Assembly (NCBI GenBank): GCA_022599915.1
Contig: JAHZLH010000026.1
Span: forward strand, 88,201-152,200
Direction: 5' to 3'
Length of the DNA stretch: 64,000 bases
Source: Actinomycetes bacterium
GTDB taxonomy: Bacteria; Actinomycetota; Actinomycetes; S36-B12; GCA-2699445
A program made the translations under genes and the position numbers. Each line of letters starts with the position of its first letter. The first letter of the stretch is position 1. Positions 1 to 64,000 of the stretch are shown here, one piece after another. Below the pieces are notes generated by a model. The model made no database searches. It was not told where the DNA came from and saw only the letters and a program-made list of their open reading frames with translations.

Positions 1-55
1 CCAGTTCGCCAGCGGTCACCGGCTCCGGATCAGCGGGGGTGACGCGGGAGGGCAT
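1..55 (-). CDS. 5' end of an unidentified CDS that runs off the left edge (MPSRVTPADPEPVTAGEL...)
   Basis: ATG at 55-53 on the minus strand, open to position 1, about 28 nt downstream of the tatB stop. Too short to identify. Confidence 0.3.
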   Translation of the reverse strand, partial: MPSRVTPADPEPVTAGEL

Positions 56-83
56 GACTTGACGCTAGCCGGTCTGCGGCAAA

Positions 84-431
84 TCAGGGGGCGTCCGGAT
101 CGAAGTCGCCCAACTTCCCCGAGGAAGCTTTCGAGGCAGACCCGTTGGCCGACGACCCGTTGCTGCCAACTTCTCCGGTGACATCGTCCACCACCGATCC
201 CATGATCCGTTTGGGGTGCAACTCGGCGAGGTCGTTCATCGTCTGCTTAGTCGCCTCGTTGTCCAGACCCGCCGCGTCTTGTAGCGACTTGGTCGCATCC
301 GCTGCCGAACTGCGCAGCGAACGGATGCCCGCGGCCAGCGACTGAATCGCTTTAGGGAGTCGATCCGGGCCGAACACCAGCAGGCCGAGGATTGCGATAA
401 CCGCGATCTCACCCATGCCGATGTTGAACAT
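84..431 (-). CDS. tatB: Tat (Sec-independent) translocase subunit, TatA/B family. Its position right after htrA suggests TatB.
   Basis: N-terminus MFNIGMGEIAVIAILGLLVFGPDRLP is the TatA/B TM-hinge-amphipathic helix signature. 115 aa with a disordered tail. Confidence 0.8.
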   Translation of the reverse strand: MFNIGMGEIAVIAILGLLVFGPDRLPKAIQSLAAGIRSLRSSAADATKSLQDAAGLDNEATKQTMNDLAELHPKRIMGSVVDDVTGEVGSNGSSANGSASKASSGKLGDFDPDAP

Positions 432-499
432 GCTGTCAGCCTACGTCCTTCGCTGCCGCGGTACTACTCGTCTGGGTCGTCGGGTCAGTCCGTGGCGGC

Positions 500-1963
500 C
501 TACTCGTCGGCGCTCCCTAGCTTCACTCGAACGTCGCCTTTACCCTTGATCTCTAGGGTGACCGTGTCACCGGGGCGTTGGGTCCGGATGGCCACCACAA
601 GTTCGTTGGCATCGTTGACGGGTTCACCATTCACTCCCACGATGATGTCGCCCGGTTTGAGGTTAGTCCCAGACGATGGCCCGTCAGGTGAGATCGACTC
701 CACCTTGGCGCCGTCACCGGTGTAGGTGGTGTCGAGCGTGACACCAATGATCGGGGTACTGGAGGAACCAGTGGCAATGATCTCTTCAGCGATTCGTTTG
801 GCTTGATTGATCGGAATGGCAAAGCCCAACCCGATCGAACCCGCTTCATTGGCAGAGGCCACTGTGGCAATGGCTGAGTTGATCCCGATCACTCGGCCCT
901 CAGCATCCAGCAACGGGCCACCAGAGTTACCCGGGTTGATAGCGGCGTCCGTCTGCAGTGCGGAGATAAAGGACTCCTCACCACGGCCACCGGCGGTGAC
1001 CGGTCGGTTGAGAGCCGAAACGATACCGGTCGTCACCGTGCCGCTGAGACCCAGTGGTGATCCGATCGCCACGACCGGGTCACCCACTCGCACCGCATCT
1101 GAATTACCCAGTGGAGTGGGCTGTAACCGATTCGCGCTGATCTTGACCACGCCAATGTCGTAGGACTGACTAAGACCGACGATCTCGCCAGTGACGCTTT
1201 CCTGGTTGTCGAAGACCACCGTGATCTTGCCCCCGTTTGCCGCCGGGGCAATCACGTGGTTGTTGGTGAGCACGTAGCCGTCGGAGTTAAGGATGAAGCC
1301 CGAACCAGTCGCGGCTTGGCCACGGCCTTCAACCGCTAACGAGACCACTGTGGGTAGTGTGGCCGCGGCAATCGCAGCGACTGTGCCCTCTTTAAGAGGT
1401 GGCGCGTCTGCCGACGGCTGCGGCAGGTCAATCCCGGCAGTGGCGGGACCGGTGGCCTGCAGCCGTTCGGCAACGCCATAGGAAACTGCTCCCCCGAGCA
1501 GTCCGGCGACTAGGCCAACTGCCGCCGCAATAGCGACCGTGCGACCAGAGATTCCGCCCGTGCCAGAGCCGATGGGCTGAACCACGCCAGTCTGGTAGCC
1601 GGCCGCCACTGGCTGAGGCTGCGGAGCCGTTGCGGTGGGGTCAGAGGTGGTCGTGTAGTCGGCCGTCGAGTAGCCCGCCTGGCTGGGCGCGGCGGGGGTG
1701 TACGGAGCCGAGGCGGCGATCCCGGCAACCTCCCAGCCTGGCGCTGTCGACCAGTTGGCTGGTTCGGTGGCGGGCGCGGCAACCTCTTCGGTGGGTTGAG
1801 CTACCGGTTCGGTGGCGTAACTGGGCTGCTGCTCGTAGTCGTCCACTTGACCCTCGCCGGGCGCCACGGTGCCTTCGGCTGGGACCGGATCGACTGGAAT
1901 TTCCGAGCCGTCTGCATAACGAGGTCGACCCGCAGGGTCGGGCCAAGATTCGCGGTCTGACAT
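500..1963 (-). CDS. htrA: HtrA/PepD-type serine protease with a C-terminal PDZ domain, one TM segment and a long Pro/Ala/Thr-rich N-terminal region
   Basis: Catalytic motifs LTNNHV and NPGNSGGPLLD. GGAGG SD 4 nt before the ATG at 1963. Confidence 0.9.
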   Translation of the reverse strand: MSDRESWPDPAGRPRYADGSEIPVDPVPAEGTVAPGEGQVDDYEQQPSYATEPVAQPTEEVAAPATEPANWSTAPGWEVAGIAASAPYTPAAPSQAGYSTADYTTTSDPTATAPQPQPVAAGYQTGVVQPIGSGTGGISGRTVAIAAAVGLVAGLLGGAVSYGVAERLQATGPATAGIDLPQPSADAPPLKEGTVAAIAAATLPTVVSLAVEGRGQAATGSGFILNSDGYVLTNNHVIAPAANGGKITVVFDNQESVTGEIVGLSQSYDIGVVKISANRLQPTPLGNSDAVRVGDPVVAIGSPLGLSGTVTTGIVSALNRPVTAGGRGEESFISALQTDAAINPGNSGGPLLDAEGRVIGINSAIATVASANEAGSIGLGFAIPINQAKRIAEEIIATGSSSTPIIGVTLDTTYTGDGAKVESISPDGPSSGTNLKPGDIIVGVNGEPVNDANELVVAIRTQRPGDTVTLEIKGKGDVRVKLGSADE

Positions 1964-2070
1964 GAGGCCTCCGTCGCCGTGCTAACCGGGGGCGGATAGC
2001 CTAACCCGCCACCTATACCCTATGTCTGCGGGAACCGTGGCGCCAACGCCGCAGCCCAGGGGAGGTAATC

Positions 2071-2721
2071 ATGACTGACGTAGCCGCTATATCTGCACCC
2101 AATGCAGCCAGCTACGCCTTCGCCGACGGGTACGTTGCGGAGGAGGAACCACTGACGCGGGCACGGGAGCGCGCGGCTGAACTCGGCTGCGCACCCATCG
2201 GAGCCGGTAGCGGTGCGCTGCTGCGCTTCATCGCCCGGTCCATCCAGGCCAAGCATGTGGTGGAGATTGGAACCGGGACCGGGGTCTCATCGCTGTATCT
2301 CCTCAACGGCATGGCTGAGGACGGCGTGCTCACCTCGATCGACATTGAGGTGGAGCACCAGCGGGTCGCTAAAGAAACGCTTTCTACTGCAGAAATCCCT
2401 GCTGGCCGTTTTCGGTTGATCGCTGGCCGCGCCATGGAAGTACTCCCCCGACTGACCGACGGCGCCTACGACATGGTGTTGGTCGACGCGGATAAGTCCG
2501 AATACACGCTGTACTTCGAGCAAGCACTGCGGTTGCTGCGCTCCGGTGGTGTCATCGCGTTCGACAACGCCCTCTGGCACGATCGGGTCGCAGATCCGGC
2601 GCAACGCGATGAAGAGACCGTTGCGCTTCGTGATTTGGTCACCATGATCCGGGGTCACGAGGGCCTCACACCAGTACTTGCACCCGTGGGCGACGGCCTG
2701 TTGCTTGCGGTCATTGATTAA
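2071..2721 (+). CDS. Class I SAM-dependent O-methyltransferase (caffeoyl-CoA OMT-like)
   Basis: SAM motif VVEIGTGTGVSSLYL. GGGGAGG SD upstream of the ATG. Confidence 0.85.
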   Translation: MTDVAAISAPNAASYAFADGYVAEEEPLTRARERAAELGCAPIGAGSGALLRFIARSIQAKHVVEIGTGTGVSSLYLLNGMAEDGVLTSIDIEVEHQRVAKETLSTAEIPAGRFRLIAGRAMEVLPRLTDGAYDMVLVDADKSEYTLYFEQALRLLRSGGVIAFDNALWHDRVADPAQRDEETVALRDLVTMIRGHEGLTPVLAPVGDGLLLAVID

Positions 2722-2813
2722 CGCTCCGACACGAAAAACCGGCTACTGCTCCGCTGAACCGTTCCAATCGGGAATAATAGGCGGAAGCAGGCATCCGAAC
2801 TGAAGGGACTGAC

Positions 2814-2981
2814 ATGGCGGCCATGAAGCCCAGGACCGGGGACGGCCCACTTGAGGTCACCAAAGAAGGGCGCGGCATCATCATGCGCGTGCCACTCGAA
2901 GGTGGCGGCCGGCTCGTGGTCGAATTGACCGCCGACGAGGCCAAAGATCTCGGAGCTCAGCTCAGCGATACTGCTGGCTGA
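2814..2981 (+). CDS. Small conserved actinobacterial protein, DUF3117 family (55 aa)
   Basis: My own translation: MAAMKPRTGDGPLEVTKEGRGIIMRVPLEGGGRLVVELTADEAKDLGAQLSDTAG. It matches my memory of the DUF3117 consensus. Absent from the ORF track because it is under 60 aa. Confidence 0.8.
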   Translation: MAAMKPRTGDGPLEVTKEGRGIIMRVPLEGGGRLVVELTADEAKDLGAQLSDTAG

Positions 2982-3001
2982 CCGCCAGATCACCGGTACT
3001 C

Positions 3002-4432
3002 ATGCCCGAGAAACCAGGGCGTCCCGGCACCAACCGCCCCGAGCATCTCCTCGATTTGCGCATCAGCGCGGTTGCAGATCGCGAATTGCCAGTTGCCGAG
3101 CGGCTAATCGTTGCACTCCCCGCTGATGACCTGTCGGCGAGCCAACGGAAAAAGTGCGCCGACCTGCTCGGTCTCGATACTGCTGACGCAGTTGATCCAG
3201 CAGGTGATTCTCCGGAACAGGTGCGCTTCCTGGCCGCCAACGACAACCTGTTCGCCCAGGGCGCCGCAGCAGCCAACGATTTAGCCAAGACCGGTCCAGC
3301 CGACATCTACCTCCCCGCGGCAACAGCCGATCACGCCCGCCGATTCACTATCGGGCTCGTCCGCGGATCGCAGCGGTTCCCCATCGATGCTGGCCCCATG
3401 ACCACTGAGCTCTTCCTCGATCGCTCCACTACTGTCCCGGCAGCGGAGCAAGGTCGCACGGTCGGCCAGCGAGTACTACTCGCTCGCCGATTGGGGAATG
3501 AGCCAAGCAACGTGAAGGATCCACAGTGGCTAGCCGGCCAGGCAGTGGAACTGGCCGGTCGGGGGCTGCGAGTCACCGTCTGGGATCAGGACGAGTTGCA
3601 GCGACGCGGCTTCACCGGGCTCACAACAGTAGGAGCGGGTAGCGCTTCACCGCCGCTATTGGTCACTATGGACTATCGGGGGGCTACCGGTGATCCAGTG
3701 GTGCTGGTGGGTAAGGGCATCACCTTTGACACCGGCGGCCTTTCGCTCAAGCCAGCGGCCGGAATGCCGCTCATGAAGACCGACATGACCGGCGCGGCGG
3801 CGGTCATGGGCGCAATGGCAGCGATCCGGGACCTGCGACTCCCGATCCGCGTCGTGGGCCTATTGGCAGTGGCAGAGAACATGCCCAGCGGCACCGCGAT
3901 GCGGCCGGGTGACGTTATTCGCCACTACGGCGGTCGCAGCACTGAGATCCTCAATACCGATGCCGAAGGCCGGTTGGTACTGGCAGATTGCCTGGCTTAT
4001 GCAGCCGCGCGACTCAAACCCCGCTACCTCGTGGACTTGGCATCCCTCACTGGAGCGGCGACCCTTGGCCTGGGTCGGCAACATGCTGCGCTGTACGGCA
4101 CTGACGAACGACTGCTGCGAAGCCTCGAATCTGCTGCTGAGGCCAGCGGAGACGCGGTCTGGCGAATGCCGCTGGTGCCGGAATATCGAGCGGCTATCGC
4201 TTCCACCGTGGCAGATGCGGCCAACACCAACACATTGCCGGGCATCTCGGCCGGCTCCATCACCGCGGCGCTCTTCCTGCAGCCTTTTGCCGAGAATGCT
4301 CCGTGGGCACATCTCGACATCGCCGGTGCCGCTCGCGCAGATGCTGATCGCTCCGATACCAAACGCGGCGCGACCGGCTTCGGAGTAAGCCTGCTGACTA
4401 GTTGGCTCACCGACCTCGCGAAGAGCGGCTAG
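3002..4432 (+). CDS. pepA: M17 family leucyl aminopeptidase
   Basis: Motifs VGKGITFDTGG and NTDAEGRLVLAD. Exact start uncertain. Confidence 0.85.
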   Translation: MPEKPGRPGTNRPEHLLDLRISAVADRELPVAERLIVALPADDLSASQRKKCADLLGLDTADAVDPAGDSPEQVRFLAANDNLFAQGAAAANDLAKTGPADIYLPAATADHARRFTIGLVRGSQRFPIDAGPMTTELFLDRSTTVPAAEQGRTVGQRVLLARRLGNEPSNVKDPQWLAGQAVELAGRGLRVTVWDQDELQRRGFTGLTTVGAGSASPPLLVTMDYRGATGDPVVLVGKGITFDTGGLSLKPAAGMPLMKTDMTGAAAVMGAMAAIRDLRLPIRVVGLLAVAENMPSGTAMRPGDVIRHYGGRSTEILNTDAEGRLVLADCLAYAAARLKPRYLVDLASLTGAATLGLGRQHAALYGTDERLLRSLESAAEASGDAVWRMPLVPEYRAAIASTVADAANTNTLPGISAGSITAALFLQPFAENAPWAHLDIAGAARADADRSDTKRGATGFGVSLLTSWLTDLAKSG

Positions 4433-4725
4433 TCTCGCTGATCAGCTGCAGGCGCTGATTGCTCAGCTGCTGCTGAGTCTGCCTCGGCGACTTCCAGTTG
4501 CGCTGCCAAGTGGCGCAACACGTCATCGACATCCTCCATCCGATAGCCGCGCAGTCCCACCCGGAACTCCATGGTGCGGATATCGTCAGCCCGCCAGGGC
4601 TGTGGTGGCAACGATGGGCGTGCTGGTCTGCCGGAGCCGGCCAGGCTAGCGTCCCAGCGTCCCACCAGCACTAGTGCAGCTCCTAGGACGACCAAGACCA
4701 CCAGAATCAGGAAAACTACAGCCAT
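4429..4725 (-). CDS. Membrane-anchored DivIVA-domain protein
   Basis: N-terminal TM segment (VVFLILVVLVVLGAALVLV) followed by FRVGLRGYRMEDVDDVL, a DivIVA N-terminal-type motif. Confidence 0.6.
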   Translation of the reverse strand: MAVVFLILVVLVVLGAALVLVGRWDASLAGSGRPARPSLPPQPWRADDIRTMEFRVGLRGYRMEDVDDVLRHLAAQLEVAEADSAAAEQSAPAADQRD

Positions 4726-4834
4726 CCTGCAACCCTTCGAAGTATCTCGGAACTTCTTTACCTTGCCTACCTAGTATGCCGTGCGGTCTGGTGAATCACC
4801 GGCGCGATCAGCAATGTTTCCCTAGCGTGGGGTC

Positions 4835-5626
4835 GTGGCCCCCATCCCACCACCTCGACGCCAGATCGGCCCGTTATCCGCGCGGCCGGAACGACTACGC
4901 ACCACCACTTACGATCAACGGCTCCTGGATACCAGGGCCCCACGGGCGGGCTGGACGTCGGCGGACCCGTGGCGGGTTATGCGGATCCAGGCTGAATTCG
5001 TCGAGGGTTTCGGGGCACTCGCCGAACTCGGTCCGGCCGTCAGCGTCTTCGGTAGCGCTCGCACCGCCCCAGATCATCCGAACTATGCCCTAGCCCGAAA
5101 AGTGGGCGGGCTACTCGCTGAAGCGGGTTACGCCGTCATCACCGGCGGCGGTCCGGGATTGATGGAGGCAGCCAACCGAGGGGCCCTCGAGCACGGCGGT
5201 CGATCGGTGGGGCTCGGCATCGAGCTGCCGTTCGAGCAGCACCTCAACGACTATCTGGACGTGGCCATCAACTTTCGCTACTTCTTCGCCCGCAAAACCA
5301 TGTTCGTGAAGTACGCCCATGGCTTCATCGTGTTGCCCGGCGGATTCGGCACGCTGGATGAGCTCTTCGAAGCGTTGACGTTGGTTCAGACTGGCAAGAT
5401 CACCCGGTTCCCGCTGGTACTGATGCGCACCAACTACTGGGCGGGACTGTTGGACTGGGTGGGTCAGGAACTGATCGGTGAGGGCATGATTCATCCCAAC
5501 GAGTTGGATTTGGTGGAAGTCACCGATTCACCGGAGGAAGCCGTAGCGACGATCGTGGCTGCTGACCGGGCGCGTGCGGAAGACCCAGCGGCGGTCGACC
5601 CCACCGAAGACGGCTTGATCTGGTAG
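4835..5626 (+). CDS. LOG family (TIGR00730) nucleotide 5'-monophosphate nucleosidase-like protein
   Basis: Motifs GGGPGLMEAANRGA and PGGFGTLDELFE. GTG start uncertain. Confidence 0.85.
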   Translation: MAPIPPPRRQIGPLSARPERLRTTTYDQRLLDTRAPRAGWTSADPWRVMRIQAEFVEGFGALAELGPAVSVFGSARTAPDHPNYALARKVGGLLAEAGYAVITGGGPGLMEAANRGALEHGGRSVGLGIELPFEQHLNDYLDVAINFRYFFARKTMFVKYAHGFIVLPGGFGTLDELFEALTLVQTGKITRFPLVLMRTNYWAGLLDWVGQELIGEGMIHPNELDLVEVTDSPEEAVATIVAADRARAEDPAAVDPTEDGLIW

Positions 5627-5628
5627 CA

Positions 5629-6711
5629 CTAGACCGAGCCGGTTAGCCAAGCGCGCATGTCGGCTTCGCAACTGAGCAGGTCAGCCTCTGGGACTCGTTC
5701 ATCTACCGCGTGAGCCAACCCCGGGTCGCCGGGGCCATAGTTCACCGCAGGGACACCCATCGCGGCGAACCGGGACACATCTGTCCAGCCGAACTTGGGC
5801 TGCGGTTCGCCACCCACGGCGGCGAGAAAGTCCCGCGCGGCGGGTTGTGCTAATCCGGGCAGGGCCCCGGGTGCCAAGTCCACGACCGTGACGTCAAACC
5901 CGTCAAACACCTCGACTAGATGAGCAATCGCTTCCTCTGACGAGAGGCTGGGCGCGAACCGATAGTTGACCTCGACCGCGCAACTATCCGGGATCACATT
6001 GCCCGCAATTCCGCCATGAATCCGCACGGCGTTCAGACCCTCGCGGTATTCCAGCCCGTCCACCTCAACCCGTCGCGGTTGATAGTCAGTCAGCCGCTGC
6101 AGTATCTCGGTTGCTGAGTGAATGGCGTTGTCGCCCAACCAGGAGCGAGCGCTGTGAGAACGAACTCCGGTCACCGATACCTCAGCGCGCAGTGTGCCTT
6201 GACAACCTGCTTCCACCTGAGCGTTTGATGGCTCCATCAGGATGGCGAAGTCGGCGGCTAGCAGTTCCGGGTGCGACTGGGACAGTTTCTGTAGGCCGTT
6301 GTGCTCTGCTGCGACTTCTTCGCATTCGTAGAACAGGTAGGTGACATCGTGAGTAGGCTCGGTGACCCCCGCAGCCAGCCGCAGCGCTACCGCCACGCCG
6401 CCCTTCATGTCACAAGTACCCAGGCCGTGCAGGAATCCGGCTTCCCGCCGGCACGGCAGATTGCCAGCCGACGGCACCGTATCTAGGTGCCCGCCGATCA
6501 CGACCCGCTCGGATCGACCCAAGTCGGTGCGGGCAATGACGTTGTTGCCAATGCGCTCCACGGTGAGGTGCTCGTATCGCGCCAAGGCAGCGGTCACCGC
6601 CTCAGCCAGCACCTCCTCTTCATGGGATTCGCTGGGAATATCCACCAGACTCGTGGTCAGCGAAACCACATCGGAATCCAGATCGAGGTGCGGAAACTGC
6701 TCAGAGGTCAC
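5629..6711 (-). CDS. dapE: Succinyl-diaminopimelate desuccinylase (M20 family)
   Basis: M20 metal-binding motifs (GHLDTVP, CDMKGG). Divergent from dapD, as in other actinobacteria. Confidence 0.85.
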
Positions 6712-6728
6712 ACAGGTACGGTAGCGAG

Positions 6729-7670
6729 GTGAGCGAAACGACCCCCACCCCAGTCACTGGATCCGCTGCTGGAATCGGCCTAGCCACCGCTGCCGACGAC
6801 GGCATTTTGGATGTTTGGTACCCCAATCCCAGCCTCGGCGATACCGCCGACGACGTCCCCGACATTGCCACCGGAATCCACACCGATGACATTCGCGGCG
6901 TGTCAGTACGGACGATGCAGACGGTGATCGCCGATCTGCAAGTTCCCCCCGAGAATGTTGCAGACGCCTACCTGCGACTCCACTTGCTGTCGCATCGGCT
7001 GGTGCAACCTCGGACGATCAATCTCGACGGAATCTTCGGAATCTTGCCCAACGTCGCCTGGACTAACTTGGGCCCAGTTCCGCTGGCGGCACTCACCACG
7101 GCACGAATCCGTGCTCGCGCCCACGGCTCGGTCCTGACTGTGCTGTCCGTCGACAAATTCCCGCGGATGGTCGATTACGTGGTCCCAGAGGGCGTACGAG
7201 TCGGTGATGCCGACCGGGTTCGTCTGGGAGCGCACTTGGCGGTAGGCACCACGGTGATGCACGAGGGTTTCGTGAACTTCAACGCTGGCACGCTGGGTAC
7301 CTCGATGGTGGAAGGACGCATTTCCGCAGGGGTAGTTGTCGGCGACGGTAGTGACATTGGTGGTGGCGCCTCGATCATGGGAACGCTGTCCGGCGGCGGC
7401 AAAGAAGTCATTACCGTCGGGGCTGGCAGCCTGATCGGAGCGAATGCTGGCTGCGGTATCTCGCTGGGGGACAACTGCATCATCGAAGCTGGCTGCTACG
7501 TCACGGCCGGGGCGAAAATCACCTTGCCCGATGGCGCCGTGGTGGCGGCGCGGGAATTGTCTGGGTCACCGGACCTGCTCTTTCGCCGCAACAGTGTTTC
7601 CGGCGCATTGGAAGCGGTCTCCCGAACCGGGTCTTGGGGTGGGCTCAACGCGGCGCTACATAGCAACTGA
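6729..7670 (+). CDS. dapD: 2,3,4,5-tetrahydropyridine-2,6-dicarboxylate N-succinyltransferase
   Basis: Left-handed beta-helix hexapeptide repeats in the C-terminal half. Actinobacterial long DapD architecture. dapE is the neighbour. Confidence 0.85.
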
Positions 7671-7676
7671 GTGCCG

Positions 7677-8309
7677 TCAGACGCCACACTCTTGCGTGAA
7701 TGCGCGGTATTTGCGGGTGGCGCGAGGTTTGGCCAGCAGCCGAAGTGGTGCTGGCAGCAGCCGCCAGGTTTCTGTGACCACACCCTGGGGTGCGCCCTCA
7801 CAGATCCACGCCAACGCAATGTCAAAGTTTTGCTGGGAGCGGACCGACAGCCACAATTGTTGGATGTCGGATTCGGTCAAGTACTTGGCCAAGATCGGGA
7901 CGGCAGCCTGTTCCTCATGCAGACAGTGCCCGGTCAGGACCAACTCCAGTTCATCCCACCGAGCCAGCGCAACATCCCGATCGGCATCGGTTCTCAGCTC
8001 CGCCATCGCCTGGCTTAATCCGGTCACCGCGTCTTCCACCGCTTCATGCTCGGCAGCCATAGCGACCAGCACGACTCGTTCTTCGGCCGTAGCCGCTGCT
8101 TCGACCGGCGGCCATAGGTAGGTGTCTTCGTTGTCATGATGATCAGTCAACTGCGCGGCGAAGAACTCCCAGCGAAGATGCAGTCCGGCCAATGCGCTGG
8201 GATCGGCGAGATCAACGCCAACTACTGCGGCCCGTAGGCGTCTCACCTCACGCAACAGCGCCTGATGCACTGCAGAGTTGATCTTGAAACTACTTAGCGG
8301 TACGGCCAT
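7677..8309 (-). CDS. Hemerythrin-domain protein
   Basis: H/E/D-rich helices (HQALLREV, HHDNEDTYLWP, EHEAVED, HCLHEEQ) typical of hemerythrin-like cation-binding domains. Confidence 0.6.
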   Translation of the reverse strand: MAVPLSSFKINSAVHQALLREVRRLRAAVVGVDLADPSALAGLHLRWEFFAAQLTDHHDNEDTYLWPPVEAAATAEERVVLVAMAAEHEAVEDAVTGLSQAMAELRTDADRDVALARWDELELVLTGHCLHEEQAAVPILAKYLTESDIQQLWLSVRSQQNFDIALAWICEGAPQGVVTETWRLLPAPLRLLAKPRATRKYRAFTQECGV

Positions 8310-8403
8310 GCCCGGGTGTTCACCTCCCTGCCAATCCAGCGACTGCGTTTCCGCTCAGTCTAGAGGTTTCGGCCGGTCACGCCACGATTATCGGAACCTG
8401 CGA

Positions 8404-9690
8404 CTAGCGGTTGCCGATCGGAAGGTAGTTACGCTCAACTTCGCCAACGTACACCTGGCGCGGCCGCCCAATCCTGGTCTGCGGGTCGGTGATCATCTCG
8501 CGCCATTGCGCGATCCACCCGGGCAGTCGACCCAACGCAAACATCACCGTGAACATCCGCGCCGGGAAGCCCATCGCCTTGTAGATCAGCCCGGTATAGA
8601 AGTCGACATTGGGATAGAGGCTGCGAGAGACGAAGAAATCGTCGGCCAAGGCCGCCTCTTCCAACCGCAAGGCAATGTCCAACAGCGGATCATTGACGTT
8701 CAAGGCCTTGAACACCTCGTGCGCCTTCTGTTTGATGATGGCTGCCCGCGGATCATAGTTCCGATACACCCGGTGGCCGAAGCCCATCAGCCGGATGCCT
8801 CGCTCCCGGTTCTTCACCTGCCGGATGAACGTCTTGACCCCGCCACCGGAGGCATGGATACCTTCCAGCATCTCCAAGACCGCCTGGTTCGCACCACCGT
8901 GCAACGGGCCGAAAAGCGCGTTGATTCCGGCTGACACGGACGCGAACATGTTGGCGTGCGAAGAGCCCACCAATCGAACTGTCGAGGTGGAGCAGTTCTG
9001 CTCGTGATCTGCGTGCAGAACTAGCAGCATGTCCAGTGCCTCCACTACGACCGGATCAACTTCGTAGTCGGCAGCAGGGACACCAAAAGTCATTCGCAGG
9101 AAGTTGTGAATGTAATCCAGCGAGTTCTGCGGGTACAGATACGGCTGTCCCACTGACTTTTTGTAGGCGTAGGCCGCGATGGTTGGCAGTTTCGCCAGCA
9201 GCCGGATAGTGGAGATTTCCACCTGCTCTTCGTCTAGTGGGTCGAGTGAGTCCTCGTAGAACGTGGACAACGCGCTAACGGCGCTAGACAGCACCGGCAT
9301 TGGATGGGCGTTACGTGGAAAGCCGTCGAAGAGTCGGCGCAGATCTTCATGCAGCAGCGTGTGCATCGTGATCCGGCCGGTGAAGTCTGCCAACTCGGTA
9401 GCGGAGGGCAGTTCGCCGTAGATCAACAGATAAGCGACTTCCAGATAGGTGGAGTGTTTAGCAAGTTGCTCAATCGGGTAGCCCCGGTACCGCAGAATCC
9501 CTTCACCGCCGTCGATATAGGTGATAGCGGATTCACAGGAAGCGGTGTTGACGAAACCGACATCGAGCGCCACCTTGCCGGTTGTGCTGAGCAAATCGGA
9601 AATTCCTAGCCCGTCGCCTCCGTCGCTAGCTGGAATCCGGGGCAAATCCAATTCGCCGTCCCCGTAGGACAACACCGCTCCATCGGTCAC
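8404..9690 (-). CDS. gltA: Type II citrate synthase
   Basis: Signature GFGHRVYRNYDPRA. I moved the start to the GTG at 9690, which has GAGGAG 6 nt upstream. The track ORF extends to 9771. Confidence 0.9.
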   Translation of the reverse strand: MTDGAVLSYGDGELDLPRIPASDGGDGLGISDLLSTTGKVALDVGFVNTASCESAITYIDGGEGILRYRGYPIEQLAKHSTYLEVAYLLIYGELPSATELADFTGRITMHTLLHEDLRRLFDGFPRNAHPMPVLSSAVSALSTFYEDSLDPLDEEQVEISTIRLLAKLPTIAAYAYKKSVGQPYLYPQNSLDYIHNFLRMTFGVPAADYEVDPVVVEALDMLLVLHADHEQNCSTSTVRLVGSSHANMFASVSAGINALFGPLHGGANQAVLEMLEGIHASGGGVKTFIRQVKNRERGIRLMGFGHRVYRNYDPRAAIIKQKAHEVFKALNVNDPLLDIALRLEEAALADDFFVSRSLYPNVDFYTGLIYKAMGFPARMFTVMFALGRLPGWIAQWREMITDPQTRIGRPRQVYVGEVERNYLPIGNR

Positions 9691-9787
9691 AGCGACCTCC
9701 TCGCTCGTCAACTCTTCTTTTCCCCTCCCACCGTAGTCAGCCCACCCAAACCTCCGTCGGGTGGCCCACAAATCTGCTGCGGCTGGC

Positions 9788-10867
9788 CTAGACGCCCAGC
9801 CGGTCCGCCACCTCAGCCAACTGCTGCTCCGAAGCAGTTAACGACAATCGAACATGCTGGTCACCTCGTGGACCATAAAAGCCACCGGGAGCCACGAGCA
9901 CGCCCAGATCAGCCAACTGCTGCGCCGTGCGTTGGTCAGACTCACCCCGAGTCGCCCAGACGAACAACCCTGCGGTGGAGTGATCGACTCGGAACCCGGC
10001 CCCAGTCAGACCTGCCCGCAAGGTTTCCCGTCGGCTCTCATAACTGCGCTGCAGCGCGAAAACGTGCTCGTCATCAGCCAACGCCGCGGCGGCTGCCTGT
10101 TGGACTGGGCCCGCCGCGATCAGTCCGGCATCTCGCCGCCGTTGCAGTAGCCGAGCCACCACTTGCGGGTCACCAGCAGCGAAACCCACCCGATAGCCAG
10201 CCATATTGCTGCGCTTAGACAGCGAATGGACGACGAGCAGGTTGCGGTAGTCGCCACCGGTTACTTCCGGGGAAAGTACCGACGGCGCCGGTGGTCCCGG
10301 CGGAGTGAGTTCTACGTAGCACTCGTCACTCACCACCAATGCATTATGTTCTCGGGCCCAGTCCACCACGGTCGCGAGTTGCCCAACCTCACTCACCTCA
10401 CCGGTCGGGTTGCCGGGCGAGTTGATCCAGATGAGACGAGGGATAGGCTCACCCGCTGCCGGCGTGCCGAGCACTACCGAACAACCAGCAAAGGCTGCGC
10501 CAGCGGCGTAGGTGGGGTAGGCGAGTTCCGGGATCGAGATGACGTCCTCAGCACCGAGTCCCAGCAACCACGGCAAGGTGGCGATGAACTCTTTGCTGCC
10601 AGCCGTAGTGATGACGTCTTGCGGATCGATCGCTGCGCCCCAACGCCGCTGCGCCCAGTGGGCATAGGCCGCGCGCAGATCAGGCAGCCCGTGAGCCGGT
10701 GGATAGCCCGGCCAGTCGGATGCGGCCGCCAGTGCTTCCCGCACGACGGCAGGTGTTTCATCGACCGGTGCGCCCTGGCCAAGATCGATCACGGCCAGAC
10801 CGCTGGCGTCAGCGCGGCTACGCATCTGACCGACGAGTTCGACCACACTCCATTTCCGCTCAGTCAT
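9788..10867 (-). CDS. dapC: Class I PLP aminotransferase, succinyldiaminopimelate transaminase (DapC)-like
   Basis: PLP-lysine motif SLSKRSNMAGYRVG. Start moved to the ATG at 10867, which overlaps the tyrA stop as ATGACTGA. The track ORF extends to 10954. Confidence 0.75.
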   Translation of the reverse strand: MTERKWSVVELVGQMRSRADASGLAVIDLGQGAPVDETPAVVREALAAASDWPGYPPAHGLPDLRAAYAHWAQRRWGAAIDPQDVITTAGSKEFIATLPWLLGLGAEDVISIPELAYPTYAAGAAFAGCSVVLGTPAAGEPIPRLIWINSPGNPTGEVSEVGQLATVVDWAREHNALVVSDECYVELTPPGPPAPSVLSPEVTGGDYRNLLVVHSLSKRSNMAGYRVGFAAGDPQVVARLLQRRRDAGLIAAGPVQQAAAAALADDEHVFALQRSYESRRETLRAGLTGAGFRVDHSTAGLFVWATRGESDQRTAQQLADLGVLVAPGGFYGPRGDQHVRLSLTASEQQLAEVADRLGV

Positions 10868-11861
10868 GCGGCGGGCTCTCCGGGATACCCATGAGGAGTT
10901 GCCAGGACCCGGGTGAATTACCGGAAATGCGCTCCACCCAGCAGGAAGTGTCACGCAGCCGCAACAAGTCCCGATGCAGACTCACCGGGTCACCCACGAG
11001 CTCTCGCTGTTCATGCAGCTGCCACCGGTCACGGAATGTCAACCGGGAGCTAGTGGCTGGCGACAACCAATCGGCGACAGTAGTTTCCTCGCCCGCCGCC
11101 AGGGCCACCGCGACTTGCTGCAAGGATTCTGCCGCCGCTCGAGCAGCAGCAGCTGCTACCTGACCGTTAGCCACCAAGAACTCCGCCGTGCGATCTGCTG
11201 GTGACGAACTGACTCGACTGGCATCACGGTAGGAGCCGCCCGCCAGTCGCAACGCCAGTTCTTGCTGGGCTGGTGAACCGTGCAGTGCCTGGCCCAGCCC
11301 TCCCGCCAACAGATGCGGTAGGTGCGAAACCAACGCCACCGCCGCATCGTGGTTTCCAGCCGACACTGGCACCGGTCGGCCGCCGAGAACGGTGATCAAC
11401 TCGATCACCGTCAGCAGCGCCGCCGGATCAGTGAGTTCGTGAACGACTACCGGCCAGGCCGCATCAGCAAACATGTCTGCTGATCCGGCAGCAAAACCTG
11501 CCGACTCCGAACCAGACATCGGATGGGTGCCGACAAAGGGGAAATTCGGATCGGCGGCTAACCAGGCCTGCTGGATCGGGTGTTTCACCGAGCCGAGGTC
11601 GACGACTGGGCGGCTGATTCCCGAGGCGATTTCATCCTGGAGCAGTTGCGAGTTGGTCCCGGTGGGGGCCGCGAGCAGGATCGCGTCGCAGTCCGACAAC
11701 TGGGATACCTCGGCAACTACGCTGATCCCGGCTGTCTCAGCGGCCGCCATCGTGTCCGGATCCGGATCGACACCAACGACCTCGACCTGAGGTTGCAGTC
11801 CTCGCGCCACCGACGATCCCACGAGCCCGAGACCGATTATTCCGACGCGACTGACCGTCAT
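10860..11861 (-). CDS. tyrA: Prephenate/arogenate dehydrogenase
   Basis: N-terminal Rossmann motif IIGLGLVGSS and a TyrA-type core. Its ATG overlaps the pheA stop (ATGA). Confidence 0.8.
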   Translation of the reverse strand: MTVSRVGIIGLGLVGSSVARGLQPQVEVVGVDPDPDTMAAAETAGISVVAEVSQLSDCDAILLAAPTGTNSQLLQDEIASGISRPVVDLGSVKHPIQQAWLAADPNFPFVGTHPMSGSESAGFAAGSADMFADAAWPVVVHELTDPAALLTVIELITVLGGRPVPVSAGNHDAAVALVSHLPHLLAGGLGQALHGSPAQQELALRLAGGSYRDASRVSSSPADRTAEFLVANGQVAAAAARAAAESLQQVAVALAAGEETTVADWLSPATSSRLTFRDRWQLHEQRELVGDPVSLHRDLLRLRDTSCWVERISGNSPGSWQLLMGIPESPPHD

Positions 11862-12808
11862 AGCCCCAATTGCTCCGGCCGAAGCAGCGAGTTCAACCAG
11901 TCCGGTAGCCCTTCGGCGCCAACTGATCCCGGCGGCGCCGATTCATCCACGCGATGTGCTTCCGACTGCTGCGAGATGGGGAAGGAACCCAACACTTTGA
12001 CCTCGGCCGGCAGTTCGGCAGTTGCTTGTAACGCAGTCCGGAGCCCGGAATCCGCCAAGTGACCTTGGGCAGTCATCAGGAAACAGTACTCACCGAGCCG
12101 AGTCTTCATCGGGCGCGAGCTGATCGCAGTCAGTCCGATTCCGCGATCGGAAAAACAGTGCAGGATGTCGGCCAGCACGCCGGTTCGATCGCCGATCGGG
12201 GTCACCACAATCGAGGTTTCATCGTGACCGGTTGGCTGCGAGAGCCGCCGCGAGAGTAGCCCCATCCGAGTAGCAACCCCGGAATGGTCCTCTACCGCGG
12301 TGCGCAGCAGTGACAGCGAGCTGAGATGCGCCGAGATCGGTGTCGTCAACGCCACCACTTCGGAAGATTCCGCAGCAGCCACGGCAGCAGCAGCTTCGGC
12401 CACATCACCGACGAGGTCTACGGTCACTGCGGCGCCCTCGAGGAACCGACGGCATTGGGCCAACCCAGTAGCGGTCGTGACGACCCGCCGCGCGTCAGCC
12501 CAACGACTGCCGGCGGCCCCCGCCACGACGTAACTCACCGGGACCACGACAACTTCGTTGAGGAAACATAACGAAGATCGAAAGATCAGTTCGTCGACGG
12601 TGCTTGTGACATCCCCTTCGATGGAAGTTTCCAGCGGGATGACCCCCGCGTCAGCCTCACCCGACTCCACCGAGAAGATGACGTCGACGACAGACGACCG
12701 TGGCTCGGCCCGTCCGCTCCACGGTTGGCTGAGCGATTCGACGGCCGCGTGAGTAAAGGACCCCGACGGGCCCAAAAAGGTGAGCAGCGGCTCACCACGG
12801 TCACTCAC
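11858..12808 (-). CDS. pheA: Prephenate (or arogenate) dehydratase with a C-terminal ACT domain
   Basis: PDT start [18 protein letters not shown]-like region [25 protein letters not shown]. Its GTG overlaps the fdxA stop (GTGA). Confidence 0.85.
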
Positions 12809-13137
12809 TCGTCGTGTTCCTGCGGCGGCAGCGCGACGACCAGCGGAACGTCCTTTTGGAACGGGCCATGCTTGGCAGCGCCACCGAGGTCGGAATCTGG
12901 GATTCCGTTAAAGAACTCGACATTGGCGTCGGTGTAGGCCGCCTGGTCGTCCGGGACGTCGTCCTCGTAGTAGATGGCCTCAACCGGGCACACCGGCTCG
13001 CAGGCCCCGCAGTCGACGCACTCGTCCGGGTGGATGTACAGCATCCGCTCACCCTCGTAGATGCAGTCCACGGGACATTCGTCCACACAGGCCTTGTCTT
13101 TCAGATCAACGCATGACTCGGTGATGACGTAGGTCAC
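12805..13137 (-). CDS. fdxA: 7Fe-type ferredoxin
   Basis: Cys clusters [10 protein letters not shown] and [19 protein letters not shown] upstream. Confidence 0.9.
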
Positions 13138-13248
13138 CTGGTCCTCCTAGCAACTCAGCCGGCTTCTCGTCGGCCGGGGAAAGCACGCGTCAGTCTAGTA
13201 TCGTCTGCTTGCGGGCCGCAGCATCAACCCCGCCCCAACGAGACCAAT

Positions 13249-14250
13249 ATGCCGATATTCCCCATGGGCCGTTCCCGGCTCGACGTCTGCCCGGCCGACG
13301 TCGGGCGGCGAGTTTCCATCCGCTACCGATCCGGATTGCGGCCAGAAGCTGAAGTCGTTGGCGTGCTGTTCCGCTGGACGGGCGACCGGAAAACCGGGAT
13401 TTTGCGGGTTCGACTCCGCAACGGAAGTGAGGTCGGGGTCAGGCAGCGCAACATTGTGGCGATGCGCATCATTCCGCCGGAGTCGTCGGCCCTGGCGATG
13501 CTGCGCCTCGCTGAGGCGGGCTGGCCGCCCATGGAGACAATGGACCTAGGCACCTGGGTCTTGCGCGCTAGCCAAGGAGTATCTGCCCGCGCCAACAGTG
13601 TCCGCGTAGGCGGATTACCCGACGACTTGGACAAGCGCCTGGCGCAAACCGTCGACTGGTACCAAGAGCGGAACCTAGCGCCGCTTTTGCAGATTCCCGA
13701 CCCGATACTGCTGCAGCGATATCTTACTGACCGCAATTGGCGACAACAGCACAGCAGCCGGTTGATGATCTGCCCTGCCACACTACTGCGGGAGACTGCG
13801 GTGGCGGGGGCCTACCGATCTGATTTGGACCTCGAGGTAAGACCAGAATTCGACGACGAATGGCTTGAATTCCTCCCGCGCGAAAATACGGACAACCGAC
13901 CGGAATACGAACGAGCACTCGGTACTGAACAACCGCAAGCCTTTGTCTACTGTCGCAACACCGAGGGGGAGTTACTTGGCGTAGGCCACGCCGTTCGGCT
14001 GGATGATTGGTGCGACTACACCACCCTGGCAGTGTCGCCCGATGCGAGACGAGGCGGCGTAGCGACCGCGGTGACCAGCACCCTCGCCGAGTGGGCGATC
14101 GACAACGATGCCCGCAAATGGTTCTTGCAGTTCTACGAAAGCAACGCCGCTGCGCTCAACTTCTACGAGGGGTTGGGTTTCACCACCCACCACCGCTACG
14201 GCTACTGGCTACCCGAGGAGTTCGAGCTCTCGGACACTAATGACGTGTAG
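13249..14250 (+). CDS. GNAT family N-acetyltransferase with an N-terminal extension
   Basis: Acetyl-CoA motif RRGGVATAV in the C-terminal half. Function otherwise unknown. Confidence 0.6.
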   Translation: MPIFPMGRSRLDVCPADVGRRVSIRYRSGLRPEAEVVGVLFRWTGDRKTGILRVRLRNGSEVGVRQRNIVAMRIIPPESSALAMLRLAEAGWPPMETMDLGTWVLRASQGVSARANSVRVGGLPDDLDKRLAQTVDWYQERNLAPLLQIPDPILLQRYLTDRNWRQQHSSRLMICPATLLRETAVAGAYRSDLDLEVRPEFDDEWLEFLPRENTDNRPEYERALGTEQPQAFVYCRNTEGELLGVGHAVRLDDWCDYTTLAVSPDARRGGVATAVTSTLAEWAIDNDARKWFLQFYESNAAALNFYEGLGFTTHHRYGYWLPEEFELSDTNDV

Positions 14251-14714
14251 TTCGAGCGCCAGTAGACCAGCGGCTCAGTACCCGGTCCCAACCGGGCAGC
14301 ATCCACTCGACCGATGACGATGTCGTGGTCACCTGCCTGCGCCTGAGATTCGGTAGTGCATTCCAGCCAGGCCAGCGACTCATCGATGAGGGCGCAACCG
14401 TTTTCTCCGCGATGATGCGGAACGCGGTCAAGTTGGCCAGCCAGTGGGCGACCGCTGGTGGCCAGCCAGCGCGCATGCGGTGTGGCCGCAGCAGCCAAGA
14501 TGGAGACCGACCACCTGTCCACTGCACTAATGGCCTCCCAGAAACGTGAGGTGCGGGAGACACAGCACAACACCAACGGCGGCTCGAGCGATACCGAGAC
14601 CACGGCAGTCGCGGTCATGGCGTGATCCTCTCCCGCCACGCGACACGAGACCACGTTGATTCCCCCCGCTAGCGAGCCCAGCGCATCCCGAAAGGCTAAT
14701 TCTGTGGCGGTCAT
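14202..14714 (-). CDS. Flavin reductase-like FMN-binding protein
   Basis: Typical core GGINVVSCRV...MTATAVVSVSLEPPLVLCCV. Confidence 0.7.
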   Translation of the reverse strand: MTATELAFRDALGSLAGGINVVSCRVAGEDHAMTATAVVSVSLEPPLVLCCVSRTSRFWEAISAVDRWSVSILAAAATPHARWLATSGRPLAGQLDRVPHHRGENGCALIDESLAWLECTTESQAQAGDHDIVIGRVDAARLGPGTEPLVYWRSNYTSLVSESSNSSGSQ

Positions 14715-15187
14715 GAAGGGTTGCCGCCTTGGCCTACGTCAGGCTTGGTAGCCACACTGGGGGTGGCAGCCGGCTTGCGACGCAGTCGGGCGGGAACATT
14801 GACGCACGCGGTACCGATAATTACTCCGCCAAACAGATACACCATCGCGATCGGATCGGACGGGATCGCGACGTCATCGCCAGGCCCCGGTAGCGCCATC
14901 AGCACAGTTGCCAACAGCCAGCCGACGAGCAGGAAGACTCCCGCGCGGCGCAGGCCAAACACGTGAATCACGAGACGAAGTGAAGAAAACAGGGTGGCAA
15001 AGACCAGTACGAGACCCACCGGGATATTGATCCCGACCACCGGCACCGTAATCGCGGAGATGAATGCGCCGAACAGGCCGAGGATGAAGCCGCTGATGAA
15101 AAGAAGCAAGGCGTACGGCCACATCGGGCGGTGCCGGCTCTCGGCGGAGTCGACTACTGCGGCGTCAGCGGATTCCACAGTCATCAC
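14711..15187 (-). CDS. Small polytopic membrane protein (four predicted TM segments)
   Basis: Hydrophobic throughout. Start and stop codons overlap mshB and the flavin reductase by 4 nt each. Confidence 0.55.
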   Translation of the reverse strand: MMTVESADAAVVDSAESRHRPMWPYALLLFISGFILGLFGAFISAITVPVVGINIPVGLVLVFATLFSSLRLVIHVFGLRRAGVFLLVGWLLATVLMALPGPGDDVAIPSDPIAMVYLFGGVIIGTACVNVPARLRRKPAATPSVATKPDVGQGGNPS

Positions 15188-16086
15188 TCCCTCCCAGCGG
15201 CTTCGGGGATGTCGAGACCAGCAAACACATCGGTGAGGAGGTCGTCACCGGTCGGACCGTAGGCAATCCGGAAACTTTCGGTGCCGAACACTGGCACCCC
15301 ATAGTTGTTCGAGAGGGCGAAAAACCCCTTGTCCAGGTTGATCTGACTGGCATGCGCCCGCATGGCGGCCACCTTGGCTGCCAGTTCGTTGGAGACATCG
15401 ACCGCAATATCAAGCGAATCATCTGGCACCGCAAAGGGGATGTCTTCTGGGTCCAACGCTGCAAATGGCGAGTCATCACCCATTTCACGCAGGGCCGCGA
15501 TACCCCGTTGCACCGCACTAACCGACAGCGCCGTCCAGAGAATCCGCGGAATCTGCCAGGCTGCTCCCATGTCGGGCCGGTAGCTGGCAACGCCCGCCAA
15601 CTGGGCGCCATACATGGCAACCCGATGGGCTTGGATGTGATCTGGGTGGCCGTAGCCGCCAAAATCGTCATAGGTGATCAACACATGGGGCTGCACTTCG
15701 CGGACCACCGGCACCAAGGCATCGGCTGCTTCCCGCAGATCAGCCCGCCAGAAACACTCAGGGCGCTCGTTGCTGGGTTCACCCATCATTCCGGAATCAC
15801 GGAATCGACCGGGACCACCCAGGAAGCGGCTGTCGGTCACTCCTAGCGCGGCCATTGAGGCAACGAGTTCCTGCTGTCGGTATGGTCCCAATGCGTCGTC
15901 CCGGTCCGCCGCCAGGTGCTCGATCTCCGGCAGCAGGATTTCCCCTTCCTCGCCCAGAGTGCAAGTGATCAGGGTGACGCCATCTCCAGCAGCCGTGGCC
16001 TTGGCGATAACGCCACCAGAGGTAAGGACTTCGTCATCTGGGTGAGCGTGCACTAACAAGATCCGCCGCTGCGCCCGACTTGTCAT
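15184..16086 (-). CDS. mshB: PIG-L family deacetylase, mycothiol biosynthesis MshB-like
   Basis: Motif LLVHAHPDDEV and a HPDH metal site. 300 aa, typical for MshB. Confidence 0.8.
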   Translation of the reverse strand: MTSRAQRRILLVHAHPDDEVLTSGGVIAKATAAGDGVTLITCTLGEEGEILLPEIEHLAADRDDALGPYRQQELVASMAALGVTDSRFLGGPGRFRDSGMMGEPSNERPECFWRADLREAADALVPVVREVQPHVLITYDDFGGYGHPDHIQAHRVAMYGAQLAGVASYRPDMGAAWQIPRILWTALSVSAVQRGIAALREMGDDSPFAALDPEDIPFAVPDDSLDIAVDVSNELAAKVAAMRAHASQINLDKGFFALSNNYGVPVFGTESFRIAYGPTGDDLLTDVFAGLDIPEAAGRE

Positions 16087-16172
16087 GCCTCGACCATAGC
16101 CGTTACCCCGCTCCTACCCTGTCGCGGCATGTCCACGAAGCGAGAACGCACCGGCGGCATTAGGTTCGATAC

Positions 16173-18260
16173 GTGACCACCGACTCCTTCCCGCGTCGTC
16201 GGGCGGCCACCCGCGGCTTCCGCCTAGGCGCCCCTCGCACTATCGCCATAGCTCCCGACGGACGTTCGTTCCTGTTTCTCCGTTCGGACGGGCCGACCGA
16301 TCCCGTCAACCATCTGTGGCGAGCTCAGTGGCAAGCAGACACCTTGATTGCGGAAAAAATCGTCGACGCCACCGAACTGCTCGCCGGAGGTAACGAGCAA
16401 CTACCTGCGGCTGAGCGAGCTCGTCGGGAGCGGCTGCGGGAAGTCACTGCCGGGATAACCAGCTACTCCGTGGACCTCGCTCATCAACGAGTCTGCTTTG
16501 TGCTCTCCGGAAAGTTGTTCTGCCACGATCGTGATGCTGGCACCACTGCTCAAGTCGGAACCCAATCCGGGCTCGCCAATCCGGTGCTCGATCCCACCGG
16601 GAGACGGGCCGTGGCCACCGCTGACGGCAACCTGTGGCTGCACGAGATCGATACCGAACAAACACAACTCCTGCGGGAGGCGAAATCTGCCACCGAGTCT
16701 TGGGGAAGTGCTGATTTCATCGCGGCGGAGGAGATGGGGCGTTACCGCGGCGCCTGGTGGGCGCCGGACGGCGAGTCGCTGTTGGTCCAACACAGCAACA
16801 ACGCTCCGGTACCGCAGTGGTTTATTGGCGATCCGGCCCACCCCGAACGGGAGCCGGCGGTGCATCGCTATCCGGTGACTGGGAGCCGGAACTGTGAAGT
16901 GCGACTAAAACTCATCACGCTGGCTGGCGCTGAGACTGAGGTCCACTGGGACCGTGACTCCTTCGAATACCTCGCCCGAGTCGTGTGGAACCGACATGGC
17001 CCGCCGATCATCGCCGTGCAGAATCGCGCCCAGACTCAGTTGCAACTTCGCGAGGTCGACATCGCTACCGGGAACACCCGGTTGTTGCTCACCGAATCCG
17101 ACGATCGCTGGGTGGAACTGGTGGCCGGATCACCGGTGGTGACCGAACACGGCATCGCCCACAGTTGGGTTGACGAGGACGCAGATAATCGACGAATCGA
17201 ACTACTCACGAGCAATGGTCCGATCAACTCCGAACCTGGATTGCACGTCACCGGCATCACCGGACAGGATGCCGACGGGATCTACTTCACCGCCCACCCC
17301 GGCGATCCTGCCCGCAGCGATCTGTGGCGGATGGGTTGGGAGGGGAACAGCACCCGGCTGAGCCAGGGTGATGGCTGGGCAACCGGCACTGCGCGTGCTG
17401 GCTGTGTCGTGATTACCCAGGCCCTCGCTGATGAGCCAACGACCCAAACCACCAGCACCCGGGAGGGCGTTACCGCGACGCTGTCGTCGAATGCCGAGGT
17501 CGCTGCTGTTCGACCCCAGCCGCGCTTCCTCGCTGATGACGACTGGAATCGCATTACGGTACTCCTGCCTACCGAGCCCGCCACCGGCTCGCTACCGATC
17601 ATCATGTCGCCGTACGGCGGCCCACACAGCGGCCGCAGCATCAAGGCCGGATCTACCCTGCTCACCGAACAGTGGTTGGCGGATCAGGGGTTCTGCGTAG
17701 TAGTGGCAGATGGACCCGGTTCTCCCAGCACTCCCAGCACTGAGTACGCGATTTACCGAAATCTCGCGTCTGGCCCACTAGCTGGACAAGTCACTGCCCT
17801 CGACCGGGTATGTGCCGAACTGGCGGACATCGTTGATCCCACTCGGGTAGGTATCCGCGGTTGGTCGTTCGGCGGATACTTGGCAGCGTTAGCAGTACTG
17901 GAACGTCCGGACATCTTCCACGCCGCCGTAGCTGGTGCACCGGTGACACAGTGGGAGCTTTACGACACCCACTACACCGAGCGATACCTAGGCAAGCCAG
18001 AACAGAATGCAGTGGCATACGCCGTTTCGGATCTCACCCAGCGGGCTGACCAACTTCGACGTCCCCTCCTACTCGTGCATGGTCTGGCCGACGACAACGT
18101 CGTTGCCGCCCACACACTGCGGCTGTCAACTGCACTACTCGCGGCCGGCAAAGAGCACAGCGTACTGCCGTTGTCTGGAGTCACCCATATGACACCGCAA
18201 GAGGTGATCATGGAGAACTTGCTTATCCGCGAGCTCGAGTTCTTTCGCCAACACCTCTAA
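16173..18260 (+). CDS. S9 family serine peptidase (dipeptidyl aminopeptidase / prolyl oligopeptidase-like)
   Basis: Beta-propeller N-terminal half. Nucleophile elbow GWSFGGY and a C-terminal D...H. Confidence 0.85.
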   Translation: MTTDSFPRRRAATRGFRLGAPRTIAIAPDGRSFLFLRSDGPTDPVNHLWRAQWQADTLIAEKIVDATELLAGGNEQLPAAERARRERLREVTAGITSYSVDLAHQRVCFVLSGKLFCHDRDAGTTAQVGTQSGLANPVLDPTGRRAVATADGNLWLHEIDTEQTQLLREAKSATESWGSADFIAAEEMGRYRGAWWAPDGESLLVQHSNNAPVPQWFIGDPAHPEREPAVHRYPVTGSRNCEVRLKLITLAGAETEVHWDRDSFEYLARVVWNRHGPPIIAVQNRAQTQLQLREVDIATGNTRLLLTESDDRWVELVAGSPVVTEHGIAHSWVDEDADNRRIELLTSNGPINSEPGLHVTGITGQDADGIYFTAHPGDPARSDLWRMGWEGNSTRLSQGDGWATGTARAGCVVITQALADEPTTQTTSTREGVTATLSSNAEVAAVRPQPRFLADDDWNRITVLLPTEPATGSLPIIMSPYGGPHSGRSIKAGSTLLTEQWLADQGFCVVVADGPGSPSTPSTEYAIYRNLASGPLAGQVTALDRVCAELADIVDPTRVGIRGWSFGGYLAALAVLERPDIFHAAVAGAPVTQWELYDTHYTERYLGKPEQNAVAYAVSDLTQRADQLRRPLLLVHGLADDNVVAAHTLRLSTALLAAGKEHSVLPLSGVTHMTPQEVIMENLLIRELEFFRQHL

Positions 18261-18281
18261 CGGCGCTCCGGGTCGCGGGGG

Positions 18282-19289
18282 CTATCGGGCCGGCAGCTCT
18301 GGGAAATGGCAGGCAACCGCATGATCTGATCCCACTGAGCGCAACTCCGGCTCTTGGTCGCTACAGATGTCCTGCGCCTTCCAGCAGCGGGTGCGAAACC
18401 GACAGCCAGACGGCGGGTTGATCGGATCAGGTGGATCGCCAGGCAGTTCGATGCGCTCTCGGCTGGCCTGCACCTCGGGATTTGGAATCGGAGCGGCCGA
18501 GAGCAACGCGACCGTGTAGGGATGGGCCGGTGCGGAATAGACCTGTGCGGCCGCACCAGTCTCCGCGATCCGCCCCAGGTACATCACCGCCACCCGATCA
18601 GCGATTTGCCGAACCACCGCCAGGTCATGGCTCACGAACACGTAGGACAAACCAAACTGCTGCTGCAGATCCAGCAGTAGATTCATCACCTGAGCCTGCA
18701 CCGATACGTCTAAGGCCGAGACTGGCTCGTCAGCGATGATGATCTGCGGTTGTAGGGCCAAGGCTCGCGCCACCCCGATTCGCTGCCGCTGCCCACCGGA
18801 GAATTGGTGGGGGTAGCGGCCTATCATTTCGGCATCCAAGCCAACGCGATCCAATAGTTCCCGAACTGCTTCGCTCTTACTGCGACCAGCTAGGGCTTCT
18901 GGATGAATGTCGAATGGCTCACCAATGATGCTGCCAACATTCATGCGTGGGTTGAGCGAGGTGTACGGGTCCTGTAGCACGATCTGGATGTCGCGCCGCT
19001 TATTACGTAGTTGCTTGGCGCTCAGGTCCGTCAGTTCGTCACCGAGAATCCGAATCGAGCCGGCAGTGGGCTGTTCCAAACCCAATAGCAACTTGCCGAG
19101 GGTCGATTTACCGCAGCCGGATTCCCCCACGAGCGCCACAGTTTCGCCTCGGCGAAGTTGCAGGTCAACGCCGTCTACCGCCCGGACTTCACCCACCTGC
19201 TTCTTGAACAAAATCCCGCGCGAGATCGGGTAGTGCTTGGTGAGATCCCTCACGTCGACGACAACGTCATCGTCATTCGCTGCCACCAT
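18282..19289 (-). CDS. Peptide (Opp/Dpp-type) ABC transporter ATP-binding protein, second ATPase
   Basis: Walker A GESGCGKST, signature FSGGQRQR, and a C-terminal oligopeptide-type extension with Cys residues. Confidence 0.9.
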   Translation of the reverse strand: MVAANDDDVVVDVRDLTKHYPISRGILFKKQVGEVRAVDGVDLQLRRGETVALVGESGCGKSTLGKLLLGLEQPTAGSIRILGDELTDLSAKQLRNKRRDIQIVLQDPYTSLNPRMNVGSIIGEPFDIHPEALAGRSKSEAVRELLDRVGLDAEMIGRYPHQFSGGQRQRIGVARALALQPQIIIADEPVSALDVSVQAQVMNLLLDLQQQFGLSYVFVSHDLAVVRQIADRVAVMYLGRIAETGAAAQVYSAPAHPYTVALLSAAPIPNPEVQASRERIELPGDPPDPINPPSGCRFRTRCWKAQDICSDQEPELRSVGSDHAVACHFPELPAR

Positions 19290-20280
19290 CGGTCATCACC
19301 TCCTCGGTGAACCAACAACGACTGCTGTGCTGCGCTGCCACGTCGATGAGCGGTGGCGGTTCACCGACGCGGCATCGCTCAGCAGCCATAGGGCAACGAG
19401 GGTGGAAGGCGCAGCCACTGGGCGGCGACAATAGGCTCGGTGGCACGCCCGAAATCGCCGGGAGCCGCCCACCGGCAGTATCGATCGTGGGGATGGATTG
19501 CAGCAGGCTTCGAGTGTACGGATTCGCGGTGTGACCATAAATGTCGTCGACCGGTCCAGCCTCCATCATGCGACCGGCGTACATCACCGAAATCCGATCC
19601 GCCACATCGGCGACAACCCCCAGATCGTGAGTAATCAGGATCAGGCCCATTCCGGACTCTTCCTGCAACTCCTGTAGCAGGTCCATGATCTGCGCTTGCA
19701 CGGTGACGTCCAAGGCAGTTGTTGGCTCGTCGGCAATGAGAACTCGAGGTTTAAGCGCGATCATCATGGCGATCATGATCCGCTGACGCATGCCGCCGGA
19801 AAACTGATGTGGATAGCTGTCATAGCGATCCGCCGCTCCAGGAATTCCCACGCGGCGCAGTACCGCCAGCGCCTCTTCTTTGGCCGCTGCCTTGCCGGCG
19901 CCACGATGCACGCGAAACATCTCCGCGATTTGATCGCCGACGTGTAGCACTGGGTTGAGCGCGGACAGCGCGTCTTGGAAGATCATGGCGATCTGTTCGC
20001 CGCGGAGCTCCCGATACTTCTTCTCCGGCAGTCCCACTAGCTCTTGGCCCAGCAACTTCACTGATCCACCCGCGATCTGGGCCGGTGGCGTGTCCAGAAT
20101 CCCCATAATGGCCTGCGCCGTCACCGACTTGCCAGAGCCGGATTCCCCCAGGATCGCGACCGTTTCGCCTTCGGACACCGAAAACGACACTCCGTTGACT
20201 GCTCGAGCCACTCCGAGGCGGGTGGTGAATTCGACCCGCAAGTCCTCGACGCGCAATAATTCGTTAACCAACCCGATCAC
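19273..20280 (-). CDS. Peptide (Opp/Dpp-type) ABC transporter ATP-binding protein, first ATPase
   Basis: Walker A GESGSGKSV, signature FSGGMRQR. Confidence 0.9.
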   Translation of the reverse strand: MIGLVNELLRVEDLRVEFTTRLGVARAVNGVSFSVSEGETVAILGESGSGKSVTAQAIMGILDTPPAQIAGGSVKLLGQELVGLPEKKYRELRGEQIAMIFQDALSALNPVLHVGDQIAEMFRVHRGAGKAAAKEEALAVLRRVGIPGAADRYDSYPHQFSGGMRQRIMIAMMIALKPRVLIADEPTTALDVTVQAQIMDLLQELQEESGMGLILITHDLGVVADVADRISVMYAGRMMEAGPVDDIYGHTANPYTRSLLQSIPTIDTAGGRLPAISGVPPSLLSPPSGCAFHPRCPMAAERCRVGEPPPLIDVAAQHSSRCWFTEEVMTDGGSE

Positions 20281-21191
20281 TTCCTCAATTTCGGGTCGAG
20301 CGCGTCGCTGATGGATTCACCCAGCATGATGAAAGCGAGCACGGTGACGGTCAGGAAGCCCGCTGGCACCAGCAACGTCCATGGAGCCGAGAAGAACACT
20401 TGCTGGGCTTCGGAGATCATCGTCCCCCACGACGTCTGAGGCGGCTGGATACCCAAACCTAAGTAGGACAGCGTTGCCTCGGCACCGATGAAGATTCCCA
20501 GACTGATCACTGCGACCACGATGGTCGGGCCGATGGCGTTCGGCAGGATGTGTCGGAACATGATCCGCATGTGGCCGGCTCCTAGCGCTCTGGCGGCGAC
20601 CACGTAATCCTGCCCTTTCGCTTCAATCGTCTTGGCTCGCACCATACGAGTGGCGACCGGCCAACTCAGCAATGTGAATGCCAGCACTACTCCCCAAATC
20701 CCTGGGATATCGACCGCTGACAGCAATACGATTGCGCCGAGGACGTAGGGGACTCCCAAAAAGATTTCCAGCGTTCGAGAGATCACCGAGTCAGTGACCT
20801 TGCCAAAGTAGCCAGCCAGCAGACCGAGTAAGGCACCCAGCAGCGTCGTGGTAACTGCGGAGATCACCCCTACCGCCACGCTCGGTCGCGTGCTGTAGAT
20901 GCTGAGCGAGTAGACATCACAACCCTGAATATCCGAGCCCAGCCGGAACTGCTCGTTGGGGGGAGTGAGCGAATCGGACAGTTGACAACCGCCGGTTAAT
21001 GACGAGGTTGCGTCCTCACTGGCGAACAGCCAAGGGAAGAACACCACCAGCGAAATCACGAAGATCAAACCAGCGCTGACCCAAAACACCCAACTGCGCC
21101 GCAACTCGTACCAAGCGTCCGAGGAACTGCTGCGAATCGCGGCACCGCCGTCGGAAACTTGGCTTTGGGCCTCTAGCTGGAGATCACTCAT
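20277..21191 (-). CDS. Peptide ABC transporter permease (OppC/DppC-like)
   Basis: BPD-type permease with multiple TM segments. 4-nt overlap with the downstream ATPase gene. Confidence 0.85.
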   Translation of the reverse strand: MSDLQLEAQSQVSDGGAAIRSSSSDAWYELRRSWVFWVSAGLIFVISLVVFFPWLFASEDATSSLTGGCQLSDSLTPPNEQFRLGSDIQGCDVYSLSIYSTRPSVAVGVISAVTTTLLGALLGLLAGYFGKVTDSVISRTLEIFLGVPYVLGAIVLLSAVDIPGIWGVVLAFTLLSWPVATRMVRAKTIEAKGQDYVVAARALGAGHMRIMFRHILPNAIGPTIVVAVISLGIFIGAEATLSYLGLGIQPPQTSWGTMISEAQQVFFSAPWTLLVPAGFLTVTVLAFIMLGESISDALDPKLRK

Positions 21192-22107
21192 AGCGGATCC
21201 TCGGATCGAGTACGGCGTACAGGATGTCTACCAACAGATTGGCGATCAAGTAGATGATGATCAGCAAGGTCGTAATGCCCACGACTACCACCGCCTCCTG
21301 CTGTTTCACAGAGGTGAAGAGTTGCTGACCGATGCCCGGAATGTTGAAAATTCCCTCAGTAATGACGGCACCGCCCATCAGTGCCCCAACTTCTAGACCC
21401 AGGAATGTGACCACCGGGATCAGTGAGTTGCGTAGGCCGTAGCGACGCAAAATCGTACGGGTGGGCAGACCCTTCGCCCGGGCAGTACGAATGAAATCGG
21501 CGTTGAAGGTCTCCAGCAAGCTCTGTCGCGTCAGACGCAAGACATAGGCCAGCGAGCCAGCAGCCAATACAAATGCGGGCAGCAGATAACTCACCGGCCA
21601 CCCCTGTGAGATTCCGGTGGGAGCCACCCAGCCCAGTTTGATGCCGAACAGCCACTGCAAAGTGAAAGCCAACACAAACACCGGCACCGCGATGAAGAGC
21701 AGCGCGATGACTAGCGACGCGTTATCCAATAGTTTTCCGCGCCGCAGTGCTGCCGCTACCCCGATGGCAATACCCAGCACGATTTCGATAACAACGGCCG
21801 TGAGCGCCAAGGTGGCAGTGACTGGGAACCGCTCGATCACGATCTGAGTGACCGATTCGCCGGAGAATGTCGTACCCAAATCCCCAGTCAGTACCCCACC
21901 GATGTATTTGAAGTACTGCACGATGAATGGATCGTCGAGATTAAACTGCTCGGTCAGGTATTCCAAGTAGGCGGGATTGCGCCGCTGCTGCGGCGACAAG
22001 GTGTTGAGTGGATTACCCAGCGCATTCATCAGGGCATAGATGATGAAGGTGGCTCCGAAAAACACCGGTATCAACTGCAGCAGCCGCCGCAGCGTGTATC
22101 GGCCCAT
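21184..22107 (-). CDS. Peptide ABC transporter permease (OppB/DppB-like)
   Basis: BPD-type permease with an EAA-like loop (RTARAKGL). 8-nt overlap with the next permease gene. Confidence 0.85.
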   Translation of the reverse strand: MGRYTLRRLLQLIPVFFGATFIIYALMNALGNPLNTLSPQQRRNPAYLEYLTEQFNLDDPFIVQYFKYIGGVLTGDLGTTFSGESVTQIVIERFPVTATLALTAVVIEIVLGIAIGVAAALRRGKLLDNASLVIALLFIAVPVFVLAFTLQWLFGIKLGWVAPTGISQGWPVSYLLPAFVLAAGSLAYVLRLTRQSLLETFNADFIRTARAKGLPTRTILRRYGLRNSLIPVVTFLGLEVGALMGGAVITEGIFNIPGIGQQLFTSVKQQEAVVVVGITTLLIIIYLIANLLVDILYAVLDPRIRYE

Positions 22108-22209
22108 GGCTTACCTCACCGGCTGAGCGCCGCGATAGTGCGGCTGCCTGAAATCCTAGCGGCGGGTATGGCTCGGCTGGGCTCTTTGAACATCGCTGCA
22201 GTTGGGATG

Positions 22210-22256
22210 CTGCAAAAGCGAACGCCGGGCTGCTCCGGAATGAAGCGGCCCGGCGT
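22210..22256 (-). terminator. Intercistronic hairpin plus U-rich tail between the binding-protein gene and the first permease gene
   Basis: On the minus strand there is a 9-bp GC stem (22248-22256 with 22222-22230), 3 further pairs after one mismatch, a 9-nt loop, then UCGCUUUUGCA. It starts 20 nt after the binding-protein stop. Confidence 0.5.
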
Positions 22257-22276
22257 CACTACTTAGGCAACCGTGA

Positions 22277-23911
22277 TTAGGAGACAACCAGCACAGCGGA
22301 CAGATCGACCGCACCGTCTGGTGCGATCGTCACATCCGACACGTTGGTGGAGTAGCCGCCGACCCGGTTGCGGAACTGGGTGGCCCACGCCTGGAAGTCG
22401 TCGTAGAGCACCTGCTCGGCCTGCTGCCACTTCTCAATCTGTGTGGAAGTTTCCTTGGCCTCGTTGCCTTCCTTCAGCAACCGGTCGAACTCCGGGTTGT
22501 CGTAGCCAATGTCGTTGTAGGGGCTAGTGCTGGCGAAGTTGGCGGCAATCATGTTCTGAATCGTCGGATTGTCAGCCACCCAGCCGACGCCATAGATGAG
22601 TCCCTTGACCGGGTTATCACTCAGTACCGCATCCAGCAGGCCACCGAAGTCCTTGAACACCTCCGGGGTGCACTTCACGCCAGTATTGGTCTGGATCTGG
22701 TTACAGATGGCTTTCTGCACGTCACCAGTCTCATTGCCGAGCTGTGGAATTTTTACTTCATTCCCGGGTACACCACCAGCTCGGTCGATCAGCTCCTTGG
22801 CTTTGGCCGCGTCAAAAACACAACTGTCGCCGCAAATATCGGTGCCGCCACCGGGGATGGTGCTCGGCGCGAAACTGTTGGCGGTGGTGCGGGTGCCGTA
22901 GTAGATCTTCTCGTTGATCTCGTCCCAGTTGATCGACTTCGCTAGCCCAATGCGCACGTCCTTCTTCTTGAAGGTCGGATCACTGGTCGGATAGCCGTAG
23001 TACGAAAACTCCAACGCACCAGTCTCATTGATGAACCGGTTGCCCAGCACGCTGGGAGCCGTTGCGAGTGCGTTTTGCGGCAGATTGTTGGTGACATCCA
23101 ACTGGTTGGCTTGTAGATCCGCCCAGAGTGCGTTGTTGTCTGCGTAGATCTTGAACTCGATCGAATCCGCGTTACCTGGCGTACCGGCGTAGTCCGCGTT
23201 CTTCACGACGGTCATCCCCTGGTTGTTCCAGGGGGATTCCAGCTTGTACGGCCCATTGCCGATTGGCTCTTTTTCGTAGCCCTTCGGATCATCAAAAGCT
23301 GCCTTTGGCATCGGCAATAGCTGCGGGCCACCGACGAAGTTGTAGAACAACGACTCGCCCAATGGTCGAGCCAACTTCACGGTGAAGACAGTGTCACTTT
23401 CGACCTTAAGGCCCGACATCGTCTCCGATTTACCGCTTTCGGCCTTCTTGTAGCCATCGACGTCCAACTGGTCCGGGCCAAGCACAAAGCCCAGCTGCTG
23501 ACCGTTCTTACCGTTGGCGGCATAGTTCCAGGTATCGACGAAGGTCTGCGCGGTAACCTTGTCGCCGTTGGTGAAGGTGAAGCCCTCATTGATCTCGATG
23601 CTCCACGTGGTGCCGTCGTCATCGGAACTGATGTCTTTGGCAAGCTCGGTCTTGACCGGAACCATCGCGCCGGCACTATCAGCCTCGAACTTGATGAGGC
23701 CGAGGAACAGCGTCTGGTTGACCTGATAGCAGTACAGGTCGTAGCAGTTGGTCGGCGTCAGCGCCTGAAACTTCTCAATCGCCATCGAGAAGGAACCTCC
23801 GGACGAGCCACTGTCACTGTCGCCATTGTCGCTGGAGCTGCAGCCTGCCAACAGAAGCGCGCCACCCAGCACTGTGGCTCCTAGCGCCAGTTTCTTCTTA
23901 CCAATCCTCAT
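22277..23911 (-). CDS. Family 5 peptide-binding lipoprotein of the ABC importer (OppA/DppA-like)
   Basis: Lipobox LLLAGCSS. 544 aa solute-binding fold. GAGAGGA SD upstream. Confidence 0.9.
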   Translation of the reverse strand: MRIGKKKLALGATVLGGALLLAGCSSSDNGDSDSGSSGGSFSMAIEKFQALTPTNCYDLYCYQVNQTLFLGLIKFEADSAGAMVPVKTELAKDISSDDDGTTWSIEINEGFTFTNGDKVTAQTFVDTWNYAANGKNGQQLGFVLGPDQLDVDGYKKAESGKSETMSGLKVESDTVFTVKLARPLGESLFYNFVGGPQLLPMPKAAFDDPKGYEKEPIGNGPYKLESPWNNQGMTVVKNADYAGTPGNADSIEFKIYADNNALWADLQANQLDVTNNLPQNALATAPSVLGNRFINETGALEFSYYGYPTSDPTFKKKDVRIGLAKSINWDEINEKIYYGTRTTANSFAPSTIPGGGTDICGDSCVFDAAKAKELIDRAGGVPGNEVKIPQLGNETGDVQKAICNQIQTNTGVKCTPEVFKDFGGLLDAVLSDNPVKGLIYGVGWVADNPTIQNMIAANFASTSPYNDIGYDNPEFDRLLKEGNEAKETSTQIEKWQQAEQVLYDDFQAWATQFRNRVGGYSTNVSDVTIAPDGAVDLSAVLVVS

Positions 23912-24129
23912 GCCTGTCCTCTCGCCTTACGTCACTGCCAGCCCAACGATCGAACTGAACCAGACCGGTAGGGCAACCGGCCACCACGGTCTGTCGTATT
24001 TGCGAGCCTATCGCGGTTACCGCCCCTGTTTTCAAGCAAACAGCGAGCCCAGCCTGCGAATCGTTACTTGCGCGGCCGAGCGACCGATCTTTCCGGACAT
24101 AGCGTGAGGTGGAGGGTGCACCACCCGGG

Positions 24130-24160
24130 TTCGAAAAAAAATATAAAAATCTTGATTTGT
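24130..24160. promoter_or_regulatory. AT-rich tract (contains an A8 run). Candidate promoter/UP region for the divergent opp operon and/or the micro-ORF.
   Basis: ttcgaaaaaaaatataaaaatcttgatttgt sits in otherwise GC-rich DNA. TATATT reads on the minus strand (24145-24140) and TTGATT on the plus strand (24152-24157). No clean -35/-10 spacing on either strand. Confidence 0.3.
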
Positions 24161-24225
24161 GAGGTTTCAGCCGCCCGCTATAGGTGACACCCAGTCTGAC
24201 GGCAACGGCAGAAAGGAGGTGCAAC

Positions 24226-24330
24226 ATGCTAGGTAGCGTTATTGAGTTCCTCGGAACTCCGAACCTTCACGGCAACGGTGACCCAGCCGCAGTAGCGGTG
24301 GCACTGCCGGAGAAGCAGCAGTTCCGATAA
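24226..24330 (+). CDS. 34-aa micro-ORF, unknown function (MLGSVIEFLGTPNLHGNGDPAAVAVALPEKQQFR)
   Basis: GGAGG at 24215-24219 lies 6 nt before the ATG at 24226. TAA stop at 24328-24330. No homology that I recognise. Confidence 0.4.
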   Translation: MLGSVIEFLGTPNLHGNGDPAAVAVALPEKQQFR

Positions 24331-24397
24331 ATCGTTGCGGACGGGCGCTTGCTCATCGCCGGTAACGGCACCAGACAACGCCGAAACCACAATGATT

Positions 24398-24443
24398 ACT
24401 TCGTCGCCCGAGTATGGTGCAAACTGTGCTCGGGCGACGAAGT
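24398..24443 (+). promoter_or_regulatory. Perfect 15-bp stem, 16-nt loop hairpin in the leader of the exported-protein gene
   Basis: ACTTCGTCGCCCGAG (24398-24412) pairs with CTCGGGCGACGAAGT (24429-24443). No clear U-tract on either strand. Confidence 0.6.
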
Positions 24444-24573
24444 GTTCCGGTTAGCCAACCGCCAAGTGGATGGACTTCAGTCCAGATCACGGGGACAGTT
24501 CAGTGCCGACATCGACCGCTCGACAGCACGACTGGACAATGGGTTCGCCCGCGAGTTGGTCCGGAGGTAACCA

Positions 24574-25470
24574 ATGAGTCCGAGTTCGCAACTGTCGGCG
24601 AAGGCAGTCACTACCGTCGGCCTGGCGGCGGTGATCGCCGCGGTTCTGCTGATGCCGACTCTGTTTGCCCAGGCCAATGCTGGAAAGAACAGCCAGAATC
24701 TCGGAGATGCGCCCGAAGGCAAAGTCACCATTTGTCACCGCACCACTGATCCCGCAGACCCCTACAACCAACTCAATCTGGGGCCAGCGGCTGTCGACGG
24801 CAACGGCAACGGCGACCACTACGGTGCACACGCTGGGCCAGTGTGGCGACCCAGCGCGACTGCCGGAGATTCCTGGGGCGACATCATCCCTCCTATCGCC
24901 GGCGAGCACGACGGCCTTAACTGGAACCGGCAAGGCAAGGCGATCTGGCGAAACGGCTGTCTTCCAGCCGACCCGCCGACGAAGCCAGTAACTCCCACCT
25001 TGCCGCCAGCACCCACCCCGTCACCGACACCCAGTCCACCGGCCCCGACCACATCACCGACGCCCACGCCACCAACGACTCCTACGGCGACAGCAAGCCC
25101 ATCCAACTCCCCCACGCCATCCCCGACAGAAACCACACCAGCAAAGCCGCCAAAGGTGCCCATCGTCGTGCTGCCCGCAAAACCCGACATCAAGCCAGGC
25201 GAATGGGTGGACTTGATCGACGACATTCGGGCCGCGGGAGACCTAAAGATCAAAGTCAACTGCCGGGTCAACGGTGTCAAAATGAACGATGTCTGCGCCA
25301 CAGTTGTCAAGAAGCGGCAGATCAGGGTGAAAGCTGATTGCAGCGACAATGTCTCACTGACTGTCCGACTGAAGGCCACTCGCGATGACTTTCGCATCAA
25401 TCGCTGGCGAGGCCGTTGGCAGGTCGACGGCGGCGACTTTGTGGCATGCACCCGTCAAGGAAATGGCTAA
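24574..25470 (+). CDS. Exported protein of unknown function: signal peptide, Cys/His-motif N-domain, Pro/Thr-rich linker, 4-Cys C-domain
   Basis: GGAGG 7 nt before the ATG. Signal peptide ends at FAQANA. Motifs KVTICHRTTDPADPYN, GDIIPP, GLNW and NGC. About 60 aa of P/T/S linker. Confidence 0.8.
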   Translation: MSPSSQLSAKAVTTVGLAAVIAAVLLMPTLFAQANAGKNSQNLGDAPEGKVTICHRTTDPADPYNQLNLGPAAVDGNGNGDHYGAHAGPVWRPSATAGDSWGDIIPPIAGEHDGLNWNRQGKAIWRNGCLPADPPTKPVTPTLPPAPTPSPTPSPPAPTTSPTPTPPTTPTATASPSNSPTPSPTETTPAKPPKVPIVVLPAKPDIKPGEWVDLIDDIRAAGDLKIKVNCRVNGVKMNDVCATVVKKRQIRVKADCSDNVSLTVRLKATRDDFRINRWRGRWQVDGGDFVACTRQGNG

Positions 25471-25532
25471 CTCGGCAACACGGTGACCTGTCGGCGCAGC
25501 GAGTTCCTCACGGTAGCCGCCGTGCAGACCAC

Positions 25533-26612
25533 TTAGGTGTTGAACCGAAACTCCACAACATCACCGTGCTGCATAACGTAGTCCTTACCTTCCATCCGGA
25601 CCTGACCACGGGATCGCGCCTCCGCCATCGAGCCAGCATCCACCAACTCGTCATAGGAAACGATCTCGGCCTTGATGAAGCCCTTTTGGAAATCGGTATG
25701 GATAACGCCGGCGGCTTCCGGCGCGGTATCGCCGCGTCTGATGGTCCAGGCCCGTGATTCCTTGGGGCCAGCGGTCAGATACGTCTGCAGACCCAGCGTG
25801 GCGAACCCCACCCGGGCCAACGCATGAATGCCGGCCTCTTGTTGGCCGATGGATTCCAGCAGTTCCAGCGCTTCCTCGTCTGGTAACTCCACCAGTTCTG
25901 ATTCGACTTTCGCATCGAGGAAAACCGCCTCTGCTGGCGCCACTAACTCCCTCATCCGCTCACGGAAGGCGTCATCGGGTAGTTCGGATTCGTCGGCATT
26001 GATGACGTAGATGAACGGCTTGGCGGTCAATAGGAACAACTCCCGCAGCGACTCCAGATCAAGACCGGCAGCAAAGACCGTTCGCCCAGATTCCAACACT
26101 TGTTGCGCCTGCTGGGCTGCCGCCAACAGCGGCGCCCGTGATTTGTCGTTGCGGGCTTCCTTCTCCAGCCGAGGAATAGCCTTTTCCAGAGTTTGCAGAT
26201 CCGCCAGCATCAACTCAGTGTTGATCGTGGCCATATCTTCAGCCGGCGATACTTCACCGGCCACATGAACCACATCTGGATCTGCGAACGCCCGCAGCAC
26301 CTGACAGATGGCATCGGATTCCCGAATGTGCGCTAAGAACTGATTACCCAAGCCCTGGCCCTCGCTGGCACCAGCGACGATCCCCGCAATGTCCACAAAG
26401 GTCACTGTGGCCGGGATGGTCTTGTCAGAGGTGAACATCTCAGCGAGCACCGGTAGTCGAGCATCCGGAACCGGAACCACGCCGGTGTTCGGCTCGATAG
26501 TCGCGAAAGGGTAGTTGGCGGCTAGCGCACCATCGGGGTTCTTCGTGAGTGCGTTGAACAACGTGGACTTACCGACGTTGGGGAGACCGACGATGCCAAT
26601 AGTAAGAGCCAC
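25533..26612 (-). CDS. ychF: Ribosome-binding ATPase YchF
   Basis: G1 motif IGIVGLPNVGKSTLFNALT and a C-terminal TGS-like domain. Start moved to the GTG at 26612. The track ORF extends to 26732. Confidence 0.9.
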   Translation of the reverse strand: MALTIGIVGLPNVGKSTLFNALTKNPDGALAANYPFATIEPNTGVVPVPDARLPVLAEMFTSDKTIPATVTFVDIAGIVAGASEGQGLGNQFLAHIRESDAICQVLRAFADPDVVHVAGEVSPAEDMATINTELMLADLQTLEKAIPRLEKEARNDKSRAPLLAAAQQAQQVLESGRTVFAAGLDLESLRELFLLTAKPFIYVINADESELPDDAFRERMRELVAPAEAVFLDAKVESELVELPDEEALELLESIGQQEAGIHALARVGFATLGLQTYLTAGPKESRAWTIRRGDTAPEAAGVIHTDFQKGFIKAEIVSYDELVDAGSMAEARSRGQVRMEGKDYVMQHGDVVEFRFNT

Positions 26613-26796
26613 CCCCAGATTGTAGGTAATGGCTCTCGCCCGGCGATGCCCCGGGAACCGCGACGCACTGACCTGCGGTCGCAGGACACTGTCGACCTCA
26701 GCAGATCTCCCTCCCTGAACCCGCGCAGACACGCGGTCTCGCGGAAATGTCGGACCCCTGGGTCATGCTGACACCAGGACGGTGGCGGCCAAAACG

Positions 26797-26832
26797 CAGT
26801 TGTCCACTGGAATACAGCTGACCACTGGATAG
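26797..26832 (+). repeat. Two adjacent copies of an 18-nt direct repeat upstream of rmuC
   Basis: cagttgtccactggaata followed by cagctgaccactggatag. 13 of the first 15 positions are identical. It ends 31 nt before the rmuC GTG. Confidence 0.6.
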
Positions 26833-26863
26833 CGGCAGCCGGACCACAAGGGAGAGGATCACC

Positions 26864-28132
26864 GTGGACTTCGCCATGGCCATGATTTTGATCGCCGGAA
26901 TACTGCTGGCAGCTGCTATCGGCTACTGGGTCGCCTTGCGGCGCTCAGCTGCTGATCTGCGTGCCCAACGAGCAGAGCAGGGCCGGGAAAACGACCAACT
27001 CGCCCACAGCAATGCCCAGTTGACCGGCGAGTTGACGGCAGTGCAACGCTCGTTGGCCACTGCCGAAACCCAACTCGCGCAGCAGCGGGAGGAACGCCGG
27101 CAATGGGATGAGCTTCTGAATCCCGTCCAGACCGCGCTCAAACTGCTGACGGAGCGGGTGCATGAATCGGACAAGAGCCGAGTGACCAAGGAGACCGAAA
27201 TCCTGACGAAACTCAGCAAGATGTCTGAGGATTTTGGCCAAGCATCGCAAAACGTCCGCGAAGAAGCTCGACGACTCAATAGCGCCCTATCCCGCTCCGA
27301 GAACCGCGGCAGTTGGGGAGAGATGCAGTTACGTCGACTGGTCGAGGCAGCGGGTATGTTGCGGCACGTCCACTTTGAGGAACAGCACACCACTAGGGCT
27401 GACGATCAGATACAGCGCCCCGATTTGCTGGTGCAGTTGGCTGGCGGTCGACACGCGGTCGTGGATGCCAAAGTCCCGCTGGACGCCTTCTTGAGCGCCG
27501 AAGATCCGAACGACGCTGCTGCCCTGGATCGTCACGCAGCAGCTGTGGCTGATCATCTCCAGAAACTGGGCAGCAAAGAGTACTGGCGTCAGTACGACTC
27601 CCCGGAGTTCGTCGTCATGTTTCTACCCGCAGAAGGTTTACTGGCGGCAGCATTGGGCGCTCAACCGGAATTGCTGCAAAAGGGCATCGACAAGCGAGTC
27701 TTGATTGCCACGCCGAATACTTTGCTCGCCATGTTGTTGACTATCGATCACAGTTGGCGGCAACTCGAGGCCGCTGCGCAGGCGCGTGAGATCCAACAGG
27801 CGGGCACCGACTTATATCAGCGGGTTCTCAAACTGGTGGACCTGCTGAGTTTGCTGGGCAAATCGATACATACGACGTCTGATCGGTACAACCAACTGGT
27901 TGGTTCGGTGGAAGCGAGACTGCTGCCAGCAGGTCGACGCATGGCAGAGCTCGCAATTTCGGATACCCCCATTCCAGTTCCGGAACGGACCGCAACCGAA
28001 ATTCGCTCGCTTGATGCCGAAAGGTGGCCATCCCCGGCGGATGCCGTCGCGATCGGCCCAGAGATTCCGACCGGTGCAGCGAGCGAGGATGGGGAGCGTC
28101 CGGAAGTAGAACCCAATCAACAGTCCGCGTAA
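26864..28132 (+). CDS. rmuC: DNA recombination protein RmuC
   Basis: N-terminal TM segment and coiled coil, then an RmuC nuclease-like core. GGGAGAGGA SD upstream of the GTG. Confidence 0.85.
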   Translation: MDFAMAMILIAGILLAAAIGYWVALRRSAADLRAQRAEQGRENDQLAHSNAQLTGELTAVQRSLATAETQLAQQREERRQWDELLNPVQTALKLLTERVHESDKSRVTKETEILTKLSKMSEDFGQASQNVREEARRLNSALSRSENRGSWGEMQLRRLVEAAGMLRHVHFEEQHTTRADDQIQRPDLLVQLAGGRHAVVDAKVPLDAFLSAEDPNDAAALDRHAAAVADHLQKLGSKEYWRQYDSPEFVVMFLPAEGLLAAALGAQPELLQKGIDKRVLIATPNTLLAMLLTIDHSWRQLEAAAQAREIQQAGTDLYQRVLKLVDLLSLLGKSIHTTSDRYNQLVGSVEARLLPAGRRMAELAISDTPIPVPERTATEIRSLDAERWPSPADAVAIGPEIPTGAASEDGERPEVEPNQQSA

Positions 28133-28237
28133 CGACCGGCGGTCAGCTTCGGTAAACCACCCAGCAGACCAGCCAGGCACACGGACTAGCCAGCCCCGTT
28201 ACCGAGTTATGGCAGGTACAGCATTTATTGTTAGGGA

Positions 28238-28888
28238 ATGTTCCCACCAGCTCGTGAGCGCGCCCCTGAGGGTGAGGCGCCGTGGTGGGAGTCTGCGGAT
28301 CATCTGCCGGAACTTAAGTCGGTCCCACCGCAGGTTGACCAGGAACCAACACCCGCGACGATCGACCTCACTGACAGCACCACTGCTACCCAGGCACAAC
28401 CGGATGCGATCGACAACGAGAACGCTACGGCTGAGGTGGAGGCTGCGGCGGAACCAAAACAAATGGGCGAGCCGCTGTCCGATAGGCCAGACAGACGACC
28501 GGCATCTGGCGGTGGCGTGACGGCGCGTGGTGCATTCCTGGTGATTGTTGTCTGCTGCGCAGTCGGGTGCGGCATCGGCTTCCTCACTACCGGTACTACC
28601 TCGATTCCCAGCCAAGCTGGCTGGGGGCTCGTTGTCGGATCGGTGATTGCGGCCCTGCTGTCACCACCCAAACTGGGATGGGCCGTTGTGTGGCTGCCGC
28701 CGCTTGCTGCTGCCACCGTGGTGGCACTGCTGGGCCAAGTGACCCTTCTCGGCGCCGCCCCCACATTGGCCCGAGAGATCGCCATGATTGCCGCCGGACT
28801 CACCACCCTCGCGCCTGCCCAGGTCTTGAGCGTGGCCCTTGCCGCAGTGCTGCTGTTGTTGCGACGCAAATTGACGAAGTCCACCTAG
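28238..28888 (+). CDS. Membrane protein with an acidic disordered N-terminus and four or five TM segments
   Basis: Hydrophobic C-terminal half. Start uncertain. Confidence 0.5.
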   Translation: MFPPARERAPEGEAPWWESADHLPELKSVPPQVDQEPTPATIDLTDSTTATQAQPDAIDNENATAEVEAAAEPKQMGEPLSDRPDRRPASGGGVTARGAFLVIVVCCAVGCGIGFLTTGTTSIPSQAGWGLVVGSVIAALLSPPKLGWAVVWLPPLAAATVVALLGQVTLLGAAPTLAREIAMIAAGLTTLAPAQVLSVALAAVLLLLRRKLTKST

Positions 28889-29013
28889 ATCAGTCCCGTC
28901 GCGGGCGCTACCCGGAGCGCCGGCACTCAGCGAGCACTGACCTGACCGTGGACTCCACCTCCACCGCCAGCCATTCCACGAGACCAACGGTTTGGCTGAC
29001 TACTGCTCAGCGA

Positions 29014-29964
29014 TTAAGACCGGCTCTTGCGCAGTTCCTTGGGCAGAGTGAAAGTAAGAGTTTCAGTCGTAGTTTCGACCGTTTCCACGTCGCCGTATCC
29101 CCGCTCTGCTAGCCACTGCAGGACCTCACGAACGAGAACCTCCGGCACCGAGGCACCGCTGGTCAACCCGACAGTCGCCGCCCCATCCAACACATTCTCA
29201 TCAAGCTCGCCAGCGTTATCCACCCGAACAGCACGGTCTGCGCCGGCCTGCTCGGCGACCTCCGCAAGTCGCACGCTATTAGAGGAATTCAAGGAGCCCA
29301 CCACGATCATCAGATCGCATTGCGGTGCAATCTCCTTGACGGCCTGCTGCCGATTCTGAGTGGCATAACAGATGTCGTCGCTCGGTGGATCCATCAGTTC
29401 CGGAAACCGCTCTCGCAGAACGTCTACCGTGGCCATCGTCTCGTCCACCGACAAGGTGGTCTGCGACAGCCACGCTACCTTTCCTTCGCCAATCTCAACG
29501 GTGCGGGCATGTTCTGGGTTGTCAACGATGGTGATGTGCTCCGGCGCTTCTCCGGCCGTACCTACTACTTCCTCATGTCCCTCGTGACCAATCAGCAGAA
29601 TCTGGTAGTCCTCGCGGGCGTAGCGCTTGGCCTCGTTGTGAACCTTGGTAACCAGGGGACAGGTGGCATCGATGGCGAACAAGTTTCGCTCCTTGGCCTG
29701 CTGGTAGACCTCTGGCGCCACACCGTGAGCGGAAAACACCACGATCGAACCTTCGGGCACTTCCTCGTTCTCCTCGACGAAAATTGCGCCTTTCCCTTCA
29801 AGATTCTCCACTACATGCCGATTGTGAACGATCTGTTTGCGCACGTAGATCGGAGCACCGTGCTTCGCCAAAGCCTCTTCGACGCTATCCACCGCACGCT
29901 CAACACCGGCGCAGTAGCCCCGAGGAGACGCAAGCAGGACACGACGATTTTCAAGTTCAGCCAT
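29014..29964 (-). CDS. ispH: 4-hydroxy-3-methylbut-2-enyl diphosphate reductase
   Basis: N-terminus [12 protein letters not shown] plus the conserved Cys and His residues of IspH/LytB. 316 aa. Confidence 0.9.
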
Positions 29965-30044
29965 AGGACCATGCTACGGCCCGTTGCTGCCGACCGCCGC
30001 GCCACAACCGCCGCCGAGCCACAAAGCCGATAGTCCGGGCTAGC

Positions 30045-31412
30045 ATGCTGGCCATGGCGGTATCGAGTTCGGCGGACAATCCGGTGCAGGTGCGGCAGGC
30101 CGCCCGGATGCTGACCGACTACCTGGGACGGCTCGGCGAACTGTGGATCGAAGGCCAGGTTGCCGAATTACGTCGCCGCCAAAAGATGGCCTTTCTGACT
30201 TTGCGTGACACCACCGCGCAAGTGTCTATCCCGGTGGTTGTCGGGCTTGAGCGCCTCACGGATAGCCAGGTCGACACCGGACAGCGAGTCATTGTGCAGG
30301 CAAAGCTGGAGTACTGGAGTGGTAACGGGCAGCTGCAGTGGCGCGCACGCCAGTTGCAACCGGTGGGTGAGGGCGCCTTGCTGCGCCAACTGGAAGCGTT
30401 GAAGAAGACGCTGGCCGCAGAGGGCCTCTTTGCCGCCGAACGAAAGCGGTCACTGCCGTTCCTACCGCAACGTGTCGGGCTGATCTGCGGACGGCGGGCC
30501 GCTGCCCATGACGATGTGATTGTTAACGCCCGCGACCGGTGGCCCGCGGTTGCTTTCGAGATTCGTGAGGTCGCAGTACAGGGGCCTAACTGTGTACCGG
30601 AGGTGGTCGCCGCGCTTGCAGAACTAGACGCTCAGCCCGACGTGGATGTCATTGTGATTGCTCGCGGCGGCGGCTCCTTCGAAGACCTGTTGGGATTCAG
30701 CAACGAGGCGCTTGTCCGCGCGGCTGCTAGGAGCGCCACGCCGGTGGTGTCAGCGATCGGTCACGAAGAGGACAACCCCATCCTCGATCACGTCGCCGAC
30801 GTGCGCGCCTCGACACCGACTGCTGCAGGAAAGCTCATCGTCCCGGACGCAACAGCGGAAATCGAGAGCCTCAACGCAACCCGCCAGCGGCTGCGCCGAA
30901 GGCTAGCCACGCTCTTGGACTCCACTAGCAGCGAACTGCAGGCGCTGGCGACTCGCCTGGAACTGAACAGTCCGTCACGACTCTTGGCACAGCGGCGCCA
31001 GGAGATCCGCAACCTTCGCAGCCGCAACAACCTCGCGGTTATGGCGCAACTGACCGACGAACGCACCAGACTGACGGCACTGCAGCAGCGACCCGGGCTG
31101 GCGCGACCGGAGCAGTTGATCCAACCGCGTCGTACCGAGATCACGCAGCTGCGTGGGCAGCTGCAACGGTGCCAGATTTCGGCTCTACGAGATCGCCGCC
31201 AACACGTCACCAGCCAGCAGGCTCGACTGACCGCGCTGTCGCCACAGGGAACCTTGGACCGTGGCTACGCGGTTGTGCGCCGCCTGGATGACAGTTTGGT
31301 TCTAGATGCGGCTGACGTGGCCGTTGCCGAGCCCCTGACCGTACGGGTACGCACTGGGACTTTCCCCGTTGTTGTATCCGAAACCTTCGACCAAGCCGAT
31401 GAGGAGAACTAA
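30045..31412 (+). CDS. xseA: Exodeoxyribonuclease VII large subunit
   Basis: OB-fold N-terminus, catalytic core and coiled-coil C-terminus. Its stop overlaps the xseB ATG (TAATG). Confidence 0.9.
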   Translation: MLAMAVSSSADNPVQVRQAARMLTDYLGRLGELWIEGQVAELRRRQKMAFLTLRDTTAQVSIPVVVGLERLTDSQVDTGQRVIVQAKLEYWSGNGQLQWRARQLQPVGEGALLRQLEALKKTLAAEGLFAAERKRSLPFLPQRVGLICGRRAAAHDDVIVNARDRWPAVAFEIREVAVQGPNCVPEVVAALAELDAQPDVDVIVIARGGGSFEDLLGFSNEALVRAAARSATPVVSAIGHEEDNPILDHVADVRASTPTAAGKLIVPDATAEIESLNATRQRLRRRLATLLDSTSSELQALATRLELNSPSRLLAQRRQEIRNLRSRNNLAVMAQLTDERTRLTALQQRPGLARPEQLIQPRRTEITQLRGQLQRCQISALRDRRQHVTSQQARLTALSPQGTLDRGYAVVRRLDDSLVLDAADVAVAEPLTVRVRTGTFPVVVSETFDQADEEN

Positions 31413-31699
31413 TGGAAACCGACGAGGCCGTAGCCACCCTGCTGGCTACAGATGTCGCCGAACTCAGTTACGAACAAGCTCGTGACGGGCTAGCAGTCAT
31501 TGTTCAGCGCCTGGAGGAAGGCAGCCCGACCCTGGAACAGTCCATGCAACTGTGGGAGAAGGGCGAGGAACTTGCGCGGCGCTGCAACAGTTGGCTGGAT
31601 CAAGCACAAGCCCGGCTGGACAAGGCCACAGCAACAACCGACGATCCAACCGATTCGCCAGACTCGGAATCAGCGGCAAACGATCAGCCGCCGTACTGA
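31412..31699 (+). CDS. xseB: Exodeoxyribonuclease VII small subunit
   Basis: Helical hairpin motif LSYEQARDGLAVIVQRLEEGSPTLEQSMQLWEKGEEL. Confidence 0.9.
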   Translation: METDEAVATLLATDVAELSYEQARDGLAVIVQRLEEGSPTLEQSMQLWEKGEELARRCNSWLDQAQARLDKATATTDDPTDSPDSESAANDQPPY

Positions 31700-31724
31700 C
31701 TAAGGCTTGCCAACAGCGGCTCAG

Positions 31725-32333
31725 CTATTTGGTGCTGGATTTGGCACCTGGAGTTTCCACCGGCTGCAAGGTGGCGGCAAAGTCGGCGAGTTCCGACCAT
31801 TCAAGAGTCCCTGTCACGATCGTGGTCACATCATCTTCCTGCAGTACGAATGAACGTTGAGTGCCGTCGGAACTGACGTAGGGCTGCCAGCCGTTAACTG
31901 CGGGATTCAGGCCCGAAGGCAACTCACTCGCTTCGGTGCCACCGACGGTCTGCTCAGCAATGAATCTGTCGTTTTCTGCTTCTGATTGCACAACCGCAAC
32001 GAACTCCTCTTGCGGTGACACCCAACCGTTGAACCACACCGGATCGTCACCAGATTGCTCACTAGGCTCGAATCGAGCAGTCGTCGCACGCCAACCCTCG
32101 GGCAGTTCTGGGTAAAGCAAGATGAAGTCCACTGCCGCAGCTACCTGTTGTGCGACGGGAGCAGCAGCAACTTCTCGAACCGGATCCGGCCCCGGGCGCC
32201 AAGTGATGAGCAGGACTACCGCAATGATCGCCGCGACAACTCCCATGGATCGGATGATGTCACCGACGGTTTTCCGCAGCGGACTGTGCTTGTCGCTGGG
32301 GGCTGGCGCTTCGGCCACTGCGGGTTCCGACAT
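31725..32333 (-). CDS. DUF4245-like membrane-anchored protein
   Basis: Start set to the ATG at 32333 (MSEPAVAE...). One TM segment, then a conserved extracytoplasmic domain. The track ORF (to 32756) runs into the fumarase gene. Confidence 0.65.
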   Translation of the reverse strand: MSEPAVAEAPAPSDKHSPLRKTVGDIIRSMGVVAAIIAVVLLITWRPGPDPVREVAAAPVAQQVAAAVDFILLYPELPEGWRATTARFEPSEQSGDDPVWFNGWVSPQEEFVAVVQSEAENDRFIAEQTVGGTEASELPSGLNPAVNGWQPYVSSDGTQRSFVLQEDDVTTIVTGTLEWSELADFAATLQPVETPGAKSSTK

Positions 32334-32475
32334 GCTCTCCAGCCTAAAGTGTGCTGCCGCTACCTGCCGCCTGGGGCGATCAGCCAATCTCGCATGGTGA
32401 CACCTTGACCCTCTTGCTGAGATCTTGCTGGGCACGGCAGCAACCGACTGATTCGGTACGCCGTAGGCTGGGCGC

Positions 32476-34140
32476 ATGGCTGAATTCGTATACTCACCCA
32501 TGCTGCCGCTCGGTCCGGACGAGACCGAGTACCGGTTGCTCTCCACCGACGGTGTCGAACAACTCGATCTCGGCGGCCAACCGTTCCTGCGGGTGTCACC
32601 AGAAGCGTTGCGACTCGTAGCCTTCCAAGCCATCGCTGACGTCCAGCACCTACTGCGTCCCGGCCACCTGCAGCAACTGAGCAACATTCTCGATGATCCA
32701 GATGCCAGCCCCAACGATCGCTTCGTCGCCCTGGACCTGCTGAAGAACGCCAACATCGCTGCTGGCGGGGTCTTGCCGATGTGTCAGGACACCGGTACCG
32801 CGATCATCATGGGTAAGCGTGGTCAACGGGTCATCACCGAGGGTCCGGACGAACTACCGCTGTCTCGCGGTGTGTACGACGCCTACCAGCAACTGAATTT
32901 GCGCTACTCGCAAATGGCACCGCTGACCTCGTGGGATGAGCGCAACACCGGTACCAACCTCCCAGCCCAGATCGATCTCTACGCCAGCACCGCGCCACAG
33001 GACGAACTGGCTTACAAGTTCTTGATCCTGGCCAAGGGTGGCGGCTCGGCCAATAAGTCCTTCCTCTATCAACAGACCAAGGCCGTACTCAACCCAAAAT
33101 CACTGATGACATTTCTGGACGAGCGGCTGCGTGAACTTGGCACCGCCGCCTGCCCGCCGTATCACCTGGCGGTAGTGATTGGCGGCACGAGCGCCGAAGA
33201 CAGCCTGCGGGTGGCCAAGTACGCGAGCACCCGCTACCTGGATTCGCTGCCCACCTCCGGGTCAATGGCCGGTCACGCCTTCCGCGACACGGAATTGGAG
33301 GGCGAGATCTTACAGTTGACCCGCGACTTCGACATCGGCGCTCAGTTCGGTGGCAAGTACTTCTGCCACGACGTCCGAGTCATTCGGATGCCCCGCCATG
33401 GTGCTTCAGTGCCGATCGCGGTGGCGGTGTCCTGCTCCGCCGACCGGCAGGCCAAGGCCAAAATCACCGCCGAGGGCATCTTCCTCGAGCAGTTGGAAAC
33501 CAACCCCGCTCAGTTCCTCCCAGAACAGGAGCCGGCTGAGGAAGACATCATAGTTCCGATCGATTTGAACCAGCCGATGGAGCAGATCCGCGCGGAACTA
33601 TCGAAACTGCCCGTGGCAACCCACGTCAGCCTGACCGGGCCGATCGTGGTGGCGCGCGATATCGCCCACGCGAAGATCAAAGAGATTCTTGACGAGGGCG
33701 GCGAGATGCCGCGCTACCTGCGCGACCACGCCGTCTACTACGCCGGGCCCGCCAAAACTCCTGAGGGCTACGCCTCCGGCTCGTTCGGCCCGACCACAGC
33801 GGGCCGGATGGACTCCTATGTGGATCAGTTCCAGCAGGCCGGTGGATCGTTCGTCATGCTCGCCAAAGGCAATCGATCCCGGCAGGTGACCGATGCCTGC
33901 AAGGAACACGGCGGGTTTTACTTGGGTTCGATTGGCGGTCCTGCTGCCCGATTAGCTCAAGACAACATCACCAAGGTCGAAGTCATCGACTTCCCCGAAC
34001 TGGGTATGGAAGCGGTCTGGCGCATTGAGGTGCGCGACTTCCCGGCCTTCGTGATCGTCGACGACAAAGGCAACGACTTCTTCGCCGATCGAATGCGCCC
34101 GGTTGCCAACCGCATCCCCGTGGGTCCGCCAGCGGAGTAG
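32476..34140 (+). CDS. fumA: Class I (Fe-S) fumarate hydratase
   Basis: 554 aa single-chain class I enzyme. Motif MCQDTGTAI. Confidence 0.9.
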
Positions 34141-34175
34141 CGCGCCGAGGTGCCCGTGATCCGAGCCAGCAGCGG

Positions 34176-35489
34176 TCAGCGAGCGTCAGACAGGACGTCG
34201 GTCACCAGTGCCGCAATGGCAGAGCGCTCGGAGCGATGCAGGGTCACGTGCGCAAACAGCGGATGGCCCTTCAGCTGCTCAATAATCGCGACCACACCGT
34301 CGTAGCGACCCACCCGCAGGTTGTCCCGCTGGCCGACGTCGTGCGTCAACACCACTTGAGCGTCCTTACCGATCCGGGACAGCACAGTCAGCAGCACATT
34401 GCGTTCCAGTGACTGCGCTTCATCCACGATGACGAAGGCATCGTGCAACGAGCGACCGCGTATGTGAGTCAGCGGCAGTACTTCCAACATGTCCCGGCGC
34501 TGCACTTCCTCGATCACCGACTGGGTAGTGATAGCCGACAGCGTGTCGAACACCGCCTGCCCCCACGGCGACATCTTTTCCTGCTCCGCCCCCGGCAAAT
34601 AGCCGAGCTCCTGACCGCCGACCGCGTAGAGCGGACGGAACACCATGACTTTGCGATGCTGCCCTCGCTCCAGAACGGACTCCAAACCGGCCGCGAGTGC
34701 GAGTGCGCTCTTGCCGGTACCGGCCCGCCCACCCAGCGAGACAATGCCGATCTCGGGATCGAGTAAGGCATCCAAGGCCAACCGCTGTTCAGCGCTGCGG
34801 CCATGTAGCCCGAACGCCTCCTGGTCCCCACGCACCAAACGGATTCTTTTGTCGGCAGTCACCCGACCCAGCGCAGACGAACTCGTAGCTGACAGCACGA
34901 CGCCAGAGTTGATCAACAGCTCCGCGTCCGGTGGCACCGGGATAGAACCGGTTTCGTACAACTCATCGATCTGGCCGGCATCCACCGACATCTCTTCGAC
35001 CCCTGACCAACCGGAGGTAACCACGAGTTCAGCACGGTATTCCTCAGCCGGTATCCCGATGACTGCCGCTTTGACCCGCATGGGCAGATCCTTAGACACC
35101 AACACCACGTCGGCGCCTTCTTGTTGCAAACTGCTAGCCACCGACAGGATCCGGGTGTCATTGTCGTTCAGGCGAAAGCCCTGCGGCAGCACTGAACTGT
35201 CCGCGTGGTTCAACTCGACACGTAACGAACCGCCGTCATCCCCTACCGGCACTGCTTCATCCAGCCGACCGTGCTCCACTCGCAGGTCATCGAGCAGGCG
35301 CAGCGCCTGTCGCGCGAAGTAACCCAGTTCGGAATGAGTGCGCTTAGCCTCTAACTCAGTGACGACGACCAGCGGGAGCACCACATCGTGTTCAGCGAAT
35401 CTGGCAATCGCCCGCGGATCACTCAGCAGCACCGAAGTGTCTAGGACGTACGTCCGGCGCTCACGACTTACAGAATCCGACTCAGCCAT
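34176..35489 (-). CDS. phoH2: PhoH2: N-terminal PIN domain fused to a PhoH-type ATPase
   Basis: PIN start [12 protein letters not shown]. Walker [12 protein letters not shown]. Start moved to the ATG at 35489, which has a GGAGG SD. The track ORF extends to 35663 into uppS. Confidence 0.85.
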
Positions 35490-35584
35490 CAGGCCTCCAC
35501 AACAGATCGCTACTTCGAAACTACGCCGAGCGACCTCAGGTGCAACGGCACCACGCCGGGGTGATCTGAGTTGAGAAAGACGAC

Positions 35585-36361
35585 TTATCCGCCGAAGCGG
35601 CGCTGCCGTTGCGAATAGGCACGCAAGGCTCGCAGAAAGTCCACTCGGCGGAAGTCTGGCCACAGCGCTTCACAGAAGTAGAACTCCGAGTGCGCACTTT
35701 GCCAAAGCAGGAACCCAGACAGCCGTTGCTCACCAGAGGTCCGGATGACCAGATCGGGATCCGGCTGCCCGCGAGTGTAGAGGTGATCTGCGATGTGTTC
35801 GACGTCGACCACTTGGGCCAGGTCGTCGAGGCTGGTACCCCGCTCATGGTGCTCTTGCAACAGGCTGCGGACAGCGTCGACGAGTTCCCGCCGACCACCG
35901 TAGCCCACCGCAATATTGACCGTCAGACCGTCGACCTCGTGGGTGCGCTCCTCAGCTGCCTTCAGCGAGGCACCGAAGGAGGCTGGCAACAGATCTAGCG
36001 CACCCACTGGGTGGATGTGCCAACGACCCATCTCTGCCAAGTCATCAACCGTGTCCTCGATGATCTGCAGTAGCGACTCCAGTTCGGGCTCTGGCCGTTG
36101 CAGATTGTCCGTGGATAGCAGCCACAACGTGACTACCTCAACACCGACCTCTTCACACCAACCGATGAATTCCGCGATCCGGGCTGCCCCAGCTCGATGG
36201 CCATCGTCTGAGGACGAACCGTGATAGGTCGCCCAGCGGCGGTTGCCGTCCAGGATGACGCCGACATGCCGCGGCAGCTGTGCCTCTGGCAGCCTGCTGA
36301 GCACGCGGTTGGCATACAGGCCATACACCGCGTTTCGCAGCCCCATCCGGGCTCCTCTCAA
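35585..36361 (-). CDS. uppS: Z-prenyl (undecaprenyl-type) diphosphate synthase
   Basis: Motifs [11 protein letters not shown] and [15 protein letters not shown]. Confidence 0.9.
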
Positions 36362-36506
36362 CTGAAAACAAGTCAGCGCCGTCCGGTGCAGTTGCGCAGG
36401 AACGACTGATCTCAGGCTAACTGAGATGAGCCCTAGGAGGTAGAACCAGGCGGGTGTTGCCGGTTTCGGGCACGGCCAACTCGTGCTGGGAACTTCGCGT
36501 AGAGGG

Positions 36507-36869
36507 CTACGTCGCGGCCAAGATCGGCCGGACCCGACGAGTAACCCATCGTTCGGCCACGAAACTCATGAAGGGAATGGTGCCAGCGAGGATAATCAGC
36601 AGCGCCCGACCGAGGTGCCACTTCATCCGGAACACCAAGTCCAACGAGACAATCACGTAGGCGATATACAGCCAGCCATGGGCCATCCAGCCCAGCGAAT
36701 ACCAAGCAGCGGTACCGTCCAGCAGGTACTTATACGGCAAACCGATCACCGTCATCACCGCGAGCAGGACTCCAGTGATGAACGCCATCACCTGGAAGCG
36801 CAGCAGCGCTCCGGACAATCCGATCACTCGCACATTCGTGGGGATCGCTGCGGGTTGTTCTGCCGTCAC
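36507..36869 (-). CDS. DUF3817-like small integral membrane protein
   Basis: Four TM segments. Sequence typical of the family as I recall it. Confidence 0.6.
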   Translation of the reverse strand: MTAEQPAAIPTNVRVIGLSGALLRFQVMAFITGVLLAVMTVIGLPYKYLLDGTAAWYSLGWMAHGWLYIAYVIVSLDLVFRMKWHLGRALLIILAGTIPFMSFVAERWVTRRVRPILAAT

Positions 36870-36923
36870 CCATCTAGCGTAACTGCCGATGCCGAACCGG
36901 CAACGCGCGCTCAGGTAGCGCCA

Positions 36924-37682
36924 CTACTCATTCGTCGAGTTGGTTGTGGCCACTGGGTCATCGGCGACCTCGGCCCGAGCTATCGCCGCTCGCAGACCAC
37001 GCACCCAGACGTAGATCACCAGCGCGACGAAAACTAGCCATTGCAGGCTGTACAAGGTGTTCTGCAACGGGAACGGAACATTCGGATCGCTACCAAACAC
37101 TGGTCGTGACCGCTCGAAACCGGTCGTTTCCGACGTCGCCGTCACGTAACCGGGAGCCAAGTTGGTGTTCTCGCCCCATTGCTCGACGAGCCCAGCGGCG
37201 GTAATCGTCACCAACGGTTCCTTCGACGGAATCGGTGCATCGCGGTAGAAGTTCTCATCGGGTTGGACCCGACCTATCGCCTGCACCGGCTCACCCGGCC
37301 GGACTGGCCGCGGTGCCGACTCCGGATCAGGCACCCAGCCTTGTAGCAGTGGCACTACCCGGCCATCGGGAAGTGCCACACCGTCGACGACGAGAAAACC
37401 GGTGGCACCGGCTTCATTGGCGCGAGTCCGAACCAGGCTCCGAGAGTTGGCTACCCCGACCCCAACGAGATCCACTTCCCGGCCGAGTTCGTCAACTGAC
37501 AGCGCTTCGGTAGTCACCACTTGCTGGTAGCTGGCCAGCGCCGCAGCGGCGGCGCGTTCAACGGCCAATTCGTCCTGCGCCCGTTGGTACTGCCACCGGG
37601 CCGCCACCGAACAGAGCACAATCGCTACCACCGCCAACAAGGTGAAGCCAATCCAGCGCGGCGTGGCCAGAACTCGCAACAT
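36924..37682 (-). CDS. SURF1-like protein
   Basis: N- and C-terminal TM segments flanking a periplasmic domain. N-terminus LATPRWIGFTLLAVV...RWQYQR is SURF1-like. Confidence 0.65.
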   Translation of the reverse strand: MLRVLATPRWIGFTLLAVVAIVLCSVAARWQYQRAQDELAVERAAAAALASYQQVVTTEALSVDELGREVDLVGVGVANSRSLVRTRANEAGATGFLVVDGVALPDGRVVPLLQGWVPDPESAPRPVRPGEPVQAIGRVQPDENFYRDAPIPSKEPLVTITAAGLVEQWGENTNLAPGYVTATSETTGFERSRPVFGSDPNVPFPLQNTLYSLQWLVFVALVIYVWVRGLRAAIARAEVADDPVATTNSTNE

Positions 37683-37945
37683 TAGCCGGCGGAGGGATCG
37701 TCGCCCGGGCGCGGCGAGTTCGGATTGTCGGCCCCCGGAGTGTCCTCGTCGAAGTCAATCTTTTTCAGATGGCGGTTCATGGAAAGCACGAGCAGCACTA
37801 CGGCAATCGCAAGCCCAGCGAACAGCAGAAAACCGACCAGCCCAGGTGACAGGTCAGCTGGATCGACTTCTTTGGCTGGCGCCGTCGGCTGGGGCACCGG
37901 CGTTTCAGCGTAGACTGCATCGACGGCAGCAGATGGGACCAGCAC
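37682..37945 (-). CDS. Small single-TM protein, unknown function
   Basis: TM segment GLVGFLLFAGLAIAVVLLVL. Its stop overlaps the SURF1-like start by 1 nt. Confidence 0.5.
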   Translation of the reverse strand: MLVPSAAVDAVYAETPVPQPTAPAKEVDPADLSPGLVGFLLFAGLAIAVVLLVLSMNRHLKKIDFDEDTPGADNPNSPRPGDDPSAG

Positions 37946-38018
37946 TGTTCCTCCCAGAGATCATCTCGCACACTAGTGTCTCAGGAAGCATCGCATCTGC
38001 ACGGAGGGCCGCTGCCAT

Positions 38019-38447
38019 ATGACGACTCAGCAGGAGCTTGCGGCTCGCTACGGCGAAACCGCGCGAGCCAGCCGAACCCGCTGGCTGGCCGGGCTGCTGG
38101 TGCTGGGCTACGTCGCCTTGATCACCTGGGCTGCGATCGGCCTGGCGAGTACTGAGGTAGAGGGAAATCTCGTCGCCTGGCGCGCTGATGAGCGCGAGGT
38201 GGCGGTAGACCTCGAGGTACGGGGCAATACTCCCGCCGGCGCAGTTTGCGTCATTAAGGCAACCGACAACTACTCGGTCGATGTGGGCTACCGCGAAGTG
38301 AGGATTTCCGACCTACCCACTACGACAACCGTCAAGATCCCGACGGTGATCCGCGCTGGGTCGGTGACGGTGCTTGGCTGTGCTGCTGGTGATGACGAAC
38401 TTCAGGTCCCGCCACCGGATTTCCCACCAGGAGTAGCGATTCCCTAA
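38019..38447 (+). CDS. DUF4307-like membrane-anchored protein
   Basis: N-terminal TM segment, then a beta-rich domain. Commonly found near greA in actinobacteria (from memory). Confidence 0.6.
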   Translation: MTTQQELAARYGETARASRTRWLAGLLVLGYVALITWAAIGLASTEVEGNLVAWRADEREVAVDLEVRGNTPAGAVCVIKATDNYSVDVGYREVRISDLPTTTTVKIPTVIRAGSVTVLGCAAGDDELQVPPPDFPPGVAIP

Positions 38448-38451
38448 TCGA

Positions 38452-39513
38452 CTAGTCCAGGTAGCGGCGGGCACCAATCAACTCTCGCCACCGAATCGGC
38501 ACGATCCGAACTCGCCCAGATGCGTCTGGCGCCTCCAGCATCTTGTCCCCACCGACGTACAGCGCAACATGATGCACATGCTTTTCAGTTCCCCAGAACA
38601 GCATGTCGCCCGGTTTGATTCGCTTGAGTTTCACTTGCTTTCCCGACCGATACTGCGGGTCAGCATCTCGTGGGATGGTCATTCCGTGGGTTCTAAACAC
38701 ATTCCAGATCAGCCCGGAACAGTCCATACCCCAATCTGACAGCCCGCCCCAGAGGTATCGCAGGCCGATAAACTTTTTACCGTCGGCCAGGATGCTGGCG
38801 ACGCTGGGGATCTTCGGCCCTGCGACCGCCGACTCGGTGACACTACCTATGCCACGTGTCGTGTGGACGGCGATCCTGCCGGATGATGGTTCTTCGGCTG
38901 TGTGCGGTAACAACCGGGTGCCGTAGGACACTGCCACTCGACCCGTCGGGGTACGCAGCTGAACGCGTTGCGCAGTCACCACCAGATGCTCGGTACTGTC
39001 CGCTATCTCCGGTAGCTGTCCAGTGTCCGGGACCAGCTGCCTGGCAGGTAGCCAGCCCGGGTAGCCCGCCTTATCCTGCGGTTCCGGCTGATCGAGCACT
39101 GCCACTCTCACCCAGGACTTTTTTACCGCTCGAACCAAAACCTGTTGTCCGTACAGCGCCTGAGTCTGCACTTGTCCGGTCAGCCACCTGCGGTGATCCG
39201 CCGTACGGAGTCGTTTGTTCCAGCGACCCAAGCGAACAGGATTGCCTAGCGATGCACGATCTCGCTGCCGGTGAATTCTGGGCTCTCGCCACAAGGTGGC
39301 AACAGAAACGTCGATGAAGGCGGTGGCACCCACCGGAAATCGTTGATTCGCTCTAACGGTTTCCACCGCTTCGTTCAGCACGCCTTCGGCTGGCTCAACG
39401 GCCCCGGCTGCGGCGCTGACCGGAGCCACGAGAGTTCCCAGCAGCAGAGCAGACGCCAACGCTACCTTTGGGCCGAGGCTGATGCCTCGCCGACTACTTC
39501 CCCAACGACCCAT
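38452..39513 (-). CDS. Secreted NlpC/P60 (C40) peptidoglycan endopeptidase with an SH3-like N-terminal region
   Basis: Catalytic region YLWGGLSDWGMDCSGLIWNVF...HVALYVG. Signal peptide follows the ATG at 39513. The track ORF (to 39627) would overlap greA. Confidence 0.8.
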   Translation of the reverse strand: MGRWGSSRRGISLGPKVALASALLLGTLVAPVSAAAGAVEPAEGVLNEAVETVRANQRFPVGATAFIDVSVATLWREPRIHRQRDRASLGNPVRLGRWNKRLRTADHRRWLTGQVQTQALYGQQVLVRAVKKSWVRVAVLDQPEPQDKAGYPGWLPARQLVPDTGQLPEIADSTEHLVVTAQRVQLRTPTGRVAVSYGTRLLPHTAEEPSSGRIAVHTTRGIGSVTESAVAGPKIPSVASILADGKKFIGLRYLWGGLSDWGMDCSGLIWNVFRTHGMTIPRDADPQYRSGKQVKLKRIKPGDMLFWGTEKHVHHVALYVGGDKMLEAPDASGRVRIVPIRWRELIGARRYLD

Positions 39514-39614
39514 CCCGACATCTTGACAGATGTTCGATTCGCCCGAGCCACCACGCCCCAGTCCGCTACGCGGTAGTCTTCCGGGATTACCGACTCTGAC
39601 GGAGGCAGAAATCG

Positions 39615-40097
39615 ATGTCTGAGGCATGGCTCACCCAAGAGGCCTACGACGCGCTGGAAGCGGAACTTGCTGAGCGCGAAGGGCCAATGAGAGCAGAGAT
39701 TGTTCGACTGATTGAACTTGCTCGTGAAGAAGGCGATCTGAAGGAAAATAGCGGCTACCACGCTGCCAAGGATGATCAAGGCAAGAATGAAGCGCGCATC
39801 AAGCAGATCCAGCAGCTACTAGCCGGCGCCAAGATCGGCAAACCATCCGCCGAGGAGGACGAGGTGGCCCACGGCAAGGTGGTCACGGTTTCTTTCACCG
39901 CTCTTGATATGAAAGAGACGTTCCTGCTGGCCTCTCGTGAGGAAGCGGCCCACGCCTCTATCGAGGTGTATTCACCCACCTCACCTCTCGGTGAGGCCAT
40001 TAACGGTCTCCGGGTAGGTGACAGCACCAGCTACACCTTGCCAAGCGGAAAATCGATGGATGTGAAAATTCTGTCAGTAGCGGAATACTCCGGCTAG
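39615..40097 (+). CDS. greA: Transcription elongation factor GreA
   Basis: N-terminus LTQEAYDALEAELAERE and the acidic tip EGDLKENSGYHAAKD. Confidence 0.9.
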   Translation: MSEAWLTQEAYDALEAELAEREGPMRAEIVRLIELAREEGDLKENSGYHAAKDDQGKNEARIKQIQQLLAGAKIGKPSAEEDEVAHGKVVTVSFTALDMKETFLLASREEAAHASIEVYSPTSPLGEAINGLRVGDSTSYTLPSGKSMDVKILSVAEYSG

Positions 40098-40129
40098 CGA
40101 ATCTCGACAAGCATCGGCACACTGAGGCT

Positions 40130-41095
40130 ATGGCAGCAATCGAAGCCGAAGGGCTGGTTAAGGTCTTCCGGTCTCGAAGTGGCGAAGTTCGGGCTCTCGA
40201 TGGAGTCACTCTTGCGGTTCCAGAGGGAACGGTCCTAGGGCTGCTCGGCCCCAACGGTGCCGGAAAGACCACTACTGTTCGCGTGCTCACCACGCTGCTC
40301 AAGCCTGATAGCGGCAGCGCCAAAGTCGCGGGCTGTGACGTGGTGGCTGACCCGGTGGCGGTTCGGCGACGGATCGGCCTGTCCGGCCAGTACGCCGCAG
40401 TGGACGAGTATCTCACTGGCCGCGAAAACTTAACCATGGTCGGCCGGCTCTACCACCTCGGGAGCAAACGATCAGCGGAGCGTGCCGACGAACTCCTGCA
40501 TCGCTTCGATCTTGCTGACGCCGCTGATCGGCCAGCAAAGACCTACTCGGGTGGTATGCGGCGGCGACTCGATCTCGCCGGAGCCCTAGTCGCAAATCCG
40601 CCAGTGCTCTTTTTGGATGAACCGACAACGGGCCTGGATCCCCGGAGTCGATTGGGTCTGTGGGATGTGATTTCGGACCTGGTTCGTGATGGCACCACAC
40701 TGCTATTGACCACGCAGTATTTGGAAGAAGCCGACCGATTGGCTGATCGGATCGCTGTTGTTGACCACGGCACAGTCATTGCCGAGGGCACGTCTGACGA
40801 ACTGAAATCACAAGTCGGCGGTGAACGGCTTGAAGTTTCGGTCGCAGAAACACCACAAGTAGCAACTGCCGCTGAGGCACTCACCGGCTTGGGACCCGAA
40901 CCGCCGCAGGTCGATGTCGGCGCCCGCAAGATCTCCCTACGCGTCGACGGTGGTGCAGCAGTCCTTGCTGAGGCAGTACGTCGACTAGATGGCAATGCCG
41001 ACATAGTCGATATCGGGTTGTCCCGACCGAGCCTGGATGACGTCTTTCTGAGCCTCACTGGCCAGTCTGTCGCTAGCGATGAGGAGCAACAGTGA
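40130..41095 (+). CDS. ABC transporter ATP-binding protein, DrrA/ABC-2 type
   Basis: Walker A GPNGAGKTT, signature YSGGMRRRL. Confidence 0.85.
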   Translation: MAAIEAEGLVKVFRSRSGEVRALDGVTLAVPEGTVLGLLGPNGAGKTTTVRVLTTLLKPDSGSAKVAGCDVVADPVAVRRRIGLSGQYAAVDEYLTGRENLTMVGRLYHLGSKRSAERADELLHRFDLADAADRPAKTYSGGMRRRLDLAGALVANPPVLFLDEPTTGLDPRSRLGLWDVISDLVRDGTTLLLTTQYLEEADRLADRIAVVDHGTVIAEGTSDELKSQVGGERLEVSVAETPQVATAAEALTGLGPEPPQVDVGARKISLRVDGGAAVLAEAVRRLDGNADIVDIGLSRPSLDDVFLSLTGQSVASDEEQQ

Positions 41096-41925
41096 GCGCA
41101 ACAACGACGGCGGAACGGCGTCGCTCCGAGACGCGTACTGCCTTTGGCGATACGGCGGCGATTACCCGCCGCAACCTGACTCGGTTAGCGCGAACTCCCG
41201 ACAGCATCATCTTCGGGATTGCGCAGAGTGTGATGTTCGTCTTGTTATTCCGCTTCGTTTTCGGTGGCGCCATCGAGGTCCCCGGCGGCTCCTATGTGGA
41301 GTTCCTTATGGGCGGCATCTTCGCCCAAACCATTGCCTTCTCTTGCGCAACAACCACGGTGGCGATGGCCACCGACCTGCAGACTGGGATCATCGATCGC
41401 TTCCGGTCACTGCCGATGTGGCGGGGTGCAGTGCTGGCTGGTCGTACCACTTCAGATTTGGCGCTGGGAGCTATCACCGTCTTTGCGATGGCCATCACCG
41501 GTCTCCTGGTCGGGTGGCGGACCCACTCCAGCGTCTGGGAGATCGCGGCGGCCTTCCTCCTACTTGCGCTGTTTGCCTACTCGTTCCTGTGGATCGGGAC
41601 CGTGATCGGCATGAGTGTGAAGAGCCCCGAGGTGGCTCAAACCGCCGGGCTGATTTGGCTCTTCCCGCTGACGTTCGTTTCCAACGTTTTCGTTCCGGTG
41701 GAGTCCATGCCGTCATGGCTGCAACCAATCGCTGAGTGGAATCCTGTCTCAGCGGTTGCCCTCTCGCTGCGTGAGTTATTCGGGAATCTTCCTGAGGGCT
41801 ACAACCCCGGTGATTCCTTCCCTATGCAGCAACCGATTCTCTACTCGGTCCTCGCCTGCATTGTTGTATTGGTGATCTTCATCCCGTTGGGTATCTCCCG
41901 CTACCGGCAAGCAGCTTCCCGGTAG
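41092..41925 (+). CDS. ABC-2 type transporter permease (DrrB-like)
   Basis: Six TM segments. GTGA overlap with the ATPase gene. Confidence 0.8.
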   Translation: MSATTTAERRRSETRTAFGDTAAITRRNLTRLARTPDSIIFGIAQSVMFVLLFRFVFGGAIEVPGGSYVEFLMGGIFAQTIAFSCATTTVAMATDLQTGIIDRFRSLPMWRGAVLAGRTTSDLALGAITVFAMAITGLLVGWRTHSSVWEIAAAFLLLALFAYSFLWIGTVIGMSVKSPEVAQTAGLIWLFPLTFVSNVFVPVESMPSWLQPIAEWNPVSAVALSLRELFGNLPEGYNPGDSFPMQQPILYSVLACIVVLVIFIPLGISRYRQAASR

Positions 41926-41928
41926 CGA

Positions 41929-42171
41929 TCAGCCCGCAGTAATCGCAGCCCGCAGTTGCTGCGGGTCGACACGAAACCAGGCAATTTCCTCGTCGTTGAC
42001 CAGGACGACGGGAACTCGGTCGGCGTAGCGGTCTGCGCTACCGGGGTCATCCCAAATATTGATCTCGGTGAAGTCCAAATCAGCTTCGGCACACACCAGT
42101 TCCACGACCTCCCGCGCCACATCGCACAGATGGCAGCCGGGTTTTCCGACGAGGACAACTCGTGCCGTCAC
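41929..42171 (-). CDS. Glutaredoxin-like small thiol-disulfide protein
   Basis: Thioredoxin-fold start VVLVGKPGCHLCDVA (CxxC motif). 80 aa. Confidence 0.7.
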   Translation of the reverse strand: MTARVVLVGKPGCHLCDVAREVVELVCAEADLDFTEINIWDDPGSADRYADRVPVVLVNDEEIAWFRVDPQQLRAAITAG

Positions 42172-43652
42172 GCGAGTTGGTTTCTAGCTAACTTGCCGCC
42201 AGTCAGTCGAGGCAATTCCGCAACGACTTCCACGATCGTTGGGCACTTGTAGCGAGCAAGACGTTGTTCACACCAGGTGAGGACTGCCTCAGTGGGAACC
42301 GACTCACCCGGTTCGATCACGAGCAGTGCCTTCACCGCCTGACCCGTGAGCGGGTGATCCACTCCGATAACGGCACAATCCGCTAGTCCCGGCATCTCCG
42401 ACAACACCCGCTCGACTTCACGCGGATAGACATTGAACCCGCTCACCAAGATCAGATCAGTACGCCGATCCAGCACGAAGAGGTAGCCGTCATCGTTGAG
42501 GTAGCCGATATCGCCGGTTGCGAACCAGCCGTCATCATTGGGCCCGCCGGTACCGTCTGGCCAATAGCCACTAAACAACGATGGCCCGCGTACCCAAATC
42601 TGACCGGGTTGCCCCGGCTCTTCACCGATATCGCCGGGCGTATTTCCTTCGGTAACGATCTGCACTTCCACATTGGGCAATGCTTTGCCCACCGAACCCG
42701 GGACCGGTGTCCCCGCGACTAGCGACGTTGACACGACTGGGGAGCACTCGGTCAAGCCATAGCCCTCCCAAATAGGTCGACCATTGATGGTCGCGAACTG
42801 ATCAAAGAGATCCGCTGGTAGCGGGGCCGCCCCACTCATCAACAGTCGTACGCTGGCGAGCGCCCGTCGCAGATCGGGTTCTGCGCTCCAGGACACATAC
42901 ATCGGCGGAGCGGCCGCTAACACCGAGACTCGATGTCGCTCGATCAGGGCCAGCGATTCCGGTGCTGAGAACCGCTCGCATAGCACTACTGTCGCCCCGG
43001 CCGTGAGACCGAGACTGAGAACCGTGGTTAGTGAGTAAACATGGAAAAGCGGCAAGACCGCCAGCGTGACATCACCTGGCTGCATTCTCCCCGGTTCGGG
43101 TAGTTCTTGTAGCGCCTGTAGGTTGGCCAACAACGCGCGATGGCTCAGCACCGCGGGCTGCGGCATCCCTTCGGTACCCGAAGTGAAAAGCAGGACGGCG
43201 GGGGTCTCCGGATCCAGCGGATCAGCGGGCCCTTCCGGCAGAGCTGAGTTCTCTAGTTGATCCCACCCACGACTGCCGATGGCGATCACCGCGCAGGAAA
43301 CCTCATCGGTCTGCGATAGTTGCGCGGCGGCCTCATGATCGGAGATCAAGAGTCGAGCACCCACTTGTTGAAGTTGTCGCTGGGTCTCGGCAACAGGCGC
43401 AAGTGGATTCATCGGCACCGATACCGCACCGGCACGAAGGGTTGCGTAGAAAGCCACTACGAACTCCAAGCGATTGCCCAACATCAACGCAACCCGATCA
43501 CCGGGCTTTACCCCGCAATTCAATAAACCGGCAGCGAAAGCTGAAATCCGATCGTCGAGGCCGGCGTAGGTCATCTTTAGGTCGCCGTCGACGATCGCGA
43601 CCGCAGCTGGCCATTCTCGAGCCGACTCGTCGACTACATCCGCTAGGTTCAT
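42168..43652 (-). CDS. AMP-dependent acyl-CoA ligase/synthetase
   Basis: AMP-binding motif LLFTSGTEGMPQPAVLSH. Start moved to the ATG at 43652 (MNLADVV...). The track ORF (to 44096) overlaps the HAD gene. Confidence 0.85.
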   Translation of the reverse strand: MNLADVVDESAREWPAAVAIVDGDLKMTYAGLDDRISAFAAGLLNCGVKPGDRVALMLGNRLEFVVAFYATLRAGAVSVPMNPLAPVAETQRQLQQVGARLLISDHEAAAQLSQTDEVSCAVIAIGSRGWDQLENSALPEGPADPLDPETPAVLLFTSGTEGMPQPAVLSHRALLANLQALQELPEPGRMQPGDVTLAVLPLFHVYSLTTVLSLGLTAGATVVLCERFSAPESLALIERHRVSVLAAAPPMYVSWSAEPDLRRALASVRLLMSGAAPLPADLFDQFATINGRPIWEGYGLTECSPVVSTSLVAGTPVPGSVGKALPNVEVQIVTEGNTPGDIGEEPGQPGQIWVRGPSLFSGYWPDGTGGPNDDGWFATGDIGYLNDDGYLFVLDRRTDLILVSGFNVYPREVERVLSEMPGLADCAVIGVDHPLTGQAVKALLVIEPGESVPTEAVLTWCEQRLARYKCPTIVEVVAELPRLTGGKLARNQLA

Positions 43653-43699
43653 CACCACGCCAGAGAGTCTTGCACAGCCATGCTCGCTAGAGTGGCGCT

Positions 43700-44563
43700 G
43701 TGGCCAAGAGACTCTCCAAACTGCGGCAGCGTTACAAAAAGACCGGTGAGGCGGCGGCGGAACAAGCCACGCCAACTGAAGCCGCACCTTCGGGTGCGGA
43801 CGGCGCGGCGGCTTTCTTCGATATCGACAACACTGTGATTCGCGGATCCAGCATGTTTTTCTTCGCCCGCGGCGCAGCGAGCCATGGACTGATCGACGCG
43901 GGTGACATTGCCAGATTCGCCATCGCGCAACTGCGATTCCAGCTCTTCGGTGGCGAGAATATGGACGACATGGCTGAGGCAGTCGAGGCCGGTCTGTCTT
44001 TCGTCGAGGGGCGCACGGTTCAGGAGATTGTTGAGCTCGGCGAAGATGTCTTCGAAGAAACGATGAGCGACAAGATGTGGACCGGCACCTTGTCATTGGC
44101 GCAACGACACATCGATGCCGGTGAACCGGTCTGGCTCGTGTCCGCCACGCCAGTCGAGATCGGCCAAATTCTTGCGGATCGGCTGGGCTTTACTGGTGCA
44201 CTGGGAACAGTCGCCGAATCAATGGATGGCCGCTACACCGGGCACCTGGTGGGCTACCCGCTGCATGGCGAGGCAAAGGCGGAAGCTATTCGCGCGCTCT
44301 CGCGGCGAGAAGGCTACGCCCTCGACGAGTGCTGGGCCTACTCTGACTCCGCAAACGACCTACCAATGCTGACCACAGTCGGCCACCCAGTAGCGATCAA
44401 CCCAGATTCTGACTTGAAAGAACAAGCACGGGACAACGGTTGGCCGATGTACAACTACCGCGGCAAACAGACCGCGAAACGGGCCGGTGTCTCCGCGGGC
44501 GTGGTTGCCGGACTAGTCGCGGCCGGGGCGGCAGTTGGCGTTGCTGCCAGCCGCCGCGGTTAG
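43700..44563 (+). CDS. HAD-IB family hydrolase (SerB-like) with a C-terminal TM tail
   Basis: Motif I FFDIDNTV, late motif YSDSANDLPML. Confidence 0.75.
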   Translation: MAKRLSKLRQRYKKTGEAAAEQATPTEAAPSGADGAAAFFDIDNTVIRGSSMFFFARGAASHGLIDAGDIARFAIAQLRFQLFGGENMDDMAEAVEAGLSFVEGRTVQEIVELGEDVFEETMSDKMWTGTLSLAQRHIDAGEPVWLVSATPVEIGQILADRLGFTGALGTVAESMDGRYTGHLVGYPLHGEAKAEAIRALSRREGYALDECWAYSDSANDLPMLTTVGHPVAINPDSDLKEQARDNGWPMYNYRGKQTAKRAGVSAGVVAGLVAAGAAVGVAASRRG

Positions 44564-44576
44564 GTCGGCAACGCAA

Positions 44577-45665
44577 CTACAGGAAGACTGAGCGGCGTTG
44601 CACCAACAACCGATACAACTGCTGCTGGATAGTTTCGCGAACCTGATCGGTTAGGTTGAAGACCAGCATCGGGTCTTCGGCCGCCTCCGGCCCAAACTCT
44701 TCAGTGTGGATCGGCTCCCCGAACATGATGATCCACTTGCTCGGCATCGGGACCAGACCCAGGGGGCCGAGCCAAGGGAACGTTGGGGTAATCGGCACAT
44801 ACGGCAGACCGAACAGTCGCGCTAACGCCTTTGCATCTCCCACTATTGGGTAGATCTCTTCCGCGCCCACAATGGCAGTCGGGATGATCGGCACCCTCGC
44901 CTCCAGCGCTGCTGCTACGAAGCCACCTCGACCGAACCGCTGCAGTTTGTAACGCTCACTAAATGGCTTGCCAATGCCCTTGAAGCCCTCCGGCCAGACA
45001 CCGACCAACTCGCCCTGCTGCAACAGTCGCTTCGCGTCGGGTGCACAAGCCAGGGTGGAGCCGCTCTTACGAGCCAACTCGCCAATGAATGGGCTTTGGA
45101 ATACCAGGTCAGCCCCCAGCATCCGCAAGTGCCGGTGCTCCGGGTGGTGATCCAGCAGCGCCAGCTGCGTCATCACCGCATCCAGCGGAATGGTCCCGGA
45201 GTGATTGGCGACCACCAAGGCGCCACCGACGTCAGGAACATTCTCTAGCCCGCGGGTTTCCACTCGGAACCACTTGTCGTACAACGGCCGGAATGGCGCC
45301 ATCAAGATCTGATCCAACAGCTCCGGATCGAATCCGAAGTTGTCGACTGGATAGTCACCGGTCACCCGGCGCCGCAGGAAAGACAGCGCTCCGGCGACCT
45401 TGTCGTCCCAGGATGGCTTCTCATAGTCAGATCCGGGCAGTGGCGCTGGCTGAGGATCCGGCGCTTCGGTTTCCTCGGCCTTCGCGCGAGTGCGAGTGCG
45501 TGCACGAGGTCGAGCCGCAGCACCGCCTGCCACCCGACCCGAGTTGTTCTCGGAACCCGACGAAGCCGCTGTCTGGCCGCGACTAGTACCCGGCGAGCTA
45601 GTCGTGCTGGCGGGGGCTTCGCCAGAAATGGGAATGATACGGGCGTCAGTCATGACTTCCTCCAC
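44577..45665 (-). CDS. Lysophospholipid / 1-acyl-glycerol-3-phosphate acyltransferase family protein
   Basis: Acyltransferase block VVANHSGTIPLD and VWPEGFKG. Start may be the ATG at 45653. Confidence 0.75.
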   Translation of the reverse strand: MEEVMTDARIIPISGEAPASTTSSPGTSRGQTAASSGSENNSGRVAGGAAARPRARTRTRAKAEETEAPDPQPAPLPGSDYEKPSWDDKVAGALSFLRRRVTGDYPVDNFGFDPELLDQILMAPFRPLYDKWFRVETRGLENVPDVGGALVVANHSGTIPLDAVMTQLALLDHHPEHRHLRMLGADLVFQSPFIGELARKSGSTLACAPDAKRLLQQGELVGVWPEGFKGIGKPFSERYKLQRFGRGGFVAAALEARVPIIPTAIVGAEEIYPIVGDAKALARLFGLPYVPITPTFPWLGPLGLVPMPSKWIIMFGEPIHTEEFGPEAAEDPMLVFNLTDQVRETIQQQLYRLLVQRRSVFL

Positions 45666-46677
45666 TAGTCAGTACCGAGGCGAGCACCTGCTCCGCGGCA
45701 GCTGCCCGCTGCGGGGAGAGGATTTTGTTGAGTCCTCGTGCCTCAACAAAGGACATGAAAGCTTCTTTGGTGGTGTACTCCGGCTCAAAGCCCAGCCGTT
45801 CCCGCATCCGCGTGGTGTCGATGCCGCGACCATAGGTGAGGAACCGCACCTGTTCTGGACTGAAGTCCGCCAAGCCGGTTTTGATCATGCCCCGACCCGT
45901 TAGCGGCACTAGTGGTAGCGGCAACGGCACCGGTGGTCGCCCAGCCAGTCGGATCGCCTGGGACAGCATCAGGATGCCGTCTCCTGCGATGTTGTAGAGG
46001 CCAGGTCGATCATTCACCGTTGCTTCGTGAATGGCACGCAGGCCGTCATCCTCGTGGATGAACTGCAAGCGCGCGTCGTAACCCATGACGAATGGAACCA
46101 CCGGGAGGCTGAAGTACCCAGTCATCGCAGTCTCAACCTGCGGCCCTATGAAGTTTGCGAACCGCAAGGTTGTCACCGCAACGTCGGGACGGCGGCGCGC
46201 GAAACCGCGCACGTAGCCTTCCACCTCGCCAGAGTCCTTGGCCCAACCGGATATGGGCGCATGCCGGGGCTCAACTGCCTCAGTAAACATCGCCGGGTCA
46301 CGGGGACCTGCACCGTAGACCGAGGACGTTGACTTCACAATGAGTCGCTCCAGCGTGGGGGCCTTCTGACAGGCCGCAAGCAACTGCATGGTGCCGATGA
46401 CATTAATTTCCTTCATCGACATTCGGCCACCGGCCTGGATGGGGGTCGCGATGACTCCCATGTGCACAACTGTGTCAACGTCAGCGGCGTTGATGACCTT
46501 AGCGATTATCGGGTTGCGGATATCGGCGCGCACAAACTCTGCGCGACCGATGTCACCGCGCGGGGGAACTACATCCACCCCGATAACTCGATCTACCTGG
46601 GGATCGCGAGTGAGCATCTGGGCCATTCGGCCACCTAGATGCCGCGAAACTCCCGTGACGAGAACTACCTGCCCCAT
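45646..46677 (-). CDS. NAD-dependent epimerase/dehydratase (SDR) family protein
   Basis: N-terminal VLVTGVSRHLGG Rossmann motif. Confidence 0.75.
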   Translation of the reverse strand: MGQVVLVTGVSRHLGGRMAQMLTRDPQVDRVIGVDVVPPRGDIGRAEFVRADIRNPIIAKVINAADVDTVVHMGVIATPIQAGGRMSMKEINVIGTMQLLAACQKAPTLERLIVKSTSSVYGAGPRDPAMFTEAVEPRHAPISGWAKDSGEVEGYVRGFARRRPDVAVTTLRFANFIGPQVETAMTGYFSLPVVPFVMGYDARLQFIHEDDGLRAIHEATVNDRPGLYNIAGDGILMLSQAIRLAGRPPVPLPLPLVPLTGRGMIKTGLADFSPEQVRFLTYGRGIDTTRMRERLGFEPEYTTKEAFMSFVEARGLNKILSPQRAAAAEQVLASVLTSGGSHD

Positions 46678-46713
46678 GGCCCCCTCCTCCCGGTCGCCGT
46701 CTAGGAACTAGTG

Positions 46714-46812
46714 CTATTTCTTGTTGCGTCGCTGCACCCTGGTGCGCTTCAACAGTTTGCGGTGCTTCTTTTTCGCCATCCGCTTGCGGCGCTTCTTAAC
46801 TACGGAACCCAT
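46714..46812 (-). CDS. 30S ribosomal protein bS22 (32 aa)
   Basis: My own translation: [38 protein letters not shown] 5 nt upstream. Absent from the ORF track because it is under 60 aa. Confidence 0.85.
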
Positions 46813-46979
46813 AAAGACCTCGACTTGCTCAATACCACCGTCGGCGGCGTTCGTGTGGGATGCCGTCGACATCCCCATGCGCTCTAGCCTACTGCCCGTT
46901 TGTGGATGCTTCGAACGGCCGCCACGCTGGTGCGCAATGTGACATTGGCGATAACTTGCCTGCAGACCGGCCCGTCGGG

Positions 46980-48173
46980 CTAATCTTCCCCGTCGCTGAG
47001 CGACAATCCCAGGTACGGAAATACGGATTTGCGCGTGGCGTGGACGGCGGCATCTAACGGATCTCGTGGGTTATAGCCCAGGCTCCAATGCTTGGGCCAA
47101 GGGTCGTAACCGTCCGTCATCGTCTCTGGCGCTTCGCGACCGATAATGCCTTCAGCATGGCGGCGCCACGCCTGCGGCACTTCGGTCTCCGGTTCGATGG
47201 GAACTCCAGCAGATTCCGCTACCAGGTGCGTCCAGGCCCGCGGGACTACCTCTAGCCACTCATAGCCACCACCACCGGTCGCCACCCAGTTACCCCCAGC
47301 GAGACTATGAGCCCAGCGGTGAATGGCACGTGCCGCCATCCGTTGGCCATCCACCGACACCGCCAAACTAGCCAGCGGATCTTGGAAATGACTGTCACAG
47401 CCATGCTGCGACACGATGAAATCCGGTCGAAATTCGCGCAGCACGTCCGGCACCACCGCGTGCAAGGCTCGCAACCACCCCTGATCACCGGTGCCCGCTG
47501 GGACCGGGATATTGACCGCCGTACCCAATGCCCGTGGCCCACCGATTTCAGTTGCCCAACCAGTGCCCGGATACAGCGTGTGCGGGCTCTCGTGAATAGA
47601 GATCGTCATCACTCGCGGTTCATCCCAGAAGGCACGCTGCACACCATCGCCGTGGTGGACGTCTACATCGATGTAGGCGATCCGTTCCACCCCTTGATCC
47701 AGCAGCCACTGAATCGCCACCGAAAGGTCGTTGTACACGCAGAATCCAGCAGCCGCGTCCGGCATTGCGTGGTGCAGACCGCCTGCGATGTTGACGGCAT
47801 GTTCGCTTCGACCGTGATAGACCGACTGCGCTGCCAGCAGGGTGGCGCCACACAATCGGGCCGCTGCTAGGTGCATACCAGGGAAAACTGGCACGTCGAG
47901 CGTCCCCAACCCGTGACGTAAATCGCTGAAATCCGCATCGGTTGAGGCTTGTTTCACCGCCGCTAGGAACTCGGGAGTGTGGACCCGCAGCAAAACGTCA
48001 TCTGTCGGCACCGGGATGTCCTCCACCACATCCAAGGTGTCGGATTCCAACAAACCGAGCGACTTGATCAACTCGAAGGTCAGCTGGACTCTGATTGGGC
48101 TCAGCGGGTGCTGTGGACCGAAGTCGTAATCCGACAACAGTTCGTTCCACGGCAGCACCGAGTTGTGGCTCAT
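46980..48173 (-). CDS. acuC: Histone deacetylase family protein (acetoin utilization AcuC-like)
   Basis: Motifs [19 protein letters not shown] and [11 protein letters not shown]. Confidence 0.8.
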
Positions 48174-48174
48174 G

Positions 48175-48972
48175 TCAGGCTCCGAGTTCCTCAGAACGAT
48201 CTCGGGCAGCGTTTAGGGCACCAAGAAACGCGGCACGCACCGCATGCTCTTCCAACTCCCGCAGCGCCGCGGCGGTGACGCCTGCCGGGCTGGTGACCCG
48301 CTCCCGCAATACCGTCGGGTGTTCGCCCGTCTGCCGCAACATCTCCGCTGATCCGTATGCGGTTTGTACAGCTAGTTCAGTGGCAGTCGCTCGCGGTAGC
48401 CCCAAATGCACACCCGCCTCGATCATGGCTTCGATTACATAAAAAATGTAGGCCGGACCACTACCTGAGACTGCAGTCACGGCGTCCTGCTGCTTCTCCG
48501 GCACCCTGACCACTCGACCTACGGCGCTAAGCAATTGTTCCGCTTCCGCCAGGTGCTGTTCATCGCACGATGATCCCGGCGAGATCGCCGACATCCCCTG
48601 ATCCACCAGCGCCGGGGTATTTGGCATCACCCGAACCACTGCAACACCAGGGGACAGTCGTTCCTCCAGGAATGACGTGGTGATTCCTGCTGCTAGCGAG
48701 ATCACCAGCGCACCCTGACGAATGCTGCTGCTCATTGGGTCCAGCACCGCCGCCATGTCCTGCGGCTTCACCACCAGCACCACGGTGTCTGCCGCCGCAG
48801 CAGCCTCCGTATTGTCCAGCACCTCAACGCCGTACCGCTCGATGAGTTCGGCGGCGCGGTCCTCGCGACGCTCGGCAATAACTAAGTCAGCGGGCTGACG
48901 CCCCGCTCGGATGAGTCCGGAAAGTAGCGTCTCCCCCATGACGCCTGCTCCGATAATGGCAAGTCTTCCCAC
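48175..48972 (-). CDS. proC: Pyrroline-5-carboxylate reductase
   Basis: Rossmann motif LAIIGAGVMG and a ProC C-terminal dimerisation domain. GGAGGGAG SD before the GTG. Confidence 0.9.
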   Translation of the reverse strand: MGRLAIIGAGVMGETLLSGLIRAGRQPADLVIAERREDRAAELIERYGVEVLDNTEAAAAADTVVLVVKPQDMAAVLDPMSSSIRQGALVISLAAGITTSFLEERLSPGVAVVRVMPNTPALVDQGMSAISPGSSCDEQHLAEAEQLLSAVGRVVRVPEKQQDAVTAVSGSGPAYIFYVIEAMIEAGVHLGLPRATATELAVQTAYGSAEMLRQTGEHPTVLRERVTSPAGVTAAALRELEEHAVRAAFLGALNAARDRSEELGA

Positions 48973-48999
48973 CGAGTGCTCCCTCCCGGCCGGGGCCGA

Positions 49000-49953
49000 T
49001 CAGTTCTTCGACGACAACGCTTTCAAGAACAGCGACATGTTCGCCGGCTTTTCAGCCATGCGGCGAATCATGTAGCCGTACCAATCTTCACCGTAGGGGA
49101 TATAGACCCGCATCCGTTCGCCTTCGTCGGCGAGCCGCTGTTGCTCATCAGGACGCACGCCGAAAAGCATCTGGTGTTCGTAGCTGCCCCGAGGCCGATC
49201 ATTGTGCACCGCCAACGCCTGGGCAATCTCCACCAGTCGGGGGTCGTGCGAAGCGATCATCGGATAACCCTGGCCAGCGAACAGGATCTTCATGCAGCGG
49301 ACAAAGGACAGATCTACGTCGTGCCGAGACTGGTAGGCCACCGATTCCGGCTCCTTGTAGGCCCCTTTGCACAACCGGACTCGGGAACCTTCACCGGCGA
49401 GATCTCGACAGTCTCCCTCAGTTCGATACAGGTAGGACTGCAGCACCGCTCCGGTGGTCGGGAAGTCTTGGCGCAGTTCCCACAGAATGCCCAAGGTCGA
49501 GTCGATCGTGGTGTGATCCTCCATATCCAAAGTGACGGTGGTGCCGTAGCGGTGGGCACGTTCACAGATCTCTCGCGCCAACTCCAAAGCGATCTTTTCG
49601 CCATCACCTGGCAGCGCCTGCCCGACGGCGGACAATTTGACTGACACCTCAGCATCGCCGGTCAGACCGTTCGCGTTCAACGCTTCCAGCAGATTCAGGT
49701 AGTCATCCCGAGTTTGCAGCGCACCCGCCCGCTCAACGACGTCCTCCCCCAGTCGGTCTAGCGTTACCTGCCGTCCGGTGGCGGTGATATCGGCCGTTGC
49801 CGCGACGGCGTCGGCAGTGGCCTCACCGGCGACGAACCGCTGCACTACATCGCGGGTGACCGGCATCGACACTGACAGTTCGCGGATCTTTTCGTTGCGG
49901 GAAACGGACAACATAGCTCGCCTGATCACTTCAACTCCTCGCATCCTTGACAC
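49000..49953 (-). CDS. Monofunctional proline dehydrogenase
   Basis: PRODH TIM-barrel family. C-terminal motif YIPYGEDWYGYMIRRMAE. Confidence 0.85.
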   Translation of the reverse strand: MSRMRGVEVIRRAMLSVSRNEKIRELSVSMPVTRDVVQRFVAGEATADAVAATADITATGRQVTLDRLGEDVVERAGALQTRDDYLNLLEALNANGLTGDAEVSVKLSAVGQALPGDGEKIALELAREICERAHRYGTTVTLDMEDHTTIDSTLGILWELRQDFPTTGAVLQSYLYRTEGDCRDLAGEGSRVRLCKGAYKEPESVAYQSRHDVDLSFVRCMKILFAGQGYPMIASHDPRLVEIAQALAVHNDRPRGSYEHQMLFGVRPDEQQRLADEGERMRVYIPYGEDWYGYMIRRMAEKPANMSLFLKALSSKN

Positions 49954-50053
49954 CCGTCGGCGTCAACTTTCTGACCGAAAACTTAGTTCCTGCCTTGCAG
50001 GCTAGTCGCTGGTCAGCCACGGTGCAGCGCTGCCTAGGCGGGAAAGCCGCCCA

Positions 50054-50626
50054 CTAGTAAACCGGTTTGGTCGGATCCAGCAGATCCTGAATCATCGGTG
50101 CATATATCCGCACTACCTCGTCCTCGGAAGCCGAGGCCAGTGGCTCAAGTCGGATCACGTAGCGAGTCGCAGCCAGCCCGATCAAGTGACTAGAAATCAG
50201 CGACGCTCGCATGCGCGCGTCGGGAATCCCGACTACACCGGCGATTCGATCGACGACAGCTTCCTCCAGGAAGTCCTGCACTGACTGGGCTGCCCGACCC
50301 GCTGCCGCGCCCGCGGTGAAGAGTTCAATGATCTGCTCTCGGCTCTCATCGTCCTTCAGGACTTCGAATGTTCCTCGCACCAGCCGTTCGCCCATGCCGT
50401 CCAGACCGGGACTGATCAACTCTGGAACCGCGCTGGAGGGGTCAAACGGCAGTTTCATTGCGGCCGAAAACATTTGCTCTTTGTTGTCGTAGTACTTGCG
50501 TAGTACCGACGGCGCAATACCGGCGGCGGCAGCCACCCCCTTCATGGTGGTACGGGCATAGCCCTTGGAGTTGAACGCCACTCGAGCGGCATCTAGCACT
50601 GCATCAGAAACATCTTCGTTGGCCAC
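50054..50626 (-). CDS. TetR family transcriptional regulator
   Basis: N-terminal helix-turn-helix FNSKGYARTTMKGVAAAAGIAPSVLRKYY. Confidence 0.85.
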   Translation of the reverse strand: MANEDVSDAVLDAARVAFNSKGYARTTMKGVAAAAGIAPSVLRKYYDNKEQMFSAAMKLPFDPSSAVPELISPGLDGMGERLVRGTFEVLKDDESREQIIELFTAGAAAGRAAQSVQDFLEEAVVDRIAGVVGIPDARMRASLISSHLIGLAATRYVIRLEPLASASEDEVVRIYAPMIQDLLDPTKPVY

Positions 50627-50630
50627 AGCC

Positions 50631-51521
50631 CTAGCCTAGAGAAGAGTTGGGCTCAACGCGTCCTGTTCGCCGCTCAGCCACTGAAACCGCCATATGTAGT
50701 CGGGCATAGGCCAACGCTTCAGCGAGATCCGCCTCTCGTTCGGCGCGAGAGGATGCCTTGCGCGTCGATACTTCCACTACGACCACACCGTCGAAGTGTC
50801 GTCGGGCAAGCAGCTCCAGTAGCTGATCCGCTGGCTGACTTCCGCGACCCGGTATCAGGTGCTCATCCCGGGCGGACCCGGAACCATCCGCCAGATGAAT
50901 GTGCGCTAACCGGTCACCAAGATCTTCGGCGACCCGAAGCGGGTCCGAGCCGGAAACGGCGGTGTGAGACAAATCGAGCGTGCAGTGCGGATAGTCCGCC
51001 AGCCGAACATCCCAACCCGGAGCATAGGCAGCTACTTCGCGCGAGCGAGCTCGCCAGGGATACATGTTCTCGACCGCGAACCGAATATCTGTCTCTTCAC
51101 CCATTCGGTTGAGACCCACAACGAAGTCACGGGCGTAGTCGCGCTGCCACCTAAATGGCGGGTGGACTACCACTGTTTTGGCGCCCAGAGTTTCAGCCGC
51201 TCGTCGCGCGCGGACCAACTTTCCCCAAGGATCGGTGCCCCACACCCGCTGGGTAACCAAGAGACATGGGGCGTGGACAGCCAGGATGGGCATGGCGTAG
51301 TGATCAGAGAGTCGTCGTAGTGCATCTGGATCTTGGCTGACCTGATCGGTCATCACCATGACCTCGATACCGTCGTAGCCCAGTCGACTGGCGATCTCAA
51401 ACGCAGCAGCCGTCGATTCCGGGTACACCGATGCAGTGGACAGCGCGACCTTGGCGTTCGGGATTCTGACAGCAGGTTCTGAACTCCCGGCCTGGGCCCC
51501 TCGGCGAGAACTGCGACTCAT
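50631..51521 (-). CDS. Sugar phosphate isomerase/epimerase (xylose isomerase-like TIM barrel)
   Basis: AP endonuclease 2 / TIM-barrel family pattern (GYDGIEV, VHPP, HIHLAD). Confidence 0.75.
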
Positions 51522-53878
51522 GAGGCTCTCACCCGGTCAATGATAGGAGAGACCAGCAAAATGACGGCAGCGCCGAGGCCACCGGCCATCAGAGCCAGCG
51601 ACAAACCATGCGGGTCTTCGATCTCCATAGCAAAGAATTGTGACAGAGCCGGGACCACAAGCACAGCCAGGAACAGAGCTGCCATGCCAGCAACCACCGC
51701 CAGTCGCAATGAAGTCAGTGGCCGCGCTGACCGCAGCAGCACAGCGAGCGCCACTAAGAACAGCGTGATGGTGGTGTAGGTGCGTGCTTCCACCTCGTCG
51801 TAGCGATCACTGGCGATGAGGTAGGTCGTAAAGGCACATACTGCGGTGATCAACCCCGCTGGCACGGCAAACAGCAGCACTCGGCGAAAGAAGCCGGGGC
51901 GGAATCGATCACTGTTGGGCATCAGCGCCAAGAAGAACCCGGGGATACCAATGGTCAGCGCAGCTACGAGTGTCAGTTGTCGGGGAAGGAACGGGAAGGC
52001 GACCCCGAATAGCCCAGTCGCCAGCGATATCGACATCGCATAAATGGACTTGGTGAGGAATACGTCAGAGACGCGCTCGATGTTGCCGAGCACGCGGCGA
52101 CCCTCGTAGACGATGTCCGGCAGCGTTGACCACTTGTTGTTCAACAGGACGATCTGCGCGACTGCGCGACTGGCCGGTGCACCTGATCCCATCGCAATGC
52201 CCAAGTCGGCACGTTTGAGCGCCAGCACGTCATTGACCCCGTCTCCGGTCATGGTGACGGTATGGCCGTTTTCTTGCAGTGCTCCGACCATCGACTGCTT
52301 CTGCTCTGGCGATACTCGCCCAAAGACCGAGTGTCGATCCATCGCTTCAGCGAGTTCATCGGGAGCGTCCGGCAAGGCGCGGGCGTCCGCCGGATCTTCA
52401 GCTCCGGCCACTCCAGCCCGTTCCGCGATTGCGCCGACGGTCGCTGCGTTATCACCGGAAATCACCTTCACCGCAACATCCTGCTCGTCGAAGAAGGCCA
52501 CCGTCTCAGCTGCATCGGCGCGGAGGACTTGGTCGATAACGACAATCGCAGCCGCAGTCATCGCCGGCAGGTCACCATCCGCGGTCACTGGGGCGCTGAG
52601 TTCTGCGAGGAGAAGCACTCGCGAGCCAGCTGCGGCTTCTCGCTCTGCCGCTGACCACCAATCCGTTGTGGAGAGATCGGCAACCAGCACTTCTGGTGCC
52701 CCAATCACAAACTGACCATGCTCAGCGAACGAAGCGGCTGACCACTTGCGGGCAGAGGAGAATGGCACCGCATCCTGTACCTGCCAGCCAGGGTCAGGGC
52801 AGGCAGCACGCACCGCATCCATGGTCGGATTAGGTCGCGGGTCGCTTGCGGCGACGGCGCCCAAGACGGCTCGAATCGCATCCGGTGATTGGCCCATCAG
52901 CGGCGAAATCAACCGCAGCGCCATCCCAGGATCGGTGAGGGTACCGGTTTTGTCTACGCACACCACATCCGTTCGCGCCAGCGCCTCAACCGCTGGCATC
53001 TCCTGCACGAGCGCCTTGCGCTGTGCTAGCCGCACCACCGCCACCGCCATCGCGATACTGGTCAACAGCACCAGACCTTCCGGAATCATCGTGACCATGC
53101 CTGCGATGGAGCCTCGAATCGCATCGGGCAAATCCTGATCAGCCCGAAGCTGACTAATCACCAACAACACCCCGATCGGCACGATCAGGTAGGAAACAAA
53201 CCGTACGAACTTTGCCACCGAGTCGCGCAATTCCGAGTTAGTCGGTGAAAATTGTTTCGCTGCGGCGGTGAGTCCGGCGGCGAAGGAATCAGGACCGACC
53301 CGGTGCGCCACCATGACACCAGCGCCAGCCACGACGAACGATCCGCTCATCGCCTCGTCGCCAACCGATTTATGAACGGGATCAGCTTCGCCAGTCAGCA
53401 AGCTCTCGTCAATCTCGAGCCCGGTGCTGGTGAGCACCTCGCCGTCCACCACAATCTGATCACCTGCCGATAGCACCACGACGTCGTCCCGCACCACCTC
53501 TTCGATGGCAATCGACTCGGTACTGCCGTTACGCACGACGGTGGGACGCACTGAACCCAGCACAGTTAACTTCGCCAGCTCCCGCGAGGCTCGGTACTCC
53601 TGAATGATGCCGATGCCGGTGTTGAACACGATTACCAAGCCGAAAAGTGCATCTTGGGGTGGCGCCACCCACATCATGATCAGCCACAACGTACCGATCA
53701 GCCCGTTGAACCACGTAAAGGTATTGGCCTTGACGATGTCACCCAGACTTCGGCTGCGAGCATCGGGCGCCACATTCATCAGCCCGGCCGCGACTCGCTC
53801 GGCGACCTGAGTATCGGTCAGCCCTTCGCTGGGATCCGTTCTGACAGAAGCGAGCAGATCCCCACCCGACAACTTCAC
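51518..53878 (-). CDS. Cation-translocating P-type ATPase (type II-like, CtpE-like)
   Basis: Motifs [31 protein letters not shown] and PEGL in TM4. 786 aa. Confidence 0.9.
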
Positions 53879-54822
53879 TGGCTGATCCCGTCCAGCCGAC
53901 GCAAGATCACGCCTTCGCGCAGCGCCCAGGGACAGATCTCTACCTGTTCAACCCCCAGCAGTTCCATAGCGGCTTCGGCAACGAGCGCGCCAGCCACGAG
54001 TTGTCCTGCTCTGCCGGCGGAGACTCCAGGCAGCTCAGAACGCTCAGCGGCGGACATCTCCGCCAGTTGGGGCAGCCACTTGGACAAATCCGCCAACCGC
54101 AGCGACCGAGGTATGAGCGGACCTTCACCGGAGGGCGGGGCACCGGCGATCCGGGCCAACTGCCGGAAAGTCTTGGAGGTGGCGACCGTACGCTCGGGGC
54201 TTCCGGAGCGCTGAACGAGAGCCAGTTGCTCCGCAATCTCAATGCGGATGTATTTGCGGAGTTCTCGAAGTTCTTTGGATTTCGGTGGATCGTGCGTCAA
54301 CCATTTCCGAGTGAGCCGACCAGCACCGAGTGGCACCGATACCGCTTGATCAGGCTCTTCATCGGCACCCACCGCAATCTCCAGACTGCCACCACCGATA
54401 TCCAAGACCAGTAGTCGCCCTGACGACCAACCAAACCACCGTCGTACCGCCAGGAAGGTCAGCCGCGCTTCGTCGGGACCGGAGAGTACCGCGATATCGA
54501 TATCGGTCTGTTCTTGCACCCGTCGTAGCACTTCGTCCCCGTTGCCGGACTCCCTGATGGCCGAGGTTGCGAAGGCGAGTACCTCGGTGACCCCCAGGTC
54601 CTCAGCCACCTGGCGAGAATCGATCAGGAACTCTGCCAGCGTGCGTTCCGCTACCTCGTCGACGTTTCCATCAGCATCGATGTGCTCAGCCAGCCGAAGT
54701 TCGATCTTGTTGGAGTGCGCGGGGACCGGGGCCGCACCGTAATAGGCGTCCACCACGAGCAAATGCACGGTGTTAGAACCAATGTCGAGGACGCCCAAGC
54801 GCATAGCACGACGGTACGCCAT
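53875..54822 (-). CDS. Ppx/GppA family phosphatase
   Basis: ASKHA fold motifs [15 protein letters not shown] and [11 protein letters not shown]. Confidence 0.85.
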
Positions 54823-54835
54823 CTAGGCTGGTGAC

Positions 54836-55612
54836 GTGGATGAGGACCTAGAGCCGTTCCCCCGAGCTTGGATTGAGTTCGAAGACCCGGATAACTCTGA
54901 CCAGATCGTTCGAGCCGATCTCACCTGGCTCACCTCTAGTTACACCTGTATCTACGGTCGCGGCTGTCAAAGCATCGACGCCAGTATCCCGTACGGCGGT
55001 TGCTGCACTCACGGGGCGCACTTTGCCGGCAAAGCAGACCGACGGCGGGTGACGAATGCAGTCGCGCAGCTGACGCCCGCAGAGTGGCAGCGGCATCCCG
55101 GTGGCGACAAAATCCGCAAACGCGATTGGCTCACCCAGGATGATGACGGCGAGCACAAAACCCAGGTAACAGGCGGGGCTTGCGTTTTCCTGAACGATCC
55201 CGAGTTTCCACGTGGCGCAGGCTGTGCACTGCATGTGCTGGCAGAGCGTCTGGGCGAATCCCATGTCACCACTAAGCCCGATGTGTGCTGGCAACTGCCG
55301 ATCAGGCGTGACTATGAAAATCGGGAGACTGCCGACGGTGATCAGAAACTCGTGGTCGTGATCACGGAGTACACCCGCGCGATGTGGGGACCCGGTGGGC
55401 ACGAATTTGATTGGTACTGCACGAATGAGCCCGCAGCCCATGTCGGCTCGGATCCGCTTTACCTCAGCAGTGCCGATGAGTTGCGGGAACTTCTCGGTGC
55501 TGCTGCCTATCAGGAGTTGTGCCGACATTGCGAGGCGTTTGACGCGGCTCGGGCTGCGTTGCGCATCGAGCCGGTGGGTCCACAACTAGCTGGGCACCCC
55601 GCAGATCAGTAA
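54836..55612 (+). CDS. Cys-rich DUF3027-like protein
   Basis: Conserved Cys pattern (YTCIYGRGCQ, GGCCTHGAHF, GGACVFL, CALH). Family assignment is from memory. Confidence 0.6.
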   Translation: MDEDLEPFPRAWIEFEDPDNSDQIVRADLTWLTSSYTCIYGRGCQSIDASIPYGGCCTHGAHFAGKADRRRVTNAVAQLTPAEWQRHPGGDKIRKRDWLTQDDDGEHKTQVTGGACVFLNDPEFPRGAGCALHVLAERLGESHVTTKPDVCWQLPIRRDYENRETADGDQKLVVVITEYTRAMWGPGGHEFDWYCTNEPAAHVGSDPLYLSSADELRELLGAAAYQELCRHCEAFDAARAALRIEPVGPQLAGHPADQ

Positions 55613-55729
55613 CCATCACCGTATTGGCGGGCAGCCAGTGATCCGGCCCGCTGCAACTGCGACATTTCTGTAACCCGGCACGCCCAACCCGCGGCAGGGA
55701 CCGGAACTCGCGAGGGTTACCGTTGTTGC

Positions 55730-56341
55730 GTGAGTTCAGTGATGAATCCGGTCGGGCCGGAGGAACCGAAGATTTACTGGCGGCGGCGGGCAGTTGTGGT
55801 GGGGGCGGTGCTGGTAATGCTGCTGCTGTTGTTCCTGATTTTCGGCGGTTGCGATAACGGCGAGGAAACAACGGATCCGGTGGCATCTGAGCAGCCGACT
55901 GCTGAACCGACACCGGATACGTCTGAATCGCCAGCAGCCGATGCTGGCAGCTGCCTCGATGAGGACATCAAGGTGACCGTGGAGCCGGATTCGGCCACTT
56001 ACCCCGCTGGAACCATTCCGGAGATCACGCTCGCCATTCAAAATATTGGCACCGAAGCCTGCAGCCGAGATATCGGTGCGGATGCGAACAGCATCGAAAT
56101 CTCGTCGGGTGGGGTCCGGGTATGGTCCAGTGATGACTGCGAGGACGTCGGCGGTCAAGATGTACAGGTGCTGGATTCACAAGCAGTCGCCTCGGTGACT
56201 ATCCCCTGGCCACGCACGATCAGCGGCAAGGGCTGCCCCGTGCCGCCAGCAGAGCAACCTGCTGCCCAACCTGGCGCTTACGACGCGGTGGGCAAGAATC
56301 TCGACGTCAAGAGCAGCAAAGCATCCTTCACCCTCGAGTAG
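55730..56341 (+). CDS. Membrane-anchored or secreted DUF4232-like protein
   Basis: N-terminal TM segment, low-complexity linker, then an Ig-like domain with paired Cys residues. Start uncertain. Confidence 0.55.
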   Translation: MSSVMNPVGPEEPKIYWRRRAVVVGAVLVMLLLLFLIFGGCDNGEETTDPVASEQPTAEPTPDTSESPAADAGSCLDEDIKVTVEPDSATYPAGTIPEITLAIQNIGTEACSRDIGADANSIEISSGGVRVWSSDDCEDVGGQDVQVLDSQAVASVTIPWPRTISGKGCPVPPAEQPAAQPGAYDAVGKNLDVKSSKASFTLE

Positions 56342-56465
56342 CAATACTGGGCTGGGCACACTCAGCTCGATCGCTGCGGCGACCAAGCTGATCTGGCTGC
56401 CGCTCACTCGCCCTGCCGGAGGGTGGCGGTAGATTCCTGCTACGAGGTGAGAGGAGGCTAGTCGA

Positions 56466-57905
56466 ATGGCCCGGTCCAACGGCTATGAATGTAGCGAATG
56501 TGGCGTCTCTTTCCCACGCTGGCTGGGCCGTTGCACCAGTTGCGGCGAATACGGATCAGTGGGCGAATCAAAGCCGGCAGCCCGAGAGCGGCAACAATCG
56601 GGGCTCAGCGCATCACTACGACCGGTGAAGCCGGAGCGACCTGCTCAAACCGCTGCAGAGGTGTTGGCTAGTTCTCACGGCAATCCCGCTCGCATCGCTA
56701 CGGGTTTACCGGAACTAGACCGCATCCTGGGCGGAGGGCTTGTTGTCGGCTCGGCCTCGCTTATCGCTGGCCAGCCCGGGGTCGGCAAGTCCACGTTATT
56801 GATCATGGTGGCGAACGCGATCGCCGCCAATCAGCAGCGTCCAGTGCTTTATGCCAGCGCTGAGGAGTCGGTCAGTCAACTGGCGCTGCGAGCTCGCCGG
56901 GTGGGCGCGAACAGCGAGTTTCTTCATCTCGCCGATGACACCGACCTAGCCGCCATCCTCGGGCAGATTGAAGTACTCGATGACCCCGCACTCGTCATCG
57001 TTGACTCGGTGCAGACCGTGGCGTCCGCCGAGGTCACCGGCAGAGCGGGTGGCGTTGCCCAAGTGAATGAGGTCTCGACAGCACTCACCAGGGTGGCGAA
57101 GCAGCAAAGCACTTGTCTGATTTTGGTCGGTCAAGTCATCAAGCAGAACGACGCGATCGGTGGCCCCCGGCAACTGGAACATCTGGTCGATACCGTGCTG
57201 ATGTTTACCGGCGATTCGCGCAGCACACTGCGGCTGCTGCGAGTCCAGAAAAGCCGGTATGCCCCGGCGGATGAGCTGGCGGTTTACGAACATACCGAGT
57301 CAGGGCTACGTGAAGTGCCCGATCCCTCCGCGCTATTCCGGGCGCAACGTGACACCCCCGTACCGGGTGCGGCACTCACCGTGGCCGTCGAGGGCCGGCG
57401 AGCTCTCTTGGTGGAAGTCCAGGCGCTAGCGGCAGCATCCACCAGCCCGAATCCGCGACGGGGAACTACCGGTTTGGACTCTGCCCGGGTAGCAATGTTG
57501 GGTGCGGTCGTGGAGAGACACTGTGGTCTGCGGATCGGCGAACGCGACCTGTTCACCGGCACCGTGGGCGGAATCCGCTGCCCCGATCCTGCCGCTGATC
57601 TGGCTATCGCACTGGCAGTCGTTACTGCCATCACAGCTGAACCGCTGCCGCTCGATGTTGCTGTGATCGGCGAGGTCACCCTCAGCGGGGACATCCGATC
57701 CAGCCCGATGCTGGCCGCGAGGATCAGCGAAGCAGTCCGGCAAGGTTGTCGAGTGGTTGTTGCGCCGCGGGGAGCGAAAGAAGCCGCGGCGACCCTCCCC
57801 GAGGGCGTCCAGATTATCGAGGTGCAGACGGTACAGGAGGCGACTGCGGCACTTCCCGGACTGCATCGGCAAGCGAGTAGCTCGACAGACACTATTCGAA
57901 TCTGA
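56466..57905 (+). CDS. radA: DNA repair protein RadA (Sms)
   Basis: Zn finger CSECGVSFPRWLGRCTSCGE, Walker A GQPGVGKST and a Lon-like C-terminal domain. The KNRFG motif reads KSRYA here. Confidence 0.85.
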   Translation: MARSNGYECSECGVSFPRWLGRCTSCGEYGSVGESKPAARERQQSGLSASLRPVKPERPAQTAAEVLASSHGNPARIATGLPELDRILGGGLVVGSASLIAGQPGVGKSTLLIMVANAIAANQQRPVLYASAEESVSQLALRARRVGANSEFLHLADDTDLAAILGQIEVLDDPALVIVDSVQTVASAEVTGRAGGVAQVNEVSTALTRVAKQQSTCLILVGQVIKQNDAIGGPRQLEHLVDTVLMFTGDSRSTLRLLRVQKSRYAPADELAVYEHTESGLREVPDPSALFRAQRDTPVPGAALTVAVEGRRALLVEVQALAAASTSPNPRRGTTGLDSARVAMLGAVVERHCGLRIGERDLFTGTVGGIRCPDPAADLAIALAVVTAITAEPLPLDVAVIGEVTLSGDIRSSPMLAARISEAVRQGCRVVVAPRGAKEAAATLPEGVQIIEVQTVQEATAALPGLHRQASSSTDTIRI

Positions 57906-57978
57906 GAAGTCCGGCGCCCGGCTGCCACCAAGTCTGGCCACCTGATGCAGCAGAACTTCGACTACCGATAATGGCTAG

Positions 57979-58854
57979 GTGGAAATTCTGACCAGCTGGT
58001 TCGCCGAGTATCAGCGAGCTCTTCCCTGGCGCAACCCACCTCGAGATCCCTGGGCGGTCCTCGTCAGTGAAGTGATGCTGCAACAGACTCCAGTGAATCG
58101 GGTGCTGCCGGCCTGGCAGAAGTGGCTAGCGAGATGGCCTACTCCGAGTGATTTGGCGAGTGAACCCGCTGGGGAGGCCGTCGTGATGTGGGGTCGGTTG
58201 GGATACCCTCGCCGAGCCCTGCGCTTGCACGCGGCAGCTACGGAGATCCGGGACCGGCACCAAGGCGTGCTACCAACCGACCATGCAACGTTGCTGTCCT
58301 TACCCGGGGTCGGGGACTATACCGCGGCGGCGATCATCGCTTTCGCCTATCGGCGTCGAATAGCGGTGCTTGATACCAATGTTCGGCGAGTGCTTGCTCG
58401 CGTTTGGCACGGTCGCGCTTATCCCAAGACTGGATCAGCCACTCAAGCCGAGCGCGACGAACTTTCAGCCGCCCTGCCGCCGTCCGGGGAAGCAGCCGCC
58501 GTACTTAGTGAAGCAATCATGGAGTTGGGGGCACTTGTCTGCACCGCCCGCAACCCTGCTTGCGAGGAGTGCCCGCTGAACCGTTCGTGTGCCTGGTTCG
58601 CCGCCGGTCGCCCGGAGAACGCGGCGCCACCCACTCGGCAAGCACCCTTTGCCGGTAGCGATCGCGAAGTGCGCGGACGCATCTTGCAACTAGTCCGCAG
58701 CACTCCAGCAGGAGTCTTGCAGGCAGAGATCGACTTGGTGTGGCCGAACGCTACACAACTCAAGCGAGCACAAGCGTCGCTGCTGGCAGACGGCCTACTT
58801 GTCACCGACACTGCTGGGCGACACGCGCTCCCGGGGGCTGGATCAGCTCGCTGA
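57979..58854 (+). CDS. mutY: A/G-specific adenine glycosylase (MutY family)
   Basis: HhH motif LPGVGDYTAAAI. 4Fe-4S loop CTARNPACEECPLNRSC. Confidence 0.85.
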   Translation: MEILTSWFAEYQRALPWRNPPRDPWAVLVSEVMLQQTPVNRVLPAWQKWLARWPTPSDLASEPAGEAVVMWGRLGYPRRALRLHAAATEIRDRHQGVLPTDHATLLSLPGVGDYTAAAIIAFAYRRRIAVLDTNVRRVLARVWHGRAYPKTGSATQAERDELSAALPPSGEAAAVLSEAIMELGALVCTARNPACEECPLNRSCAWFAAGRPENAAPPTRQAPFAGSDREVRGRILQLVRSTPAGVLQAEIDLVWPNATQLKRAQASLLADGLLVTDTAGRHALPGAGSAR

Positions 58855-58885
58855 CAGCGCTCTGGCCGAGTTCGTCGCCCAAACC

Positions 58886-61378
58886 CTAGTCAGACTCAGC
58901 AGCCTCCACCGGCGGTACATCCGGCAGATCCGCTTTGGGCTGTGACGTGAAAGTGAAGTCCGCGTCTTTGCCTTCGCCCTCGACGTCCACCACGATGATG
59001 CTGTGCGGCGGGATTTCGCCAAACAGAATCTTCTCGCTTAGTACATCTTCGATCTCATTCTGGATCGTTCGCCGTAGCGGTCGGGCCCCCATGACCGGGT
59101 CGTAACCGTGCTCGGCAAGCAGTTCCTTGGCTGGAGTCGTGAACTCCACACTCAAGTCCCGCTCAGCAAGCCGCTCATCCAACCGAGCTGCCATCAGATC
59201 GACGATCGAAATGATCTCGGCCCGAGCGAGCTGATGGAAGACAATCACGTCGTCGATCCGATTAAGGAACTCCGGCCGGAAGTTCTGTTTCAACTCCGTC
59301 TGTACTTTGCTCTTCATCCGCTCGTAGGCATCCGCATCATCATCCACCGGAGCGAAGCCGAGCGTCTTGGAGACATCTCGACTGCCTAGGTTCGTGGTCA
59401 TGATGATCACAGTGTTCTTGAAGTCAACCGCTCGGCCTTGCGCATCGGTTAGTCGGCCTTCTTCCAGCACCTGCAGCAACGAGTTAAAGATATCCGGGTG
59501 GGCCTTTTCGATCTCGTCAAAGAGGACTACTGAGAACGGCTTCCGACGTACCTTCTCAGTGAGCTGACCACCCTCTTCGTAGCCCACATAGCCAGGAGGG
59601 GAACCGAACAGCCGCGAAGCGGTGTGCTTCTCGGAGTATTCACTCATATCCAGCGCGATCAGCGAATCTTCATCACCAAACAGGAATTCAGCCAGCGTCT
59701 TACTCAGCTCAGTCTTGCCGACACCCGAGGGGCCAGCAAAGATAAAGGAACCTGACGGACGCTTCGGATCTTTCAAACCCGCTCGCGTTCGGCGCATGGA
59801 CTTGGACAGCGCTTTGATTGCTTGCTCCTGACCAATGACGCGACGGTGCAGTTCTTCCTCCATCCGAAGCAGCCGCTGCGTGTCATCCTCAGATAGATCA
59901 GTGACCGGGATGCCGGTCATCAGCGCCAGCACCTCGGCAATCAGCTTCTCATCTACCTCAGCAACAACGTCCATGTCGCCGGCTTTCCACTCCCGTTCGC
60001 GAGTAGCTTTTTCGCCTATCAGCTGCTTCTCCCGATCGCGAAGGTTGGCGGCCTTCTCGAAGTCTTGGGCATCGATCGCTGATTCCTTCTCCTTGCGAAC
60101 CTCCGCGATCCGATCGTCAAACTCCCGAAGGTCCGGCGGGGCGGTCATCCGGCGAATTCGCAGTCGCGAACCAGCTTCGTCAATGAGATCAATCGCCTTG
60201 TCCGGCAGCTGACGATCACTGATATAGCGGTCCGACAGCCGAGCGGCGGCCTTGAGCGCTTCATCGGTGATGGTCACCTTGTGGTGGCTCTCGTAGCGAT
60301 CACGCAGCCCCTTGAGGATGGCGAAGGTCAAGTCGACGTCTGGTGCGGGCACCTGAATCGGGGCAAATCTGCGCTCTAGGGCCGCATCTTTCTCGACGTA
60401 CTTGCGGTATTCGTCCAGTGTGGTCGCTCCGATGGTTTGCAGTTCCCCACGCGCGAGCATTGGCTTAAGAATGCTCGCGGCGTCGATAGCGCCCTCCGCG
60501 GCACCGGCACCTACCAGCGTGTGCATCTCGTCAATGAACAAGATGATGTCGCCTCGGGTCTTGATCTCCTTCAAAACTTTCTTGAGCCGCTCCTCGAAAT
60601 CACCGCGGTAACGACTCCCGGCGACGAGTGCACCCAAATCGAGCGTGTATAGGTGCTTGTCGCGCAGCGTATCCGGGACTTCGCCGTCAATGATTTGCTG
60701 AGCCAGTGACTCCACCACAGCGGTCTTGCCGACTCCCGGCTCCCCGATCAGCACCGGATTGTTCTTGGTGCGACGGGATAGCACCTGCATGACCCGCTCA
60801 ATTTCCTTTTCGCGGCCGATCACCGGGTCTAGCTCGCCTTCCCGCGCTGCCTGGGTCAAGTTTCGGCCGAACTGGTCAAGCACCAGCGAACCCGAAGGCG
60901 TTCCCTCCTGCGGGCCGCCGGAAGTAGCGGGTTCCTTACCTTGGTATCCGGACAGCAACTGGATCACTTGCTGACGCACTCGACCGAGGTCGGCGCCAAG
61001 TTTGACCAACACCTGGGCAGCGACGCCCTCCCCCTCACGAATCAGCCCCAGCAGTATGTGCTCCGTACCGATGTAGTTGTGCCCCAACTGCAGCGCTTCT
61101 CGCAACGACAGCTCGAGCACCTTCTTGGCTCTGGGGGTGAACGGTATGTGCCCACTAGGAGCCTGCTGCCCTTGGCCGATAATCTCCTCGACCTGGGACC
61201 GCACTGCCTCGAGCGAGATTCCCAGACTCTCCAGCGCTTTGGCTGCCACACCTTCGCCCTCATGGATCAGCCCGAGCAGAATGTGCTCGGTACCGATGTA
61301 GTTGTGGTTCAACATGCGAGCTTCTTCTTGCGCTAGCACCACAACTCGCCGCGCTCGGTCTGTAAACCGTTCGAACAT
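58886..61378 (-). CDS. clpC: ATP-dependent Clp protease ATP-binding subunit ClpC
   Basis: Duplicated Clp_N repeat ([13 protein letters not shown], twice). Two AAA+ modules ([16 protein letters not shown]). UVR-like linker. Confidence 0.95.
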
Positions 61379-61622
61379 CGTGCACTCTCCCGTCCACAGC
61401 TTTCGCCGACTCTTGGATGCTAACGCTGGTAGCTACTGCCGCGTTCCGCTCAGACCCGGAATTGACTACGCCCAGCGAGAACATCGACCGCCAACCGCAC
61501 ATCCACTCGCAGTCCCGTTGGCCCGATTGGAGGATTTTTCACACCACCACCGCTGGGCGCGGGGGTCTCGCCGAGCGTCGTTGTTCTCAACCGGCAACCA
61601 TTCGTATGAGTCGGGAGGCACG

Positions 61623-61907
61623 TTGCCAAAGCAGCTACCAAGAAGCGCTGTCGCAAGCCAGGCCGCCTCCGACGTCGCGGCCAGTGAACTGGTCCGATCC
61701 GTGGTGCAGAAACTGTTGATCATGACTGCGATCGCGTCAGTGGTCTTTGCCATCTGGACCACTAGTTCTGGGCCGCACTCCGTGGATACGACGTTGGGAC
61801 CTCCGCTGGTGGCACCACCAGCGGAAATTCAGCTGGCCGAGATCCCGGCCAATGAGTCAACGGGCGACGGTGCAGCGAGCCAAACCAAGAAAAGCAAGCA
61901 GAGGTAA
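61623..61907 (+). CDS. Possible small single-TM protein. Start uncertain: TTG at 61623 with GGGAGG upstream, or GTG at 61701.
   Basis: An in-frame open region with a TM segment (LLIMTAIASVVFAIW) and GC-rich third codon positions. No homology that I recognise. Confidence 0.3.
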   Translation: MPKQLPRSAVASQAASDVAASELVRSVVQKLLIMTAIASVVFAIWTTSSGPHSVDTTLGPPLVAPPAEIQLAEIPANESTGDGAASQTKKSKQR

Positions 61908-61942
61908 GCCAGCCTCAGCACCGGTGCTTCGCTGACGCAGTA

Positions 61943-62503
61943 CTAGTTACTGGGCACCTTTTCTGCCGCTGGATCCGACCAACCACCCAGTTGCTCGCTA
62001 GCAATCTTTTCGGCGATCGACTGCCGCTTCCTGCCCTCGATGTCGATGGTTACGTCCGCAATGCGCTCGTACCAGGGCAGCCGACGCTCCATGATCTCCC
62101 GGACGGAAACTTGATCGCTCAGGATCGGTCGTGCGCCCCGATTAGCCTTGGCCGCAAGCCGATCGAGATCACCAGCCAGAAACACGACTCTTCCCAACTG
62201 CGACAACAGTTCTGCTTTACGTTCGCTGAAGATCTCGCTGCCGGAGTCATCAAGTTCCACCATGATTCCGCCACCACAGTCGACGATCGCTGACTCCATC
62301 GCCAGTAGTTTTTGCAGCACCTGATATTCCACGTCTCGAAAGGCTGACCAGCCCTCCTGCTGGACAAAGTCCGGAATCGACTGCCCAGTCTCGTAGCGGA
62401 CCAGATCATCGGTGGACAGTGCCGGGCGCTTGCTGATCAGCGCCAACCGGCGGGAGACGTTCGACTTGCCGGCGCCTCGCATGCCTACGATGACAAGATT
62501 CAT
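61943..62503 (-). CDS. aroK: Shikimate kinase-like P-loop kinase
   Basis: Motifs VGMRGAGKS, STDD, DCGGG and RPIL align with AroK motifs. Start moved to the ATG at 62503, which has a GGAGG SD. The track ORF extends to 62620. Confidence 0.6.
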   Translation of the reverse strand: MNLVIVGMRGAGKSNVSRRLALISKRPALSTDDLVRYETGQSIPDFVQQEGWSAFRDVEYQVLQKLLAMESAIVDCGGGIMVELDDSGSEIFSERKAELLSQLGRVVFLAGDLDRLAAKANRGARPILSDQVSVREIMERRLPWYERIADVTIDIEGRKRQSIAEKIASEQLGGWSDPAAEKVPSN

Positions 62504-62572
62504 CGACGATCCTCCACTGGCAGTTTCGTCGGCTAACTTCCCTCGATTGAGGAAGCGACCGATCCCGCTAGT

Positions 62573-63091
62573 GTGGCAGCCATGCTCTACCGCAACCTCA
62601 TGCGGTCGCTCGGCCAGCAACGGTGGTTTGCCGCGGTGGCTGCTCGACTAGCGCCGTGGGACGCGCGGGTATTACGCCGCACGCACGGTCGATTCGGGTT
62701 GCTGGGAAACTACGGTCTACCGCAGTGCCTACTGACGACGACCGGCCGCAAGTCGGGGCAACCCCGAGCTGTAACGCTGCTTTATGGCCGACGAGGGGAC
62801 GACTTCGTGCTGGTTGGATCCAACTTCGGGCAAAGCCATCACCCCGCTTGGGCGCTGAACTTGGTTGATCAACCTTCGGCGGTACTCACCATCGCGGGGC
62901 GCGAACTTCCGGTCACTGCTCGACTCGTGACCGACCCCACCGAGCGGGAAGAGATTTGGCAAGTCATGTACGAATTATGGCCAGCCTATTTGGCCTACCG
63001 CGGCAGAGCAGGCCGCGAGATCAAGCTCTTCCTGCTTACCCCGGCCGCGGACCAGCGCGATGTCCACCCGCACGAAGGGCCTCCTCGGTGA
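62573..63091 (+). CDS. Deazaflavin (F420)-dependent nitroreductase family protein (DUF385)
   Basis: Motifs TTGRKSGQPR and VGSNFGQSHHPAWALNL. Start may be the ATG at 62582. Confidence 0.75.
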   Translation: MAAMLYRNLMRSLGQQRWFAAVAARLAPWDARVLRRTHGRFGLLGNYGLPQCLLTTTGRKSGQPRAVTLLYGRRGDDFVLVGSNFGQSHHPAWALNLVDQPSAVLTIAGRELPVTARLVTDPTEREEIWQVMYELWPAYLAYRGRAGREIKLFLLTPAADQRDVHPHEGPPR

Positions 63092-63620
63092 GGGTGCCCA
63101 CGACGGTGAGATTGCGATAGCGCTCGGCGAAGTCCAATCCGTAGCCCACGACAAACTCGTTGGGAATATCGAAGCCCAGATATTCCGGATCGATATCCAC
63201 TTCCAGCGCCTCTCGCTTTCGCAGCAACGCACAGACTTCCAGCGAGGCTGGTTTGCGCGCCGACAACGTACGTAGCAGCCATGACAGCGTCAACCCGGAA
63301 TCGATGATGTCTTCGACGACTACGACCCGCCGACCAGCGATGTCGAGGTCGAGGTCTTTAAGGATTCGCACCACCCCAGAGGACTTGGTGCCATAGCCGT
63401 AGGTGGACACCACCATGAAGTCCAGTTCTACCGGGGCCGGCATCGCCCGCGACAAGTCGGCCATAAACATGAAGGCGCCCTTAAGTACGCCAACAAAAAC
63501 CACATCACCCTCGGGATGCGCCGCATGAATTTCCGCTGCGAGTTCGCCTACTCGGCGATCGAGCGTTTCTTGATCGATGAGGACCTCTGCTAGATCCTCA
63601 CCCGCATCACCCGGGTTCAT
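63036..63620 (-). CDS. hpt: Hypoxanthine phosphoribosyltransferase
   Basis: PRPP motif VVVVEDIIDSGLTL. Its ATG overlaps the tilS stop by 4 nt. Confidence 0.9.
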   Translation of the reverse strand: MNPGDAGEDLAEVLIDQETLDRRVGELAAEIHAAHPEGDVVFVGVLKGAFMFMADLSRAMPAPVELDFMVVSTYGYGTKSSGVVRILKDLDLDIAGRRVVVVEDIIDSGLTLSWLLRTLSARKPASLEVCALLRKREALEVDIDPEYLGFDIPNEFVVGYGLDFAERYRNLTVVGTLTEEALRAGGHRAGPRPG

Positions 63621-64000
63621 TCGCTACCCCCATCCGGGTTGTAACCATCAGCAACGAGGGTGCCACATGAACGCCCTATGTTGACACTTCCAGGTAAATG
63701 CAGGGGACCCTGACCGTGCCAATGGGTGACTAATTCCGCAACGGAGCGGACATGATCCAGGGTCAGATCTTGCGCTGGACATCCCACCGCCAGCAACCAT
63801 CGCCGCAGCACTCGCCACCTAATCGCCTCGGGGAGCTCCACTAGGTCTTCCACATTCATCCCAGCCGCAGCCACCCGAGCAAACTCGCTAGTTGCCCAGT
63901 CATCGAGGGCATCCGCATCAGCGCGAGCCAGGAGTGCCGTCCGTCGCAGTCCGGCACCGATCCCGGGACCAAGTTGCTCAGTCAGCATTGGCAGCACAGT
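63617..64000 (-). CDS. tilS: tRNA(Ile)-lysidine synthase, C-terminal part (the gene continues beyond the right edge)
   Basis: Sits immediately upstream of hpt, as in most bacteria. Sequence is typical of the TilS substrate-binding region. Open to position 64000. Confidence 0.7.
   Translation of the reverse strand, partial: TVLPMLTEQLGPGIGAGLRRTALLARADADALDDWATSEFARVAAAGMNVEDLVELPEAIRWRVLRRWLLAVGCPAQDLTLDHVRSVAELVTHWHGQGPLHLPGSVNIGRSCGTLVADGYNPDGGSE

Follow-up and report, generated by a model that had tools for sequence, protein, structure and literature searches.

Between an opp-type ABC operon for peptide transport and ychF, an uncultured marine actinobacterium carries an interval that raises two questions: does it hold one effector gene preceded by an elaborate leader, as an initial annotation had proposed, or more than one unit, and was it inserted there recently? 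The window analysed is the whole 64-kb stretch of DNA around this locus, with a G+C content of 61%. Pfam matches upheld the identity of the two flanking genes (SBP_bac_5 and YchF), and the four elements described between them, i.e. an AT-rich tract, a small ORF, a hairpin and a 298-aa ORF, all proved to be present and non-random, with small corrections to their coordinates. The locus is real and lineage-specific, yet it is no new kind of system, and in itself it is modest, consisting of a micro-gene and the gene of an accessory secreted protein. On the sequence comparisons described below, we consider it somewhat better than an even bet that the interval comprises two separate lineage-specific genes of a clade of marine uncultured actinobacteria rather than one effector and its leader. 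Its features, with the basis of each, are as follows.

22277-23911, minus strand: gene of an SBP_bac_5 solute-binding protein (Pfam match)
24130-24160, no strand assigned: AT-rich tract that includes an A8 run; it lies in the putative promoter region from which the SBP operon and the micro-gene diverge (composition)
24215-24219, plus strand: Shine-Dalgarno (SD) sequence GGAGG of the micro-gene, 6 nt 5' of the ATG (read from sequence)
24226-24330, plus strand: 34-codon micro-gene, ATG to TAA, MLGSVIEFLGTPNLHGNGDPAAVAVALPEKQQFR (ORF list and sister-lineage comparison)
24397-24444, plus strand: strong stem-loop with a GCAA loop and no U-tract (RNA folding)
24445-24462, plus strand: candidate anti-SD segment, the 5' side of a predicted long-range helix (RNAalifold helices 9 and 10)
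24551-24567, plus strand: candidate 3' side of this helix, in which lies the SD sequence GGAGG (24563-24567) of the 298-aa gene (RNAalifold; SD read from sequence)
24574-25470, plus strand: gene of the 298-aa putative secreted protein (ORF, with GGAGG at 24563-24567)
24574-24681, plus strand: predicted N-terminal signal peptide or anchor, residues 1-36 (read from sequence: a hydrophobic core, then AQANA)
24712-24963, plus strand: head domain, residues 47-130 (alignments, profile and model)
24964-25158, plus strand: Pro/Thr-rich stalk, residues about 131-195 (read from sequence; modelled at low confidence)
25159-25467, plus strand: C-terminal domain, residues about 196-298, in which four Cys are conserved and β-strands predicted (sequence and model)
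25533-26732, minus strand: YchF gene (Pfam match)

The micro-gene and the hairpin downstream of it

Our comparison covers five lineages, namely that of the window and four sister lineages from other metagenomes. The 34-codon ORF with a near-ideal SD site, as previously described, was recovered at 24226-24330 with GGAGG 6 nt from its ATG; this SD sequence is identical in all five lineages, and the ORF is retained in each of them, including the one that lacks the 298-aa gene (L105-L110). Its variable sites fall on codon positions 1, 2 and 3 in the numbers 1/3/9 (binomial p = 0.009), a stop codon is kept in every lineage, and in L101 the ORF shows an in-frame deletion of one codon and a TAA-to-TGA change that preserves the stop. 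Amino-acid changes are limited to residues 15-23; the first and last thirds of the peptide, which includes the stretch MLGSVIEFLGTPNL..., are invariant. Judged by this pattern of substitution, the ORF is a real small gene evolving as a protein-coding sequence, and it makes a clean comparative case of an ORF of only 34 codons that is a real, selected gene. Translation would start from the near-ideal ribosome-binding site and may give this clade of marine actinobacteria a new small protein of 34 residues, conserved and with its own function. The peptide has no match in Pfam or NCBIfam, and a degenerate-DNA scan of JGI metagenome contigs with the first 14 codons retrieved the same organism only. 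Small proteins have reportedly been found by ribosome profiling in mycobacteria.

The micro-gene is divergent from the SBP_bac_5 ABC operon and lies about 315 nt from it in all five lineages. This position, together with the invariant ends of the peptide, could point to the precursor of a secreted signalling peptide that works with the Opp-type importer in the manner of quorum sensing in Firmicutes. We regard such a role as very improbable: the peptide, as read from its sequence, has no signal sequence or hydrophobic export segment, no cognate regulator and no processing or export gene occurs among the Pfam-matched genes within ±10 kb, and the adjacency may be coincidental. We know of no comparable peptide quorum-sensing system in Actinomycetota.

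The AT-rich tract upstream of the micro-gene (TTCGAAAAAAAATATAAAAATCTTGATTTGT, 24130-24160), which the initial annotation had noticed, is 84% A+T and the most A+T-rich 31-mer of the window, the runner-up reaching 68%; its A8 run (24134-24141) is the sole homopolymer of at least 7 nt in the 64 kb. Nowhere is the intergenic region less conserved than around it (just 23-52% of columns in 24077-24195 are invariant across the sister lineages), and we rejected it as a specific motif, its sequence being unconserved among these lineages. A scan for the sigma-70 consensus gave no match; the tract may represent promoter-proximal or UP-like DNA.

The hairpin lies 68 nt 3' of the micro-gene stop. In keeping with its earlier description as a perfect hairpin, its arms (24398-24412 and 24429-24443) are 15 bp long and 100% complementary; in RNA folds the stem extends to 22 pairs (24397-24444), of which the perfect repeat forms the central 15. 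Its folding energy of -43.1 kcal/mol compares with -18.6 ± 2.7 for shuffled sequences (z = -9.0, none of 200 shuffles being as good). The 11-bp core (CGTCGCCCGAG/CTCGGGCGACG) is unchanged in four lineages, hence the hairpin offers no covariation. Its arm is not a repeated or dispersed element within the window, and no comparable hairpin was found 3' of the 298-aa gene (z about 0.3). The hairpin probably serves as a terminator or 3'-end stabilizer of the micro-gene transcript, which would most likely end at, or be stabilized by, this stem-loop. Of the canonical traits of an intrinsic terminator it has the G+C-rich stem-loop and lacks the U-tract, the stem being followed by GTTCCGGTTAGCC, and a consensus terminator scan that requires a T-run did not report it. 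Intrinsic terminators without a U-tract, called 'I-shaped', have reportedly been described in Actinobacteria. Like them, the hairpin is a long, G+C-rich perfect stem soon after a stop codon, and its counterpart in the lineage without the 298-aa gene lies between convergent genes; unlike typical terminators, the predicted terminator of the window has a longer stem (22 pairs), stands 68 nt from the stop codon and has a further gene behind it in the same orientation.

The spacer and the question of a leader

If the interval were a single transcription unit, the 34-codon ORF would encode a regulatory leader peptide and the hairpin would be an attenuator, together controlling the 298-aa effector. 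The micro-ORF, the hairpin and the gene do lie on the same strand and in this order, a consensus scan found no obvious promoter between the hairpin and the 298-aa gene, and the arrangement, in which a strong SD sequence and a very small ORF precede a structured region and a gene, resembles what is said of leader-peptide attenuation of the trpL and ermCL types. Moreover, the 243-nt spacer has about 30% variable columns, compared with 62% upstream of the micro-ORF, and is constrained as non-coding sequence, because it is the more conserved of the two and shows no codon periodicity.

Within the spacer, the strand that follows the hairpin (24445-24462) is predicted to pair with 24551-24567, and this helix could bury the ribosome-binding site of the 298-aa gene; such pairing may gate translation of the gene. 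The likeness to 5' leaders that sequester an SD sequence (riboregulators, RNA thermometers, riboswitch platforms) consists in the UUCCGG-containing upstream strand, which pairs with CCGGAG of the ribosome-binding site, and in the changes between sister lineages, which mostly preserve pairing in the four sequences; unlike such leaders, the region matches no Rfam family and has no evident ligand-binding aptamer. Across the 15 pairs of the helix there are one compensatory change (C-G to U-A), five pairing-compatible single changes and one break, and the covariation score was matched by 16 of 500 shuffles; figures of this kind arise in 5-25% of unconstrained alignments. This possible helix, which is all that is left of the leader idea, is suggestive only, because the alignment consists of four related sequences and the structure was derived from that same alignment. 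No alternative pairing tied to the ORF was found beside this predicted SD/anti-SD helix, nor a terminator/antiterminator pair. The conserved leader of the SBP operon, for its part, gave no covariation support. An Rfam search of the region 23800-25700 with E up to 10 yielded chance-level matches only (at most 18 bits).

Several observations speak against a leader that controls the 298-aa gene. The micro-ORF, its SD sequence and a strong hairpin are kept in L105-L110, where the 298-aa gene is missing and the gene order is SBP, micro-gene, ychF; just 76 nt follow the micro-gene there, and where the window has its hairpin they hold another, unlike it but also perfect over 15 bp (-41.5 kcal/mol, z = -6.5). 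The converse, the gene without the upstream ORF, is seen in L091 and L092; what precedes the two full-length homologues, P0002 and P0003, is just 100-125 nt long and devoid of both micro-ORF and hairpin. The ORF and the gene are thus not linked wherever either occurs. Purifying selection acts on the sequence of the peptide, a constraint that most leader peptides can do without, and the micro-ORF persists without the downstream gene; in both respects it differs from leaders of the trpL and ermCL types. Finally, a ribosome terminating at the stop codon of the ORF would be 115 nt away from the anti-SD strand, a distance at which it could not open that strand directly. The proposal of a single effector with an elaborate leader thus gives way to a micro-gene that evolves as protein-coding and persists, with a different hairpin, where the effector is missing, and we consider control of the 298-aa gene by this ORF and hairpin unlikely. 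The micro-gene and its hairpin are better read as a unit of their own, because in the lineage without the 298-aa gene the micro-gene is followed by a different strong hairpin and next by ychF, and this unit is fixed in all five lineages, with the 298-aa gene as a dispensable accessory gene downstream that occurs in four of them and is missing in one. The case illustrates how a single added sister lineage can overturn the reading of an ORF as the 'leader of a downstream gene'.

Two further readings of this region were rejected. An open stretch at 24349-24570 shares the reading frame of the 298-aa gene, with a single TAA between the two; in lineage L097 this stop is CAA, and gene callers gave proteins of 358 to 372 aa. 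The frequencies of variable sites at its three codon positions (0.31/0.32/0.26) lack codon periodicity, and we therefore regard the frame as non-coding and the long gene calls as artefacts. A decayed duplicate of the gene in the upstream region, an idea that arose from the short repeats GACGGCAACGGCA, ACGGCAACGG(T/C)GACC and ACTGCCGGAGA, was dismissed as chance: the best local alignment of the upstream region with the gene scores 27, compared with 22.3 ± 2.5 for shuffled sequences, 16 of 300 shuffles score equally, and tblastn gave E values of at least 0.6.

Presence and absence of the 298-aa gene

The 298-aa gene is present in four of the five lineages, and the segment 24331-25532 thus represents a presence/absence polymorphism with native composition and without mobility genes. 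The description of the interval as a non-core islet, possibly an insertion, holds as far as lineage specificity is concerned: one sister lineage lacks the gene, and neither the 298-aa protein nor the peptide has a counterpart beside ychF at the 80 best-matching other YchF loci of GTDB species representatives (at most 79% YchF identity), where something different lies downstream of ychF. It does not hold as regards a recent insertion, given the native composition. A comparison of composition and codon usage, as suggested in the initial annotation, placed GC3 and codon usage of the 298-aa gene within about one standard deviation of the genes of the window; this gene has a GC content of 0.615, a GC3 of 0.670 (0.679 ± 0.037 in the genes of the window) and a CAI-like index of 0.681 (0.709 ± 0.029).

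That the 1.2-kb segment was nevertheless acquired horizontally in recent times, as a small genomic islet, would agree with its presence and absence among sister lineages just 8-10% apart in DNA, with the lack of a counterpart in the 80 other actinobacterial genomes, and with the fact that the closest full-length homologues (P0002 and P0003, 39-44% identity) reside in unrelated contexts. Against such an acquisition, which we find decidedly unlikely, stand not only composition and codon usage but also the lack of any tRNA or other Rfam match in the whole 64-kb window at gathering thresholds, of any integrase or transposase within ±10 kb, and of direct repeats on a reading by eye of both segment ends. 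In the four lineages that carry it, moreover, the gene has diverged at the pace of its neighbours, and both genes are under purifying selection in the carrier sister lineages. The lineage without the gene groups with a gene-bearing one (26 informative sites versus 13-14), and midpoint rooting would suggest loss or replacement of the gene rather than gain, the choice between loss and gain depending on an unrooted tree.

The 298-aa protein and the family of its head domain

The initial annotation had described an exported protein of 298 aa to which no function could be assigned. The ORF was recovered, the best Pfam hit was DUF6659 (E = 0.12; 12.9 bits against a cut-off of 27) and NCBIfam gave nothing below E = 0.1, so that no characterized family was found for it in these databases; export through an N-terminal signal sequence is a prediction, consistent with the modelling of residues 8-25 as a helix. 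One further gene within ±10 kb, encoding 157 aa, also lacks a Pfam match. The product would thus consist of an export signal, an 85-residue head, a Pro/Thr-rich stalk and a small C-terminal domain with four Cys. Frequencies of variable sites at codon positions 1, 2 and 3 indicate purifying selection on the gene as a whole (0.14/0.07/0.36), strongest in the head domain (0.07/0.01/0.26), also evident in the C-terminal domain (0.07/0.03/0.36) and relaxed in the stalk (0.26/0.16/0.40). The C-terminal domain is common only to the protein of the window, P0002 and P0003; its β-strands are predicted at a pLDDT of about 60-70, the PDB yielded only weak Ig-like matches (all E > 0.1), and a search with this domain alone returned no match, not even the query itself, and is hence uninformative.

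The head domain has much wider relationships. A profile built from an alignment of 27 sequences (A2), following 39 first matches, retrieved 3,463 cluster representatives (clusters defined at 50% identity) at E ≤ 1e-3 and 2,067 at E ≤ 1e-10, mostly from Patescibacteria and Actinomycetota, including Acidimicrobiales. The ORF of the window, itself among the 27 sequences of the profile, matches it at E = 1e-31 and is the sole copy in the window. The domain bears the signature C-H-x-T ... (N/D)-P-Y ... H-x3-H ... W-G-D-I-I-P ... N-W ... G ... C, and in 470 instances the near-invariant positions are C9, H10, T12, N17, P18, Y19, H37, H40/41, D58, I59, I60, P61, N71, G76 and C84, all of which the protein of the window keeps except N17, replaced by Asp as in 13 of the 470. 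The model is of high confidence (pLDDT 93, pTM 0.85), yet a Foldseek search of it against the PDB gave no match (best E 2.8), nor did a PDB sequence search with the domain; none of the 27 head domains matches a family in Pfam or NCBIfam, phage and plasmid collections returned no match, and the best hit among viral predicted structures was marginal (E = 0.059). A literature search with the motif strings found no publication, and a keyword search nothing specific. The locus points to a large extracellular family, of at least 3,400 clusters, without a Pfam or NCBIfam model or a PDB relative. It is concentrated in Patescibacteria and Actinomycetota, two groups with a poorly understood surface biology, and a name and a characterization for it would provide thousands of 'hypothetical proteins' with an annotation.

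What the head domain does can be approached from architecture and conserved residues, which suggest an extracellular module that binds a ligand or a metal and may be catalytic. The two near-invariant Cys probably form a disulfide, and the near-invariant Cys2/His3/Asp/Asn/Tyr set, which would make up the site of the domain, hints at a metal or catalytic site. The far-reaching statement that the domain is an undescribed fold with a metal-dependent binding or catalytic site of these residues, displayed on the surfaces of thousands of lineages of Patescibacteria and Actinomycetota, and that the 34-residue product is a new small protein with its own function, is one that we put forward as doubtful; were it true, the head could be, for example, a hydrolase for scavenging or a module that binds metals or a host. 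Unlikely in our view is specifically an enzyme, such as a small metal-dependent hydrolase acting as a surface nuclease or cell-wall hydrolase, in place of a passive binder. The near-invariant three His, Asp, Asn and Tyr would fit an enzyme, as would the Cys-His pair that ends the first strand, the His/Asp/Cys-rich tract that adjoins the domain in P0010, and the order strand-strand-short helix at the N-terminus of the model, which loosely recalls the His-Me finger nucleases. Patescibacteria, where the domain is abundant, depend on scavenging. However, neither the sequence nor the fold matches any solved enzyme, the helices of the model are just 4 residues long, and the motif Asn is Asp or Lys in some members, including the protein of the window.

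The module reading is also informed by the 187 family members that we examined, each of which has 1-4 near-full-length copies of the domain. In 131 of them the domain begins among the first 80 residues, and in 82 it is followed by a Pro/Thr/Ser-rich linker, a feature shared by the protein of the window (residues 131-195), which as read from its sequence also fits the family trait of a hydrophobic N-terminus, with AQANA after it. An anchor tail was recognized in 121 of the 187, comprising a sortase-like motif with a hydrophobic tail in 67 and a membrane tail only in 54. Among the relatives in Patescibacteria, Acidimicrobiales and other Actinomycetota, one to four full-length heads stand at the outer end of a Pro/Thr stalk, which is anchored through an LPXTG-type sortase signal or a membrane tail at the C-terminus. 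The protein of the window resembles LPXTG/MSCRAMM-like surface proteins in its predicted signal peptide, N-terminal head and Pro/Thr-rich stalk, as its relatives with L-x-x-T-G and a hydrophobic tail do in their sorting signal; unlike LPXTG proteins, it lacks any sorting signal or membrane tail and ends in the four-Cys domain, and unlike the heads of MSCRAMM-like adhesins, its head matches no described adhesin domain. Its C-terminus (...FVACTRQGNG) contains no L-x-x-T-G motif and no hydrophobic tail, and no sortase (PF04203) was found among the genes within ±10 kb of the locus, so that neither trait checked marks it as an LPXTG substrate; it may rather be released, or held by its C-terminal domain, than be attached by a sortase. 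The gene neighbourhoods of family members are heterogeneous, the larger relatives also contain SdrD_B, SpaA, fn3 and Big domains, and a sortase gene overlaps the 3' end of the gene of P0010.

The interval between the solute-binding-protein gene and ychF

All four elements listed in the initial annotation between these two genes are present and can be read directly from the sequence:

22277-23911, minus strand: SBP_bac_5 solute-binding-protein gene, the left flank, with its start codon facing the interval
24130-24160: AT-rich tract, 84% A+T in a window of 61% G+C
24226-24330, plus strand: micro-ORF of 34 codons, with GGAGG 6 nt before the ATG
24398-24412/24429-24443: inverted repeat, a perfect 15-mer
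24574-25470, plus strand: ORF of the 298-aa exported protein, with its own GGAGG
25533-26732, minus strand: ychF, the right flank, with its stop facing the interval

The tract is the most A+T-rich 31-mer of all 64 kb (the runner-up reaches 68%) and holds the sole homopolymer of at least 7 nt in the window. An Rfam search of the window gave no match. The closest YchF in 185,579 species-representative genomes, from a Nanopelagicales MAG, is 79% identical; relatives of the 298-aa protein or the micro-ORF peptide are absent from all of the best 80 YchF loci kept, where ychF also has other downstream neighbours than in the window. The content of the interval is thus clade-specific, which bears out its description as non-core. 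The 298-aa gene is not the window's sole unannotated gene, since a gene of 157-158 aa about 9 kb away (14711-15187, minus strand; L001:138-611) has no Pfam match on record. As for ychF, its longest ORF encodes a 399-aa YchF with a GTG start, homology to other YchF proteins starts at residue 41, and the protein is called at 367-374 aa in sister lineages; the first ~30 codons are probably not translated.

Many metagenome assemblies hold contigs 99.9-100% identical to the window across the interval. These window-type contigs (L001-L010 and L102) come from at least eight samples of several studies, and the identity holds over 2 kb. This stretch includes non-coding DNA, and sister lineages differ by 5-14%, a pattern suggestive of a highly clonal population that has been sampled widely. 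The sample names (TARA_ records and KOPF15, the latter read as Ocean Sampling Day) suggest marine surveys as the source. The NCBI label of the 298-aa protein is "MAG: hypothetical protein [Actinomycetia bacterium]".

Sister variants were found inside the 90%-identity clusters of both products, and fetching their contigs yielded four further lineages, with DNA divergence among lineages of 5-14% in the two flanking genes compared. Three of them (L097-L099, L100 and L101) have the same gene order, SBP, micro-ORF, 298-aa gene and ychF; in the fourth (L105-L110) the order is SBP, micro-ORF and ychF, and the 298-aa gene is absent. In a four-way alignment, coding regions have 75-95% invariant columns and the usual third-position excess of changes, and the micro-ORF and the 243-nt spacer behind it are conserved far better than 24077-24195, which includes the AT tract and has just 23-52% invariant columns. 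The ~165 nt preceding the start codon of SBP_bac_5 (23912-24076, minus strand) have ~20% variable columns in four lineages, about the coding level, next to 62% in the adjoining 24077-24195. This stretch has no Rfam match and no covariation support from RNAalifold; it might serve the opp-like operon as a conserved leader or operator.

The micro-gene and its hairpin

The substitution pattern marks the micro-ORF as a real gene: across five lineages its variable sites number 1, 3 and 9 at first, second and third codon positions (binomial p = 0.009), and its Shine-Dalgarno (SD) site and start codon are invariant. Amino-acid changes are confined to residues 15-23, with none in the 14 residues before or the 11 after, and L101 carries a one-codon in-frame deletion and a TAA-to-TGA change that retains the stop. 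An overlapping antisense ORF is ruled out as the cause of this pattern by codon-position phase, since third positions of the plus frame are first positions of the antisense ORF. The peptide matches no Pfam or NCBIfam family, and no homologue beyond the clade was found in the collections searched.

Folded as RNA, the inverted repeat forms a hairpin of 22 pairs with a GCAA loop (-43.1 kcal/mol, z = -9.0); the repeat has no dispersed copies within the window. In L105-L110 only 76 nt separate the micro-ORF stop from the ychF stop, and these contain a different perfect 15-bp hairpin, GCAGCGCCGCTAGTT/AACTAGCGGCGCTGC (-41.5 kcal/mol, z = -6.5). A strong stem-loop thus stands behind the micro-ORF with or without the 298-aa gene, at whose own 3' end no lineage has notable structure (z about 0.3). 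This does not fit the initial view of a single effector with an elaborate leader, and the micro-ORF does not appear to be merely a leader of the 298-aa gene. We regard it as a small gene followed by a terminator-like hairpin that, on the simplest reading, would terminate or stabilise the micro-gene transcript. The window hairpin has no U-tract, and its stem is invariant across the aligned lineages, so covariation is uninformative. The genes of P0002 and P0003, the two full-length relatives of the 298-aa protein in other organisms, are preceded by 100-125 nt of upstream sequence, in which neither micro-ORF nor hairpin occurs. The hairpin of the gene-less lineage (L105:1568-1609) lies between convergent micro-gene and ychF and resembles a bidirectional terminator.

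The 1.2-kb segment behind the micro-gene

Given the lineage without the 298-aa gene, the 1.2 kb from 24331 to 25532 constitute a presence/absence polymorphism. A recent insertion is not supported: G+C and codon usage are native (GC3 0.670 vs 0.679 +/- 0.037), no tRNA (Rfam, whole window) or mobility gene (within 10 kb on either side) lies nearby, and no flanking repeats were seen on reading the alignment of both ends. The hairpin of L105 is unrelated in sequence to that of the window, indicating replacement of the region rather than simple deletion. In ychF and SBP DNA the gene-less lineage groups, unrooted, with the gene-bearing L097 (26 informative sites vs 13-14 for the alternatives). Midpoint rooting would imply loss or replacement of the 298-aa gene in the gene-less lineage; a root on that lineage's own branch would imply one older gain.

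The spacer (24331-24573) has ~30% variable columns and lacks codon periodicity. A long open frame at 24349-24570, in frame with the 298-aa gene, was called in the L097 lineage as part of proteins of 358-372 aa; the missing periodicity rules it out as a coding extension. In that lineage (L097:5001-6077; P0188, P0189 and P0193) the TAA at window position 24568-24570 is CAA, so that gene callers added 60 residues and arrived at 358 aa; this extension is probably artefactual. Within the head domain of P0193 (372 aa), 14 residues are repeated (PYIQLNLGPAAVDG twice), which reflects either genuine tandem duplication or faulty assembly.

RNAalifold pairs 24445-24462, right behind the hairpin, with 24551-24566, covering the SD GGAGG. 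In the predicted helix of 15 pairs there is one compensatory change (C-G to U-A), five single substitutions preserve pairing and one pair is broken; the covariation score of the entire structure was matched by 16 of 500 shuffles. As the structure was derived from the same four related sequences, we treat it as a lead, not a result.

The 298-aa protein and its head-domain family

The 298-aa protein, which has no Pfam or NCBIfam match, is under strong purifying selection at residues 47-130, the head domain (0.07/0.01/0.26 variable by codon position), and at residues 196-298 (0.07/0.03/0.36), with relaxed constraint in the Pro/Thr stretch between them. Only P0002 and P0003 share the whole architecture (39-44% identity), including the four Cys of the C-terminal domain; ~36 other first matches have the N-terminal domain alone in common with it. 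For the C-terminal domain, β-strands are predicted with modest confidence and only weak Ig-like matches were found.

At thresholds of E <= 1e-3 and E <= 1e-10, a profile built from 27 head domains matched 3,463 and 2,067 cluster representatives, respectively, among 1.84 billion. In the 187 proteins examined, the head domain occurs in one to four near-full-length copies per protein, usually directly behind a signal peptide. A P/T/S-rich linker follows a head domain in 82 of them; the C-terminus consists of a sortase-like L-x-x-T-G motif and hydrophobic tail in 67 and of a membrane tail only in 54. Large members additionally bear SdrD_B, SpaA, fn3 and Big domains. Named members, all labelled "hypothetical protein", come from MAGs of Patescibacteria, Berkelbacteria, Acidimicrobiales and Actinomycetota, and many of them are stand-alone proteins of 110-170 aa. 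Gene neighbourhoods are heterogeneous. The head domain is represented by a model neither in Pfam nor in NCBIfam, and no PDB sequence matches it. The 298-aa protein is thus an exported member of a large surface family that has no family model, unusual in having no anchor and a private C-terminal domain. The locus comprises a modular secreted or surface protein plus a small gene.

Across 470 domain instances, C9, H10, T12, N17, P18, Y19, H37, H40/41, D58, I59, I60, P61, N71, G76 and C84 are each found in 83-94% of rows; since nearly every other row has a gap left by a partial sequence, these residues are near-invariant among the rows that cover them. With its near-invariant His, Asp, Asn and Tyr and its pair of Cys, the domain is more likely to hold a defined site for a metal, a ligand or catalysis than to be a mere spacer. 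The window's own head domain has Asp at position 17. In a relative from a groundwater Patescibacteria member (P0010; L095:6001-7134), a His/Asp/Cys-rich tract, HDDCDDHHDCDHHDECDEDHHDEHHDEDEDDDCDHH, lies between head domain and anchor, and its gene overlaps at the 3' end with one for a sortase, both of which fit a metal-associated, sortase-displayed surface protein.
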